A stretch of 64,000 nucleotides of DNA from Mayamaea pseudoterrestris (Eukaryota), in NCBI GenBank assembly GCA_027923505.1, contig BROI01000017.1:186001-250000 (forward strand). The letters are read 5' to 3'. Both the position numbers and the translations under genes were made by a program. The notes beneath the pieces were generated by a model. The model made no database searches. It saw only the letters and a list, made by a program, of their open reading frames with translations, and was not told the origin of the DNA. How positions within the stretch are numbered: the stretch's first letter is position 1; each line of letters opens with the position of its first letter. Shown piece after piece: positions 1 to 64,000 of this stretch.

Positions 1-159
1 ATACAAGGCACGTTATGAACGAGGCAGCTCTGGCACTTCGTTTAGAGACTCGGAAACTAGGCAAGGCTCAGGCGGATGGTAGTCAACAAATATAATTAAT
101 TATTATGTAATGAAAAATGTAGAGCACACTAAGGCTTGTCACGTTAGATTTTGCTCGCC

Positions 160-1716
160 TCACATTCGAAAGGAGTGTCGTTGGTACATGCACGATGTCT
201 TGAAATAACGACGGCACAAGAGAAACATCATGGCTCCTAGTAGCAACGCTCGGGATGCAACAATGGTCGCTGTAAGGGCGGCAGACTGAGTTTGGCCAAT
301 CATATGGTCAACTGGAGACGCCGCACCCCGGTAATTGACGCACACCCATTCGCTGTTCGGCAAGGCATGCAAGAGCGACTCCTTGGCTAGATGAAAGTCA
401 CTGCTGTCGACGGATGCGCCATAAATAGTTTCCTTTCCAGATAACTGAGCCAGACTCAGCCTGGCTGACAGAAGAGATTTACCGTCCTCGCCGATTGATC
501 GAATCGACACTGACTGCTGGTCCCAGTCAAACTCTAGCTCGCCAAAATTCTTCTCGAGACTGAACTGCAGACCTTGCTTCGAAGCTTCGGCCCCGCCATT
601 CACAAACAATCCTTTCGCCACATCTTCCGTCTGCGACTCGAGGAGCTCAGTCCACGGACATGTCGCATGCATGGTGGACATGAGCGTCTTGGCCGCAAAG
701 TGTTCAAAGCGCGCAACCATGGACGCTGATTGAGTCGCCGCAAACAACGGTGGACTCGTCATGGACCCCCACGAGTGCGTCATGCCAGACGTGGTTAATT
801 CGAGCAAGGGACGGGGAGCGTCATTCGAGTCAACCTTGACGCAGTCCTTGCGCATGAGCTGCGACATGTGCACGTCACCAGAAATCAATATGGGAGACTG
901 GACGTTCTCCTGCAAAATGGCGTCGAATAGGCGACTGCGGCTGCGTGGAAACTTGTCCCACGACTCGGCAATGTGAGCGTTAGGAAAACGGCTTGCATGA
1001 ACTTGGAGTCCATTCACAACCACATTGACTGTGGCTTGTGAGCGACTGATGGCTTTTTCGAACCATTGCCACTGCTCTTCACCAAGAAAGTCTCCCTCAA
1101 AGTCCGAACGAAAAGCTGCAGATCCCTTCTTCCATGGCGACTTGTTCGTGCGTACGTCGAGCACAAAGATTGCAACCGTCTTGTTGGAGTAAGCTGGCAT
1201 GTAGGGTGCATTCATGGGGCAAGCATCCGGATCGAGGCACGCCTCCTCGTCGGGAATCTCCTGATACCCGACAGGCCGATCAAAGTCGAATAGCTTGACT
1301 CCGTAAACGCCAAGTCCTTCCTGGGTTCGGCGACGCATCGGCGACTGCGCTGGCTCACCCAAAAAGTCAACAAAGGCGAGTCCACTCTCGTGGCGATACT
1401 TGTACGTCGAATCTCCATTGTTGCAGCCAAAGTCATGGTCATCAAACGTGCCAAAAACAGTAATATTGGTCTCCAGCAGGCGTTTGTAGCCAGGCACCGA
1501 CTTTTGAAAGCGATAGAGCGACCGGATTCGTTGAGGCGAGGCGCATGTAGTAGTTGACTTTGGTGGGTAGGTGCTCCAGTCAATTGGCTTGTGTTCATCG
1601 GCGTATATTGCATCGCCGCCCCAGATGAAAGCTGTCGGTGACCTTGACGTGATGACCGGCCAGAGCTTGTTGGTCAAGTCCTGATTGTTGCACGAGCCAA
1701 ATGCGATACGATTCAT
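160..1716 (-). CDS. phoD: PhoD-family alkaline phosphatase D-like metallophosphoesterase with C-terminal TM helix; true N-terminus unresolved
   Basis: Motifs RIAFGSC, WGGDAIYAD, FDDHDFG, LDVR, LGEEQWQW, ESW, SGDVH, ELTTSG, NFGEL. A GTAAG donor at 1795 and a TAG acceptor at 1723 suggest an upstream exon that I could not join cleanly. Confidence 0.85.
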   Translation of the reverse strand: MNRIAFGSCNNQDLTNKLWPVITSRSPTAFIWGGDAIYADEHKPIDWSTYPPKSTTTCASPQRIRSLYRFQKSVPGYKRLLETNITVFGTFDDHDFGCNNGDSTYKYRHESGLAFVDFLGEPAQSPMRRRTQEGLGVYGVKLFDFDRPVGYQEIPDEEACLDPDACPMNAPYMPAYSNKTVAIFVLDVRTNKSPWKKGSAAFRSDFEGDFLGEEQWQWFEKAISRSQATVNVVVNGLQVHASRFPNAHIAESWDKFPRSRSRLFDAILQENVQSPILISGDVHMSQLMRKDCVKVDSNDAPRPLLELTTSGMTHSWGSMTSPPLFAATQSASMVARFEHFAAKTLMSTMHATCPWTELLESQTEDVAKGLFVNGGAEASKQGLQFSLEKNFGELEFDWDQQSVSIRSIGEDGKSLLSARLSLAQLSGKETIYGASVDSSDFHLAKESLLHALPNSEWVCVNYRGAASPVDHMIGQTQSAALTATIVASRALLLGAMMFLLCRRYFKTSCMYQRHSFRM

Positions 1717-2181
1717 GTTGCACTAGAGAGGCGCAGAGTTGAAGAATGAGACTGAAAGTTGCTCTGTCAAAATCTTGAGCTGTAGGCTCACTTACGAATG
1801 GTAGAATCTACTAGCAACCGAGGTTCGAACGAGCAAAACTAAGGCAAGTGATCCAACATGTGCGTATTGCAACAGCCAGGAACATTAACGTCATTTGCCG
1901 CGATGAAGAATCTCAAAGGAGATTCGATCTCCCATTAGCTTTGCGTATCAAGGCGAAGAATCTGTCGGCATCTCGAGGATCGACTATAACGAATCTCGCG
2001 TGCCAATCACGGATGATCGTCCTTGCGTTCGTTTTCATGTGCACTCGAAACGGCTGCTCGCGAATATCACTCTTGCAACACCTTGCATTCAACGAAGACA
2101 CAGACGAATGTGGTATTACAAGCAAAAAATTGTTGTAAGACGCTCATGGACCAAATGCTAGAACGTTCATGCATCACTCTC

Positions 2182-3205
2182 CTAGTGGTAAACGGCCTTG
2201 ACAATGACGATGAGTCCCCTGGTCATGTGCAAATTTTGGTTGTCGTCTTCGCCTTCCTTGAGTATTTCAAAGGCTGTCCTGCGGTCCGCATTGCCTCGCA
2301 CAGACACATTGTTCATCATCAGCTGTAGCGTCGTCTCGAAGGAGCCAATGACCCGGTGATTTCCATTTGCTTGGTAATCAAACACGCGAATCAGTAATGG
2401 CCAATCCAAATCGCAATAGCAAAGCTCCTCCAAGTCCATGGTGAATTCCTTCCAATGTGGATTTAAGTGGTTCATAATGTACTCCGATCGATAAACTGTA
2501 ATCCTGCGAGTATTTAGAAACATTATTGCTCAGTGAGCGAGCAATGCACTTTCACGTTTCAAGCGTACTGGAACGACAGAGTTGTTGTGATTTGCAGTTT
2601 GCAGACACTCACCATCTCACAACCCCTGCAGTCGTATCCAAACTCTTTTTCGAAATCTCAAAGCCGGGATCAGATCGTCCTAGACCAAGTAGACCAGGTT
2701 CAACATTTTTAATATCAAGTCCACGAAAGTGCAGCTCCGCAGTGCCATGCGACGAGCCCTTCCTCGAATGCTCAATTGAAGCAGTAATTCTGCAGAACAA
2801 ACTCGAAATATGAGAAGCAAGTAGTCCAATAGTTCCTCTACCGTTACAGATATATGGTACATACATTATTCCAGTCGCAGTCTTTTCAGTTTTGAACCTC
2901 CCAGGGCTCTGGAAGATGGCAGTTGCTTCTGCTGTCATTTCACCAAGCAGCGTCCCATTCACTTTATAAACGCGAATTGTTAACGGCATGTATATGGACG
3001 GATCGGTTTCTACAAAGAGCGTCTTGATCCATTGTATTCGTCGCCCCATGTGGCTCTCCGTCCTACCAATCACTGTGTTTTGTTGAGGACCACCCGTGAC
3101 AACGATTTCGGCGTAGACTTCGTGGGATTCTCTTGCAAACCAGCGCGACCATAATGATGTTCCCGGCAAATTCTCAGCTTCAATGGCTAATTGGTAACGC
3201 GTCAT
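2182..3205 (-). CDS. Tandem C2-domain (copine N-terminal-like) protein, 3 exons
   Basis: Exons 3205-2865, 2789-2613 and 2503-2182 with GT-AG introns 2864-2790 and 2612-2504. Copine-type C2 motifs GRSDPGFEI, VYRSEYIMNHLNPHW, LIRVFDY, HRVIGSFETTL. No vWA domain before the stop. Confidence 0.75.
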
Positions 3206-3517
3206 TATATTCAAAAGGATGAACTACCGTAGTCTCTTGTTAATGCTGACAGTCTTTGTGATGATGTTTGTTCATCTGGCAGCAAGATCTCGGCAAAAGT
3301 TTAAAACCGCTGCGACGGATGGCCTGAAAATTCGTTCATCGCGGTTCATCATCTTAGTTTCATCCGGCCATCACATTGCGATCGATCGACCTCTCACGAT
3401 TTCTCGTGCATCACTATATATCCATCCATTACAAGAAAGAGAAGAAATGATGAGTCGTATATTTATTCAATAGAAGCTTCTGCAACTTGATACAAAAGCT
3501 TGAGTGGTGACTCCAGT

Positions 3518-6500
3518 ATGGCTGACGAGGTACGACCTTGTAGCGTTACCTTTGCATATGTAATAGTCAAACTGTATATTGTTTGTTCACATAGGATCAC
3601 ATGATTTGTCGGAACTATTAGATTGTTTTGACGGCTTGAGAGATCTGCTGTATCGTTGTAGTATCTTCAGTTTATAGACAGCGCGAAGGCCATTCTCACA
3701 TTCACAACCATCATTCCCAGATTCCATCAAAGAAACGCCGCAGTCGGAAAGCCCACGGGAAATTTAATAAAGGCCAGACGATAGATCCAGTTACTATTGA
3801 AGATACGTTCACTTTTAAGCATCCTGATGATGGCGATAGCCAGATTGCTGGAGAGGGTGCCTACATATCTGCGACTTTGAACAGTCGACGGTATTATGGT
3901 ATGCTAGTGGACCAATCTACCTTGAAGGCCGCTAGTCTCTTGCATTTGCAGCAAGAAGCTGCTGGGCTGGACTTAAATCGCAGGATAATGTCGCTAATGC
4001 CAAGCGAAATACAGCACCAGCAAACATCAAGCGAACATTTCAACTTGAACGGGTTCACCAATAAGCAGGTGCAGAAATTTCGCTTCATCCGGGCCAATGG
4101 AACCAGCCCGGGGTACAGAGAGTTGCTTGCTACTTACGCGGATGCTGCAGCGGCTGCCGAAGACAATTCCGACAAAGAAGCTTTGATCAAAAACGCATGC
4201 GCAGCGGGAGGAAACTTTGTTGGCTCATATTACTTTCAATTCGCTGAATCTGAGAAAGCTTCACTCGTCCCATCGACTGACAGAAAGGTTGGACGAGCTA
4301 TTAGTTTGTCCATGTCAATGGGCTTCAACAAATTTCTAGAATCGACGGCGTTTCCGCCATGGTCTCCGCCAGTCAACCTCGACATTGGACAACAAGCGAT
4401 GCTCAATATGCTACAGCTCAAAAAAGACAGAAAAGGCAACTTTGTCCCAGACGAAGCACCTGTCAGTTCATTCACGGTTCCATCCACGGCTTCGTTGACT
4501 CAAGCGATGCTACCGATGGAGCCACGACAGTTTTACCGTGTATGCGTCGTCGGGGCTGGAATCGCTGGCATGTCTGCATGTTTGGAGATCTTTCGACAGT
4601 GTGAGCGCGAAGGCATTGATGTCGAAGTTCACCTTATGGAGGGTCGCAACCGACTGGGTGGCAGGCTTCATACTGATAGGAATACGTTTAAACGTAGTGA
4701 CGGTGACTCACCGTTTCCGGTCGATCTTGGAGCTTCATGGATCCATGGTATTGAATTGAACCCTTTGGCAACGTTAGCACGCGAAGCGGGTGTCGATTTT
4801 GTTGTTACTAGCGAAGAAGTTAAAATGCTGCAAGGGAATATGGAAGTGATTGATGCGACGAAGGATAAACATGCTGGCGAATTCTTTGATAAACTTTTGG
4901 ATGTTGCTGCTGAAATGACTTGGTCATCGAACACCGCACGCTCGGCGAATGATGAAGCGACCGTCAAATGGTATGCCTCAGTGTTGGACAAGGATTGTGG
5001 GCGCGGGCAACGGCCGTCAAAAACCAAAGTCCCATTCCATCGACAGTCGTCCGACGTTTCAGTCGATCATGCGATCGGTCGAGCCATCGCGGAGCGACTC
5101 TTACAGGAGTTTCAGTCTCTGTCACCAGAAGAACGACGGATGCTGTTTTGGAACATGAAGAATGTCGAATATGCGCTTGGCGCCAATCTGAGCGACTTAT
5201 CGCAAATGTTCTGGGACATTGATGAACGACATGCCTTTGAGGGTGACCACGTAATATTAAAGCAGGGTTATTCGGTTGTGATAGAGCATTTGCTGAGCCA
5301 ACTTCGACAAAGGGGTAAGCGTTTCCAATGTTATCTTAATTGTCCAGTTGGAAGTATAGCGTATGCTCGATCAAGCACAAGCCAAACGTACATTGGCAGG
5401 ACGCCGAAACGGCAAATTTTGACTGAGCTTTCCGATACATGCTGCGTCACATCAGAAAATGGTGATACGAGGATTTTATGCGATTTCGTTGTTTGCGCAG
5501 TTCCACTAGGCGTCCTCAAGCATGCTCTTGTTGAAAAAAATGAGGAAGATCGCTGCCTGAAATTCGACCCACCGCTGCCATTCTCAAAAGTAGATTCTAT
5601 AAACACTGTCGGGTTTGGGCTACTTGACAAGATCTACATTCAGTTTCCAACCGCGTTCTGGAGAACTAACAACAATGGAGGCACAGAATCGCATACATTG
5701 TTCGGAAACGCATCGGGCGTGCATCCACATCATTACATGTTCCTAGACGTTGGTAAAGCTCTCGACCCTGGTGCTAATCCGCCGGCAGTCCTTATGTCGC
5801 TTGTTTCGGGAGTCGAGGCTGTTGTTTTAGAGCGGCTTACATCTGAAGAGGTTGTACGGGAGGTTATGGAGACGCTTCGAACTCTCTTTGGGTCAGCGAG
5901 CGTTCCGGATCCCTTACGAGTGAAATTGACGAGGTGGGGTTCTGACAGATTTTCGCGGGGATCGTATACATTTCTGGGTCCTGGAACAACTGAAGCTGAC
6001 TTCCACGTCTTGCAATCACCCTGCAACGGCAACGGAGATAGCATCTTGCTCGATGGCTTTGAGACAATGAGACTTTTCTTTGCCGGTGAGCACACTACTG
6101 CACTTCATCCATCGATGGCGCATGGTGCGTTGCTCTCAGGGACTAGAGCCGGGCAAGAAATTATGGATGCCATAAAGCTATCATCTGACTCCGAGAGTGT
6201 TGACAAGCTGATTCCTCTTTGGCTCTATCGCCACATGAACCCTAAAGCGCCGCTGTACTGCGCGCTGTGTCGCTCTGGTGAATCGGGCGACGAGGGGCCG
6301 CTGCTTGCATTTAAGCGAGGATCGAGAAGCGTTTGCGTTCACAACAATTGCGCTGAAGCCAGTTCTGAGGTGGAGGTATATGAAGGAAAATGGGAACACG
6401 TGGTGAAGGCTGTCAATCGAGGCCTTCTAGTTGATTGCCATGTGTGCGGGCAGCCTGGGGCCACAATTGATTGCCACGATTTACAATGCAATCAAAGCTT

Positions 6501-7077
6501 CCATTACGCATGCGCTTCTAAGACAGGATGGAAGTTTGAGGCATATGGAAAGGAATTTCTATGCAATGAACACTGCGACAAGATAAATAATATGTTGACC
6601 ACCAATGACGGCACCTTTCAACACGATCTTTTGACAAGAGTACCAGTCGGCAGTATGTCAGTGGACGATAAAGAGATGAATGAGACAGATGAGCAGATAT
6701 CAGGCACTGGCAAGTTGGCGACAGTGCCAAATGGGACAACACTATCAACGATACGCTCAGCGCGACTGACGCGTAATGGCTTAGACGACGAATATAGCAC
6801 ATCGACTCGGCTTGTTCGAATTACTCGTTCTTCGAAAGAGAACATGTGGAATCTGGAGTTACAGATAGATAGACTCGGGGAGATTGACAAGCATTTGCTT
6901 TTGGTTGCTCAGTCGAAAGCGGATCAACCGTACGATGGACCTGTGGTAGGAGATGTTATCAGAAGCATTAATGGCTGGGAAATTGGCTCAGCCAAGCTTG
7001 ACACACTCGAAAAAGTTCTTCACATTTTGAATGATCAAATCGATATCGTCATGCAGGTCGAGAGCCGTGTGCACTGA
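3518..7077 (+). CDS. Flavin-dependent amine oxidase (LSD1/KDM1-like) with C-terminal extended PHD finger and PDZ-like domain
   Basis: FAD motifs VVGAGIAG, EGRNRLGGR, DLGASWIHG, GFGLLDK, GSY, FFAGEHT..HGALLSG. zf-HC5HC2H-like Cys/His pattern at about 6260-6575. The frame is open from about 3641. A tentative first exon ATG 3518-3529 splices to 3681; the ORF track starts at TTG 3877. Confidence 0.8.
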
Positions 7078-7210
7078 TGCATTCCTGTTGTCATATTTGG
7101 GTGCAGAGGGTCGAAGCCTGTGGTTATCTCTCTTGATTTGCATATTGGCCAGAGGCCCAAGCACATAACACATATTGAAATTTAACCATGGTTTTTAAAA
7201 TTAACACTTG

Positions 7211-8681
7211 CTACGAAACCATACAATTATTTTGAGACGAAGCTCTGCTCGGTCGTGGTGCTGCAGCAGGAGTTGTCGATCTTTGCTGTTGGGATCGGGC
7301 ATTCTCCTCTGCCTGCAACTGAAGTGCGAGCTGTAGGCTTGCTGCATCATCTGTCGTTGACTCGCTATTCCAATCTGCTTGTAATTGGCGAGCTAGCATA
7401 ATGTCAGCATCCACCGGTTGACGGGCAGGTGCGCCCACCGCATGCTCCAATTCACTTGATCCAGCCACACCCACATCCACAGGTAAACGAGGTACTTCGC
7501 CACCGGACGAAGCTGGGTTACTTGTCAATTTCGGCATGGTAGGCATACCTACTGCGACCATTGGCAGTTGTTCTGCTATTGCTGGCTCATGTAACGCCGC
7601 TCGAGTTCCTTCCGACACTGGCGGAAGCGCCACTGTCGTTCCTTGCTGCTGCTGCTGCTGCAGACTTAGTTGTAGTGCCATTTGATACGCTTCCTCCTCC
7701 TTTCCTCGCTGCGTGTTTTCGCAGAAATCAGCATTCACAAGCGTAGTATTGCCGTCAATCGCATCCAGTCGCTCCCAAACAATGTCTTGCGAGTCAGCAT
7801 ATCCCAGATCCGTGACTAATAGATACAGCTCACCGTCATGTTTTGTCATGAGCGCAAAATGGTTGTTCCGAAAGAAAACTGCCAGCTGATCCTCCGACAA
7901 GTGTTCGCGAAGTTTCTCCAAACCATACGCAGTAAGCTGGTGGCTCGTCGACTCCAAAAAATGCTCCATGAGCTTGCCTTGCGTCGCCGAGTGTTGTAAG
8001 CGCTCCAGTTTGTTCTGCCGCTCTACGAGAACTTCGTAATTCGTTGTTGAAACGTCCGTAGGTTCTTTCTCCAACTGCTCTAGTTCAAGCGCAGCATCCT
8101 GCGCCTGAAAAATTATATCCACCAGCACGTTGTAAGTCTTAGTTTGTATGACTTGCGCCTCCGCTGACTGCGGGTCCACCAGCCAGCCATGAACTAGCTG
8201 AATCCTAAACATGTCCCAAGCCGTCAATTGCGCCGAATACTCGTATGCATCCACCTTGGTGAATCCTAAATTAACATCCATTCCGTTCTGAAACTGCGGG
8301 ATCCACTTCATTAGTTCATCAATATGAAATGTCTTGTCATTCGACTTTATTGTTGTTGACTCGTCCTCAATTGCAAGCGCCTGGTTGGCCAACATGTTTG
8401 TCACATCCTCGAGAGACGCAACCCCGTGCTGGAGACAGTGAGCTGGAAACTCTAGCGTTCCTCGCAGGAGTAGCCCGTTGGCCGCGGCCAAGAGCGGACA
8501 TGGGCCATTCTCATTTTGCAGTAGTATATGACAGTTGGAATTGTTCTATTTATAGTAAAATATGATTTGTAAGATAATTCGGAACAACGTTCGGGCAGGC
8601 AGCATCCTGTTGCCGGTGTTCTGTCGGCCTTGTCGCGTTACTTACCTGGTAGCGAATACGTTTCAACCGGTACGTTGTCAT
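7211..8681 (-). CDS. MINDY1: MINDY-1/2 family K48 deubiquitinase with MIU motifs and CaaX end
   Basis: Exon 8681-8646 (MTTYRLKRIRYQ), intron 8645-8546, exon 8545-7211. Catalytic QNENGPCPLLA, HGWLVDP and FFRNNHF, plus LVTDLGY. MIU-like helices (MALQLS, LARQLQ, LALQLQAEE). Ends CMVS. Confidence 0.92.
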
Positions 8682-8930
8682 TCTTTGTCCAAAAGCAAAA
8701 ACAAAGAGAAACTGCTAATGATTCTATAGATGTATCCGTTATGATCGGATGGTAAGGTTCCTTGATGATTCGTTCCGTCAAATCTTCCATTGTGCAAACG
8801 TCTGAGTGGTACTGCATGAGTACCGCAACGACATCAATGATTTTTCTTCTTCGACAACTCGTCGGGGTCGTTGCTGATGTTGCTGAACAAGGTGGAGAAC
8901 AAAGGTGAACATAACTCTGTCGTATTGTTA

Positions 8931-9740
8931 ATGATGAAGTCGCCATTTCGACAACGAAATGCATCTGTAATGCTAGATGCAAATGAACACAAAAGTTCGG
9001 CACAGCATGATCAAAATCGCGCAAGAAGTGACACCGGATCATCCTGGCCTGGAAGCTTTGGTCAAGAAACGGCAACGATGCCCAATGTTAGGGCAATTAA
9101 TTTTACCACACTGTTTCGAGGTGAATGTCAGACCGTCATATTATATCTATTGGGATCGACAGTCATACAAGCAATTTTTCACTACGCCAAAGCCATGCTC
9201 GCATTGTCACATTTGCCGCAGCAGCATCTGACCTCCACAGCATGCTCAATCGAATCTTTCCTGCTGGCAACGTGGCTCTACTACACTTCACGTGACAATA
9301 TGAAAACTACATCTGCTAATTTGCAGCCAATTTTGTCGGCGAGAATCGCATCGTGGCGCTTGGGCCGTGTGCGACGAGGGGAGCTCCTGTTGATAGCTTG
9401 CATTCACCTCTCTTTGTGGATTGCTTACACGTATTTAATGTCCTTCACTAGCAAACTGCATGTGAGTGATAGCAATGAGAAAGTGGCTTTTTCTATCAAG
9501 GCATTTTTACAAACGTTGATGCAGACGACAGCTTGCGTACTCTTGCTGCTGGTCGGGCCAACCATTTTGCGAATCAATCGACTGCATTCCAGTCTAGTCG
9601 TACTGCTGCTGCGTCCTCCTGCCTTGATGATTGCGCCATTGGCCGTTAGCACGTTTCTCGATCTGGCGGCGAGCCAGGTTTTGAGTGGATTGCTGGCAGG
9701 AAAGGTGCTGGAGGTCTTTTTTCCGGACGATCCTCAATGA
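8931..9740 (+). CDS. Hypothetical multi-pass membrane protein
   Basis: Long ORF with several hydrophobic segments, divergent from MINDY. First ATG at 8931. No family recognised. Confidence 0.5.
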   Translation: MMKSPFRQRNASVMLDANEHKSSAQHDQNRARSDTGSSWPGSFGQETATMPNVRAINFTTLFRGECQTVILYLLGSTVIQAIFHYAKAMLALSHLPQQHLTSTACSIESFLLATWLYYTSRDNMKTTSANLQPILSARIASWRLGRVRRGELLLIACIHLSLWIAYTYLMSFTSKLHVSDSNEKVAFSIKAFLQTLMQTTACVLLLLVGPTILRINRLHSSLVVLLLRPPALMIAPLAVSTFLDLAASQVLSGLLAGKVLEVFFPDDPQ

Positions 9741-9853
9741 TAGCCGGTTGATGACGTATCGCGGCTTTATGCAAACGTTAACTACTGATACACAGCATGA
9801 GTTCTTAACATACATTTTGTTACGCACAACCGAATATATTCTTTCTAAACGTG

Positions 9854-10294
9854 TCAATGATGATCAACCGCATCCATGCATAATTTCCAAACCTGCTCTC
9901 GGACCGTTCTCTGTTGCGCAAATTGCATCAACGCTCCACGAAAGCCTGCCGCCGACGAAGGCATGGTCGCTCCCGCCTGGAGCAACACTTGTCGCACGCC
10001 CTTGATGAGTCGATCCTTTTGTGCTTCCGACTGCAGCTTGACAATCTGTTGAACGACTCCATCGTAATCATCGACCGACATGAATCCTGCAATACTGCCA
10101 ACAATGCCTCCGACGAGCCCACCAAGTGGTCCCATGATTAGTCCACCAAGAGTTGCTCCAGCGGCTGCGCCCAAGCCTTGCTTCATGGCGGACCGAGCGG
10201 CATGCTTCATGTTTGGATCATGCACCAAAAACTCAACGAGCTCGGTGTGATAGTCGTCAATGTTAGGAATTTCCGTGTCGTAATCGCCCTCCAT
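9854..10294 (-). CDS. C19orf12-like glycine-zipper membrane protein
   Basis: 146 aa with GAAAGATLGGLIMGPLGGLVGGIVGSIAG followed by DYDGVVQQIVKL, resembling the C19orf12/nazo layout. Confidence 0.7.
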   Translation of the reverse strand: MEGDYDTEIPNIDDYHTELVEFLVHDPNMKHAARSAMKQGLGAAAGATLGGLIMGPLGGLVGGIVGSIAGFMSVDDYDGVVQQIVKLQSEAQKDRLIKGVRQVLLQAGATMPSSAAGFRGALMQFAQQRTVREQVWKLCMDAVDHH

Positions 10295-10589
10295 ATTTCG
10301 GTGTTTCTATAGCGGTAAAGTAAGACTGTAAAGGTAAAGAGTCGACTGCTCCGAGTGTCTCGTGTCGAAAGTGTGTTTGGCGGCAGAATTCTGCGAGATT
10401 TTCGCGGTCGCCGCGCCGAAACCTATCTGACGTCATCGTTATCGCAACGGTTTCAAGCACCACCACGCGGAAACGGCGCCGCGCTTTTGACGAGGCGATT
10501 CCATTCCGGCCTCTGCTCAAAGCAAGGATCGACTTTGAACCTTTTTCGCAACCTTCACTTACTCTTACTCGAAGCGACTAAAAACAGAC

Positions 10590-11158
10590 ATGGATACGTG
10601 GGTGCTTGGACAGATCAGTTTTTGGTTCACGGTTAAGGAAGTGAGTACAGCGCCGAATGGCCTCATTATTAGCGAGTTGCGGTTCCTGGTTCTCGTTTCA
10701 TTTCTTTCTAACAATCGTCTCTCGCTTGTAATCTTCTTCCAGATCAAGCCAGCGCAGGTAGTCGACAAAGTCATTGAAATATGGCTCGATCTGGTGACGC
10801 CAGGTCGTGGAGCGGGTGAGCGAAACTGGTACGCCGTTCGTCAAAGATTTTGCGTTCCTCTATTCGCTCTATTGTATCAATCTCATGCATTACTACTTGA
10901 ATTTTACCATACTGCATCAGGTTCCACCGTGCATACCGTACGGTAGAGCAAAGCACGACGCGAGCCTCGCGCGAGCTCGACATTCGACGAGAGTTGCGTG
11001 ACTGGGACAGTAGCTATCCGGAAATTCATCATGAGCTCATTGTTCGATGGATCGTTGGAGCCTTGGTGAGCATTACAGTCACAAGCGTCTACAATAGCAT
11101 CAAGCGAACCATGATGGGTGGCGGAGGCTATCGACGGGATCCCTACAATCGATTCTAA
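10590..11158 (+). CDS. Small 3-exon hypothetical protein (124 aa) with C-terminal hydrophobic helix
   Basis: Exons 10590-10640, 10743-10828 and 10921-11158. Introns GTGAGT..TTCCAG (102 nt) and GTACG..CATCAG (92 nt) join into one open frame ending RRDPYNRF*. Confidence 0.7.
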
Positions 11159-11585
11159 AGTGGTGGGCGGTGGACGACGAGCTTCTGCGACTTACGGGAA
11201 GACCTTGAACGAGCCCAGCTTTTTGAAATAAATAAGGATTCATTGACTGTTATGATGATATAATATTGAGATACATCATGGCTTGCTGTATGCTAAAGCT
11301 ATTGTCAGCGGCTTAACGGCGTCTCGGGTCTCGGAGGTCTAACAGGTGCAAGTCTAATTCAAACATCCTCCCTTCATTATTTTTCGATGGAACCATAGAA
11401 TATAACTATTAATGCATTCAGCTGTACTTCAAATGAGTAGCTAATGCACCGGATGGTGTTTAGGCTACAACTAATTGTAATATGCATGACGGCGACAATA
11501 TACGCCGCCCCGTGCTCCACGAAACTGCTCGACCCCACCAAAGTCTCCTCCATCCTCCAAGATGATATAATCTCCAGCAATTCAC

Positions 11586-12121
11586 CTAATTGCGTCCTCC
11601 AGTCTGCTCCAACAAGCAATCAATTTGGTCTTGGTCTTCCAACTCGAGCATCTTGGGCGTCTGGTCTGGCTCAATGCGCTCGCCATCCAACAAGAATCGA
11701 AGCGAGCTGGCTTGGACGCCGCGACGCGAGGCATACGTCTCGAAAATCTTCTTCATCTTGGTAGTCTTCTTGACCTTGAAGAACGTCTCCTCTCCCGTCT
11801 AACAATTGATAAAAAAATAGAATAAAATGACGGGCGATGGAAGGGTGAGTTACGAGTTACTTCACTACACAGACTAACAATTAACCAGCAGCTTTCGTTT
11901 CACGCAACGCAGGTCCAGGGACGCTTTTTATAATATAAATCAATTATGACGCCAGATGGTACAAGCTGCAACGAATTGCAAGAGTAGCTTTTCGATTTTC
12001 GCAAACCGACGCTTTTCCGCGCACCCCACGCTCTCTGCCATCCGCTCCTTTATTTTCTCACCTGGTCCTTGACGCGAATCGTGATCTGCTCCGGATCGGC
12101 TGCCTTTTCTTCTTCCGACAT
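11586..12121 (-). CDS. SUMO: Small ubiquitin-like modifier (SUMO), 2 exons, absent from the ORF track
   Basis: Exon 12121-12062 (MSEEEKAADPEQITIRVKDQ), intron 12061-11799, exon 11798-11586 (TGEETFFKVKKTTKMKKIF...LRFLLDGERI..DQTPKMLELEDQDQIDCLLEQTGG-RN*). Confidence 0.97.
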
Positions 12122-12474
12122 AATAAATGTGTTTTTAGTTATAGTAAGCAAGGGCGATAGTGGCAATAAAGAAGGATGATCTTCTCTCAGTTAAAGCGAA
12201 TGATGCAGCGTGGGGCGACAGCGCAAGCATCAATGCACGAAGGCGCGCCCTTCACGTGGAGTTCGAAAGACTCAAATGTCGTAGTGCGACACGTCTGCCC
12301 AGCGTCCGTTTGTGTCATTGCTAGTCGTATGTACAGTACTTGGGTAGCTTGTCCAAGAAGCACCAGCACTTCGTTGAAACAGCGCGAGCTTTAGCTCTCG
12401 CGAGAGTCAAGCTATTAGGATAGAGCAATACGACATGTATACGTGTGATGCTTCTAAGAAATCAATTATGCCGT

Positions 12475-14382
12475 CTACATGAGTGACTCCAAATCCAATT
12501 CAACACATGAGCTTGGATATTGTATATCAAAGTTCGACAAAACGTTTGGGTGAATGATACCAAACGTTCCAATCGAGCGGCGCCCTTGATGAGGCGTGCT
12601 GAGCAATATACTGGCGGCGCGGCCTGGGAAAAAAGTGCCGGCAGATGGATCTGACTCCTCCAGCGGAGCTATTGTGTATGTCCAACCTTCGCGGCTGACG
12701 CGATACTTTTCCTCGTCCGACTTGGCAGAGTTGGCAATGTATTCGGCTTCTGGTGCTACCTCGGATAGAGTCATGATACGGTCGACGAGACCATGAATGA
12801 CTTCAAATCCCGACGTTGGACCAGCGTAGACGGCGCATAAGCGTCTTGCATTCTTCGTTCCAACAATGGTTTCTGTCACGACATGCTTGTCATCCACATA
12901 AACGACATCACTGATTTCAAACAACTTGAAACCGCTCGTGAAACTCGCAGACTTGTTGTGTTGCAGCGTCTTGAGCAAGCCCGTCAGAAGCGTCGTTCGC
13001 ACAATCTGGTACTCTATATTGGCCGGATTGAGCAACGATACGGCAGCCGTCACGGGACGCCCGAGCGCCGTAAAGTTCTCGTGAATGCTGCACAGACCGT
13101 GCGTCAAGACTTCCGTGTATCCAGCGCGGGCAATTTCATCGCGCAGCAAGTCCGCAAACTGATTCAATGGAAGCTCGGCGCCAACGGTACATGTAGAAGG
13201 CACCTTCTTTTGAATATTATTGTAGCCGTAAGCAATACCAATGTCTTCTGCAATGTCGACTGCATGTAAGATATCGCTTCGAGTCGGAGGGACTTGTACG
13301 TCCAATATAGTGTCATTCTCCAACAGGACGGCGGGTCCGAGCTGCACCTTGTTGCACAACTCCTTAATTTCTTGCGCGCTAAGCTGGATCCCAATGAGTG
13401 AGTTGCAAAAGTCCACTCTTGCGCGCTCCCGCCGCGTAAAGAGCTTGGGCGTCGTGTAGCTGTCCACAATGCTGTTAAGCGCATCAACATAGTTGACCAC
13501 CACTGGCTCAACCGAAAACGGCTTGGAACAGTACTCGGAAAACATGCACACCACTGTATCGAGGACAATGTTGGCCTTGGTCAAGTCTGTGGCAGTGCAC
13601 TCGATAAAGACATTCTTCGTGTCGAGTGTAATTTTGCTCTTGCTTCCATTGATAATGGGCGGCAAACTCAAAACAGTCTCTTGACTATCCAAAATGACAG
13701 GGTAAAGAGGCGAATCCTGAATAATGGACGTATATGGCTTCAAATGTTTGGCCGTCGGGTCTGTATTGTAGAACCCGAGCAGCTCCTTGGCGTTAAACGA
13801 CCGATCGTTTGGCGTCAGCGGTACAAACTCAATGTCACTCGGCACCCGCGCGTCATAGACGAAGGGCCGCTGTATGCTATCCAAATCATGCGTTCCAATG
13901 GCAACCAACGTCCGCTGCCGACAAAGGTTGCGGTGCAGTTGATCCTGCAGGTCAATGAACGACGCGTATCGATGCTCGTCAAACGCCAAGTCGCGCAGAA
14001 TCGCGCAAACGACAAAGGGACGTATCTGATCGACATTGCCCTTTTGCACCGTCATGGTTGTCATTGACTCTGGCTCAAGAAGCTTGTACTCCGGCGCCTC
14101 CATGTCTCCCAAAAAGATGCGCAAGGCTCGACTCAATCCTTCGACGCAAAGCAAATCGTAGCGATTCGCCGGTACATCAATTTTGTAGACAACCTTGTCC
14201 GAATAGGCGGCAAGTTGTTTTTCAGTCAAGTTTGCTTGTCCTTTCAGCACCTCGTGACGTTCACTAGTGATTTCATCAAGCTCGATTCCAAACTCGAAGC
14301 ATAGTTCGTCAAAGGCTTCGTCACTATAGGTTCGACCAAGGTGCGTGTAGAGCAGGTCGCGTTCAATGGCGACCGTCGGCAT
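12475..14382 (-). CDS. FARSB: Phenylalanyl-tRNA synthetase beta subunit (cytosolic)
   Basis: Motifs MPTV, FDELCFEFGIELDE, DVPANRYDLLC, LQDQLHRNLCRQR, IGTHDLD, LSLPPIIN, PPTRSDILH, FFPGR. ATG at 14382. Confidence 0.97.
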   Translation of the reverse strand: MPTVAIERDLLYTHLGRTYSDEAFDELCFEFGIELDEITSERHEVLKGQANLTEKQLAAYSDKVVYKIDVPANRYDLLCVEGLSRALRIFLGDMEAPEYKLLEPESMTTMTVQKGNVDQIRPFVVCAILRDLAFDEHRYASFIDLQDQLHRNLCRQRTLVAIGTHDLDSIQRPFVYDARVPSDIEFVPLTPNDRSFNAKELLGFYNTDPTAKHLKPYTSIIQDSPLYPVILDSQETVLSLPPIINGSKSKITLDTKNVFIECTATDLTKANIVLDTVVCMFSEYCSKPFSVEPVVVNYVDALNSIVDSYTTPKLFTRRERARVDFCNSLIGIQLSAQEIKELCNKVQLGPAVLLENDTILDVQVPPTRSDILHAVDIAEDIGIAYGYNNIQKKVPSTCTVGAELPLNQFADLLRDEIARAGYTEVLTHGLCSIHENFTALGRPVTAAVSLLNPANIEYQIVRTTLLTGLLKTLQHNKSASFTSGFKLFEISDVVYVDDKHVVTETIVGTKNARRLCAVYAGPTSGFEVIHGLVDRIMTLSEVAPEAEYIANSAKSDEEKYRVSREGWTYTIAPLEESDPSAGTFFPGRAASILLSTPHQGRRSIGTFGIIHPNVLSNFDIQYPSSCVELDLESLM

Positions 14383-14762
14383 TTTGCAATGAGCTGATAC
14401 TAGAAGAAGATAATCGGCTTTGCTATCAAGCACTGAACAATCGAGTCGATTTTGTCCTTGCTTCCGTGGGTTGACCGTGTGACAAGGAGATGAGGCCGGC
14501 CGATGGAAGGAGCTTCAACTTGCATGAATGAGCGGCTCTTGGCTGCACGACTGGTGACCATTGATTCAGTGACGGTAAGACAAATTTTTTACCGCTACGA
14601 CGCGATCGACCCGCGCCGTCGCGCGCAACCATGAATGCCAACGCTGCCCCAATTTCGACTCTGCACCTTTGAAACAGACGATCATCCTGCAATCAACCAA
14701 GTGTGCATCAAGGCATCACAGCGCGACTGTTCTGTCGAATAGAAGTCGTCTATATCGAGTCC

Positions 14763-15508
14763 ATGACGTTGACACCGCCCAAGCTCGAGTTTGTGGAAGC
14801 CTCCGAGGTGAGTCGATGAAGAAACGTGTGACGATTCTACTCTTCTCGCAATCAATGATCGTTTCCAGTGATGTGTTCTACATGAGATTACAGAATACAC
14901 AATGTTGATCTAATTTAACGTAATCAATGCAACTGCTGAGGAAACATATTGTTTGCAAGAGAGTGAATGCGAGGCAGCGCAACGAGGCAAGCAAGCCAGC
15001 TTGTTGTCCATGATGACATCTTTTTGGATCAAGGTCCAAACACAAATCACGTGGATGAGGACGCTTTCTTGTTATCCGCTAGATAGTATCTGAGACGATT
15101 CGGTTATACTGCCGTTGCTCCGCTTGATAATCCGCGAGATGATCTTGTTCGCACGACAGTTTATGTCTCTCACATTCATTCTTTACATTCAAAATATAAA
15201 CATATCAGACATCACTCACTGTACAGTTTCCTCCGCCGCCGGCAAGCGTCAAGGTATTACTGCAATGGAAGGAACATGCATGTCCTTCCTGGGAGCAAGG
15301 AGGTAGCATGAACGTATCTCTTGCGACGGCCCAAGAAAAGCTTGTTGTGACGGCCGACTCACTCGAACCTGGCAAGTCGTACCAACTGCGACTAGTCTAC
15401 ACCAAGGCTGGTACGGATGCTGCTGTGGAAGGACCAGAGGTTGTCCTGGATACAGAGCAAGTGGGGTGTACGCCAAAGGCAGACAAGGGATGCTGTGTCT
15501 TGCAATGA
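14763..15508 (+). CDS. Single fibronectin type III-like domain protein (114 aa) with C-terminal CC-CaaX; snoRNA host gene
   Basis: Exon 14763-14807 (MTLTPPKLEFVEASE), intron 14808-15208 (GTGAGT..ATCAG), exon 15209-15508 (TSLTVQF..LQWKE..DSLEPGKSYQLRL..KGCCVLQ*). LEPGxxY is an FN3 signature. Confidence 0.8.
14861..14945 (+). ncRNA. Intronic box C/D snoRNA with predicted 18S guide and a possible second LSU guide
   Basis: Terminal stem GTTTCC (14861-66)/GGAAAC (14940-45). C-like box GTGATGT at 14868-74, D box CTGA at 14936-39. ACGTAATCAATGCA (14918-31) is antisense to SSU rRNA TGCATTGATTACGT(CCCTGCCC). Candidate D' CAGA at 14891 and C' TGTTGA at 14903. Confidence 0.8.
15004..15098 (+). ncRNA. 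Intronic box C/D snoRNA with predicted LSU guide (site equivalent to yeast Um2347, snR65-like)
   Basis: C box ATGATGA at 15010-16, D box CTGA at 15090-93, terminal stem TTGTC/GACGA. CGCTAGATAGTA (15077-88) is antisense to conserved LSU rRNA TACTATCTAGCG. Confidence 0.82.
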
Positions 15509-15772
15509 ATGCCAAAGGCTTTTTGGGGTTTTCGTTCACACTTTATTATTTAAACATGCATCAGTCTATACTCTTAATCTGGAAGGTAGTTCTCGTACTT
15601 CCATACACTATAATCGAACATCGGATGTCCATACCGTACAAGTCCTCGATATACTGTACTCGTACCGGTAGATGGAGAACCAGTCAGACACGCTGAGGTG
15701 AGTCGAGCGAGGTGAGCGACAGACTTCGAATCCACGGAATTCCCTTCGCCAGCCCAAGTTGCGTTGATCATT

Positions 15773-17779
15773 ATGAACCCACCATCTTCACAGCTGACTG
15801 ACGAGGCTCTCTTGTCCGCAATGGCTGATAGTCACGGAGATGTTTCGCGGCAGCATGTGGAAGCGAATGCGACTATAGCTTCGCCGTCGGCAGCAGGTCG
15901 CTCGCCCAGGACCTCTACCATGGATCAGACTTTTGCCGGAATTATGCCATCCACTATCACCGATACTGTTGCCAATGAAACTGTTGATCAAGAAGACCAG
16001 CTCTCGCTTCCCGATGACTTTATGCCAACATCTGTTTCCGATCGGACCGACTTGACGTCCAACATTAAGCCACGATTTTGGCGATCGCATTCATTGTCGG
16101 GTACCAAGCCTTCCAAAGAATTCGCTTCGACGACAAAACCAAACATGTTTCGATACACGACGACTCAGCAGACGGGTCTTTTTCGTGGAAAGGCTGCGCA
16201 TCTTGATCACAAGGTGATTGGTCTTGGCCAGTATGGGTTGAATGCAGCAATGCAGGATGAGCGTCAGCAACACTTGGACGAGTTTTCGCAATCATCCTTT
16301 CCCATGAAGAGCAATAAGCAGACATATCGGTCTGTCGAGGAAATGGAGGAGGAAGCCAGAGTTGGAGCTGCCAGTAATCCCTGGTACTTGCTCATCTTTG
16401 GTAACCTTGCGGCCTTCAAAATCCTATTCTTTTACCTCATTACGCTCGAGACGATTCTGGCATGCCTTTTGACCACTGGCTTTACCTGCTACTGGTACTT
16501 TGCGAATTTGAACAAACCTAACTGGTATGGTGGCGGCCTCGACTTTATACTACTGGCATTTACTGTATCAACGTCGATTGCAACGGCCATCAACATGTCG
16601 TTTACGCGGCGAGAACGGGCGCTGATTGCCATTGGAGACTTTCGATCCTTCTCGCATCACTTGTTCTTGGCTCACTGTCTTTGGGACTGGAACGAGAAAG
16701 GAGGTAGACGAGAAGCTGCAAAGAAGGTAGACTGGGTGGAACACGTTGATGCTGTCATGGCGCAGCTCATTGGCATTGGAGACGAACTGTCACGCTTCTT
16801 GACCTTGCCATCAACGAGCCGCAGTCGCCATCGAATGACTGCGACTGGGAGAAAGGAAGCTAGACGTACCATGGAGGCTGCATATCACTTAATTGAAAGC
16901 ATTGAAACACAGCGCATGACCCGGCTTATCCTGTACAGTGAACGCTTGAAGAAGATTGGTCTTCCTGCAGGAGAAATGAGCCGTATGCGGCAATATGAGC
17001 GCTTCATTTCCGTTTGCGTCGAGCAGCTGCGGCTCATCAAGATGTATCGCACTCCTCAAGCCTTGCGATCATTTGCTCGCATCTTTAGCGTATGTCTTCC
17101 TCCCTTTTATGCCCCAACGTTTGCTCAGGTTGCACGCGAGACGGGTAGTCTTGGTATGGGAATTTGCTTTGGAATCATTGCGTGTCTCTGTCTGACATGT
17201 CTTTTTGAGAGTCTACAAGTTCTCGAAGATCCATTTACAGCGTTCTTGGCTTTGGATGGAATTGATGTCCGCGAGGAGTTTGAAGTCTTGCACTATGCGC
17301 AGCTCGTCAATACGCGGCAAATTGCCTTTCCTGACGCTCCTCCGTTTCCGGCTGGAAGACGTTCGGCTTTGGTTGCCATGGGTGACAAGAAAAATTTGAA
17401 GAAGCTTCATCATTTGGTCGGACTACCGCCAGTGCAGGCACATCATGGAGGCCACAGTCGGAAGCCGAGCGAAATTGTTCTCACCACATCGAACGAGCAG
17501 GACGCACTCGACATGCATGCCGTCGATGCTATATTCGCAGATCATGAAGACTTGGAACTAGGCACTCCACTTATTTCTGGAACAGACGACGATGCCCGGC
17601 TCCGTCGTGACCTAAAGTTTTCAGACGACGAAACAACGGTGCACAGTGGAAATCGCGGCCGCCGTAAAACATCATCGAATGCGAGTGACAGCATGTCTAT
17701 TAGTGGCAGAGGCATTTCGCTAAGTCAGCGATTGACGCGGCGCGTATTGCAAGCTAAGCCGACAGCTTCCGAAGTTTGA
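15773..17779 (+). CDS. Bestrophin-like (UPF0187-type) membrane channel protein with long disordered termini
   Basis: Two TM pairs, SFTRRERA after TM2, IKMYRTPQALRSF and LQVLEDPF. First ATG at 15773. Confidence 0.6.
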   Translation: MNPPSSQLTDEALLSAMADSHGDVSRQHVEANATIASPSAAGRSPRTSTMDQTFAGIMPSTITDTVANETVDQEDQLSLPDDFMPTSVSDRTDLTSNIKPRFWRSHSLSGTKPSKEFASTTKPNMFRYTTTQQTGLFRGKAAHLDHKVIGLGQYGLNAAMQDERQQHLDEFSQSSFPMKSNKQTYRSVEEMEEEARVGAASNPWYLLIFGNLAAFKILFFYLITLETILACLLTTGFTCYWYFANLNKPNWYGGGLDFILLAFTVSTSIATAINMSFTRRERALIAIGDFRSFSHHLFLAHCLWDWNEKGGRREAAKKVDWVEHVDAVMAQLIGIGDELSRFLTLPSTSRSRHRMTATGRKEARRTMEAAYHLIESIETQRMTRLILYSERLKKIGLPAGEMSRMRQYERFISVCVEQLRLIKMYRTPQALRSFARIFSVCLPPFYAPTFAQVARETGSLGMGICFGIIACLCLTCLFESLQVLEDPFTAFLALDGIDVREEFEVLHYAQLVNTRQIAFPDAPPFPAGRRSALVAMGDKKNLKKLHHLVGLPPVQAHHGGHSRKPSEIVLTTSNEQDALDMHAVDAIFADHEDLELGTPLISGTDDDARLRRDLKFSDDETTVHSGNRGRRKTSSNASDSMSISGRGISLSQRLTRRVLQAKPTASEV

Positions 17780-17849
17780 TAAGGCTCTTCGCCGAGAAGG
17801 CAATATGTAAATGATGCATTGTTATAATTCTGTACGTTAACTATCGGAA

Positions 17850-18723
17850 TTACATGAAATAAAATCGTGCCATGACTCGAGCAGCATTCCATCCAAGTCC
17901 AAACGGATATCCAACAATCATGCCGATGTAGAGAAGGATAAAGGCAGCAATCGGAAACAGAAACACTTCAGTATTCTGCAAAAAAGGCAGACTCCTGTAG
18001 CCGAGATGGGTAATGTACCAGTACCAACTGAGAGCGACAGCGTAAAGCGTATTCGCGACGATCAATGCAGTGAGACCTTCGTCCAATACAATAGGGAGCA
18101 TGAAGAATTGGAGGACGTCTGTATATAAAAAGATAAAGAAACCGTTTCGTCAGAACGGCCGCATCGTTTATTCAACAAATGCAACCAATATAACACTCAC
18201 ATAGCACCATGAACACTGGAAAGAAGCTGTTGCAGTGAATGTCGAACGAATACATCCATTCCACCGTTTGCTTGACGTGAGTGGAGGACTGATGCACGAC
18301 CAGATTTCGATTAGCAACTTCTCGACAAAGCGTCGCAAGTACCCATCCCAAGCCCAAGTAATTCAAGACCGTGTACAGAAAGAAAGAAAGGAATCCCGCA
18401 AACGTCGTCCGAAAGGCAACCGAGTAAGCAATAGCGGCAATGCCCAAGAACAAAACTTGTAGGGCACCAAAGGCCGGGTCGTCACGAGCCCAATGGTTCT
18501 TTGTTTGCTTGCGATAGTACGACGTCTTGTACACGGATTGCGGCCGCGTTCCAAGCAGCTGCTTCATTTGATCCATGGCGCTTTGAACATCCATTTGCTT
18601 CAAGTCCGAAAGGCGATGCAAATATTGCATGGGAGGTATCGCAGATGATGAGCGAGGAGCCAGCTGGTGAGCGCCGGAACTGGAGACGAGTGCTTCGCCT
18701 CCAGTTGGAACAGAAAGTCGCAT
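17850..18723 (-). CDS. UNC50: UNC-50 family Golgi membrane protein, 2 exons
   Basis: Motifs QMDVQSA, YYRKQTKNHWARDDPAF, VEWMYSFDIHCNSFFP, YITHLGYRSLPFL. Intron 18200-18119. Start uncertain (18723, 18741 or 18876). Confidence 0.92.
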
Positions 18724-19134
18724 TTTAGATCTATCGTTCATATGCTTGCAGTCAAACAAGACGGAGAGGCCGGACAGGTGATTGCCGAGTGAGCAAGACA
18801 GGTTATCTGATGAAAAATGTTTTGCCGGCCATGGTGGTTTCGTCGGTGTGCTCGAACGCGTCGCAGTGGTTCTCATCTAGCTACTCACGACGGACCTGAA
18901 GGAAGGTTTGAATGTACCGGCAAATTCATTAGCTCAACGCAACACCACATAGCATTCATGGTCCGCAACGACTCTTCGCAACAGAATAGAATCATTAGCT
19001 GCCGGATAAGCTCTTAAATGTTTCACTCCAACACGAACTTATGTGGATGGAGGGCAAGTCTATTAAACTCTTATATGAAAGCTAGGTAGAACGCATTCTA
19101 AACGGTTCATTATTGAAAGCATCGGAACAATGTT

Positions 19135-21693
19135 TTACTGCTTACGTCCGCCTTCGAGGAGCTCCTGCACGACAAACGCAAATTGCTTTTTACTAATACC
19201 ATGTTCGGCATCGCCCCCGAAAACTTGGTCAAGTTCCTTCTGCGTTAAGCGGCGGCAAAATTCTCGTCGAAAGCCTTCGCGTAGCTCTGTAGCATTCACA
19301 GAGCCATTATCGTTCGAATCAAATTCCCGAAACAACTTGTCCGTATCCAATGTTTCAAGCTTTTTGCCAAGTTGAGCGTGATGGAAAGCTCCTCCGGCGA
19401 AGCGGCGTACATTAAGATAAAACTCATTGGCGATTTCTTGAGTCTCTTGCCAATATCTGTTTTCCAATGAGCCGTTCAAATTTAAACCATCATAGTTGAT
19501 GACCATGTTCATTTTGCCGTGTTCGCTCTTAACTTCACCAAAAGTTTCCCGTAGGCAGCGGAAGTACCAGTCCATGTCCTCATCTGAATTTAAAGATATA
19601 CCACAAAGGTTGAGAAACATGACATTGTCCTCAGCGTGGTAGGAGAAGCGATCCTTGAACGAGCCAAATATTTCGGAAGCTGCATTCATCTTCTTTTCCA
19701 AAAATATACGACGGTCCATTAGCTTCAAATTTGAGCTGACCACTGGCTCAAACTCGATCTGATTTAGAACATCCTTTTGCAAGTCAACTCCTGGAGCAAT
19801 CTCAATCAGCTCCAGGACGGGATGGTGCGACGAACGCCGAAAGACGGCTCGTTCGGTCACATAGAGTACCTTCTGGCCACGTCGAACGGCTTCGTCACCG
19901 CTAAACGTAACTTCGCCGACCATGTTGACAAACTTCTTGATGCTGCCCTCCTTGTTGATAATCAACTTGCCATTCTTAGTTGTTGTCACATCTAGTCCAC
20001 TTGCTGTCAGAGGCGACATGAACATGACAACGTCGGTCGATTGAGATATGTCGATGAATCCGCCAGGGCCAGTAAGGCGATCCTTTGACATTCTCGAGAC
20101 GTTCACATCACCACGAGGCGAGATCTGAGCTGCTCCAAGAAATGAAATATCTAGACCACCTCCGTCATAAAAGTCAAACATTTGATTCATTTCAATTACT
20201 GCCGCTGGGTTGTAAGCCGGTCCAAAACTGTGCCCGCTCGCCGGAAGGCCACCGAAAACGCCAGGTTCCGTTGAAAGAGTAATGTAGTCCAGCATGTCCT
20301 CTTCTGCAGCAACTCGGGCCACGCCTTCCGGAAGTCCGATACCCAAATTGACAACCATGTCTGGTTTCAGCTCGAAAAACGCTCGTCGAGCAATGACTTT
20401 GCGTTGCGACATGGGCAAGGGTGCAATTGCATCCTCTGGCGAACGAATCTGCCCTGTAAGAGAGGGATTGTACCGCTCCACAAAGCTCATTGAATGGAGC
20501 TCATCTTGATCCTCCTCATCAACAACCACGACACAGTCTACCAGTGGCGCGGGAACAGCGACTTGCTTGGGGTTCAACGAGCCGTTTTTGGCGAGTCGCA
20601 TCACTTGCGCAATGACAATGCCTCCACTATTTCTTGCTGCCATAGCAGTGTTCATTTGGTCGCACATGAGGGACTCGCGCTCAATGGTCAAGTTACCAGA
20701 AGTATCAGCGGTGGTCGCGCGAATGATCGCGACATTGATAGGAAGAGCCTTGTAAAGCAGATTCTGCTGACCGTCAATGTCAATTTTTGATACGGGCTGA
20801 AAGAGACTTTTCCTAGCGGCTTCGTTGCAAGTTCCGCCGCCCAAGTCAGGGTCCACAAATGTACCTGTTCCGACCATTGTGATATGGCCTAAAAGATGGT
20901 CAGGGCGAGAAGGGTCGACAGATACACAGCACCTTCAAAGCGGACAAACATACCTGGGCTATGCGTTGCCTTGGCACGCAGCATGCGAGAGATACTTCCC
21001 ATCGGTAGAGCCCAAGCCTCGCACTCTTCATCGAGCGCCATTTGCGCCACCATTGGTACTTGTCCGTAGTGACTTCCAATGGTGCGCTTGAGCATATTCT
21101 TTGTGCCACCCTTTTTTGCCAGGTGATTAAGTCCTCGCGTAGACCAGTCGCCTGTGACAGGAATAACAATGAGGTCTGATTTGCAAGCAAAGTTCGTAAA
21201 GATAATGACTGTATCATCATTGCCCAGCCGACTTACCTGGACCACCACCAAACACAAGCGTCAAGTCGAATGGCGCGCCTTCTGATTCATATCGCTTCCC
21301 CAACGCCTTTAGCACTGCCTCTGGCGTTCCTTGACACACGAAACCAGAAACAGCCACAGTATCTCCGTTCCGAATAAGGCTGACAGCATCCTCGGCCGTC
21401 GTTATCTTTTGCTTTGATCGCTTGGGAATATTGTAGTAGCTGCTTGCTCCGCCGTCCAGAGCAGTCTGCTTGGTGGGATACTCATTCAAGGAATCAACGT
21501 GAGCTTGAAGATCTTTGGAGATGCGAAAGTAGCGATATGTTGTCTTTGTAGTGTTGTGGTGGCTGGTAACCGTCGGAGAATTGGCAGCAAGGATGGATAT
21601 TGTACGCTTCAAGTCTGAAGAGTGAGAAGTTAGCGTCGAATTCGCGGCGACACGGCGAGCCAAAATTGGGGTATAGCGCAATTGATTTGCCAT
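19135..21693 (-). CDS. Family I acyl-CoA:acetate/propionate CoA-transferase (YdiF/Pct-like, fused subunits) with presequence and C-terminal EF-hand, 3 exons
   Basis: Introns 21236-21152 and 20953-20889 join three ORFs. Motifs DAVSLIRNGDTVAVSGF, GTFVDP, VNLGIGLPEG, catalytic EPGVFG, FYDGGGLD, GPGGFIDISQ, YVTERAVF. Arg/Ser/Thr-rich N-terminus. Confidence 0.9.
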
Positions 21694-22099
21694 GGCAAAG
21701 AAGAATATTCACTTCTTTTCCGAAGTAAACATCTTGCTGGTCCTTTTATGTGTCGAATAGTAGGCATGGAGGGTCATGAAGAATGGACGCCGATGGCCGG
21801 ATTCGACAGATCGATGCGAAGCCTTTTTCGATCCCGAACTCGTTCAGTCATGAGCATTGAATGCTGACGTGGTTTTCGAGTGGCCTCGCGTGTATAGCGG
21901 CGCATGTGCTTTTTGAATCTAGCGAAGACCAATGCGAAATATTTAGTCACTCTAATCATAAAGTGAGTCAGCAGCGCTTGATTCGTCGCGCGGCGCCGAG
22001 CACCATGGAAGTTGGAACGTCTTCGACCAGCACATACACATCATCCCTTTCTCCGCTTTCATCTCAAATACTTTGCATTTACTCACGAGAAAGTCAAAC

Positions 22100-23137
22100 A
22101 TGATGACCCGAAAATCTCTACTACTTCCGCTACTGCTATGCGGCGTGAGCGTGAATGCCTTTGTGGCGACTCGTACGTCACACCCCGTTGGATTCTCCAC
22201 GAACAGCATTCCATCACTGGGTCGGCCTTTTGTATCCATCTCATCAACTCTGCTGCAGCAGCAGCCAAGTCAAACAGCGACTTTAACGACGACAAAGACA
22301 GAGCAGCAAACGGTTCTAGATCGCTTGTCTGTTTTTACAATAGATGTTCCAAAGCAAAAGGAAGCTCTACACCGCACATATCAGTCATTTGTCAGACAGA
22401 GTCACAAGTCACTTCGTGATGGCCAAGCTCTTTTATCAGATTCTTGGTGGGCATTTCCCATGACTCTTTGTCTTGTTCCAGTCATATGCAAATTCATGCT
22501 GAATATGGATGCAACGACGCCAGCTTTTTGGAAAATGGTGGACATGCAGTTTGTCCACTCGCTCCCACACGGCGCCGCCACAGTGGGAGCCTTTCTATTC
22601 AGCAATATTGCCTACTTTATGAGCGGACTGTACTTGCTACTTAAGAGTACTTCGCAATCCATTAAAACAACGACGCTTGGACGGTTGAGCGATTCGCGGC
22701 TACCGCAAATACAGTTGCCTCCACTGACTCGAACGTCGGCGCTTGGCTACTGGATCCTTGCAGCAGGTTTGATCAGTACTCTGTTTCATTCGGTACAAGC
22801 ACTAGGCGATTATACAGTTGCGGAAAGTTGGTGCTACTTGGATCATGGCATTGCCATTAGTGCTGGTTTGTATTTCTGGAAGGTTTGCGGACCGCCCGCC
22901 AAGCATGCCTTGTCCTTTGGTGTTCCTGGCTTGGTCTGCCTTGCGGTGACACCCCAGGCGGCATATACTTGCCTGCACTCGGTTTGGCACTTTTTAAGCG
23001 CGGGTGCTGCAGTCGCATGGGGGCTACAGGCATATTCAAAGGATGATCAGCGAGTCAAATTGGAGCTTGCATTTTTGATGAATGACAAGCTGCGACAAAA
23101 TATCGACGACGACAACAATGCGCCTTCCGAAACATGA
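22100..23137 (+). CDS. Putatively plastid-targeted CREST-superfamily-like membrane protein
   Basis: Signal peptide ending VNA-FVA followed by a Ser/Thr-rich transit region. TM motifs STLFHS, YLDH and LHSVWH match the SxxxH / D / HxxxH pattern. Confidence 0.6.
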   Translation: MMTRKSLLLPLLLCGVSVNAFVATRTSHPVGFSTNSIPSLGRPFVSISSTLLQQQPSQTATLTTTKTEQQTVLDRLSVFTIDVPKQKEALHRTYQSFVRQSHKSLRDGQALLSDSWWAFPMTLCLVPVICKFMLNMDATTPAFWKMVDMQFVHSLPHGAATVGAFLFSNIAYFMSGLYLLLKSTSQSIKTTTLGRLSDSRLPQIQLPPLTRTSALGYWILAAGLISTLFHSVQALGDYTVAESWCYLDHGIAISAGLYFWKVCGPPAKHALSFGVPGLVCLAVTPQAAYTCLHSVWHFLSAGAAVAWGLQAYSKDDQRVKLELAFLMNDKLRQNIDDDNNAPSET

Positions 23138-23460
23138 GCGTGAAAGCAGAAAGCTTTCAGACACTTTATAATAGAGCCTTGTGCAATACTTGGCCGCATA
23201 CTTTTACCTTAATAGTATATTCTTACATGATACACTGAATTATTACTTGAACGCATTATTTACAGTTACCGCTGCTAACTCCCAAGTATAGAAGAGCAGC
23301 ACTACTCATACAATTATTAGACCTACTGTGCGAAACCAAGATTTTGCTCGAACTGTATGATACGCGTCAACAATGTCAAATGAAACGACCCACTTATCTT
23401 TCGACACGTTTGCCTCCTGACAGAGCATCGCTACGGCTCGCCATGCCGACTTTGCTTTAC

Positions 23461-24186
23461 TTAACTGTGCTTGAAACGCTTTCGCTGTCTCTTCTTTCGT
23501 TCACGCTCAGCTGGTGCAGTCGTCGTTGACTCAAGTTTCCCATTGAATGATGATTGCGTTTGAACAGGTAGTGACGTAGCAACTGCCGTGTTTTTGCATG
23601 CGGCAAGACAAGGGTCAGCCTTGTTATGCGAAATAAAGAGCAACGGCGCACATTTGGCGCATAGACGGAGCTTGACAAGCTCCAGTTTGGATTCGCCTTG
23701 TTCCTGGTAGGAAAATGGAACTTCATAGTCGACTTGATCATCCCCGTAATCTAGTTTCATAAGTCTCTTTCGCTCTAATTCTTCATCAATACCAATGGGT
23801 TTGACCTTTACAATTGCCGCATGTAGTTTCGTCTCGTTGAATTGGCCTTTGTGTGACGGGCAGTGCTTGTTTCCGCATGACGTCGAGCCTTTGCCGCTAG
23901 CAACTTCGTCCTGCGTCCTCCATCGCAGCCCCAGTCGCTGCTCCGACGCAAACGTAAGGTCAGCGAGCACATACTCCTTGTACAAATGCTGATGATAGTG
24001 CTGCACCATTCGGTCCTGCCAGGTGCCGCGCTGTTCCTTCGACGGTTCAGAGAAAGCTGTTGCTGTTGACGGCTGCTTGCTCGGAACGAAACGATAATGT
24101 CGTTCCAACTCTGCCATGTCGGCATCGCTAACAACATTTCTGCGCTTCCGCTGATCGTCATTACTGCCACTGAGGTTACTGTACAT
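23461..24186 (-). CDS. FRA10AC1: Folate-sensitive fragile site protein FRA10AC1 homolog
   Basis: Motifs HYRF, TWQDRM..YHQHLYKEYVLADL, LGLRWRT..EV..GKG...CGNKHC, YEVPFSYQEQGE.K..LVKLRLCAKCA. Confidence 0.9.
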   Translation of the reverse strand: MYSNLSGSNDDQRKRRNVVSDADMAELERHYRFVPSKQPSTATAFSEPSKEQRGTWQDRMVQHYHQHLYKEYVLADLTFASEQRLGLRWRTQDEVASGKGSTSCGNKHCPSHKGQFNETKLHAAIVKVKPIGIDEELERKRLMKLDYGDDQVDYEVPFSYQEQGESKLELVKLRLCAKCAPLLFISHNKADPCLAACKNTAVATSLPVQTQSSFNGKLESTTTAPAERERKKRQRKRFKHS

Positions 24187-24687
24187 AATGCGGCATCGTC
24201 GGTAAAAGAGGATAAGGTACCATGCGAAGCAACAAAACTGACGATCGCAACTGGTTCATGTCGACGGGCGACGGGCCATCATCGCACCACAATAATGAGG
24301 TGGTCATAGCGGTACTCGCTTGCGACATCTCATGAAGTCGTACGTATTGTGGTAGTTGTGTCTTTACTGGGAGCAATGGATAATTAACTACTGAATGAGT
24401 CCTAGACAGGGTTGGGCATCGTTCTATTGACCAAGATATTCAGATGTCAGCCCTGGTGCAGAACTAGGGCCTGCATTGACCTTTTAGCTAAGTCTGAAGA
24501 AATGTGAGGGCAAGGGTTACCACAGGCTACTATTAACGAACCACAGATGGGTTCCATGACGAGGGAAGGGCACCACAAGATGCACCAAGATGTTGTCCAT
24601 CGAGCCATGGTGAAACTTGGGCCTGCATGGCTTTTTGTTATACATCTTTTTCCGCACTTGCCAGTCATTTAATCAAAATTTATTTCA

Positions 24688-25788
24688 TTATTGACAAGGA
24701 AGAGATGAATCTGCCCAGGCTACAACCCCTTCAAAATATTTCTCATCGAGCTCTTCAATTAGTCGGCGAAGACGCCGTCGCAAATTCGGGTCGTGGCTCG
24801 TTGCGTGATTGCCGCTGTACTCCTTGGTTTTGGTGGGTTTCCTTCCATCCCACGCACCGTGACCCGTTGGAAACCACCAATCCAAGCATTCGTTTATGAC
24901 TCGCAAGTCCTGTTCTGGATCGGACATGTCTTTGTAGCAAATATAGCGAGTGCGATTAAAAGGATCAAACATGTTGTAAACGTAGCTGGAAATGACGCCT
25001 TCATATCCATTGTTCAAGATCCAGGACATGTACGCTCGCATGCCTACTTTCTCCGAGTTATTGGCAAGGTAGTGACACAAGGTGTCGCCAGGCTTTGCCG
25101 GAGGGTCCAATTCGTATTTGATGTAAGACTTTTCTCCTCCGGCAAATTTTTGAAAATTGTCGTTTCCCCACTTTCCGCGTCGTGTAAAGCGTCGTCCAAC
25201 GTGATCCAGCCAACATTCCTTGCCCTGCTTGTGATAGAGGTATCCACTGGCGATGGAGTCGTAAAAGTTTCGTACTAAAACAACATCTCTGTAGTCATGT
25301 TCGGCAGGAAAGCGTCGAAAGGATTGCGTCGTGGAGATTCGTGCACCAAAAGTCTTGGTAGTAAATAGCCGCTCGGTCAGTACATATCCCATTTTGTGAG
25401 CTCGACGAAAGGTTCGCTCGCAGCAAGGAGGTTTGGCGTCAGGGTTCCAGCAGCTACAATCTTCGTCGGGTGAAGGTTGTGGGAAGGGACTGGTGCGTTC
25501 GTCGTGCAGCCATCGTTTTGCAAGTTTGCTCATGTATGCTTGCTCACTGTAGTCTTCCATTGTCAATAAGAGCAACGGATTTAGGTAGATAGTAGTTTCA
25601 AGAAGCAGTTGAGAAATAAAAACTGCCGCAATGAGTAGTGAACTGAGGATTAGCCATCCTATTTTGCACTGCTGTCGTTTCCGTTTGCGAAGAGAAAGGT
25701 CTGCCGACCGAAGCATGCCGATAGACGACAAGACTCGACAAATTGTTTGTATTATAGCAATCAGTAGCCAACGGTGTCTCCCGCGCAA
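24688..25788 (-). CDS. Type II membrane sulfotransferase-like protein
   Basis: Basic stretch plus TM anchor, HKMG (5'-PSB-like), VLVRNFYDSIASGYLYH (3'-PB-like), ICYKDM and NHATS. Start uncertain. Confidence 0.6.
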   Translation of the reverse strand: MRGRHRWLLIAIIQTICRVLSSIGMLRSADLSLRKRKRQQCKIGWLILSSLLIAAVFISQLLLETTIYLNPLLLLTMEDYSEQAYMSKLAKRWLHDERTSPFPQPSPDEDCSCWNPDAKPPCCERTFRRAHKMGYVLTERLFTTKTFGARISTTQSFRRFPAEHDYRDVVLVRNFYDSIASGYLYHKQGKECWLDHVGRRFTRRGKWGNDNFQKFAGGEKSYIKYELDPPAKPGDTLCHYLANNSEKVGMRAYMSWILNNGYEGVISSYVYNMFDPFNRTRYICYKDMSDPEQDLRVINECLDWWFPTGHGAWDGRKPTKTKEYSGNHATSHDPNLRRRLRRLIEELDEKYFEGVVAWADSSLPCQ

Positions 25789-26208
25789 TATACGTAACTT
25801 AAGCTTGCTTCTTCATAATGCACGTCGAACAATATACAGACGTCGCACCATTTTGATCGACGAGGATTGATGGGATGCGCGTTAACGAAACCGGCCGAAG
25901 ATGTCGCAGCGTTAATAATTTGATTCGTAGTGGCACTCAGATTTTCGTCGTTGGATGTGCCGCGTCGCTTTTGCTTCGATATCCCGTGGACTTTCTCAGA
26001 TCGTACTCTCCCATTAGTCGTTATCTGTCGAGCTTCTCACAATGATACTTCCCGGAGCCGGGAAATTGGTCGAAATAGGTCGCCGACGAGCCTAAAGACG
26101 CGCTAAGAACCTTAAGAGACGAATCGCTGTTCGACGTGAACTGCCCTGGCCCAAAAGCAAGCTAACGCTGCCGTAATTGCAAGCTCACAAATCTCTCATT
26201 CGACCTGT

Positions 26209-27237
26209 ATGATGCGTTTCATTCATCTCATACTAGGAGCAGTGCTCAACTTTGCGCTCACTCTTCAAGCCCGTGCGGACGATGTAGACTTAACGCTGCC
26301 CTTTTGCCAATCGAGCGTCTTCGGGAGACCCATCCTTACTGGCAACTGCCGGCCTCGGTCCGGAAACAACCGATTGAGGAGTCGTCAACCGATTTCAACG
26401 GGTCAAAATCGTTATGGGAACAGACCGAGAGCACCATCCAACCAGATGATGTCGCGGCGAGGCAATCGCCCTCATCAGGGAACAAAGAATCGAGGATGCG
26501 GCGCAACCCCGTCACCCAGTCCTTCAAAACCTCCCGTTGCGCCTCCTACTGAAACACGCGGCCGAAAGACGCGACCGCCAACCCGATCCCCCACGGGTCG
26601 TCCCACCGGGGCACCCACTGCTAGCATCGCGACTGCACCTCCAACGCGACGCCCGTCCGCAGCTCCCAGTGCAAAACCTTCAGCTGCGCCTTCGCCTCGC
26701 GCTCGGCTCATCACTCCCGCTCCCACGCGAAAGCCGACGCAAGCTCCCGTTCGTCCGACGCCACCTCCAACAACCCGTCCGACGCCAACACCAACTTATG
26801 CCCCTTCAAGATCTCCCAGCGCAGCTCCAACAACTCCCTTATCGCGGTCTGGAGGGCAAAGATGCTGTGAGGACGCGAGGGACCCAACGGGCAATCCTTA
26901 CGGTACTCTTACGGGGACGGTGACGCCGCAGGACATTACCGCGTTTGATCCCTTTATTGTCAACATTACCTATGCTGAGAGCGGCATTACAATGTCCACC
27001 AGCGCTGGCTGTGGCGGCAGCAATTCGGATTCTGCCAGTTACTTGGTGATCAAGGAAGGGCGTTTATGCTGGACGCAGGGAATTGACTATGGAGTCTCGG
27101 CGAGTCCTGGGCCGTGCCGGAACAATACCATTTACTCCTTGGTGGAGGGAGTAAACTTTTGGCAGCTTGTTGGCGTCGATGAAAGCAATTTCGTGATGCT
27201 TGGGCAACTTGATCTTACATGTCTTTCAACATGTTAA
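26209..27237 (+). CDS. Secreted Arg-rich / Pro-Thr-rich protein with C-terminal Cys-containing domain
   Basis: Signal peptide MMRFIHLILGAVLNFALTLQARA, then an Arg/Asn-rich segment, PT/PSxxP repeats and a C-terminal globular region with 7 Cys. Confidence 0.7.
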   Translation: MMRFIHLILGAVLNFALTLQARADDVDLTLPFCQSSVFGRPILTGNCRPRSGNNRLRSRQPISTGQNRYGNRPRAPSNQMMSRRGNRPHQGTKNRGCGATPSPSPSKPPVAPPTETRGRKTRPPTRSPTGRPTGAPTASIATAPPTRRPSAAPSAKPSAAPSPRARLITPAPTRKPTQAPVRPTPPPTTRPTPTPTYAPSRSPSAAPTTPLSRSGGQRCCEDARDPTGNPYGTLTGTVTPQDITAFDPFIVNITYAESGITMSTSAGCGGSNSDSASYLVIKEGRLCWTQGIDYGVSASPGPCRNNTIYSLVEGVNFWQLVGVDESNFVMLGQLDLTCLSTC

Positions 27238-27599
27238 ATGTATACATGGAAGGATTCATCATGGTTTGAGCTACTTGTACCAGTGTCGCGCGCTAATGTC
27301 ACGCGTGCGTTTCTTAGGGGATGCTACATCAGAACTATATGAGAATGCAAATATATTATTTGATAGTTTACGTGGAAAATAGCAAGCACAATGCGCAGGT
27401 ATATAATCTGATTAGTTACAGCCTCAATAGCTAAATTTGAACGACATGCCTAAAGGTGAGTAACGAAACGACATCCGAATCGATTTTCGAAAGATACAGT
27501 TTGACGACCACCATGAGAAGATCCTCTCACGCGTTCTGCGCAATCATTTGCCAAATATCTCGTACACACACCCAAATTCCAGCAATATAAAGAAATATT

Positions 27600-29221
27600 A
27601 TGGATGATTGGAACTCTGACATTATGCTGAATGTAATTCAGTTTCTTAACGTTCGCGACTGCTCCAAACTTTCGCAGACGGCCTCTCGATACTTTTACTT
27701 GACGCGTCAGTTTCAAAAGCTAATTGGCCCGCAGCTTGTAGCGGCGACCAGTCATGATCCTGCAATAAAGACTCGGCAAAAGACGCCTGCCGAAGTTTGT
27801 CAAGAAGCCATTAGCAAAATACAGACTACCCCGAACCTTGCCTTGGCCTTTTCAAAGGGCAGCGGGTCGTTCAGCACGAGCCATTTGCCGGATGATATCG
27901 TTGCGATGGAGACAGTGGCGGAATCAATTCAGTGTCCGGAATTGATCACCACATTGAGTATAAGTCTCAAGCTAGCTTAATGCTTGCGAGCATGCCGCAG
28001 GCTAAGATATATCCCTTTTGCTTGGAATGCGAAGCTTTGGATTGCAGTCAAGGCGGCGTTGTCGACCAATTTTTGGCGCACTTAGCCACTACGGACGACT
28101 GGAAGGTTTTTATTATCAATGTCGCCGGCTCGGTGACTGGAGCGGGAGTCTTTGTAACGAAACTGCAGGCGCGATTTCCTGAAGCAACTATTGTTGGAGG
28201 CGTTTGCGACCACGGGGCAGTGAGTGTTCCAGTCGGCGCTAGCACAAAGGAAGACCTTGGCAAGCAAACTACTTCAAGTCTTGTCAAACTATATCGTTCT
28301 CTTGGAGGAACGACAAAGTTTACTGGATGTATGAAAGATGAAGTCGTCGAGATAATTTACAATCTCCAGCAATCCAAGAAGTTTCGCCTCGCTCGTATAG
28401 ACGAGGGTATATTTGGTATTGCCCTGACTGGACAGGTCCCATTCAGGTCTGTCGTTTCGCGAGGCGTGAGGAGCTTGATACATGGAGGTGTCCCTCAATC
28501 TGCAACAACTTACTACATCGAAGCTGCCGATGTTGTGCATCATGATGACGACGCGAACATGTTCGAGCGTGAAACCCCCTCATATCACTTAATTCGGAGT
28601 GTTCGAAATCAGGAAGATGGAAAGTTGTATACGCCAATTAACTTGATGCAGAAGTTTGGATTAGCTGATATGGTGGGAATTCGAAGGGAGAGTCATGATG
28701 GATTCGAGGTCCTACCGCCACATCAGGTTTCTTTTAGAATAAATGAGATCTTGCTCTTTTGTGACGGTCAATTACTCGACGAGCAATCTCTAGTTGGGGC
28801 GAATTTTGATTTGTTTCAGCTGCAGGCTGAGGCTTGCTGCTTAGATCTTGAAAGCAAAATGAAATTGCTGGAGGAACAGACAGTTGGCGAACAAATCCTC
28901 GGCGCCCTCATGATTAGCTGCAACGGACGGGGGCCATCACCTGGTAGCTTTATTCCAGAGGAAATGGCAGATGCCAGACGATTTGCAAATGTGTTTCCTA
29001 ATGTGCCTTGTCTTGGTTACTACGCAAACGGCGAAATTGGCCCAATGGCGTTGGCCGGTCGACGATCAATCTTTCAAACGGGTAGTGCCTGCGTGCAAGG
29101 CTTCACCGCTGTCTTCGCTCTATTCATCGTTCCACCAGTCGATCTTGGAGCTTTTGAACTGGATGATTCTGCGGAAAACGTGCATCTCTTCGTGAAAAGT
29201 GAGCTACATGGGTCGAAATGA
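27600..29221 (+). CDS. F-box + FIST domain protein (FBXO22-like), interrupted by an apparent frameshift
   Basis: ORF 27600-27980 carries F-box-like DIMLNVIQFLNVRDCSKLSQTASRY. Overlapping ORF to 29221 carries FIST motifs IVGG, SVVSRG, LMISCNGRG, LGYYANGEIGP, QGFTAVFALF. Both frames are open at 27896-27980. Confidence 0.75.
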
Positions 29222-29278
29222 CAGGGAAATTGCTTCTGGCGGAAAATACATGACTACGTGTATACCTCCCAATTTATA

Positions 29279-30064
29279 TTAGTCTTCATCCATGGCATCT
29301 TGATCTTTCTGTATTTGCTTTTCTACCGTATACACAAGAGACTTGACCATGGCGCGGATTTGCTCGGGTGTCAATACTTCGCTGTTCGTAATAGCATTTT
29401 GAATCAAAATAATGTAGTCTGGTTTCTGTGAATGCATCCACAAGTAACCATTGACTCCAATCGCCACTTCAAACGGGAACTTGTTTTTAGATAATTCTGC
29501 AAGCACAAGATTGTTCGGAAGCAGCAACTGCCGAGCTAATCCAATGGAAATCTTTGTCAAAGTCCCTCCCTTCAACTCGCCGTAGGTTCCCTCGTTTGTC
29601 AGCCATTCCTTTCTCGGCACACCAGCATCATGCGGCCCCAAGACACAGGAAAGTTCCGGATCCAAGTAGCCATCAAATAGTTCACTGACTCGAAGATACA
29701 AGACTTGTCCCGGTTGAAACTGCGGCTTATTGCGCTTGGACGCTCCTTCAAACGACAAGTTGTTTAACACGGCATAGTTGGTTGCTCCAATTTCGAGCCG
29801 GTACAAGTCACCTCCGCCCCCACTGTCCGTACCCATGCGATCAATGACAACTCCAATGACTCGATCTTGTGCTTGAGGTAAGTAGCGCTTGCGGTTGTGG
29901 CGAATGTAGGCGTGCTTTAATGTCAAAATTAGAGTGCCTGGAAGCGTTGCGACGACTTGCTGTTGGTCGGTGACGGCGCTTAACGAATCACTGCGGCGAA
30001 GGCCGGGACCGAGCTGAAGGTTCGACGGAACGCTCACCGAATCGCCAGGTAGAAGGACTTGCAT
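29279..30064 (-). CDS. RRP40: Exosome complex component RRP40
   Basis: Motifs VLLPGD, LGPGL, KRYLPQAQDRVIGVV, LSFEGASKRNKP, PELSC, YGELKGG, FEVAIGVNGYLW. Confidence 0.93.
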   Translation of the reverse strand: MQVLLPGDSVSVPSNLQLGPGLRRSDSLSAVTDQQQVVATLPGTLILTLKHAYIRHNRKRYLPQAQDRVIGVVIDRMGTDSGGGGDLYRLEIGATNYAVLNNLSFEGASKRNKPQFQPGQVLYLRVSELFDGYLDPELSCVLGPHDAGVPRKEWLTNEGTYGELKGGTLTKISIGLARQLLLPNNLVLAELSKNKFPFEVAIGVNGYLWMHSQKPDYIILIQNAITNSEVLTPEQIRAMVKSLVYTVEKQIQKDQDAMDED

Positions 30065-30243
30065 TATAAGCGGCAGCTGTATAACGGAGAGAAAGTGGGG
30101 CTACGCAAGTTGAGACGATGGAAAAAGTGATGGTCGTCGTTGAAAACGAATTTAGTGAGTCACTGTACGACAGGCTACTGTTTTCGCCATAGTTCTTGCA
30201 CGAAAGCCATCACTTCCATCATTCGACCATGGCGAAATGAAAA

Positions 30244-31461
30244 ATGAAGTCGCATCCATCGTTGGTCCTGGCGTACCTTTTTATAGTACAATTTTGCATA
30301 TTGATTTTAGTTGATGGCTTCTCATTGACAGCGAGTAATGGAAATTGTCGAACTACCGGCCCAACGACCCGGTTCGAGACAGTGACGACGTCCACATCAA
30401 CAACTGCATCTAAGACTAGCAAATTACACTTGCTATCACTACAATACACTCCCCCAAATGATCCTGGTACATTTAGTGAAGTAGTAACAACTGTCTGGCG
30501 ATGGAAGGATACGGTTCTCGGCAATGGACAAGACTTTTTCGTTCCAAAACCAAAGACATTGACGGCACTCCAAGATTGTTTGCTTGCCAAGACTTCAGTC
30601 GACGAAGTCGTTGTCATTTCCAACTGCGCTCGATTGGAACTGCTCATCTTTTGCTGCAATGAAAATATAGTCGACATAATTTCTCGTGAGCTACTGCGGC
30701 AGGTACAGTACCATCAGGAGCATCCTCACACGCTTCAGCTGGGCCTTGGTTGGGACATGCCGACTTGCATTGCTACAGCCCATCATCAGAGCACTCTCCG
30801 TGATAGCCAAGTAAATGAATTGTCGCGATACTGGACTCATTATACAGATCTGGCCGACATTACTCGCCACCTTTGCCTCATTGCATCCGGCATGGCGAAC
30901 CGCCCACGACGTCCAATTCGACCCGTTCCCTTTCAACCATTTTCCTCGCGCGACGCGCACGTGCTGCTGCAGCTAAAGCGAACTCTCGACGTATGTCGAG
31001 GCAGGCAGACGAGCATTTTGCTCAAGGGGGCGTTGGAAGCAGGCAAGGCTGTTCGAAATGATCGTATTGTTTCCGAGCTTCAATTGCTTCAGCAATACGG
31101 AACGGGCGATAACAAGTATTCGGTAGACCCACCCAGTCATGTTCTAGAGCTCGTCACGCAGGCCGCCATGAAGAAAGGGATCCAGCCTGCTATAGAAGTG
31201 ACACTGGAGCGACTGTCCATGGCGCTGGATGAAGAACGGACGCAACGAATCGTTCAACTTCGAAGGCAAGCGGACAATCTTGCGCTCAACGCCGACGAAA
31301 GTGCCTTTATCCAAAAGCGCTTGCACGAACCAACGATGCGTCTGCGAGAAGGAAGTTCTTTGCAGATAGATTCAGTCTTGGCAGAGCTACAAAGCGATTT
31401 AAAGCGCCTGCGAGGGAGACGCTTACAGCAAGCCTATAGCGACCAACGTATGACAGACTAA
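30244..31461 (+). CDS. Glutamyl-tRNA reductase-like protein (catalytic-like and dimerisation-like domains, no NADPH domain), putatively plastid-targeted
   Basis: Signal peptide ending VDG-FSL. Motifs EVVVISNCARLEL (cf. STCNRxE), HLCLIASG, DAHVLLQLK (cf. ExQILGQVK), ALEAGKAVR and KRLHEPTMRLR. Confidence 0.65.
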   Translation: MKSHPSLVLAYLFIVQFCILILVDGFSLTASNGNCRTTGPTTRFETVTTSTSTTASKTSKLHLLSLQYTPPNDPGTFSEVVTTVWRWKDTVLGNGQDFFVPKPKTLTALQDCLLAKTSVDEVVVISNCARLELLIFCCNENIVDIISRELLRQVQYHQEHPHTLQLGLGWDMPTCIATAHHQSTLRDSQVNELSRYWTHYTDLADITRHLCLIASGMANRPRRPIRPVPFQPFSSRDAHVLLQLKRTLDVCRGRQTSILLKGALEAGKAVRNDRIVSELQLLQQYGTGDNKYSVDPPSHVLELVTQAAMKKGIQPAIEVTLERLSMALDEERTQRIVQLRRQADNLALNADESAFIQKRLHEPTMRLREGSSLQIDSVLAELQSDLKRLRGRRLQQAYSDQRMTD

Positions 31462-31791
31462 GCTTCAATCGTATCGCATTTGGTTTTGACCGCCAAGTCC
31501 GTGGCTGATGCAACGCCAATTATTTATTCGTACGAGAATGTTGCCGAGCCGTCTTTTCCAAAGCTGGAGCGCTCGCTCACCAGCACCTCTAAGGCCAAAG
31601 TGTGCAAACATTGTTTCGCCAGTTAGTCTTGACTGGCGCCACATGCAACGGCTGACTCGTCTTTGACAGAATGGGATCAAACGCACTGCTCCTGTCATGA
31701 TTCCAGGTTTGGATGCATGAGGTGAGCGGAAAATGATCAGGAGAAACCTCTCATAAATCGCGATCCGCCAAAGTTGCAACAAATTCTCATC

Positions 31792-32769
31792 ATGCGCATC
31801 CAGCTTGCTCTACTCTTGGCCATTGCCTTTTCTGAAGATGCCGTTGCCCAACGGGGCATGCATCTTGGTCGGAAGATCCTCTTGGAATCGAGCACTTGGC
31901 GTTCTAGCCGAGAACTCATTGGTAACGGAACGCATGACTCGTCCCTTGTCCCTGCCAAAAAGGACGTTCCCAAAGCAGTGGAAGACGACGATGCCGACCA
32001 TACTGAGACGGTTCCTTTGCTGACGAAGAAGGAAGATTTCAAGGGAGTGGCGGATGTTTCCAAGGAAATCAATTCGACAAGTGCTCAGGAGCCAGTCATT
32101 CAGAAAGGTGGCGGCGGAGCTGATGACAAGGGACGTCGCTTGAAAGGATCCAAGGGAGACTCGAAAAGCAAAGGAAAGTCATCGAAGGGCTCGAAGAGTA
32201 GCAGTAGTGTCTCGGGAAGCCATAGCGGCAGCTCCAAAGGGCACTCGCATTCTTCCAGCAGCAAGAGCGCCTCTGGAAGCCATAGTGGTAGCTCCAAGCA
32301 CCAGAGCAGCAAGAGCGCCTCCGGAAGTCATAGTGGCAGTTCCAAGCATCACAGTTCGAAACATCACAGCAGCAAGAGCGCCTCTGGAAGCCATAGCGGC
32401 AGCTCAAAGCATCACAGTTCGAAACATCACAGCAGCAAGAGCGCCTCTAAAAGCCATAGCGGAAGCTCCAAGCATCACAGCAGCAAGAGCTCCTCCTCTA
32501 AAAGCCATAGCGGCAGCTCCAAGCATAGCGGCAGTTCTAAACATCACAGCAGCAAGAGTGGTAGTTCGAAGAGCCACAGCAGCAAATCGAAGGGAAACTC
32601 AAAGGATAGCAGCAAGGCGAAAAAGAGTTCCAAACATCACAGCTCAAAACATCATAGCAAGGCGAAAGGGAGTTCCAAACATCACAGCAGCAAGAGCTTG
32701 AGCATTCACCACAGCAAGGGCAGTTCGAAGGCTTATGGCAGCAAGGGCTCTGGCAGTGCACGTATTTAA
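31792..32769 (+). CDS. Secreted silaffin-like Ser/Lys/His/Gly-rich protein
   Basis: Signal peptide MRIQLALLLAIAFSEDAVA, acidic pro-region, GRRL followed by KGSK/KSSK motifs and repeated SSKHHSSK. Confidence 0.75.
   Translation: MRIQLALLLAIAFSEDAVAQRGMHLGRKILLESSTWRSSRELIGNGTHDSSLVPAKKDVPKAVEDDDADHTETVPLLTKKEDFKGVADVSKEINSTSAQEPVIQKGGGGADDKGRRLKGSKGDSKSKGKSSKGSKSSSSVSGSHSGSSKGHSHSSSSKSASGSHSGSSKHQSSKSASGSHSGSSKHHSSKHHSSKSASGSHSGSSKHHSSKHHSSKSASKSHSGSSKHHSSKSSSSKSHSGSSKHSGSSKHHSSKSGSSKSHSSKSKGNSKDSSKAKKSSKHHSSKHHSKAKGSSKHHSSKSLSIHHSKGSSKAYGSKGSGSARI
32210..32700 (+). repeat. Coding tandem repeat; core unit 63 nt (SKHHSSKHHSSKSASGSHSGS) with shorter degenerate copies
   Basis: Sequence at 32341 realigns with 32404 at a 63-nt offset. 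Recurrent CATCACAGCAGCAAGAG and AGCCATAG blocks. Confidence 0.85.
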
Positions 32770-33130
32770 GATGACAATGGCCATGGCCGGCTTCGATTCT
32801 TCAAGTGTCTTTGATTGACATTGAAACAATTCATTTGTGGCGCATGTTGCGTCTATCCACTATACTTTGCTAATATATTATAATTGGTCAAGTATATACG
32901 TCGTACGTTGCATAACTTTAGCGGTAAGATGCTACGATGCATCTGTAATGCAAAGACCTGCCGCATGCTAACGCTCAATTACATCGACGAATTTATAGTA
33001 AAATTATTTCATATGTACCACATACCGTAAACAACTACAATGACGGATCTTTGTCTATTTAGGATAAAGAATCGCTACGTAGTTGGTTAAAATCATATCA
33101 GGTGGCGGATTGCGCAGCTCTATAAAGCAA

Positions 33131-34116
33131 TTACAATTCGTCCGCCTTTCCGGAAGCACTCTTGCCCTTGAACGCCTTGACCGATTTCAAAAGACCAAGT
33201 CCAGCCTCCTTGACTTCCGCAAGCTTCTTGTCCTTGTCTTCCGAAAGCTTTTGGTAATCGGACTGGAGCTTCTCGACTGCCGCCTTGAACTCCTCCTCCG
33301 CCTTGGTAAGCTTGGTTTCCTCCTCCTTAATCTTGGAGTCAAGTGTGGCGTCGTCCAACTTCAAGTAGTCATTGATTTGCTTCTTCTTGTCGCTCTCGCA
33401 AAGGTCAATGTTGGCGGGCGAGCACACTGGCTTCAAGTTTTCCTTGGCAAACTTTTCCAAGTCCTTGAATGAGCGTTGGCCCTGGTAGTCCTCGAGGCTA
33501 TTGGGATCACCAAATTTCAACGTGGGGAATCCCTTGATGCCGTTTGCATCACAGAGAGACTTGCCCTCGGCGGTGCAGTCAACTTCGGCGACGAGACCAA
33601 CCTTGTCGCCGTCGAAACCTTCGGCGAGCTTCTCCCAGTCGGGTGCCATGCGCTTACAGTGGCCGCACTGTGATTGAATGAGAAAGAGCAAAATGGTTAG
33701 CGTCTATCGATTTCTTCACCGGTGAAACACTATTCAGAATGAATCTTATTGCGCCACTGGTCGCCAAATGATTGGACCCTTACGTGCAATGCCGCGCACG
33801 AGCGGCTGCTTCCGAGAATGCAACGAATGAAGGGTCATTGTGGCAGCTTGCGCCAGTATCAAGAGCTCCAGTAATAAGACGATGCAAGCCTTCAATTATT
33901 CACCGCATTTGATGCAACTAAACGATTCACTCGAGGCAGCAATGCAGCATTATCGGGTCATGAGACGTGCAGACTTACCCAAGGTGCAAAAAACTTGATA
34001 AAGACAGTCTTTCCATCCGTCATCTCCGCGTAGTTGTCCTCCGTGAGACTGACGACATCATAGGCACTAGCCGAGGCGCAAAGGGCGAGAAGAGCGACAA
34101 GAGAGTATTGCATCAT
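33131..34116 (-). CDS. ER protein disulfide isomerase-like protein (single thioredoxin + coiled coil, ADEL end), 2 exons
   Basis: Exon 34116-33979 (signal peptide..FIKFFAPW), 311-nt intron 33978-33668, exon 33667-33131 (CGHCKRMAPDW..GIKGFPTLK..KADEL*). Confidence 0.92.
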
Positions 34117-34584
34117 GGTGATTCGATTTATGTTCCTTTTGTTCAGCGGTGAAAATGACCAGTGCCGAAGGCCCCTTCGTGCATCGCAGCCGCTCGTCCG
34201 AAAGATCCTTCCACGTGCTACTCCTTCGCGGAGCGGGAATGAAAATGTGACGGTCTGATCGTTTTCACGACGACCAGCTAAGTAAGCATACTATCCCTAA
34301 CCTTATCAATTCAAAAAGCTTCGTTTCCATGACATTCCTCGTCACTGTCCGGTAGAAAGTACTCACTGGGACACATGCCATGACTTTTTGGTGTGGCTGC
34401 TGCACCCAGCAACACAACATCTCAACTTCGATCTGCCAGCACGACCAGCAAGCATCTAATATAGGACGGTGCTTTAGTCTCTGTTGCAACGGGTGACGAA
34501 AAGACCGACGCTTAGCTAGTCCGGAGGAAAGTGAATTCCACCTTTTCCTTGTATCATCGCGAATTCTCCAGCCGATAATCTATC

Positions 34585-36860
34585 ATGTCGGACGGCGGAC
34601 TCGGACAAACGCTTGTGGGCGAGAAGATCATGATCAATAACAAGCATGTATCAGTTGTCAAGCTGCTTGGTGAAGGTACGAGACTCGGTTGCTCTCGTAT
34701 GGAAGCGAGTCTGTATGCCAGCTGCTATCATCGACCGCACTGCATTCGAAATTTAGAATTACTCGCACCTCACGTTGACTTACTCACTTCTTTTATTGCA
34801 CTTGATTCTCTCCAGGAGGCTTCTCTTTTGTCTATTTGGTTCGCGAGATCGCTGACACATCCGGTGGACAGTCTTTGAATAGCACGGTTCATGGTGGAGA
34901 AGGTGCCACGCAGCGCGGATCTGGTTCGGGTCGCAGCGGATCACTAGGCAATGGCAAAGGCGAGCGACGATCCATTGGAAACACCAACGGAGGGCCCGGT
35001 GAAAAGAAGGAACTGGTCCTCAAAGTAACTTCCATTCTGTCCAGACAGCAGCGCGATATCGCGGAAAAGGAAGCGAAACTTCTCAGCCGCCTCTCGCATC
35101 CCTCGATTATCAAAATGTTCGACACTTGTTACAGAACAGTGTCACATGCTGGGAGCAAGAAAGACCCGAAAAAGGATAGACCACAACATTTGATTCTCAT
35201 GGAGTACTGCGATGGAGGTCATGCACTTGACGTATGCACTGAAATGGTGAGCGGTGGCACTAGGTTTGACCTTTCGACTCTTATCATTGCCTTTGGACAA
35301 ATATGCAATGCAGTCTCGTATCTACACGCGCAGCGTCCTCCAATCGTTCATCGTGATTTGAAACCGTCCAATTTTTTGGTCAAGAATGGTGCCTACAAGC
35401 TATGCGATTTCGGATCAGCTGTCTTTGGGCATGTTGATTTAAAGACACCGGAAGCGAGACGTGAAGCGGAGGAGGTCATTGAAAGGACAACAACTCAAAT
35501 GTTTCGAGCACCCGAAATGGTGGACCTGTACATGGCCAAGAAATTGACGCAATCAACTGATGTTTGGGCTTTGGGCTGCTGCTTTTATTCGTTGGCGTTT
35601 TTGCAAAATTGCTTTGAAGAAGGTTCCAATCTCGCTATACTATCAGGCAAGTACAAAATTCCCGAGGATAATCCTTACGGAGAAGGCTTAGTGGAGCTGA
35701 TTGATCGGATGCTGACGCTGGATTGCAAGGCTCGGGCCGACATGACGGAAGTGATTTTGTGTCTTTCGGCAGTTTACTCGGGGCGGCCGCTTCCAGCGCG
35801 TAAAGATCGGAGCAAGAAGAAAGAAGGAGAAAAAGAAAAAGATAAGGACCGAAAAGAAAAGAGTGGCGACAAGGACAGATCATCTTCGTCGTCCTCGAGG
35901 AAAAAAAAGGACGAGAAGGCTGACCCTACAACTGGAACGTTCAGAACAAACTCACAAGGAGTGATCTATGGCGAAGACCTCGCCCTGGACCCAGAGCTTG
36001 CGAAGAAAGCACCGACTGAGAAGCGCAAGGTTGATCCCAATTCGGCTTTGGCGCGACGACTGGCGGCTGCTGGGAAGGTAGAGCCTACAGCTGGTGCTGA
36101 TGACGACAAGGTGGACGATTTTGCCGCATTCCCAGCTTCGTCGGCTGACTTCTCTGTCGACTTTGAAAATACGGCAGCGTTTGGAGAGTTTAACGCTAAG
36201 GCCGATGTTGATGATGGCGGTGCCGCTTTTGCGGGTTTCGATGCACCGGCTGGTGCGGGTGTTGACATTGATGAAGCCTTTGGCGTTCCTACGGGCGCTG
36301 GGTCTGATTGGGGAGAAGGCTCAGAGTCGAATGGCACCAAATTTGACGCATTTTCTTCATTCTCACCCGATGGAGTCGAGCTCATTGAAGGAAATCTAGA
36401 AGATGTTGTTGATGCCGATGATAAAGAGGAAGGTGATGTGGCGAAGGGATCGAGTGATCATCATCGCCGACGGAAATTGTCCAAGCCGACGTCGACATCA
36501 AGCTCTGATGATGCCGACGAGGATGGAGGTGAAGCTGATAAAGGTCGGAGAGGACAGCTTCGACGAACACGTTCCAGCGCTCGTCGCAGTAAACGGGACG
36601 TCCACAAAAGTGGGGAAGAGTCTGAAGAGCTTGGTGTTGTGCCAGATAGTCTCGGCGACGAAAGCAAACATCGACACTCGTCTCGTCCAAGTTCGCGCGG
36701 CAAGAGGGAAGGGGTGCGACGTTCAGCAAGTAATCCCGATGATTTAAAAGAAGCTGCAGAGAAGGCACGCAAAGAAGCGAGGCCCTCAAGCTCGAGGCAT
36801 AGCAGCTCGTCTCGGAAACCTACTAAAAGCAAGGATGACGAGGATAAACCAGATCCATGA
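34585..36860 (+). CDS. Numb-associated kinase (NAK; AAK1/GAK-like) Ser/Thr kinase, 2 exons
   Basis: Intron 34676-34815 restores LGEGGFSFVYLV. Motifs PPIVHRDLK, LCDFGSA, IERTTTQMFRAPEMVDLY, DVWALGC. Tail has DxF/FxxF-type acidic motifs. Confidence 0.9.
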
Positions 36861-36964
36861 TGATTCTACTCTAGGCATGATACTTAGATAAACTTCAGTT
36901 TAGGCGCTGATCATACACTACTAGTATTGCATATATATATTTATCTATAAAACTAATGCAATTG

Positions 36965-38707
36965 CTAATCGCAGGAAAATGAACAACCAACAGCTGGCTC
37001 AAATGTGCATGCAATAAAATGTTCCACATCACTGGAGCACTCTCCGCAAGGACAATCGGTAATTGCTTCGCAGACGAGTGTTTCCAGTTCGTCACAACGT
37101 GGTGCTGATTTCGGTATCGCTTTAGCCACACAAGCGTCACAACTCGCCGAGTCGACTAAGGTTTGAAAGCACTGTATAAGATCCCTCTGAGCGCCTTTGC
37201 AGGTTGCTTCACCTGCTGGTTGAATACTACTTGGCAGCAGCATATTATTTGCTGGAGCAACAGACGTTGCGACTGGTGCAATTGTTGGCGTGGCTAGGCC
37301 AGGGCAATCGCCAAAGGTGCAACCGGTGGCTAATCCAACCTCACAATTTAAATAGACTGTCACTTCATCCGTGCATGGCTCGCAAGAACAGGTTTCGAAG
37401 GCTGAACAAACAGCGTGCTCAAGATAATCGCAACCAGCCGTGGAGTTCGATATGGCCGACGCCACGCATCGATCGCATTCTTCTCCATCAACCATCGTCA
37501 GCTTTGTTTCAAGACACTGCGCAAGATTGTCTTGCGCTGCTGCACAAAACGCAGTCGTTGTAGGTGCATGTGTCGGCGCCACTGTCGGATACGGAATCAA
37601 GGTTAACGTTGCTGCCAGCGAGGGTGCAACCGATAGTGTCTGAAGGTTACAACTCACTGGACATTTATTCTTTGGCGCAACAGAGCAATTGATAAAGTCT
37701 TCGATATCTTCTCGACATGCTCCGCAAGGACAAGATGCAATTGCCGCGCATAGTCCCTCCTCATATGCGGCGCACGTTGCTTCCAATTGCAAGTCTTGTA
37801 GCGCCAACGCGACGCAAGAGTCGCAAGCATCGCCGTCCTGCAACGCTGTATAGAGGCAAGTCTTGAGCGTATCCGCCTCAGCGCCGGTGCACGAATCAGC
37901 AACGGCAGTGGGAGCGGCCGTCAACTCTTCGTTCACCGTTGGAACCACGGATGGAGCATCAGATGGTACGTCTGACGGAACGTCGGATGCACGAGTCGCT
38001 GATAGCGATGGAGCCATGGATCCCAGTGTTGGTGTTGAGAGAGATGGAACTTTGGAACCAGTCGATGCGAGTGAAGGAGCGTCGGTGTATAGAATCGCAT
38101 CATCATTGACCGTGTCAGACGCAAATATAACAGTATAGTTGGAGTAGTAGTAGACGGATGTGTCAACGCTGTTTCGCGTGGTAATGGTCAAGTCTAACGA
38201 AACTGTCGTTGGCACGTCGAAACGGAGCGTTGCTTTCGATGCAATCTTGGCTCGCGGATTGAAATGGGAAACTCCTGCAACGGACGATTCATCGCATGCC
38301 TCCTCGTGCTGTAAATTGTCGCCTGGTAGTAGAGCCGTTGAAGCATCTGAACCGTCAGCAGTCTCAATTCGAAGAAATAAACCTTGATAGGACGTTTGTT
38401 TGGTGTCCAGCGGGTCGTTCATCCATACACGTCGTTGACTGGGTGACGTAATCTGTATCGTTAATTCATAATCTGTGCACATTTCCGCTATAAACGGCTT
38501 GTCAGGTGTAAACGGTGATCCGTTTAAAGTTATTTCAAATAGTGCTGCGATTGGGCCTGACTTGACGGCCTTGTCAGTCGATGTATGATAGCCAGCCACC
38601 GCGGCCTTTCCTCCAACACATGTCCCCGCTCTGTCAGGAAATGCACGTGCAAAAGGTATTAAACTTGCTGCTGCTGTTGCAATGTGGAGGAGAGCTCGCA
38701 CTGCCAT
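36965..38707 (-). CDS. Secreted protein: Reeler-like N-terminal domain, Pro/Thr/Ser linker and three 12-Cys modules
   Basis: Signal peptide ending ARA-FP; AGTC..H, YQGLFLRIE and GVSHFN are Reeler-like. Three modules with CDxCVA and CxCxxC. Confidence 0.75.
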   Translation of the reverse strand: MAVRALLHIATAAASLIPFARAFPDRAGTCVGGKAAVAGYHTSTDKAVKSGPIAALFEITLNGSPFTPDKPFIAEMCTDYELTIQITSPSQRRVWMNDPLDTKQTSYQGLFLRIETADGSDASTALLPGDNLQHEEACDESSVAGVSHFNPRAKIASKATLRFDVPTTVSLDLTITTRNSVDTSVYYYSNYTVIFASDTVNDDAILYTDAPSLASTGSKVPSLSTPTLGSMAPSLSATRASDVPSDVPSDAPSVVPTVNEELTAAPTAVADSCTGAEADTLKTCLYTALQDGDACDSCVALALQDLQLEATCAAYEEGLCAAIASCPCGACREDIEDFINCSVAPKNKCPVSCNLQTLSVAPSLAATLTLIPYPTVAPTHAPTTTAFCAAAQDNLAQCLETKLTMVDGEECDRCVASAISNSTAGCDYLEHAVCSAFETCSCEPCTDEVTVYLNCEVGLATGCTFGDCPGLATPTIAPVATSVAPANNMLLPSSIQPAGEATCKGAQRDLIQCFQTLVDSASCDACVAKAIPKSAPRCDELETLVCEAITDCPCGECSSDVEHFIACTFEPAVGCSFSCD

Positions 38708-39356
38708 TTCTAATACAGCTTGTAGTGTTACGTCTCAAGTCGCAAGGATAGCCGTGCGCAATGCTCTCGACACAACCTGGAGCATACGTTCACACGGAAC
38801 TCCACGTTCGCTATTGATAGGACTGCTGACAAGCTCGTATCATCATTCTAGTAGCAATGTACGTATACATGCTCAAATTAGTCAATCATGGCAGAGTGGT
38901 GGTCCCACAAAATCGTCGTCGTTGGGTCTTTGAACCGACTTGCATCGGCCGACGAATTCGTCAACATTGTGATTCGTGACTCACTTTTCAAGATCGATGA
39001 GAGACATTCACGACTACTCAATCGTGTCTGATTAGGTCATTATAGGCACAATGACCACTGCCGCCGCGCACTGCGCGTTCCGTCGTCACCGTGATGTTTA
39101 ACATGACGAGCGCATCACAGCCTTCCTTGGTTTTGCTTGGCCGAGCCCGCTGCCCTCCGCGTTAGTATTGCAAAGCCTGCGCACAGCAATTGACAAAGGA
39201 GCTGGTGGATGCTGTCATAACAAGAGAGCTGCTCCCCAAGCGGACCGTGCGCAGCTGCAAGCTGCAAGTGGCATTGAAAGCAGAAACAGCGAAAGTTTTG
39301 ATTGACCAATCGGTGGACCGAGTGTTTTCTTCGCCTGCCTCGCCAATAGTTGAGCC

Positions 39357-42300
39357 ATGCATCGACGCAACAAGTCACAGAATGCTGTTGGTCGCTGGCT
39401 CTTTCGCGCCAAAGAAGAGAAGAATCGGCAACTACCTGCTTTACTTGGATCGAGCAGTAACAGCAGTGGACCAGCAGCTAGGGAAGAATCTGACGGTCCC
39501 CTTTGCCCAGACACAAACTTTCCATCGATTGGAATCAGTCCATACGAGGTAACGAAGACAAAATCATCGCAGCCTCCGCTGCATAACAGTTTTGAAGAGT
39601 CCTTGAGCAAAACGGTCGGCTATCCATCAGTCGCAGCGTCGTTTGCTGCTCACAAGGCAACAATAGCGTTACCCATGAGAAACCAGTTCAACGATGCGTC
39701 TGCCATGTCCCCATCTCTGTCTATACGTTCCATGGTCGCTGCTGAAGAGTCGACGCTGGTAACTGGCAGCAAGCCGCAACCACGTAAATCATTTTCATTC
39801 GTCAACAAGGACAAAGTAAGAGATCGGCGCCTACAATCTCAATCTCGCAAGTCCTTTTCGTTCATTGAGACGAATGTTAAAGACAAGAAGAAGTCCCTTT
39901 TATCGCCAGGTAAACGCAAGAAGGTACTCGATGCAGTTCTTTTGATGCAAGACTTTGACTCGGCACCTACGACAAATGTTGCGAAAGGGTCTATCGTGAC
40001 ATCGCTGCAACAGTCAAGCTCCTCGTTGACAAAGTCTCTGGCTGTAAAAGCACCATTGCCATTAGCTTCTCGTCCCGTGCTCCGTACCGAGCGTCAAAGT
40101 AGTGTAAATCTGAGCAGAAGTGGAAATGAGGTGTCTGATGCCAAGCAAAGGCCACGACGGAACGAACGACCAAAGAGCGAGAGCCTGAGTAAAAGCTCCA
40201 GGAAGGAATTGGAAATGCTAGCCAAAACAACTCTACCGCCGATAATGGCATCCAAAGATATTACAAAGGCAAAAGGACAACTTGCTTCAGGGATGGCTTT
40301 TCGCGGTGAGATAGACATTCATCCCACATTGACTGGAACTATTAGCGAAAAGGGCCGCAGCACAGAGGCTTTGAATGAGCTACACTCTGATACACTTGAT
40401 GGAGACGTTAGGGATCTTGGCATGTCAGTGGTTTCGTTGGTGATAGACGATCTTAATGGTGACTCGCAGTGTGGTTTTCCAGTCAGTCCGCTGGCGTCGC
40501 CTCTTCAAGCTCCAAGTTGCATTGCTCGAAGCGATGAAAATGAGCGAGAGATACAACGTCTCCTTGCTGACCTCAGAAAGCTGAACGAATTGGCCGGTGT
40601 GAATGATATTAAAGAGGACCTTGTTTGCGGATATGCTACCAATTCAATTTCTGCAGAATACATTGGCAGTGACAACGTCTACCCAGAACATTGCTTCGGG
40701 CCCCAGCGAGCTGATCCTAGCATGAGTTATCTTAATAACAGAGCTGACGCTGCTTCATTAGTCACAACTGTGACACCGTCAATGGAAAACCTGGCTTTAA
40801 CATCACCTCCTACTAATCAACCGTGCCGAAGCCGCTACCACGACAACGATAATACAGAAAACGACGAAGACGATGATAACAACCAGCTCTTATTCTCAGT
40901 TCCTTTTGATTATGATAAATATCCAATGGCACCCACGAAGCAGCGCCGTTGGAAACAAAATGAAACGGAAGATCACCGCTTATTAAATGCCAGCGCCGCT
41001 AGCATAGGTTTTGAGGATGTTTCCCCGTCTGTCAGCAGAAGCTTGTCTCGCCTCCGATCCTGCACGTATCGCCCGCACGACATCCACCGCATCACATCCA
41101 CATACCTGTAGCGCGTCATCTTTCACCAATAATTGGGACGCTTGACCGACGGCAACATTCAACACGACTGGAACAGTTTCAAGTGGCGTCGTTTTCGCGT
41201 TCGTTTTCGCATTGCGAGGACGATCTCGTTGACGAGCTAAACGAAGAAGAAACGCTCCGCATTGCACTAGAAAGAAGTCTTCATGAGTCGTATAGTTCCA
41301 TTAACAATTGGCAAGACGTTGGATATTGTGGCAGCTGGCAAAATGGAAGCATTCGAGGAGACGACGGAAGTTTGCCGCGAGGAATGAATCATAATGGTTG
41401 TTTACGAAATGGCGATGCCAACAGTCCTATGCCAATTAACTTCGATAAGCTGCAGTCATTTGAAGGCATGAATGTCGAGACGCTGCGGGTTAGGATGTAT
41501 GCTCAGGACAAGGGATCGCAGATTGCATCTAAAGCGGATCGAAATGGGCGAGATAGACTGGTAGAGAATGGCGCACGTATGTGGCGTGCTGGAAATCCCC
41601 GGCTGCTGGAATTGGATGATGAAATGAGCTTAACGCAGGCAGAACAGGAAATGCTTGTTGAATTGAAACTGGAACAGGAACTGCGCAGTTCTATCTCGAG
41701 TCGCAGCCATGTTGATGATCGAGGCCATCGCAGCAGTTCCCTAGTGAGCGGGGTAGTGGACTCGTCTGGCATGCTTGTACCGCAATCATATGCTTCGCTC
41801 AATCGAGCAGAACAATCTGTCCTGGCACAGACCAGTTTTCACGACGCTGAAAACGATGACGAAGCAGCTTTGCTTGCGGCAGGCACTATGATACTGGATG
41901 CGCAGCAATCTCGGCCTTCGGAAAGCAGACGAATACATCGCGTATCGTCTACGCGATCGCAATCATCTATTTCCTCTCAAATATCTCATGCGTCTCATGT
42001 GTGCACGCGAGCTTCAGACTCGCGAGGGTCGTTTGTCTCGTACGCATCTGCATCGCAATCATCATTCGTTTCCCATGGGACTGCTTCTACGATCGACGGA
42101 CGTCCCAGGCCAGTTTATGATTGGGAACGCGAGTTGATTGCGAAGAGAGAAGATGACATGGATGCCAGCATAGACGGGATTGAAGGGTTTTACGAAGACT
42201 CAAACGTGTACATCGAAACTCAACCAAGGAATCCACAGGAATCTCAATTGAATAATTTGGGACGGCCAGAAACCGGTTACGGTCGTCAGTCAGGCGTGCC

Positions 42301-42604
42301 ATCCGATGAACTCCAACATTGGGCCCGTCGTCCGCCTGGCCGAACAAGAAGTAGCGACTTTAATGACGGAATTGAACAATACTGGGTCGATGACGACCAG
42401 GAGCTCTTGTCGCAGCATGTAGCAGTTATTCCGCAAGGACACACGATTGTCTCCGGGCAACGTTGGAACCAACGGCAGCAAAGGGATACTGGCCGCGCAG
42501 TCACTGACACTGAGATCGAGCATCTGTCATACTTGGAGCAAGAAATGATGGAGCTCGCCGTGCAAAGCTCGATGGATGGTGGTGGGGTTTACGAGAACGT
42601 CTAA
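39357..42604 (+). CDS. Large low-complexity protein with UIM-like motifs, split by an apparent frameshift near 41015-41111
   Basis: ORF 39357-41111 and the -1 frame ORF ending 42604 overlap; the second frame is open from 41015 and has no early ATG. UIM-like EEETLRIALERSLHE and EQEMMELAVQSSM. Confidence 0.55.
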
Positions 42605-43135
42605 TGTGGTTTTACGCAGATACTGTCAGTCCACCACATGGGCTGCCTTACCGGCCCTGCCTACTGATTTGCTCGTAAAGTCTAGCTCATCTGCGGATAC
42701 TAAGATGATACATGCTCAGTCAATGAATTTGGTCGCTCGTCCGCTGCCTGACTTAGATACAATGCATGGGACAAAGTCTGAGCTTAAGAAATGAGCTCGT
42801 AATCTCGCCATTCTTGCTGGAATACACCTCATAACGATTTTTGTAGTCAGTCCTTCTCGTTCAATTATATTTGACAAGTTTCTTTGCCCGAAACTACTGA
42901 AACAAGTGAGGAAATCCAAGCTAGCTGATTGAGTACCGCTACGAGAGCTGCCATCGGCGCTTGACCCGTCGCAGTCAGTCGATGATGAAGATCAAGGTTT
43001 AACTCATTGCTTTCTTTTCGAAGCTACAAACTCGACCAAAGACTGGTTTTATACGCCACCGAGGATCGTGGGCATCTCTGTTATTAACATAATTTGGCCG
43101 TCGACAATCTGCGAAGGAGATTATTCAACAATAAT

Positions 43136-43816
43136 ATGTCACGCTCATGCATCTTTCTCGGTGCCCTCCTGTTGGTCATCGGTTTGATGGCTCCCCTGTC
43201 AGATGCGTTTCTCATCCGATCTACACATGTTAAAATCTTGGTGAATACAAAAGTTCTTAAGTTGCCAGGATCTTGTAACGTGGGTGGAAGAAGCCGTTCA
43301 GTTGAGCTAGTACAACCATCAGCCAGCCGCACCTCGTTTCTCAAGGCGGCGGCTAATGACAAAGAAAAGGAAACCAAAGCCAATAAGCTTCCCTTCTTCC
43401 TTGACCCTGGAACTAAAGGAGGAGCGGTGTTTTTGAGTCTCGTTCTATTCGTTGTCCCACTTGTGCTTTACAACATTTCGCTCTCCATGGGTCTTGAAAT
43501 GATTGACGCCAATCGGATCTTTGGTGTCGGCTTTACGGTCGTGCTTAGTTTGGCATGGGTCAGCACCTATATCTTTCGAGTGGCAACCAAGGACATGACT
43601 TATGTACGTTTCAATACGTAGAGAAGCTAATTGTGGGATAGCATGCGAAAGACGCTCGGGATGCTCACTTGAATTGTCATCTACTCACTTGTATATCAAT
43701 TGCAGGCAAAGCAATTGAAAGACTACGAAAATGCGGTAATGCAGAAGCGACTTGAGGAGCTGGACGATGATGAGGTGCAAGCTTTGATGGAGGAAGTGGA
43801 CAAGGACGAGTTTTAG
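43136..43816 (+). CDS. Plastid-targeted DUF3007 family membrane protein, 2 exons
   Basis: Signal ending SDA-FLI. WVSTYIFRVATKDMTY, intron 43604-43705, then AKQLKDYENAVMQKRLEEL. Confidence 0.88.
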
Positions 43817-44118
43817 CTTTGTTTAACTCAAAGCTGTTTGGCCACTTCGCTGCCATGTGTCTAAAATCAATTGCACCACTTCGTGATAATACTACAGCAA
43901 ATAGCGTTTGGTTTTAGCCTCTTTTCTACTATGATTATGTTTGTATCCTTTACGCATCTCATATCCGTCTCGACCAATCGCTCCAACAGTACCCCTCGTT
44001 AACCTTCACACGCGACCAGTTCCTCGACACCCGACAGATATGCCTTTTGTTACCTCCCAATGCACAACTCCACCTCAACATATACAATATCCACTCTCTT
44101 GCACTCTCACTCCGGCGC

Positions 44119-45882
44119 TTAGCGAATCGCTGGCTGCCCAAATGTCAATTCTGGGATGCCGCTTGCTGCCGCACCAGCCTTGCGAAACACCGATTGACTT
44201 CCAAATATGTTCCAGAAACGCAGTGTTTCATCAGCCGCTGCAGAAACCACAGACGACCCGTCTGGACTCATCTCCATGTTCAATACTCGCGCAGTGTGCC
44301 CTTGCAGCTCCTTGATCCGCGTCATTGTCGGGTACTTCCATAGTATGAGCTGATTCTCCGAGTACCCATGGCTGCTGCAAAGCTCGCGCTGATTCTTATT
44401 CCAAATAAGACTGCAGACTTGACTACCAGTGTCGACACTATTCAAAAGAGCACCCGAGCTTGTGTTCCAAAACTTGATGGTCCTATCCGACGTTCCCCCG
44501 CCGCTGGCAAGCAATCCACGATAGAATGGGCACCAATCCAGCGCCTTGACGGCGGCACGATGCTTGCGCAAGGTCAACCGCGGTGCCGTGTCAGTTAGCT
44601 GTCGCCGAGCACTGCGCGCCGCGCCAGTAGAACCAGTTCCACCTGACATGGCCGCGTCCCACAAACACAAGTAGTTCTCATTGCCGCCGCTTGCCAGACA
44701 AGAGCCATCTTCGTTCCATTTCATTCCACACACTTCCTGCAAATGGCCCGAGTATCGTGCTGCAATGGAATGAGGTGACCGAATGTCATGGTTCAAAATC
44801 TTTGAGTCTCGAGACCCGCTCGTCAACCAATCCTGGTTCCACGCCATGGCGCTCACGCGTCCATGATGCCCTGGCAGCGTCCGAATCTTTTGCATGGTCG
44901 ATGCGTCGTACAACATAACAGCATGATTATTCGTTCCAACTCCAATATACTTGGTATGGCCTTGCATAGTGCACCACGAGACTGATGTAACGTAGTCTTG
45001 GTTGTTTTCGTTCTCCAGAGTGACCAAGTTACTAATATCGCCATTCCCAGCGTTCCACAAATAGACACTCTGCGCGAGCGCCACTGCCAAGACATTGTCC
45101 TTTCCCCATGATATTAAATTCAAGTAATAATCATCTACAATGTCGGGCGCATCAAGAATGCGAAACGGCGCCGACGGAACCTTGCGAAGAATCTTGTTTT
45201 GCACCGTTCGATCCATGGCGGCAGCGTCATCCTCCGTTTGGTCCTCATCCGTCACGCGTCCCAACTTGATGCTCCGGAGCAAATCATGAGAAAATGGATT
45301 CTCTGGTCGCTGCGACGGAGTCTTGTGGGGAGGTGACGTCGACGATGCTCGTTTGTTGCTCACATGGGTGTTTGCATCTCCAAAAGTAAGCAAACCTGTT
45401 AATTGAGCATCCTCATCGAGCTTCTCAAGAGGAATATTGCAGAGGGAGCTCAGCATGCGCCGCTTAAACTCCTTTTGCAAAGGATTCTCCGGTGCCGCGA
45501 CAGCTGGAGCCGGTCCTTCCGGCTCTGAATGAGGTCGCTTCTTCGTCTGGTTCTTGTCGCCAGAGAGGAGCGCCTTGCGAACCAAACTCAAATTAGTGTA
45601 ACGACGACTCGGTATAAATCGATCGTCATCTCCATTCTGCGTTGTTGATTGCGCGCTGTTCGGAGGAGCCTGTGTCCAATACGGCCGCTTCGATGAAGAG
45701 CGTGGCGGCGTGCCGTCGAGCCGCAAGCGTCCTCCGGTGGTGACGGGGCTCGACCGCAAGAGACGATGATGACTCGGCGTTGCATTCTTCGACGGAGTCA
45801 CAAATGAAGTGGGAGCAAGAGTAGATCCTCGTATACCGCGTCTCGGCGGAGTCTTGGGAGGTAAGTATAGCCTGGTTTCCAT
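44119..45882 (-). CDS. CDC20: APC/C activator CDC20/Fizzy
   Basis: C-box DRFIPSR, KILR motif, RILDAPDIVDDYYLNL, WD40 repeats, HRAAVKA and a C-terminal IR tail. Confidence 0.95.
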   Translation of the reverse strand: METRLYLPPKTPPRRGIRGSTLAPTSFVTPSKNATPSHHRLLRSSPVTTGGRLRLDGTPPRSSSKRPYWTQAPPNSAQSTTQNGDDDRFIPSRRYTNLSLVRKALLSGDKNQTKKRPHSEPEGPAPAVAAPENPLQKEFKRRMLSSLCNIPLEKLDEDAQLTGLLTFGDANTHVSNKRASSTSPPHKTPSQRPENPFSHDLLRSIKLGRVTDEDQTEDDAAAMDRTVQNKILRKVPSAPFRILDAPDIVDDYYLNLISWGKDNVLAVALAQSVYLWNAGNGDISNLVTLENENNQDYVTSVSWCTMQGHTKYIGVGTNNHAVMLYDASTMQKIRTLPGHHGRVSAMAWNQDWLTSGSRDSKILNHDIRSPHSIAARYSGHLQEVCGMKWNEDGSCLASGGNENYLCLWDAAMSGGTGSTGAARSARRQLTDTAPRLTLRKHRAAVKALDWCPFYRGLLASGGGTSDRTIKFWNTSSGALLNSVDTGSQVCSLIWNKNQRELCSSHGYSENQLILWKYPTMTRIKELQGHTARVLNMEMSPDGSSVVSAAADETLRFWNIFGSQSVFRKAGAAASGIPELTFGQPAIR

Positions 45883-46128
45883 GGTAGCCTCGATAGTTTA
45901 GAACCTGTGAGCGAAGCAGACGATGCTGTTGAAAGCGCTCTGGCTGGAGGGACGTGCGTTATCTCCTGTCACGGTTAGGGACAATCACGGATTGAACCGT
46001 AAGTACGAAACGTGTTGCGTGACAGTCGGATCGGTACTCGGACGCGCAATGGAACGAGAAACGCGCGACAACCATGCGATGATGGAACGATCAAGATCTA
46101 TCAGTATATTATAGCTGATAATCAGACG

Positions 46129-48330
46129 ATGCTAAAGTATAGTCCCACACTACTAGCAATAAGGAAACGAGCTTTTATTCTTCTCTACGCCGGAAACTTC
46201 ATTCTGGCAGCGAAAGCCTTTTCTGCCCCGGCTTTCCTTCGTCATCGCGTCGACTTCCGACCAAATTCCATGTCGGCTTCCACGGGAATTCAAGACCACG
46301 ACACTTTAAAGCCTACCAAGTCTGGACTAATTCCAAACTGGAGGTCAATATCATCTCAAGAATGCCTGGCTGATGCGGACTCTTCATTTCCGAACGCAGC
46401 CGCTTCCATTCTGCGGACACGCGCCGAATGGTCTCAAGACAATTTTCAAGACGCCTTGGATCTTTACGATAAACTCAATAAGTGTCAAGACTCCTACATA
46501 TCTGGGAGGTTAGCTCAAGCTCTCAAAAGTCTTGACAGTGCATATCGCCTTTACCGACCAGAATCTGTCATTTGCTCCTTTAATGGCGGCAAGGATGCCG
46601 TCGTCATCCTACATTTAGTACGGGCAGCTTGCGCACACTATCACGCAACCATGAACGGTGGTAAAAACACTCCATTGCATCGTCCACGCGTTATTTACTT
46701 TAATCACAATGACGAATTTCCCGAAATACTCGAATTTCTGCGTGAAACTGTCGAGCAATACGACCTGGACATGATTGCATTCGACAAGGAAATCTCGTTT
46801 CCTGCGGGTCTCCAAATTTTGGTTGACACCAACGTTCCTCCAAGCACAATCGGTGAAAACAATCAACAACCTTATCCAATGGCGTTTGTACTGGGAACGC
46901 GTGAGAGTGATCCAAACGCCGGCGCCCAAGGGCAGTTTGCGCCGTCGTCATCGAGCTACATGCCTCCGTTTATGCGCGTCAATCCAATTTTGCACTGGAA
47001 CTATGGACATGTTTGGCACTTTTTGCGTCTTCAAAATCTACCATACTGTCGGCTTTATGATCAAGGATATACGAGCTTGGGAACGACGAAGAATACAGTT
47101 CCATGTCCTGCTCTGCAAGTCGCCGGTGCCGACGGAAGTCGTGTCCCAAAATTTTGGCCAGCATATATGCTTCGAGACTACGATCAAGAGCGAGCAGGTC
47201 GGATGAGTAGTACTTCAAACAGCAGCAAGAAGACAAAGGCAAAGCAGTCAAAAGACAAGACATATGAAGAGTCTGAAACCAACTTGTCGAGCAGAAATTC
47301 ATCCGAGATGGATCGTTTTTCGACCTACACTGATTCGGTTGCCGAACCAGTCAATGCTACAGGTACTAACAGTGCTGCTGTAACTTTTGACAACGTAATT
47401 GATGTATCGACATTCAACGTAACGAATGCAGCTGGCGGTGAAGATGACGACTCCGTGGTATCATACAGTTCCGATGCTAACAGACAAAAATCAGTCGGCT
47501 TACTCATTGTTGGCGATGAAATACTGAAAGGTTTTACCCAGGACACCAACACACAAGCGGCAGCCAAAGCACTGTTCTGTCAGAATGTTGTATTGAAGCG
47601 AGTAGTTGTCGTTTCAGATAAGCAAGAATGCATTGTGCAGGAGATTCACAGACTGCAGAAGGAGGTTGATGTCATTATCACAAGCGGCGGAGTAGGGCCT
47701 ACCCATGACGATGTGACCATCAAGAGCGTCGCTGAAGCTTTGAAGTATGATATGATTGTGCATGAAGAAATGTCAATGCTTCTTAAAGACAAGATGAACG
47801 CCGGCGACCGTTCGTCCGAGCTGACAGAAGCACAGTTGAAGATGGCGACACTTCCAAGTGCATCCAAGCTCAGATACCTTTCCGGTCCTTCAAACTGGCC
47901 AGTATTGCAGGTACGAAATATATTTATACTGCCTGGCGTTCCAGAATTCTTCTCGGCAAAGATTGAGGATGTTTCGCGCTACCTTTCCTGCCAGCTTGAA
48001 CGGAGTGCGGCGTACAAGGTTGTTTTGTCTACGGACGAAAACACCATTGTTCCTATCCTCAATGCAGTCGTCGAGAATCATCCAAATGTTAGTATCGGAA
48101 GCTATCCTTTTGTCAGCCACCCTGAGTACAAAACTGTCATTACTGTGGAAGGCCGCCTTTTGGCGAATTTCACGAGAAGCAACTCAAGCGTGTTTGACCG
48201 CTTGGACCTGAGTCAACGATCACCCAAGGTAGACTTGGACAAGTACGTGCAACTTGCGCTTGATGAATTAATCACCACGTTACCAAAAGGGAGCGTTCTA
48301 CGCGTCGATGACGACGATTTGCTACTTTAA
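46129..48330 (+). CDS. FLAD1: Bifunctional FAD synthase (PAPS-reductase domain + molybdopterin-binding/CinA-like domain), putatively plastid-targeted
   Basis: Motifs SFNGGKD, LGTRESDP, RVNPILHW, LYDQGYTSLG, ERAGR; then IVGDEILKG..DTN, GGVGPTHDDVT, ILPGVP. Signal ending AKA-FSAP from ATG 46129. Confidence 0.9.
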   Translation: MLKYSPTLLAIRKRAFILLYAGNFILAAKAFSAPAFLRHRVDFRPNSMSASTGIQDHDTLKPTKSGLIPNWRSISSQECLADADSSFPNAAASILRTRAEWSQDNFQDALDLYDKLNKCQDSYISGRLAQALKSLDSAYRLYRPESVICSFNGGKDAVVILHLVRAACAHYHATMNGGKNTPLHRPRVIYFNHNDEFPEILEFLRETVEQYDLDMIAFDKEISFPAGLQILVDTNVPPSTIGENNQQPYPMAFVLGTRESDPNAGAQGQFAPSSSSYMPPFMRVNPILHWNYGHVWHFLRLQNLPYCRLYDQGYTSLGTTKNTVPCPALQVAGADGSRVPKFWPAYMLRDYDQERAGRMSSTSNSSKKTKAKQSKDKTYEESETNLSSRNSSEMDRFSTYTDSVAEPVNATGTNSAAVTFDNVIDVSTFNVTNAAGGEDDDSVVSYSSDANRQKSVGLLIVGDEILKGFTQDTNTQAAAKALFCQNVVLKRVVVVSDKQECIVQEIHRLQKEVDVIITSGGVGPTHDDVTIKSVAEALKYDMIVHEEMSMLLKDKMNAGDRSSELTEAQLKMATLPSASKLRYLSGPSNWPVLQVRNIFILPGVPEFFSAKIEDVSRYLSCQLERSAAYKVVLSTDENTIVPILNAVVENHPNVSIGSYPFVSHPEYKTVITVEGRLLANFTRSNSSVFDRLDLSQRSPKVDLDKYVQLALDELITTLPKGSVLRVDDDDLLL

Positions 48331-48385
48331 AATGATTATTTGCTAAATTTTATATATTTTCGGACTATGAGTCTCTCCGGCCACT

Positions 48386-49519
48386 TCATTTACGAACTTT
48401 TCGTCGCAGAGCCCTTTCAGGTCTCGCGCCAAAGCCTTTCGTAGCTGCCGATAGTTTTTCGAGCTTTGGAAACAACCTCATTGCTTGCGCTTCCATTTCC
48501 GCTCGAAAACGCTCCTCCGGATCTTCGCTGGTCAAGCCAGGCAGTTCCAAGCAATCGTAAGTGAATTGCAGCGCCTGCTTCTCCACTGCAGTCAAATCTG
48601 GATGCCATAGGCGAATCATGAGAATGTACCGTGCTCGGTCACTATCATTGATAGCATCATGAATAAGACTCGTGTCAAACAGCATGAGTTCGCCGTCGAT
48701 CCATTCCCGCGTCGTATCGCCAACCGTTAGTCGACACTGATTCGTCCCCGCGTATGGAACGATGAGCGGCAAATGACTCGTCAATACAAAGTTTGTAAAG
48801 TCGGAATGAGGTTCAATCCGCGTCTGTGGCTGCATGCGGGCAAAGAATACTTCCACGGCGTCGACGCCGCAATCTTGGACGGCTTGCGCCGCCACTGGAA
48901 ACAGGTTGCAGTTGACTGAATCCCATCGCCCGCGATCCATCAACACTAACGTTCGCCAGGAGTCTCCATACTCTGCAGCATTCTTTGTCAATGCTCCCGC
49001 CCAAACATTGTTGCCACGCTGTTCAATGCTGCCATTTTCAGCGAGGGCAACGCTTATGAACTCGTTGCGAATCGCCTGAAAGTGCTTCTGCAGCTTGCCA
49101 CACCAATCCATCTTGGTCGTGTCCCAAAATGGTTTGACAGACAAACCAGGAACGTAGGAGTGACAGTACTGCAAGTATCTTTGCTTTTCATTGTTTTCAT
49201 TGGTTTGACTGCTGCTGCTGCTTTGGAACCACTGCTTGTGCTCGTAGTCCTGATCGAGCAACATCCACGAGGTGAGCACCCTGGAAATATCTTGCCCTTT
49301 GAATTTTCGTTCCAGCGCTTGGGCTACCATTCCAGCAAACGTATGAGGAGCTAGTGTCTTTGTATTTGGCATGTTGGTTTCGACAAAGCTATCAAAGTCA
49401 GTCAGGCCGAGTTGAGACAAAGACGATCGGCACTGCGATGGTGGCGAGACCCATGCTTCAGTCAGTAATGCCAGGTACAGCAGTAGTAGAATCCATGATT
49501 GTACTATGCGTAAACTCAT
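48386..49519 (-). CDS. Aspartyl/asparaginyl beta-hydroxylase-domain (2OG-Fe) protein, putatively plastid-targeted
   Basis: Motifs PGLSVKPFW, VFFARM, IEPHSD, HLPLIVP, FDTSLIHDAIN, RYILM..WHPDL. Signal ending TEA-WVSP from ATG 49519. Confidence 0.85.
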   Translation of the reverse strand: MSLRIVQSWILLLLYLALLTEAWVSPPSQCRSSLSQLGLTDFDSFVETNMPNTKTLAPHTFAGMVAQALERKFKGQDISRVLTSWMLLDQDYEHKQWFQSSSSSQTNENNEKQRYLQYCHSYVPGLSVKPFWDTTKMDWCGKLQKHFQAIRNEFISVALAENGSIEQRGNNVWAGALTKNAAEYGDSWRTLVLMDRGRWDSVNCNLFPVAAQAVQDCGVDAVEVFFARMQPQTRIEPHSDFTNFVLTSHLPLIVPYAGTNQCRLTVGDTTREWIDGELMLFDTSLIHDAINDSDRARYILMIRLWHPDLTAVEKQALQFTYDCLELPGLTSEDPEERFRAEMEAQAMRLFPKLEKLSAATKGFGARPERALRRKVRK

Positions 49520-49701
49520 TCTGTCTTGCAAGGAGTTGCAAGAGTGTGTGGATGGATTGTCACTCGGCAAGTCAATCGCCTTGCTGAGTTACTCGATGTG
49601 TGAATGTGAAAAATGAGTCGCAAGGTTCGGGAACGCATTCTTTTCACGAAACTAGTCTTCCGCCCAGCGACCACTCAAACCTTCCGTCAGTCAAAATCAC
49701 C

Positions 49702-49989
49702 ATGGCGCTCCTTCGATATCAAGTGATCTTGGCTTACGCAGTAGCATTCTTTTCCGCGTGGTATTTCGCTCTGCAAGCAGCCAACAATAGCAACATTTCC
49801 GGGCCGACATTTAGCTTGATTTGTTATGCACCAATCTGGGTCGTCTTTGCGATTGGCATTTACGCACTCGTTCGACTGATCATTGGCGTCGCAAGGTTGC
49901 AGGACCGACCGGACGCAGCTGCCGAGTTGGATCGTGACGTCAAGGAAGCGAAACTGGAGTTGGCCAAGCGGGGAATCAAACTTGATTGA
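49702..49989 (+). CDS. DPM3: Dolichol-phosphate mannosyltransferase subunit 3
   Basis: 95 aa with two TM helices, P..GIYAL..IGV, then DRPDAAAELDRDVKEAKLELAKRGI. Confidence 0.85.
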   Translation: MALLRYQVILAYAVAFFSAWYFALQAANNSNISGPTFSLICYAPIWVVFAIGIYALVRLIIGVARLQDRPDAAAELDRDVKEAKLELAKRGIKLD

Positions 49990-50246
49990 CTGTGAACAAG
50001 GGCTTGTTGAAAGGCGAGCAGGAATAACGACAATTTGAACGTATCAAGTTTCAAGTTCATGTTTCTCTGAAGAGCCGAAATGGTCCTAAACGAAGTGTAC
50101 TGCATGTATGGTCAAAAGTGAAAAAACGACGAGTCGTCACTATTAATCTGATCGATGAAACGGTCAAAAAATGGCACGCTTCTAGAGTAGCATGTACTTG
50201 TACGATTGTAGCGCTTTGTATTTTAATTTAACATAAACACAAATTA

Positions 50247-51845
50247 CTAATCGATAGCAAACTCAGCTGCAATGAGCATGTGATCAGATGGGTAGGATAG
50301 ACCGGGTAGCCGCGAGTCGTTAATGTCTGTTGGAACCTGCAACGCCGCCAAACAGGTGAGGTTTGAGTAAAATATGTAGTCAATGATTCGTCTCGTTTCC
50401 TTGGTGCCGCGAATCTTCCACGTTGTATAGAAGGAAGGTGGTGGAGGATCAATGAGATAAGCCGACTGCAGCGGCGGCGTTAGCAAGTCGCTGTGCAATA
50501 TTCGCTCACGAACGCAGGACTCGTCAAACTCGCAATCTGCATCGGCGTTCAAATCGCCGACAAACAAAATGGGCACCGATAAGTGTTCTCTGCTAGTGGC
50601 ATCGCCATCCACTGTCGTCGTGTCTTCCACCAAACTAGAGACGCAGCGCGAAACCTCCAAAAGGAGATCCTTCACTTGGACGCATCGAATCTTTTCGTTT
50701 GATTCGCTCGCTTGAGCCTTCAAATGAGTTACTGCAACCACTATGCTGCGATTCGTCGCATGGTGCTGCAAGACAGCTAATATAAACACTTGCGATCCGA
50801 CGCGGAACTCGTGTCGCTTTGCTGATATTAGTTTGAACTTGTCGGTTCTCCAAAACAGGGCACACCCATCAGAATAGTATCCAAGCGGCAAGCATGGCGA
50901 TCTAGTCTTTGGTGCAAAGAAAGAGTCGTAGCCAAACAGTCGTAGCATTGGCGCAAAGAAACCGTGGTAGCGATCCATTTCCTCGATCGCAATAATATCA
51001 AATAGAGATTGTGACTCTGATGATTGTCGGTATGTTTTCAGCAATACTTCCAAAAGTCGCCATCGCCGACGCGAAAAATCTAACACCTGCTCAATGTATG
51101 GGACGCTGGTAAAGCCGCCATATCCGGTGGCATTCTTGTCGGTATGATTGGTGTGTCCATCGGCCGAATCATTTGGAAATGGGCGCTTCGCATCGGGACC
51201 TGATGACAAGCCTTCTGCGAGAGCATTAAATTGCGCAATGGTGAAAGTAGTATTTGTGGACTTTGGAGTAAGACCGTTTATGGCGTCTCCATTGATCGTA
51301 AGCGACATGTCTTTACTGCGTGCCGCAGCGCGTTGGCGCCTTTGCCAATGTCGTGCATACACATTGCAGTTCAAACCACTCTTGGCCTGTTGTAGTTGCT
51401 TGACTTCTTCAATTTTGTCATAAACATTCTGCTGATCTGAAATGTCTCGTACGCTTGGATCAGCGTTTTGCTCCAAACGAATCCATTGATAGACTTCCCT
51501 TGGGTGCTGCTCGTCTCCAGCATTATCATCGTTGACTTCTACCAGCGACTCGAGCGCCGCACACCCAAAGTCGTCAACGACATCGCAGTATTCGTCCATA
51601 TTGTCGTCAATAAAAGCCTCTAAATTATCTTCGTTGAATGAAGATGCTAGCTTGCTTTGTATTGACTGTTTTTTGCGTGAGTACGGTAAAGAAGTGATTC
51701 GATGACAACGTTTTGTACCAAACAACGGTGTTGGAGGATTGACGACAAATCCAAAGCAAGGCAATAATGGTTGGTTTGATATCAGTATCCGTAGCACGAA
51801 ACACCGTCTTAAATTTTGTGATTTAGCACTGCGTCCTCGTGCCAT
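50247..51845 (-). CDS. Nocturnin/CCR4-like EEP-family phosphatase
   Basis: Motifs QFNALAEGL, DIIAIEEMD, DGCALFW, VTHLKA, GDLNA, YTTWKIR, IDYIFY, YPSDH. First ATG at 51845; long N-terminal extension. Confidence 0.85.
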   Translation of the reverse strand: MARGRSAKSQNLRRCFVLRILISNQPLLPCFGFVVNPPTPLFGTKRCHRITSLPYSRKKQSIQSKLASSFNEDNLEAFIDDNMDEYCDVVDDFGCAALESLVEVNDDNAGDEQHPREVYQWIRLEQNADPSVRDISDQQNVYDKIEEVKQLQQAKSGLNCNVYARHWQRRQRAAARSKDMSLTINGDAINGLTPKSTNTTFTIAQFNALAEGLSSGPDAKRPFPNDSADGHTNHTDKNATGYGGFTSVPYIEQVLDFSRRRWRLLEVLLKTYRQSSESQSLFDIIAIEEMDRYHGFFAPMLRLFGYDSFFAPKTRSPCLPLGYYSDGCALFWRTDKFKLISAKRHEFRVGSQVFILAVLQHHATNRSIVVAVTHLKAQASESNEKIRCVQVKDLLLEVSRCVSSLVEDTTTVDGDATSREHLSVPILFVGDLNADADCEFDESCVRERILHSDLLTPPLQSAYLIDPPPPSFYTTWKIRGTKETRRIIDYIFYSNLTCLAALQVPTDINDSRLPGLSYPSDHMLIAAEFAID

Positions 51846-52345
51846 CGGGTTACTGTTGCCAGTATTACCGTAGGTTTGATAGCCGATTGCAGCATGGGAA
51901 GGAAACCGGCCATGGCGAACAATGAGCCACCGATGTAAATGTCGTAGCGAAATTAAATTGAGAAGACGTTTTGCGATTAACAAACTTGGTGGCACTCACT
52001 CATGAACGACTGGCTGGCGCGCAAAATGAATGAAGCTTTGGATGACCGGAAAATGACCGTCGCGATCCGCTGTGCGATGCGCAAGGCGACGAAATAGATG
52101 GTCTCTGCCAACGCCGACAGTTAACATTTCTAGCTTTGATGCAACATTTGTGGAAGGCTTAAAGGCGTAAAAGGTGAAAAACAGACAGTGATTGCTACCG
52201 GTAGACGAACCAAGGCGATTCAGCACATCTTTGTCGAGTGATAGGCAGCTGTTCCTCGAATTTTCGTGGCTACCGCAAGCTCCAGCGACATCCCCTTTCA
52301 TATTACTATCTCGCCTCTTGTTTCTCGACGCAACGGACATAAATC

Positions 52346-54679
52346 ATGGAGGAACTCCAAGATGCTATTGAGGACGCTCAGTATGTCAACGCCATTGCTA
52401 CTCAAGATGATGGTCCTCGACCGGTAGTAGCATGGGAGAAACCAACCGATGAGCAACTGCAACAATGGATAGCTACCAAGCAACCCAAACTTGACTCGAT
52501 GGATTGGGTTCTTTCGCATGCGATTGGCTATTTTCTATTCAGCCAATATGTAAAAAAGGAACGAGATGAATATACACGGATGGTTTTTTGTGAGGAGGTT
52601 CAGCGACTATTAAAATTGCCAGACAAGGCTCGCGTCGGCAAGGCGACATTTATATTGGCACAATTTCTCCAAGTAACGCGATCTAACAGCGACGAGGCAC
52701 TACCATCTTCTGTTAAAACGGAAATTATTGAGACAGACTTGACTAGACCCATTCCATTAAAGCAAGTGTCCGAGAAGGAAATCCAAAAATTGATAGACAT
52801 GAGCATGGATTGGCCGAGTTGTAGCGAGTCGCTCATTGGCTTGAAGGGACCTCTCTTGAAGGAATTTAAGCAAGACTTTGTCGATGCAGAGACGCAAAAT
52901 GAAATTTGGGTTAAACGAGAGTCGGTCCGTGGTTGTGGCGAGGCTCGCACGAGTCTTTCGTACCATGCGCTCAGTGTTCCTATACCTCCCGACGGATCCC
53001 CGGCCGTTTCCGATCAGACACTTCCAACGAGCGTCGATGGAGACGGATCGTCGTCATCAATTTCATACAACGGCAACGCACCTGCTTTTGTAAATGACAA
53101 GACGGAAGCAGCAGTAACCGCGCAAACCGTCGCGTCGCACCAGAGCCGAACGTACGCGGCAAGTATGCACGAAGTAGCAGGCCGAAAGGGTGGACAACAT
53201 GTAAAGAACAACATAAACATGCAGCAATCAATTGGGGAGCTGCTTTTCATGGATGCTGAGCGTGTAGTCATGGAGAGTTTGAAGCGAGACTATTGGGACG
53301 ACTTTAAAGCGTCGGAACATTTTATAAAGTTCAGAAACTTTTTGTGGTATCAAGACCGTCGCGTCAAGCCAGATGATTTTTATACCATGAGAGTTCTTGG
53401 ACGTGGAGGTTTTGGGCTTGTTTATGGTACGTTGTTTGCGTGTTCTCCGAGTTGCGATTGTTGTCGGGTGTAAATTGCATGAATCGTGTTGCGTTGGCTC
53501 ATTCCTCACTTCGCTATATCTGTAGCCAGCAAAAAAGGCACTTCGGGAAAGCTGTACGCAATGAAAGTTATGAATAAAAGGCGGATCAAGATGAAGAAGT
53601 CAGAGCAGTTGGCAACAAATGAGCGACAAGCTCTCGGTGACGTTGACAGCTTGTTCGTCGTCAATCTAATTTACTCCTTTCACTCCAAGGATGATGTTTA
53701 TTTAATTCTTGATCTCATGACGGGCGGTGACTTGGCCTACCACTTGCAAATAAAGGGTCGCTTCTCAAAAAAAGAGTGTTTGTACTACGCAGCCCGTATC
53801 ATGTTTGGACTCCAAGACCTTCACAACGCGTAAGTATTGTGTGCAGCGAAGTTTGCTGACATACATAGTGTGATCGATAGTCCGTCGTGACTCATATTCT
53901 AATACTTCGCTACCCATGCATATAGAGGGTACGTTTACAGAGATATGAAACCAGAGAATTGTTTGCTATCCGAGGATGGTCGTGTAAAAATTACAGACTT
54001 GGGTCTCGCCGTCAAGCTAGTCCCTGATCTACACGGTGCAGCCGGAACGAGAGGATATTGGGCTCCAGAAATGCTTCGACGAGACAACACTGGCAAACGA
54101 AAGACTTATGGACAATGCGTTGACTGGTTTAGTTTTGGGTGCTGTGTCGCAGAGTTTATATCAGGTACGAATCCTTTTCGGACTGAAGAAGCTCTGCAAT
54201 TCGGCATGGACAAGGGCAAACCCACCAAGGAGAAGGCGATTGATTGCGCAACGCTAGAAATGGATCCAGTGTTTAAATCGGAGAAATACGAGCCCGATGC
54301 CGCCGATTTTTGTAGACGATTGCTGGACAAGAACGAAAATACACGCCTCGGCGCGAACGGATGCGAAGAAATCAAGGCACACCCTTGGTTCAAGCACACG
54401 AATTGGGAGAGTATCCTTGCTGATAGTCAGTTGCCTCCATTTCTTCCGCCCAAGGATGTTAACGCTGCGAGCCAGTCGGAGATTGGTCAGTTTGCTCTAG
54501 ACAAGCAATACCAGGAGACAACCCTCGACGACAAGGATGAGTTGGTCTACAAGGATTGGGATTGGACGAACCCACAGGCATTTGGTGCTGAAGTGATTGA
54601 ATTTTTAATGTACGAGCGCCAAACAGGCCGTCCTTTGCTTCCCATGTCGCAAGCAGGCGGTTGTTGTGTTATTCTATAA
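52346..54679 (+). CDS. G protein-coupled receptor kinase (GRK)-like AGC kinase with RGS-homology domain and CaaX, 3 exons
   Basis: Introns 53427-53525 and 53830-53925. N-terminal MEELQDAIEDAQYVNA, RH-like IGYFLFSQY, RVLGRGGFG, YAMKVM, YRDMKPEN, ITDLGLA, GTRGYWAPE. Ends GCCVIL. Confidence 0.88.
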
Positions 54680-54767
54680 AACGAATCCCATAGTTATACT
54701 ATCTACGCAACCGCGAAGAACGGGTTTTGTAGATGCTTAAACGGTTTTGCTCGTTTTACCTAATACG

Positions 54768-55856
54768 TTAACTTGTTTCATGCACTTGGACATCTCCAAA
54801 ATCGGTTCCAGTTCGTCGAATAATCTCCACTGCGTAGTTATCCGGATCGTATGCAAATGCGAGTCCCTTCATCGATCCATCATCTGGTTTTTTCTTCAAA
54901 CCATAGCCCATCTGCTCAATCGCATCACAAGCTTGGTAAACATCGTCCACGAGAAATGCTATATGGCCGAATCCTTGGCGACCCTCTTCATTACCAGTAA
55001 AGTGTTTGAAACTGTCATCCTTTTCCGTTCCATGGTTATGCGTCAGCTCCAAGACTGGTTGAAATAAGTTCTTTGGACTGGCATCGTCCGGTACGTTGCT
55101 CGATCCCAAAAAGTATAAGGAAAAGCTGTCAAAGTGGCGCTCGGAAAGAACCTTCATGCCGAGAGCTTTGTAGAACGGAATACTCTTGGAAGGGTCCTTA
55201 ATGCGGAGCATGGTTTGACTAAAGTTCATCTCGTTTTTGATATCAGCGTCTTCACCTCGCTTGACAACTTCTACCCAGTACCCGTCTGGGTCATATACAA
55301 AGGCCAAACCTTTCATGCGACCTTCGTCTGGCTTCTTTTTGAATGTGTAGCCCAGTTTTTCAAACTTTTCCGACGTAGCGTACACGTCATTGACATTGAT
55401 TGCGATATGTCCAAAGCCATCCTTCTCTTCGTTTCCGGTATGCGGCTTGTAGCTGTCGTCAGATTCAGTTCCGTGGTTGTGCGTCAATTCAATCGCAACA
55501 TTTTCACTCGTCCACAGCTTATCATGGGCAGCCTTCGTTCCTGGCGTTAAATCGTAGACTTCACCTTCGCGCAAAGTCCCCATGAAATAAAGAGTCATCT
55601 TGTACTGCGGAAAGTCAAATTTGTCGAGCAAGGTGAATCCAAGCGACTCGTAAAAGGGAATGGATTTGCTTGGATCTTTTACGCGGAGCATGGTGTGATG
55701 CCAAGTTGGGCGACCTGGAACAATTAAAGTTTCGCTGGCTTGGGAAGACATGCTGAGGCGATTTATTTGAATGTAGCGACTAGGAAGAGTGGAGATGCGA
55801 AATGATCTTGCAGTAGAAAGCAAAAGAAAGGGAGTCGCTACTCGCAAGAACCTCAT
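54768..55856 (-). CDS. GLO1: Glyoxalase I (lactoylglutathione lyase), two-domain, with presequence
   Basis: Duplicated TMLR.KDPSKSIPFY, ELTHNHGTE, GFGHIA and GLAF.YDPD.Y.VE. Signal ending ARS-FRI. Confidence 0.95.
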   Translation of the reverse strand: MRFLRVATPFLLLSTARSFRISTLPSRYIQINRLSMSSQASETLIVPGRPTWHHTMLRVKDPSKSIPFYESLGFTLLDKFDFPQYKMTLYFMGTLREGEVYDLTPGTKAAHDKLWTSENVAIELTHNHGTESDDSYKPHTGNEEKDGFGHIAINVNDVYATSEKFEKLGYTFKKKPDEGRMKGLAFVYDPDGYWVEVVKRGEDADIKNEMNFSQTMLRIKDPSKSIPFYKALGMKVLSERHFDSFSLYFLGSSNVPDDASPKNLFQPVLELTHNHGTEKDDSFKHFTGNEEGRQGFGHIAFLVDDVYQACDAIEQMGYGLKKKPDDGSMKGLAFAYDPDNYAVEIIRRTGTDFGDVQVHETS

Positions 55857-56177
55857 GGCCGAAAATGCTCGAAGAACGTCACGCGATCTTTCGAATCTGC
55901 GTCACAGCATCCGGGTTAGCTAACGTTTCGAATGGGACGACTTTTCGGCCGTTGCCGACAACTGACCCTATTTTGGCCTTCATCTTGGACTAAACTATTC
56001 GACAAATTCTCCTTATTGTTTAGAGATGGAGTGGATTCGCCGGATATAAAAGCATGCATTAGCGAGGAGTTCTTGCCAACCTCTTCATTCGAAAGGTTGG
56101 GACTGTCATTTTATTAAACTCGGACGCCGCGGCACACATTTCTCATCTTGCCTTGCACAATCACACAACATACAACA

Positions 56178-58358
56178 ATGAAGTTCACGACACGGATACT
56201 TGCCCTCGCAGCAGTCATTGGTGCTGTTAAGGCCAGCACTGGCGTGGAGGAGCGCATCAGTCCTTCACCATCTGGCGGTACATCGGACGCACCATCCGAC
56301 GTTCCTTCGTATGCTCCAACTCTTCCCGCAATGGACACCTTTGCTCCGACAGTCATCGATACACTGTCGCCTACACCGATTGATACCGTTCCACCCACGC
56401 CAATTGACTCACTTGCCGAAGACACGGACGCACCAACCCTCACACCAACTGCGGCATCACCAACAATTTCACCAACTATTCAGCCAGCAACGGCAGCACC
56501 AACAGTTTTGACCGTCACGGATGCACCAACACTGCAGCCGACGACGACTGCAACAACGGCCTCATGCGATGCCAGCACTGAAACTCTTCAAACGTGCTTT
56601 GTAAACGAGTTGAACGGGGGATCCAGCTGTGATTCGTGTGTTGCGACGGTGCTGCAAGATTTGAACATCACCAGCGGCTCCTTGTCCTGCGAGGACTATG
56701 AGTCTCAAGTTTGTGCAGCCATATCAACTTGCTCGTGCGGAACATGCATTGACGAGTTACAAGACTTTTTGGATTGCAGCATCGGATCCGCCATTGGATG
56801 CAGCTTGAACTGCTTACAGCCCACCGTAGCTCCAACATCTGCTACAGTCACTGACCAGCCCACATCAGTTCCCGCCGAAGAAACCATTGCTCCAACCGTT
56901 GCTCCAACAGTTGCGGCGACTACAGTCCTTCCAACAGCCACGCCAACCTTAATCCCAACCGTCGCCGCAACAGATGCTCCTACTCTTGCGGCGACACCTG
57001 AACCAGGGTGCGATGGAAGCACTGATACTCTTCAGACTTGCTTCGCCAACAACTTGAACGGCGGAAGTGAATGCGATCAATGTGTGGCAACTATTCTTCA
57101 AAATATTGGAGCAGTTGGTAGAAATGGCGACGTAAGCTGCGACGATTACGAAACAGAAGTATGTGAGGCTCTCTCTGATTGCCCTTGTGAGGGATGTCTT
57201 CCTGATCTGCAAGACTTTTTGAACTGCAATATTGGACCAGCCGTTGGATGCACTTTGAGCTGCCTTTCACCAACCTCTGCTCCGGCGCCGTCGGCATCGA
57301 CAAGTGTGCCGACTATAGCCGCTGCCACTCCGGCGCCAACGTCCTGCTCCGATAGCACCGAAACTCTTCAAACATGCTTCGCCGACGAGCTGGGCGGCTC
57401 CACCGAGTGCGACATGTGTGTTGCTACCATACTGCAGGACATTGGAGCAGTCGGAAGCAACCCTTTCAACCAAACATGTTCCGACTATGATAGCCAAGTG
57501 TGTGCTGCCATAAGTGCGTGCCCTTGTGGAACGTGCCTCGACGATGTCCAAACATTCATCAATTGCAATGTCGCGCCAAATATTGGATGCTCTCTGACAT
57601 GTTCCGACGAACAGCCAGCGACGAATGCAACTTGTCCCGTCACGCAAGACGACATTACGACGTGCTTCGCCGCAGAAGTCTTTGAGTCTACATGCGGAAG
57701 TTGCTTGCAAGATCTGGCTGGAAACTTGAGCGCGACCGCTGGTATAAATGCGAATGATCTTATAGCAGGTGGCATGGCTAACCTTTCGGACGTACTTGGC
57801 GGCTCATTCGGTGACTTTGGGGAAGACTTCAACTGCTCCTTCTACCAAGACAGCATGTGCCAAGTCGTGTCAACCTGCGACTGCGGAACATGCTTTGACG
57901 ATGTGGCAACGTTTTTAGACTGCAACATTGGTGCAGCCACTGGTTGCTTTTTAAATTGCGACGACGGCGAGACTGTTGCTCCTTCCGCAGCCTCCGTGAC
58001 AGAAGCACCAGTGGCGGCTCCATCGTGCGCACAAATTGAGGAAGAAGCAATAACTTGTCTAGCCAATGCCGGCGATATGGGACAAGAATGCGACAGGTAC
58101 GTCTGATGAACTGCCATAGTTCATGCGACTTGAAGTTTACTTCCCTCGTTCTTAACTAACTCTTGCTCGCCTGCATCGTCATTGTCAATCAGCTGTGTAG
58201 CAACAAGTATACCGAGCGACACTACTGATTGCTCAGCATTACAAGATGGCGTCTGCTCAGCAATCGCCGGCTGTCCTTGCGGCGACTGCAGCTCCTTGGT
58301 CGAGCAATATCTAAGTTGCAACTTTGAGAGTCAAGGTGCTTGCGGAATTTCTTGTTAA
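56178..58358 (+). CDS. Secreted Pro/Thr-rich protein with five 12-Cys modules, 2 exons
   Basis: Signal peptide MKFTTRILALAAVIGAVKA and APT/PT linkers. Intron 58097-58192 completes the fifth module (..CDSCVATS..CPCGDC..CGISC*). Confidence 0.8.
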
Positions 58359-58742
58359 CGACACATCAGGGGGGTGAAATTGTTCTACACCAGCGACTGA
58401 GCCATTCACGTTGATAGCCAGCAGCAACCAGCAAATTCTTTAAATACATGTGCATATATAAATGTTACTCGTTGCGAACATTGTTGCTGTATTCTATATA
58501 GCATTGTCCATTCAACTGGAAACGAAAGACGTCATCATGCTTTTTAGCGAGTAGCAAATGTGTCTTAGTCACGTCGTATCGGTTCTCAATTTGTGACGGT
58601 TTCTCCGCGCTGCGATGGTGAGGTTACCATGGAGATTGGATCGCATAAGTCGCCGTCACTGATGCTAAGTACAGCATTCTAATTGTTATTTGAGCTAAAA
58701 GGCTAACGAAGACTTTATAGATCAAATACTGAGCATACGAAA

Positions 58743-60857
58743 ATGTCCCGATTTATAAGAAAGCTCGTTAACGCCGCCTCCATTTTGCTGCTGCTATCCA
58801 TCAACAACCCAGCTGCCGTTGCACTCACTGCCAAGCAGGAGCAGGAAGCCCAACTCCAGGCCAATGCAGTAGCACTTCGCGAATCGGGTGTATCGGAGGT
58901 TGATCATACCAAGGAAGCAGCGGCTCTCCGGTCCTACCAGCTCCGCAAGAAGAAACGCAAGGGTTTGCTCCGCAAGCGTGAAAGTAACTTGGCAGATATT
59001 TTATTTCCTGGCGTTACGCCAGAGCTTTATCAGCAATCAGAAGAGGTTTACATTGTAACGGATATGGTGACGAGTAAAAAGACTCATGTCCCATTCGAGT
59101 TTTACGACCTGCCGGGCTGTCCGGCTCCGGCGCTGAGCGAGTTTCGGGCAAGTCGAGCCAACAAGCGCAAGAATTTTGGAGCTCGCTTGCAGGGAGCCCA
59201 GTACTTGCCAGCACCTTTTCAACTCAAAGTTTTAGAGGACCAGCCTTGTAAGGTCGTTTGTCAAGTTGATATTGGAGCGCGAAAGGTCAAGTGGTTGCGA
59301 AATTTGGTGGAGCGACAGTATCGGGTGCACATGACGTTGGATTCGCTACCGGTCCTCATGCGATCGGCCGAGTTTAACTACGCAGTACGTGGATATCCAT
59401 TGGGATTTAAGGCTGGACCAAAGTACACGGGCAAGGAGGAAAGCGAATTCTTTCTTTATAATCACATGAAGTTTACTATCGCTTACCAAGATGACCCCAA
59501 TGAGGCATCGGGCATCTATATAACCGCCTTTGACGTATTGCCAGTTTCGATTCAGCACGACAAAGAGGGAACAACCTGCAACGCTGATGCTACCGTCGTC
59601 AATAATCCAACCAGTTATTTGCCGCTTCGAGTCGGCATGACGGGGGATCAAGACATGGCCGTTTTGTACTCGTACGAAGTCAAGTGGGTCAAGCGTGAAA
59701 TTGCCTGGGCTGATCGGTGGGACGTTTACCTAATCGGTTCACCAGATGATGATATTCACTTCTTCGCCATTGTTAACTCGTTGATGATTGTCTTGTTCTT
59801 GACGGGAGCGATTGCGACAATTATGGTGCGTGCGCTTCGCAAGGACATTTCCGCTTATAACGAGATGGCCATGCTTGAAGATGGATCGGCGGAAGAAACA
59901 GGATGGAAGCTGGTGCATGGCGATGTTTTTCGTCCTCCACAAACCTGGCCGATGCTGCTGGCCGTCTTGGTGGGGACGGGCGCGCAGATTGGAGCAGCAT
60001 TTGGAATGACAATGCTGTGCTCCATTCTCAAGCTGGTGAATCCCATCAAAAAGGGGCAGACGCTCACGGCCGTTTTGGTCTTGTACGTCTTGAGCGGATC
60101 CGTTAGTGGCTACGTTTCCGCACGACTTTACAAGTTTTCCGATGGCAAAAACTGGAAATTTTGCACGATGGCAACAGCGTTAGGCATGCCGGGCCTCATG
60201 GTGACCATGTTTTGCATTCTGAACATATGCCTGAGCTTTGCTGGTGCCGCTACCGCTGTCAGTTTCTGGTTGTTGCTGGCGATCTTTGCGCTCTGGGTTT
60301 GCGTATCGTCGCCACTTGTGTTTCTGGGATCGTACTTTGGCTTTCGAGCGAAAACGATTGAAGTGCCAACAAAGACGAAACAGGTTGCTCGGGTTGTACC
60401 AGATATGCCGTGGTATTCCACTCCTCCAGTCTCATTATTACTTGGTGGTATCTTGCCCTTTGGGTCAGTTTGTATCGAACTCTTCTTTATCATGAGTGCC
60501 CTATGGTTGCATCAAATATACTACATGATGGGTTTCTTACTGGCTGTGTTGCTGATCCTCGCGGCAACATGCGCACAAGTCAGCATCGTCATGGATTACT
60601 TGCAGCTTTGTGGGGAGGATCACAGGTGGTGGTGGAAGAGTTTTGGAAACTGCGCATCGGCGGGTTTTTACTTGCTGTGTTATAGTCTTTGGTTTCTCTC
60701 TAGTCGACTGGACTTGGTCGGTATCCTGCCAGTGATGGTTTACATGACCTATATGACCATGATCAGCCTTTGCTTCTCACTGTTTTGTGGAAGCGTTGGC
60801 GTTCTTTGTGCGTTCTGGTTCAACTTAAAAATATATGGAGCCGTCAAGGTCGACTAA
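58743..60857 (+). CDS. Transmembrane 9 superfamily (EMP70/nonaspanin) protein
   Basis: Signal peptide; motifs FPGVTP, LYNH, WADRWDVYL, EETGWKLVHGDVFRPP, GGILPFG, EDHRWWWKSF; C-terminal KVD. Confidence 0.95.
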   Translation: MSRFIRKLVNAASILLLLSINNPAAVALTAKQEQEAQLQANAVALRESGVSEVDHTKEAAALRSYQLRKKKRKGLLRKRESNLADILFPGVTPELYQQSEEVYIVTDMVTSKKTHVPFEFYDLPGCPAPALSEFRASRANKRKNFGARLQGAQYLPAPFQLKVLEDQPCKVVCQVDIGARKVKWLRNLVERQYRVHMTLDSLPVLMRSAEFNYAVRGYPLGFKAGPKYTGKEESEFFLYNHMKFTIAYQDDPNEASGIYITAFDVLPVSIQHDKEGTTCNADATVVNNPTSYLPLRVGMTGDQDMAVLYSYEVKWVKREIAWADRWDVYLIGSPDDDIHFFAIVNSLMIVLFLTGAIATIMVRALRKDISAYNEMAMLEDGSAEETGWKLVHGDVFRPPQTWPMLLAVLVGTGAQIGAAFGMTMLCSILKLVNPIKKGQTLTAVLVLYVLSGSVSGYVSARLYKFSDGKNWKFCTMATALGMPGLMVTMFCILNICLSFAGAATAVSFWLLLAIFALWVCVSSPLVFLGSYFGFRAKTIEVPTKTKQVARVVPDMPWYSTPPVSLLLGGILPFGSVCIELFFIMSALWLHQIYYMMGFLLAVLLILAATCAQVSIVMDYLQLCGEDHRWWWKSFGNCASAGFYLLCYSLWFLSSRLDLVGILPVMVYMTYMTMISLCFSLFCGSVGVLCAFWFNLKIYGAVKVD

Positions 60858-60923
60858 AAGATTAAATGGTTCATACTTTACACGTATCGATCATACCATA
60901 CCGTGTAATAGTCGAGATCCCAT

Positions 60924-62780
60924 CTATTCCTCTTTTCTAGAGTATTCTTCTCCATTGACCGACTGCAATAGCTCAATCGCTGGAGCAATTTTACGTTCCA
61001 AAGTACGCCGATCGTAAGACGTGCGCTGCATTTGGATGCTGTGGCCCATGAACAAAGCCAGACTCTCTAGTTCCTTCTCGGACGCATCAGATTCACGAAC
61101 GTGAGTTACAATCATGTCACGTAGTAAGTGAGGATTGGTCCGTTTGCCAGCGTGTTGGTAACAAGCTCTAGATACCGTTTGATAGACACTATCTCGCGAA
61201 AAGGGATTGCCAGTCTTAGGTTGGACAAAGAGGAAAGAAGTAGACGGTTCCAGCTTCGGTCGCCAATTGCCGACAAACTCGTCAACATCTTTTGACAAAG
61301 CAGCCGACAGCATCATGGGTGGCCGCTCTCCATATGTTTCGCCTGTCTTATAGTCGCCAGGGTTATGCTTGATGAACCAGCAACCCTCCACCGATTCTTC
61401 CTTGATAAGTGTTCGACCGATCTCGAGCTCGCGTATCGTTCGTTGTCGATCAGGAACATTTGTAAATATCGCCAAAACAAGATACCTCTGGCAAGCTGCG
61501 GCGACTTTACGCTGCAGCGATTTCAAAGCATCCTTGCTAGATTTGCTTCTTGTACCCGCCGTTAATGAATGTTCCGCATCAACAACAAGTCGGTCAAAGT
61601 CCGCCTTGGTCGCTTGCACCACTCTCAAATACTCCGGCCAGGACAACCACTTTTGTCCTTCATTACTAGACTTTGGAGCCAGCTTGGCTTGCTTATGAGC
61701 ATTGCGATGCAGCCGTCGAAGCTCCTGAATGACTGGGATGTCTTCATATGTTTTGCGATTGTCGCCACCGACCGACTCGCTGGCAAAGCAAAACTTGAGC
61801 AGTTTAATAATTCCGCGAAGCAAGTTGGCTTCGTAGTTTACAGAAATTTGGCGCTCCTTGCGAAGCCACATGACGAATTGAATGATAGCAGTGGCAGAAT
61901 CCTTGTCCTTGGAGGACAAAATGTCTTGCAGAGACAGGGATGCGTCGGCTTGTGCAACCTCATTCATCTGCTGCGCCACGTACCATCCAAGATATAGTTT
62001 GGCATGCACCATGTACACATTGGCTGTCGCTGGACGTATTGGATCTTCCTGTGAGAGTATCGATGGTTCCGTCATGAACTGATAAAACTGATCGAGCTGG
62101 TTTGACAACGAGGGAAACCTCATCATCTCTAATTTGTACGTGTTGGTTTTATTTCGTCGACGGACTGCGGCTGCCTGATTGACAACGACGGCTTTGTAGC
62201 GTGGCTGCTGTCGCTCTGGAGAAATGTTTGTGTCTAACTCTCCTTTTGGGTCTTTTGTCGAACCAGTTTCCATGGCCTTCATCGTCGTATATTGCCGCGT
62301 ACTTGTTGCCTGCTGCAATGGTTCCATGGGCAGCATTCTTTCCTCCGGTTCCTGTTCATGTCGCTCCAAAGCACTCATGACTACTGATCGTATCTGATTC
62401 GCCATTAACGGATTGATTTGAAAGTCTCGTATGAGCATTTGCGAAACTTCGGCGGCATTCAAGCCTTGGCAGATGGCGAGCAAAGGACCAAATGAACCTT
62501 GAACGGTGGTCGACGTTGATGAGTAGAGATTTAGAGCTTGGAGACTCTCTACAATAGTTACCTTTTCGTCTGCAGACCAATCATTTTGAATCAGTGCATC
62601 ATAAAAAGGATCGGAGGCACTGGACAAGATGCAATTTGTTGATTGATGACGAAGAGAGCGTTTAGTAATTGGCGCTCCAAAACTTCTGTGGCTCGAATGA
62701 CGAGCCTTGGTCGATATAGGCTGCAAATTCTTGAAAATTCGTGGAACTACAAACAATCCAATCCATAGCAACGGAATCAT
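60924..62780 (-). CDS. Tyrosine recombinase / phage integrase-family protein with intact catalytic residues
   Basis: Motifs PDRQRTIREL (R), DYKT (K), NPHLLRDM (HxxR), ALFMGHS (H), RTSYD (Y). Upstream helical core-binding-like region. First ATG at 62780; intronless. Confidence 0.85.
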   Translation of the reverse strand: MIPLLWIGLFVVPRIFKNLQPISTKARHSSHRSFGAPITKRSLRHQSTNCILSSASDPFYDALIQNDWSADEKVTIVESLQALNLYSSTSTTVQGSFGPLLAICQGLNAAEVSQMLIRDFQINPLMANQIRSVVMSALERHEQEPEERMLPMEPLQQATSTRQYTTMKAMETGSTKDPKGELDTNISPERQQPRYKAVVVNQAAAVRRRNKTNTYKLEMMRFPSLSNQLDQFYQFMTEPSILSQEDPIRPATANVYMVHAKLYLGWYVAQQMNEVAQADASLSLQDILSSKDKDSATAIIQFVMWLRKERQISVNYEANLLRGIIKLLKFCFASESVGGDNRKTYEDIPVIQELRRLHRNAHKQAKLAPKSSNEGQKWLSWPEYLRVVQATKADFDRLVVDAEHSLTAGTRSKSSKDALKSLQRKVAAACQRYLVLAIFTNVPDRQRTIRELEIGRTLIKEESVEGCWFIKHNPGDYKTGETYGERPPMMLSAALSKDVDEFVGNWRPKLEPSTSFLFVQPKTGNPFSRDSVYQTVSRACYQHAGKRTNPHLLRDMIVTHVRESDASEKELESLALFMGHSIQMQRTSYDRRTLERKIAPAIELLQSVNGEEYSRKEE

Positions 62781-63046
62781 GGGCGCTTTTGCTAGGTTTA
62801 AAAGGCTTACTAGCCGCGAAGGAAGCGACGTTTGATCATAGATCCAGCTGGTCGAATGCTTGTCGCGTTTCAATCCAACTGAGTACCGAAAAGATTAGTT
62901 GACGTTTTGTGCGCTTGTCACGCTTCCACGCAATGGCGCGCCTTTGACGAAAGATCCTTGCTGATGCGGTGACTCATACTTGGAGCATTGACAAGACCAC
63001 AGGCTCTCTTTATTCATCTTAATATACAAGGGCAACCCTGACTCTC

Positions 63047-64000
63047 ATGTCCTCGATGCTCCTCTCCTTTCGTGCTTCACGTCTACTAGTATTGAGTTTG
63101 CTTGGAACGTCTGCAACTCACCGTGTCGCTGCCGCCTTTGTCGTTCCAACAGTTTCTTCGGCGCTCGTCGGAAGCAGCAGCTTTTCTCGCTCGTATCCAT
63201 CATATTCCACTACATCAAGACTATTTTCTTCTCAAGAAAAGAAAGCAGAGGAACCGCAGCATACAATCAGTAGCGACAAGGAGCAAGAAATGTCAGTCGA
63301 ACTCTCGGAACTCCAAGCCGCCTACCAGACGCACCAACAAAACGCGCCCAGGCTCTCCCACGCGCAGGAGGTAAGAAGCCTTGTGGCGTACAATCACGGG
63401 TTTGCCGTACTGAGTACCTTTAGCAAGCACCATTCCGACTTTCCGGCGGGTGGCGTCGTGGCCTTTGCTCCCGATGAACAAGGAAGACCAATCATGGTCC
63501 TTTCCAACTTGAGCACGCACAAGCAAGACTTGAAAGTCAACAGCAAGTGTAGCTTGACAGTTGCTACCAAGGAATTCAAAGGATTGGCGGATGCCCGCGT
63601 CAATCTCATGGGGACTTGTCACGTTTTGGAGAGGGAAACGCCCGAGCACGCGCAAGCGAAGGAGTTTTTCCTCGCCAAGCATCCAGATAGTTTTTGGATC
63701 GAGTTTGGTGACTTTGATGTGATGCGAATGGATGTTGAACATGTTCGCTTCGTTGGAGGGTTTGCCCGCGTTGGAAGCATTTCTGCAGCCGACTATGCCA
63801 AGACGCAACCCGATTCCATTGCGGCGTTTGGCGGCCACGTGGCCAAGCACATGAACGACGATCACATGGAGGCAACCATTGCCATGGTGCAAGCCAATAT
63901 TCCAGGGATGAAAGATCCAAACAACAAGGTTACTTCTGCTGTCATTACATCGGTGGATTCCTTGGGCATGTACGTCAAGGTGACCCGCGAATCAGGCAGT
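63047..64000 (+). CDS. Plastid-targeted HugZ/HOZ-like split-barrel heme-binding protein with DUF2470 (partial, runs off the window; absent from the ORF track)
   Basis: Hand translation: signal ending AAA-FVVP, then GFAVLST, DEQGRPI, LSTHKQDL, ARVNLMG, HPDSFWIEFGDF, RFVGGFAR, HMNDDH. Confidence 0.9.
   Translation, partial: MSSMLLSFRASRLLVLSLLGTSATHRVAAAFVVPTVSSALVGSSSFSRSYPSYSTTSRLFSSQEKKAEEPQHTISSDKEQEMSVELSELQAAYQTHQQNAPRLSHAQEVRSLVAYNHGFAVLSTFSKHHSDFPAGGVVAFAPDEQGRPIMVLSNLSTHKQDLKVNSKCSLTVATKEFKGLADARVNLMGTCHVLERETPEHAQAKEFFLAKHPDSFWIEFGDFDVMRMDVEHVRFVGGFARVGSISAADYAKTQPDSIAAFGGHVAKHMNDDHMEATIAMVQANIPGMKDPNNKVTSAVITSVDSLGMYVKVTRESGS

Follow-up and report, generated by a model that had tools for sequence, protein, structure and literature searches.

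The 64-kb stretch of Mayamaea pseudoterrestris DNA analysed here (the window) carries a gene for a predicted tyrosine recombinase of cyanobacterial type, and on balance we regard it as a vertically inherited nuclear gene whose product is an imported site-specific recombinase that would act on organelle DNA. This reading builds on the fold of the modelled protein, the conservation of its catalytic residues, the host-like behaviour of the gene, its kinship with cyanobacterial proteins, and the presequence-like N-termini of its orthologues. The features of the locus and of the encoded protein are as follows.

60924..62780, minus strand: recombinase coding sequence, single exon, 618 aa plus stop codon; diatom orthologues align end to end
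62781..63046, no strand: 5' spacer of 266 nt (gap length), head-to-head with the CREG/PNPOx+DUF2470 gene
60858..60923, no strand: 3' spacer of 66 nt (gap length), to the convergent EMP70/TM9SF gene
62619..62780, minus strand: residues 1-54, predicted N-terminal presequence (AF2 pLDDT <50)
62343..62618, minus strand: residues 55-146, conserved five-helix N-domain (AF2 of the domain alone, pLDDT 90.1, pTM 0.81)
62223..62342, minus strand: residues 147-186, disordered variable linker (AF2 pLDDT <50; orthologues align poorly)
61671..62123, minus strand: residues about 220-370, helical core-binding (SAM-like N-terminal integrase) domain (hhalign and VIA)
60945..61670, minus strand: residues about 371-612, catalytic domain (structure matches, PF00589, PHROG)
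61446..61448, minus strand: Arg445, first catalytic Arg, in the motif P-D-R-Q-R-T; invariant in 44/44 and 14/14 sequences
61347..61349, minus strand: Lys478, catalytic Lys of the beta-hairpin, in D-Y-K-T-G; invariant in both alignments (44 and 14 sequences)
61119..61130, minus strand: His551-x-x-Arg554; R554 invariant, H551 in at least 90% of 44 rows
61041..61043, minus strand: His580, in M-G-H-S; in at least 90% of 44 rows, invariant in 14
61014..61016, minus strand: Tyr589, predicted nucleophile; invariant in both alignments (44 and 14 sequences)

The gene and its surroundings

The open reading frame is intact, with its catalytic residues where the original prediction had placed them; the frame continues without a stop as far as a TTG at 62873, and the start codon is the first ATG in it. 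The short gaps described earlier, 66 nt to TM9SF and 266 nt to a head-to-head HugZ-like gene (here CREG/PNPOx+DUF2470), were also confirmed, and both promoters presumably lie within the latter spacer. The convergent neighbour is an EMP70/TM9SF gene (Pfam E 2.7e-172), and the GC3 of the recombinase gene (0.48) falls inside the range of the neighbouring genes (0.47-0.57). The earlier claim that the gene has no transposon context held up at the locus: we did not find any adjoining RT, gag or capsid gene, any terminal direct or inverted repeats bracketing the gene, or any second copy within the window. A DIRS/Ngaro/PAT-type retroelement was rejected on the same grounds, as the neighbours are EMP70 and CREG/PNPOx, there is no RT, RNase H or gag, and there are no flanking repeats. 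The locus is carried at 95-99% likeness by four contig runs from one study, and the strain or allele variants are concentrated at residues 32-49 of the predicted presequence.

Catalytic residues and predicted structure

The ordered R...K...HxxR...H/W...Y set of the tyrosine recombinase superfamily is complete in the window protein, as had been read from its letters, and it is conserved in the family, with four residues invariant and two present in at least 90% of the 44 aligned sequences; H551 is replaced by Gln in the cyanobacterial homologue L081. The window protein alone gave no Pfam match at E<=1 and none in PDB sequences or NCBIfam, and its sole direct profile match was a weak one to a PHROG integrase (E 5.8e-4, residues 513-581). 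Among its relatives, 22 of 44 matched PF00589 at E<=0.1 (best 1.6e-8), four matched Phage_int_SAM_4 and three Phage_int_SAM_1. Profile-profile comparison (hhalign) with seven canonical cyanobacterial recombinases paired residues 229-581 of the window protein with positions 9-276 of these enzymes (probability 96.4%, E 1.1e-9, 259 columns). Because of this match, and because the AF2 model superposes on Cre, XerH and XerA, the motif reading goes beyond chance.

The AF2 model of the window protein (pLDDT 83.6) had 36 PDB matches in Foldseek at E<=1e-3, and those listed were all tyrosine recombinases. With VIA, it superposed on Cre/Tre at Z 16.1-16.8 over 281-306 residues, on XerH at Z 16.4, and on XerA at Z 15.8. 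The match to the two-domain clamp covers model residues 218-610 (Z up to 16.8); alignments to Cre begin at residues 218-241, while the catalytic-domain-only structures 3nkh, 5dcf and 1ae9 align from residue 370-377 on. The modelled clamp agrees with the helical core-binding-like region that had been predicted ahead of the catalytic domain. Residues, profile similarity and predicted fold all point to the tyrosine recombinase superfamily, and judging from the conserved residues and the model, the protein is very probably an active member of it.

For the five-helix N-domain a SAM-like fold is possible, which we treat as only a lead. Its best fold match in a wide VIA search was a SAM-like domain at Z 6.2, a score within the noise for helical bundles; Foldseek returned nothing for the domain model at E<=0.001, and the Atlas scores were all below 0.9. 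In two family members, P0165 and P0384, a genuine Pfam SAM domain occupies the same position.

Distribution of the family and its cyanobacterial kinship

Family members occur in diatoms, many green algae, Saprolegniales oomycetes, Acanthamoeba and Balamuthia. This range is wider than had been supposed. All 12 confirmed prokaryote loci were cyanobacterial, and of the 401 cyanobacterial genomes sampled no more than 12 contained homologues, which are patchy and multi-copy. The family is absent from most eukaryotes as well, and a general housekeeping function can therefore be set aside.

The similarity between the cyanobacterial proteins (560-700 aa) and the eukaryote members is full-length and collinear. 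A profile built from the eukaryotes matched cyanobacterial ORFs at E 2.7e-157, 2.9e-149 and 3.7e-145, covering positions 24-548 (G001) and 7/9-541 (G124, G401) of 562, the N-domain included, and the Saprolegnia protein is 34% identical to the cyanobacterial L081 over 422 aa (E 1e-65). In the protein tree (LG+G4, 50 of 76 rows), the eukaryotes form one clade (100/100) nested in the cyanobacterial family. Within it, support was 100/100 for diatoms, 100/100 for Saprolegniales, 99/96 for diatoms plus Saprolegniales, 96/98 for the green algae, and 99/96 for Bacillariaceae; L093, which takes the same place as L081, and the short L085, L086, L088, L092 and L102 were left out of the trees. The Crypton- or DIRS-type origin implied by the original prediction does not hold up, since the closest proteins from outside the eukaryotes are cyanobacterial and full-length.

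In L081, the cyanobacterial gene stands alone among ordinary chromosomal genes. The closest cyanobacterial homologues have a segment of 125-241 nt between inverted repeats of 21-29 nt, located 0.5-0.9 kb upstream. The orientation test of this segment is a weak one, and it scored 12.0 in reverse and -2.5 forward against a shuffle maximum of 10.

A probable host gene rather than a mobile element

Comparison among the eukaryotes makes it very likely, as far as sequence can tell, that this is a host gene and not a mobile element. Six named diatom species were each listed once among the best 120 of 193 matches, and identities among the Saprolegniales step down from 84 to 80 to 71-72%, with one copy per species among the matches listed. 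We did not find any Phytophthora, Pythium or Albugo homologues among the best 120 of 225 matches. The tree follows host groups, as would suit vertical inheritance.

Gene order gave a mixed result. On contig L002 the recombinase copy lies beside a CDC20-like gene and a DUF3007 gene, and on L004 beside a glyoxalase gene and an RGS-kinase gene; counterparts of all four neighbours lie 5-18 kb from the recombinase gene of the window. Picoeukaryote-like contigs also have the same flanking genes as one another, although their recombinases are only 56-77% identical. However, only 3 of 34 diatom-tier contigs (L002, L004 and L005) have a neighbour in common with the window, and among the 13 with at least 5 kb of flank only L002 does.

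These data bear on one alternative in particular, namely that the gene is a low-copy Crypton-like DNA transposon, made up of a tyrosine recombinase only and lacking long terminal repeats, that is still mobile or was very recently fixed. Such an element could be inconspicuous: in one survey, Cryptons are described as lacking terminal inverted repeats, having direct repeats of only 4-6 bp and occurring at very low copy, with the CryptonS group reported in one diatom and in seven oomycetes, Saprolegnia parasitica among them (PMC3212892). The patchy, multi-copy cyanobacterial relatives would fit a mobile element too, as would a TATGG 24 nt past the stop codon. On the strand of the gene, however, TATGG occurs only at 60896, 61330 and 62763; the latter two lie inside the ORF, and the 266-nt 5' spacer has none. 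Single listings per genome, stepwise identities without Phytophthora, Pythium or Albugo, a tree that tracks hosts, and the neighbourhoods common to some contigs all argue against mobility. Neither joints nor empty sites were found at the locus in the four contig runs, and 29 pattern matches yielded no relatives in viral contigs. Targeting-like N-terminal extensions (see below) would also be unexpected in a transposase. We consider a still mobile or recently fixed Crypton very unlikely. Nor does the gene behave like a CryptonS element: no dispersed copies were listed, the tree is host-like, and no TATGG pair brackets the gene.

N-terminal extensions and probable targeting

The window protein begins with a hydrophobic core (residues 2-13; the 9-mer from residue 4 has a KD value of 2.87), followed by a stretch rich in Arg, Ser, Lys and His, and its first acidic residue is D57. 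In the bipartite presequences of diatom plastid proteins, a small residue followed by Phe marks the cleavage site (ASAFAP-type). We did not find an [AGSC]F motif in the N-terminus of the window protein, where the only Phe is Phe16 in R-I-F, and as a plastid signal its presequence would be atypical. Its two closest relatives (61-63% identity) are of no help here, their N-termini being either uninformative or truncated.

Across the diatom-tier proteins with full N-termini, a signal-peptide-like core was present in 53 of 73, and 44 of 73 also had [AGSC]F just after it, compared to 0-11 of 73 when the same test was applied at five internal offsets; none of 26 named non-diatom family members had the combination. 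This test is a crude, purpose-made heuristic, distinct from SignalP, ASAFind, HECTAR and TargetP. The case for an organelle presequence is better in the orthologues, 44 of 73 of which have the full pattern, than in the window protein, where the hydrophobic core is there but the small residue before Phe is missing.

A reading restricted to plastids did not hold, because Saprolegniales, Acanthamoeba and Balamuthia also have family members, mostly with mitochondrial-looking N-termini. The first 25 residues contain 0-1 acidic and 3-7 basic residues in all five Saprolegniales and in Balamuthia, Dermamoeba and Salpingoeca, so that eight of nine heterotroph members have basic, acid-poor N-termini; the Acanthamoeba gene model has an acidic one. 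The Saprolegniales N-termini look mitochondrial by composition, the green-algal N-termini allow no compartment to be assigned, and the cyanobacterial homologues have no N-terminal extensions. From these patterns we think it likely that the recombinase is targeted to organelles.

The extensions might instead have nothing to do with import, the protein being a host recombinase or DNA-binding factor in the nucleus, for instance at a nuclear repeat, in a programmed rearrangement or as a regulator of transcription. The missing cleavage motif in the window protein, the acidic N-terminus in Acanthamoeba, and the SAM-type N-domain (the SAM-like lead and the Pfam SAM domains of two members) would fit this, as SAM-type domains are common in nuclear regulators. 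Domesticated Crypton recombinases also act in the nucleus (PMC3212892). We consider a nuclear role unlikely given the excess of signal peptide plus [AGSC]F at the true diatom N-termini over internal offsets and the composition of the heterotroph N-termini. The catalytic set is also complete, unlike that of DUF3504-type domesticated forms, and no member of the family alignment matched DUF3504 at E<=0.1.

The same N-terminal evidence would serve equally well for an imported protein that does not recombine two sites on a chromosome, such as an enzyme for plasmid integration and excision, a relaxase resembling topoisomerase IB, or a structure-specific nuclease for replication or recombination intermediates. 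Type IB topoisomerases do superpose on the catalytic domain (VIA Z 10-11, about 180-200 residues), and available descriptions have diatom plastids and plasmids themselves carrying recombinase genes. However, the clamp fits Cre and Xer far better (Z 16-17, about 300 residues), and the data examined gave no sign of plasmids across all lineages that have the gene, which makes such activities improbable in our view.

Proposed function

Our preferred explanation is that of an imported site-specific recombinase encoded by a vertically inherited host gene. The protein would consist of four parts: a cleavable targeting peptide, the five-helix and possibly SAM-like domain, the core-binding domain and the catalytic domain, the last two clamping DNA in the manner of Cre, XerH and XerA. 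We infer import into the plastid in diatoms and, in Saprolegniales and amoebae, into the mitochondrion. Once inside, a set of four subunits would bring together in a synapse two copies of its recognition site on organelle DNA, and Tyr589 would cut one pair of strands to form a 3'-phosphotyrosine link, leading to a Holliday junction and then to exchange of the second pair. Sites in direct orientation would allow multimers of the organelle chromosome to be resolved, as Xer does, and inverted sites would cause the intervening segment to be flipped. We did not find a target site for the recombinase.

A broader proposal, which we put forward only tentatively, is that this is an old, patchily retained system in which a nucleus-encoded recombinase of cyanobacterial type controls the topology of organelle chromosomes, in mitochondria in Saprolegniales and amoebae and in plastids, or in both organelles, in diatoms and green algae. 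It might carry out multimer resolution or inverted-repeat flip-flop, and it might have been re-targeted between organelles during stramenopile evolution. Until now, homologous recombination has been held responsible for the flip-flop of the large inverted repeats of organelles. According to PMC5093560, the mitochondrial DNAs of all five Saprolegniales have large repeats, Phytophthora has none, and Pythium has repeats of about 20 kb. Presence of the gene tracks organelle inverted repeats only in part: Pythium, which has the repeats, has no homologue among the matches listed.

Comparison with known recombinases

Xer recombinases (XerH of Helicobacter, XerA of archaea, XerS of streptococci, and XerC/XerD) have the same catalytic residues and the clamp fold modelled here, and they too are encoded by stand-alone genes among ordinary chromosomal genes, like the cyanobacterial homologue in L081. 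The only curated families matched by relatives of the window protein are the XerC, XerD and XerA models, weakly and at no more than 30 bits. An equivalog relationship was rejected, as relatives reached at most 29.6 bits against TIGR02224, TIGR02225 and NF040815 (cut-offs 220-335) and the window protein had no match. The window protein is also twice as long as Xer, with an extra N-domain and linker, and is encoded by a eukaryotic nuclear gene, and neither a dif-like site nor an FtsK-type partner is known for it.

The best structural match is Cre of phage P1, with an rmsd of 3.6-4.6 Å at the Z-scores given above and 281-306 of about 320 residues aligned across both domains. However, Cre is phage-encoded and has loxP as its target, its identity to the window protein is only 10-12%, and no sequence match was detected. 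Invertases of the FimB/FimE type act on an adjacent invertible segment, which resembles the inverted-repeat segment upstream of the cyanobacterial homologues, but the diatom gene has no such adjoining segment. FimB and FimE are about 200 aa in length and have no extra domains.

Cryptons, and CryptonS in particular, are likewise recombinase-only genes of eukaryotic nuclei without long terminal repeats and are reported from stramenopiles (PMC3212892). The window gene differs from CryptonS, compared here by its description only, in behaving as a single, inherited gene, in its cyanobacterial kin, and in having no TATGG pair. It differs from Crypton-derived DUF3504 genes in retaining every catalytic residue, which they do not (PMC3212892). 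The tyrC and int genes of algal plastid genomes and plasmids also encode tyrosine recombinases tied to algal organelles; in the available descriptions, by which we set them apart, these are organelle- or plasmid-encoded and viewed as foreign insertions, whereas the window gene is nuclear, conserved and its product apparently imported.

Implications for organelle genomes

Organelle genomes are multi-copy and constantly recombining, and many are present as isomers. To our knowledge, the enzymes described for organelle recombination are homologous-recombination proteins and junction resolvases, with no site-specific recombinase among them. We did not find a published description of this recombinase family in the full-text literature within our reach, which takes in few subscription journals. 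A recombinase that is conserved, nuclear-encoded, catalytically complete and equipped with organelle-type presequences would be a new kind of participant in organelle recombination, and it hints that organelle DNA may be handled in a way not yet described. It would provide a concrete gene with which to ask how organelle chromosomes stay monomeric or get flipped, as well as a case of one imported protein that apparently moved from one compartment to another between related lineages. Were its target site to be identified, the two together would form a naturally occurring recombinase/site pair active in organelles, of interest for plastid and mitochondrial engineering.

Structure and catalytic residues of the recombinase

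The gene is a single unbroken ORF at window positions 60924..62780 on the reverse strand, with 618 codons and a stop codon. No earlier ATG occurs in its frame, which is open up to a TTG at 62873. Codon arithmetic on the translated protein (P0001) places the catalytic residues R445, K478, H551-x-x-R554, H580 and Y589 exactly where the original prediction had them, and the first acidic residue is D57, where that prediction had none for about 55 aa. A convergent EMP70/TM9SF gene (Pfam E 2.7e-172) lies 66 nt from the 3′ end and a divergent CREG/PNPOx+DUF2470 gene lies head-to-head, 266 nt from the 5′ end. As the residues, D57 and both gaps all check out, the description of the locus is accurate.

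P0001 by itself is hard to recognise from its sequence. It matched no Pfam family at E<=1, no PDB sequence at E<=10 and no NCBIfam model, and its sole direct match was a weak one to a PHROG integrase (E 5.8e-4, residues 513-581). Given the lack of an NCBIfam match, assignment as a XerC/XerD/XerA equivalog was rejected. In an alignment of 44 family sequences, reaching down to 24% identity, every row has R445, K478, R554 and Y589, and at least 90% keep H551 and H580. Half of these members (22/44) match PF00589 at E<=0.1, with a best value of 1.6e-8, and N-terminal SAM-like integrase domains are found in a few (Phage_int_SAM_4 in 4/44, Phage_int_SAM_1 in 3/44). The family profile aligned with a profile of seven canonical cyanobacterial recombinases over 259 columns, corresponding to P0001 residues 229-581 (probability 96.4%, E 1.1e-9).

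An AlphaFold2 model built from the 44-sequence alignment had a mean pLDDT of 83.6 and a pTM of 0.66, with low confidence only at residues 1-54 and 147-186. Foldseek returned 36 PDB matches at E<=1e-3, and those listed were all tyrosine recombinases (XerA, XerH, Cre, Tn1549 Int, XerD and lambda Int). Structure comparison with VIA gave Z scores of 16.1-16.8 against Cre/Tre (rmsd 3.6-4.6 Å over 281-306 residues, model residues 218-610), 16.4 for XerH, 15.8 for XerA, 15.2 for an integron integrase, 14 for Tn1549 Int and 12.7 for lambda Int; values were lower for type IB topoisomerases (10-11), Flp (8.5) and a protelomerase (7.5). The profile, AlphaFold2, Foldseek and VIA evidence therefore identifies residues about 220-610 as a complete core-binding and catalytic clamp, confirming the proposed recombinase identity. 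This member of the tyrosine recombinase superfamily probably works in the way that Cre/Xer-type recombinases do.

Regions of P0001
Residues 1-54: presequence, low AlphaFold2 confidence
Residues 55-146: five-helix N-domain, confident fold (pLDDT 90.1 when modelled alone)
Residues 147-186: disordered linker, low AlphaFold2 confidence
Residues about 220-370: core-binding domain
Residues about 371-612: catalytic domain

Fold matches of the N-domain are weak, with a SAM-like domain best (Z 6.2), followed by many SAM, HRDC and integrase N-domains at Z of about 4; two family members carry a Pfam-recognised SAM domain at this position.

Genomic context and synteny

At the locus itself, the signs are against a mobile element. 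The gene is not bracketed by direct or inverted repeats and has no RT, gag or capsid gene nearby, as the original prediction had stated, and the 64-kb window contains no second copy or fragment of it. The GC3 of the gene is 0.48, and its neighbours span 0.47-0.57. A DIRS-type element was rejected on the absence of nearby RT/gag and of bracketing repeats. Termini of CryptonS, a group of Crypton DNA transposons, are reported as TATGG (PMC3212892). This motif occurs on the gene's strand 24 nt past the stop and twice within the ORF, but no TATGG pair brackets the gene and none lies in the 5′ spacer on that strand. The gene lacks both Crypton features that were examined, mobility and bracketing termini, and we consider a Crypton-like element very unlikely. 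In four public runs, all from one study, the locus is present at 95-99% likeness, and neither joints nor an empty site were seen. No recombinase relative was found in viral contigs.

A protein search with P0001 returned 193 relatives at E<=0.001, the best 120 of which share 41-64% identity, mostly at 61-99% query coverage. The named matches among those listed are all diatoms, each species appearing once (Fragilaria crotonensis, Cylindrotheca closterium, Nitzschia inconspicua, Pseudo-nitzschia multistriata, Seminavis robusta and Fistulifera solaris). Among 80 metagenome loci, the neighbourhood is kept in two unrelated diatom-like contigs: in one (L002) the recombinase gene adjoins a CDC20-like gene (53% identity over 627 aa) and a DUF3007 gene, and in the other (L004) a glyoxalase gene and an RGS-kinase gene lie directly upstream. 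All four lie 5-18 kb from the recombinase gene in the window, in rearranged order. Synteny with the window is limited: only 3/34 diatom-tier loci share any window neighbour, and of the 13 loci flanked by 5 kb or more of sequence, L002 alone does so. Flanks are stable in picoeukaryote-like contigs, where three groups with recombinases 56-60% or 67-77% identical have one upstream neighbour in common, and two of the three groups share at least 10 flanking families.

Several further features were observed. In one group of diatom-like contigs the recombinase lies amid many paralogous zf-MYND plus Sel1-repeat genes (21 ORFs in five loci), a cluster that we rejected as a transposon and regard as an expanded host gene family. 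Eleven of 19 listed run variants fall in codons 32-49 (window 62634-62687), within the presequence region, several sharing a codon, and listed variants in the catalytic half leave the residue unchanged or replace it conservatively; a further 44 variants exist beyond those listed. Contigs from three runs part from the window after 63891, within the CREG/PNPOx+DUF2470 gene region, pointing to a structural variant or an intron boundary there.

Other features of the window
52346-53473 and 53945-54679 (+): RGS-domain ORF and kinase-domain ORF in separate frames, a single 801-aa ORF in L004; probably one gene with an intron or frame break
56148-58106 (+): Thr/Pro/Ala-rich protein of 642-652 aa with a signal-like N-terminus and several Cys-rich module copies, without a Pfam family; the gene has 336-nt internal DNA repeats and short 12-nt periodic repeats
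63047-64000 (+): CREG/PNPOx+DUF2470 gene; hydrophobic N-terminal stretch ending A-A-A-F, a plastid-type motif

Family range and cyanobacterial kinship

An exhaustive search of cluster representatives found 953 at E<=1e-3 and 160 at E<=1e-30. Named members of the more distant tier include many Chlorophyta (Chlorella, Micractinium, Parachlorella, Coccomyxa, Trebouxia, Elliptochloris, Botryococcus, Chromochloris, Raphidocelis, Monoraphidium, Volvox, several Chlamydomonas, Picochlorum, Nannochloris and Tetraselmis), together with Acanthamoeba, Balamuthia and transcriptomes that bear the labels Dermamoeba and Salpingoeca. Every Saprolegniales species with data, five in number, also belongs to this tier (Saprolegnia, Achlya, Thraustotheca and two Aphanomyces); identities to a Saprolegnia query step down through 84, 80, 72 and 71% to 49% or less, and the best 120 of its 225 matches include no Phytophthora, Pythium or Albugo. 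Streptophytes and red algae were absent from the best 120 of 507 matches. Some public gene models look wrong (P0338, P0410, P0048 and P0333): the Micractinium conductrix model carries a fused saccharopine dehydrogenase domain, and that of Aphanomyces invadans is joined to an ankyrin-palmitoyltransferase. One family model is named LicD, and that of Chlorella variabilis is without the P-D-R-Q segment.

Screening 185,579 prokaryote species genomes with a family-specific pattern gave 57 stretches, of which 12 encode relatives; all 12 are titled cyanobacteria. The eukaryote profile matched cyanobacterial ORFs of 564-607 aa at E 2.7e-157 to 3.7e-145, covering positions 24-548 of its 562 in one genome (G001) and 7/9-541 in two others (G124, G401), and the similarity therefore includes the N-domain. 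Within cyanobacteria the distribution is patchy (12/401 sampled genomes at E<=1e-30, only three at E<=1e-145) and sometimes multi-copy, with 12 matches in one genome. A careful tree (50 rows, LG+G4), which we chose to root on distant cyanobacterial paralogues, agreed with a quick tree of 76 rows.

Support for clades (ultrafast bootstrap / SH-aLRT)
All eukaryotes, one clade: 100/100
Diatoms: 100/100
Saprolegniales: 100/100
Diatoms + Saprolegniales: 99/96
Nitzschia + Pseudo-nitzschia + Cylindrotheca: 99/96
Green algae: 96/98
Acanthamoeba + Balamuthia: 95/92
Eukaryotes sister to one cyanobacterial subgroup: 92/87

The tree would most simply be read as a single transfer between cyanobacteria and an early eukaryote lineage, with vertical descent and many losses thereafter.

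The closest cyanobacterial homologues have, 0.5-0.9 kb upstream, a 125-241 nt segment between 21-29 nt inverted repeats.

Segments bracketed by inverted repeats
L081: 6601-6891
L083: 4413-4699
L094: 335-502
L095: 4144-4316

The arms are 96-97% complementary within each of L081 and L083, and about 70% alike between them by our own reading of the alignment. The inner segment may run in opposite directions in these two loci, on a weakly positive orientation test. The whole might act as an invertible switch or represent a small MITE, and it offers a lead favouring inversion. A family of small ORFs (70-123 aa) with weak ribbon-helix-helix (CopG) matches, one of six scanned being above the Pfam cut-off, adjoins the recombinase in 8/23 cyanobacterial loci, all with more distant paralogues, and may encode a regulator or directionality factor.

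CopG-like small ORFs (also in L089 and L101)
L087: 6429-6641
L092: 6401-6610
L097: 3987-4316
L098: 577-945
L099: 642-956
L104: 762-1040

Probable N-terminal targeting

Eukaryotic family proteins have extra N-terminal residues, while cyanobacterial ones begin at the N-domain. A hydrophobic core followed by [AGSC]-F has the look of a diatom bipartite plastid signal. Of 73 diatom-tier proteins with a Met start and a long N-extension, 53 have a hydrophobic 9-mer (Kyte-Doolittle at least 2.0) within the first 50 residues, followed 4-28 residues later by [AGSC]-F in 44. At internal offsets of 60, 100, 140, 300 and 400 the counts were 2, 2, 0, 0 and 11 of 73, and among named non-diatoms none passed (oomycetes 0/5, amoebae and choanoflagellate 0/4, green algae 0/17). 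Mitochondrial presequences are, as a rule, basic and poor in acidic residues. Saprolegniales N-termini have basic stretches with 0-1 acidic residue, ending near an R-x-F-S-type motif; those of Balamuthia, Dermamoeba and Salpingoeca resemble them, and all of these look like mitochondrial presequences, while that of Acanthamoeba differs.

The proposed organelle presequence thus holds for many orthologues but is less clear for P0001 itself, in which a hydrophobic core (KD 2.87) is followed by a long Arg/Ser-rich tail, with no small residue before Phe. Its Phe16 is preceded by Arg-Ile, and its compartment is therefore less certain than that of its orthologues. A nuclear role would fit this departure, although the motif in 44/73 orthologues speaks for an organelle, and we regard such a role as unlikely.

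A putative organelle DNA recombinase

Source names for family proteins are only "hypothetical", "integrase" or "Tyr recombinase domain-containing", and our full-text literature search turned up no account of a nuclear-encoded, organelle-targeted tyrosine recombinase. In a term search, the main text of an ochrophyte plastid-proteome paper (PMC5462543) made no mention of recombinases or integrases, and its supplements may list the protein. Another source (PMC5093560) describes large mtDNA repeats in all five Saprolegniales and in Pythium, but not in Phytophthora; with no Pythium homologue among the matches listed, this argues against a simple link to organelle inverted repeats. The targeting motifs would also suit some other organelle role, which we judge improbable.

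The analysis establishes the fold, the catalytic set, behaviour as a host gene, kinship with cyanobacterial proteins and N-termini that resemble presequences, while import and the reaction on organelle DNA are inferred. The interpretation as a whole is partly supported, and we lean, by a slight balance of probability, towards a conserved, imported, catalytically active recombinase of cyanobacterial type that acts on organelle DNA. Once imported, it would recombine two copies of an organelle DNA site in a conservative, site-specific manner, with strand exchange proceeding through a 3′-phosphotyrosine link at Tyr589 and a Holliday junction. Direct sites would lead to the resolution of multimers, and inverted sites to inversion of the segment between them.
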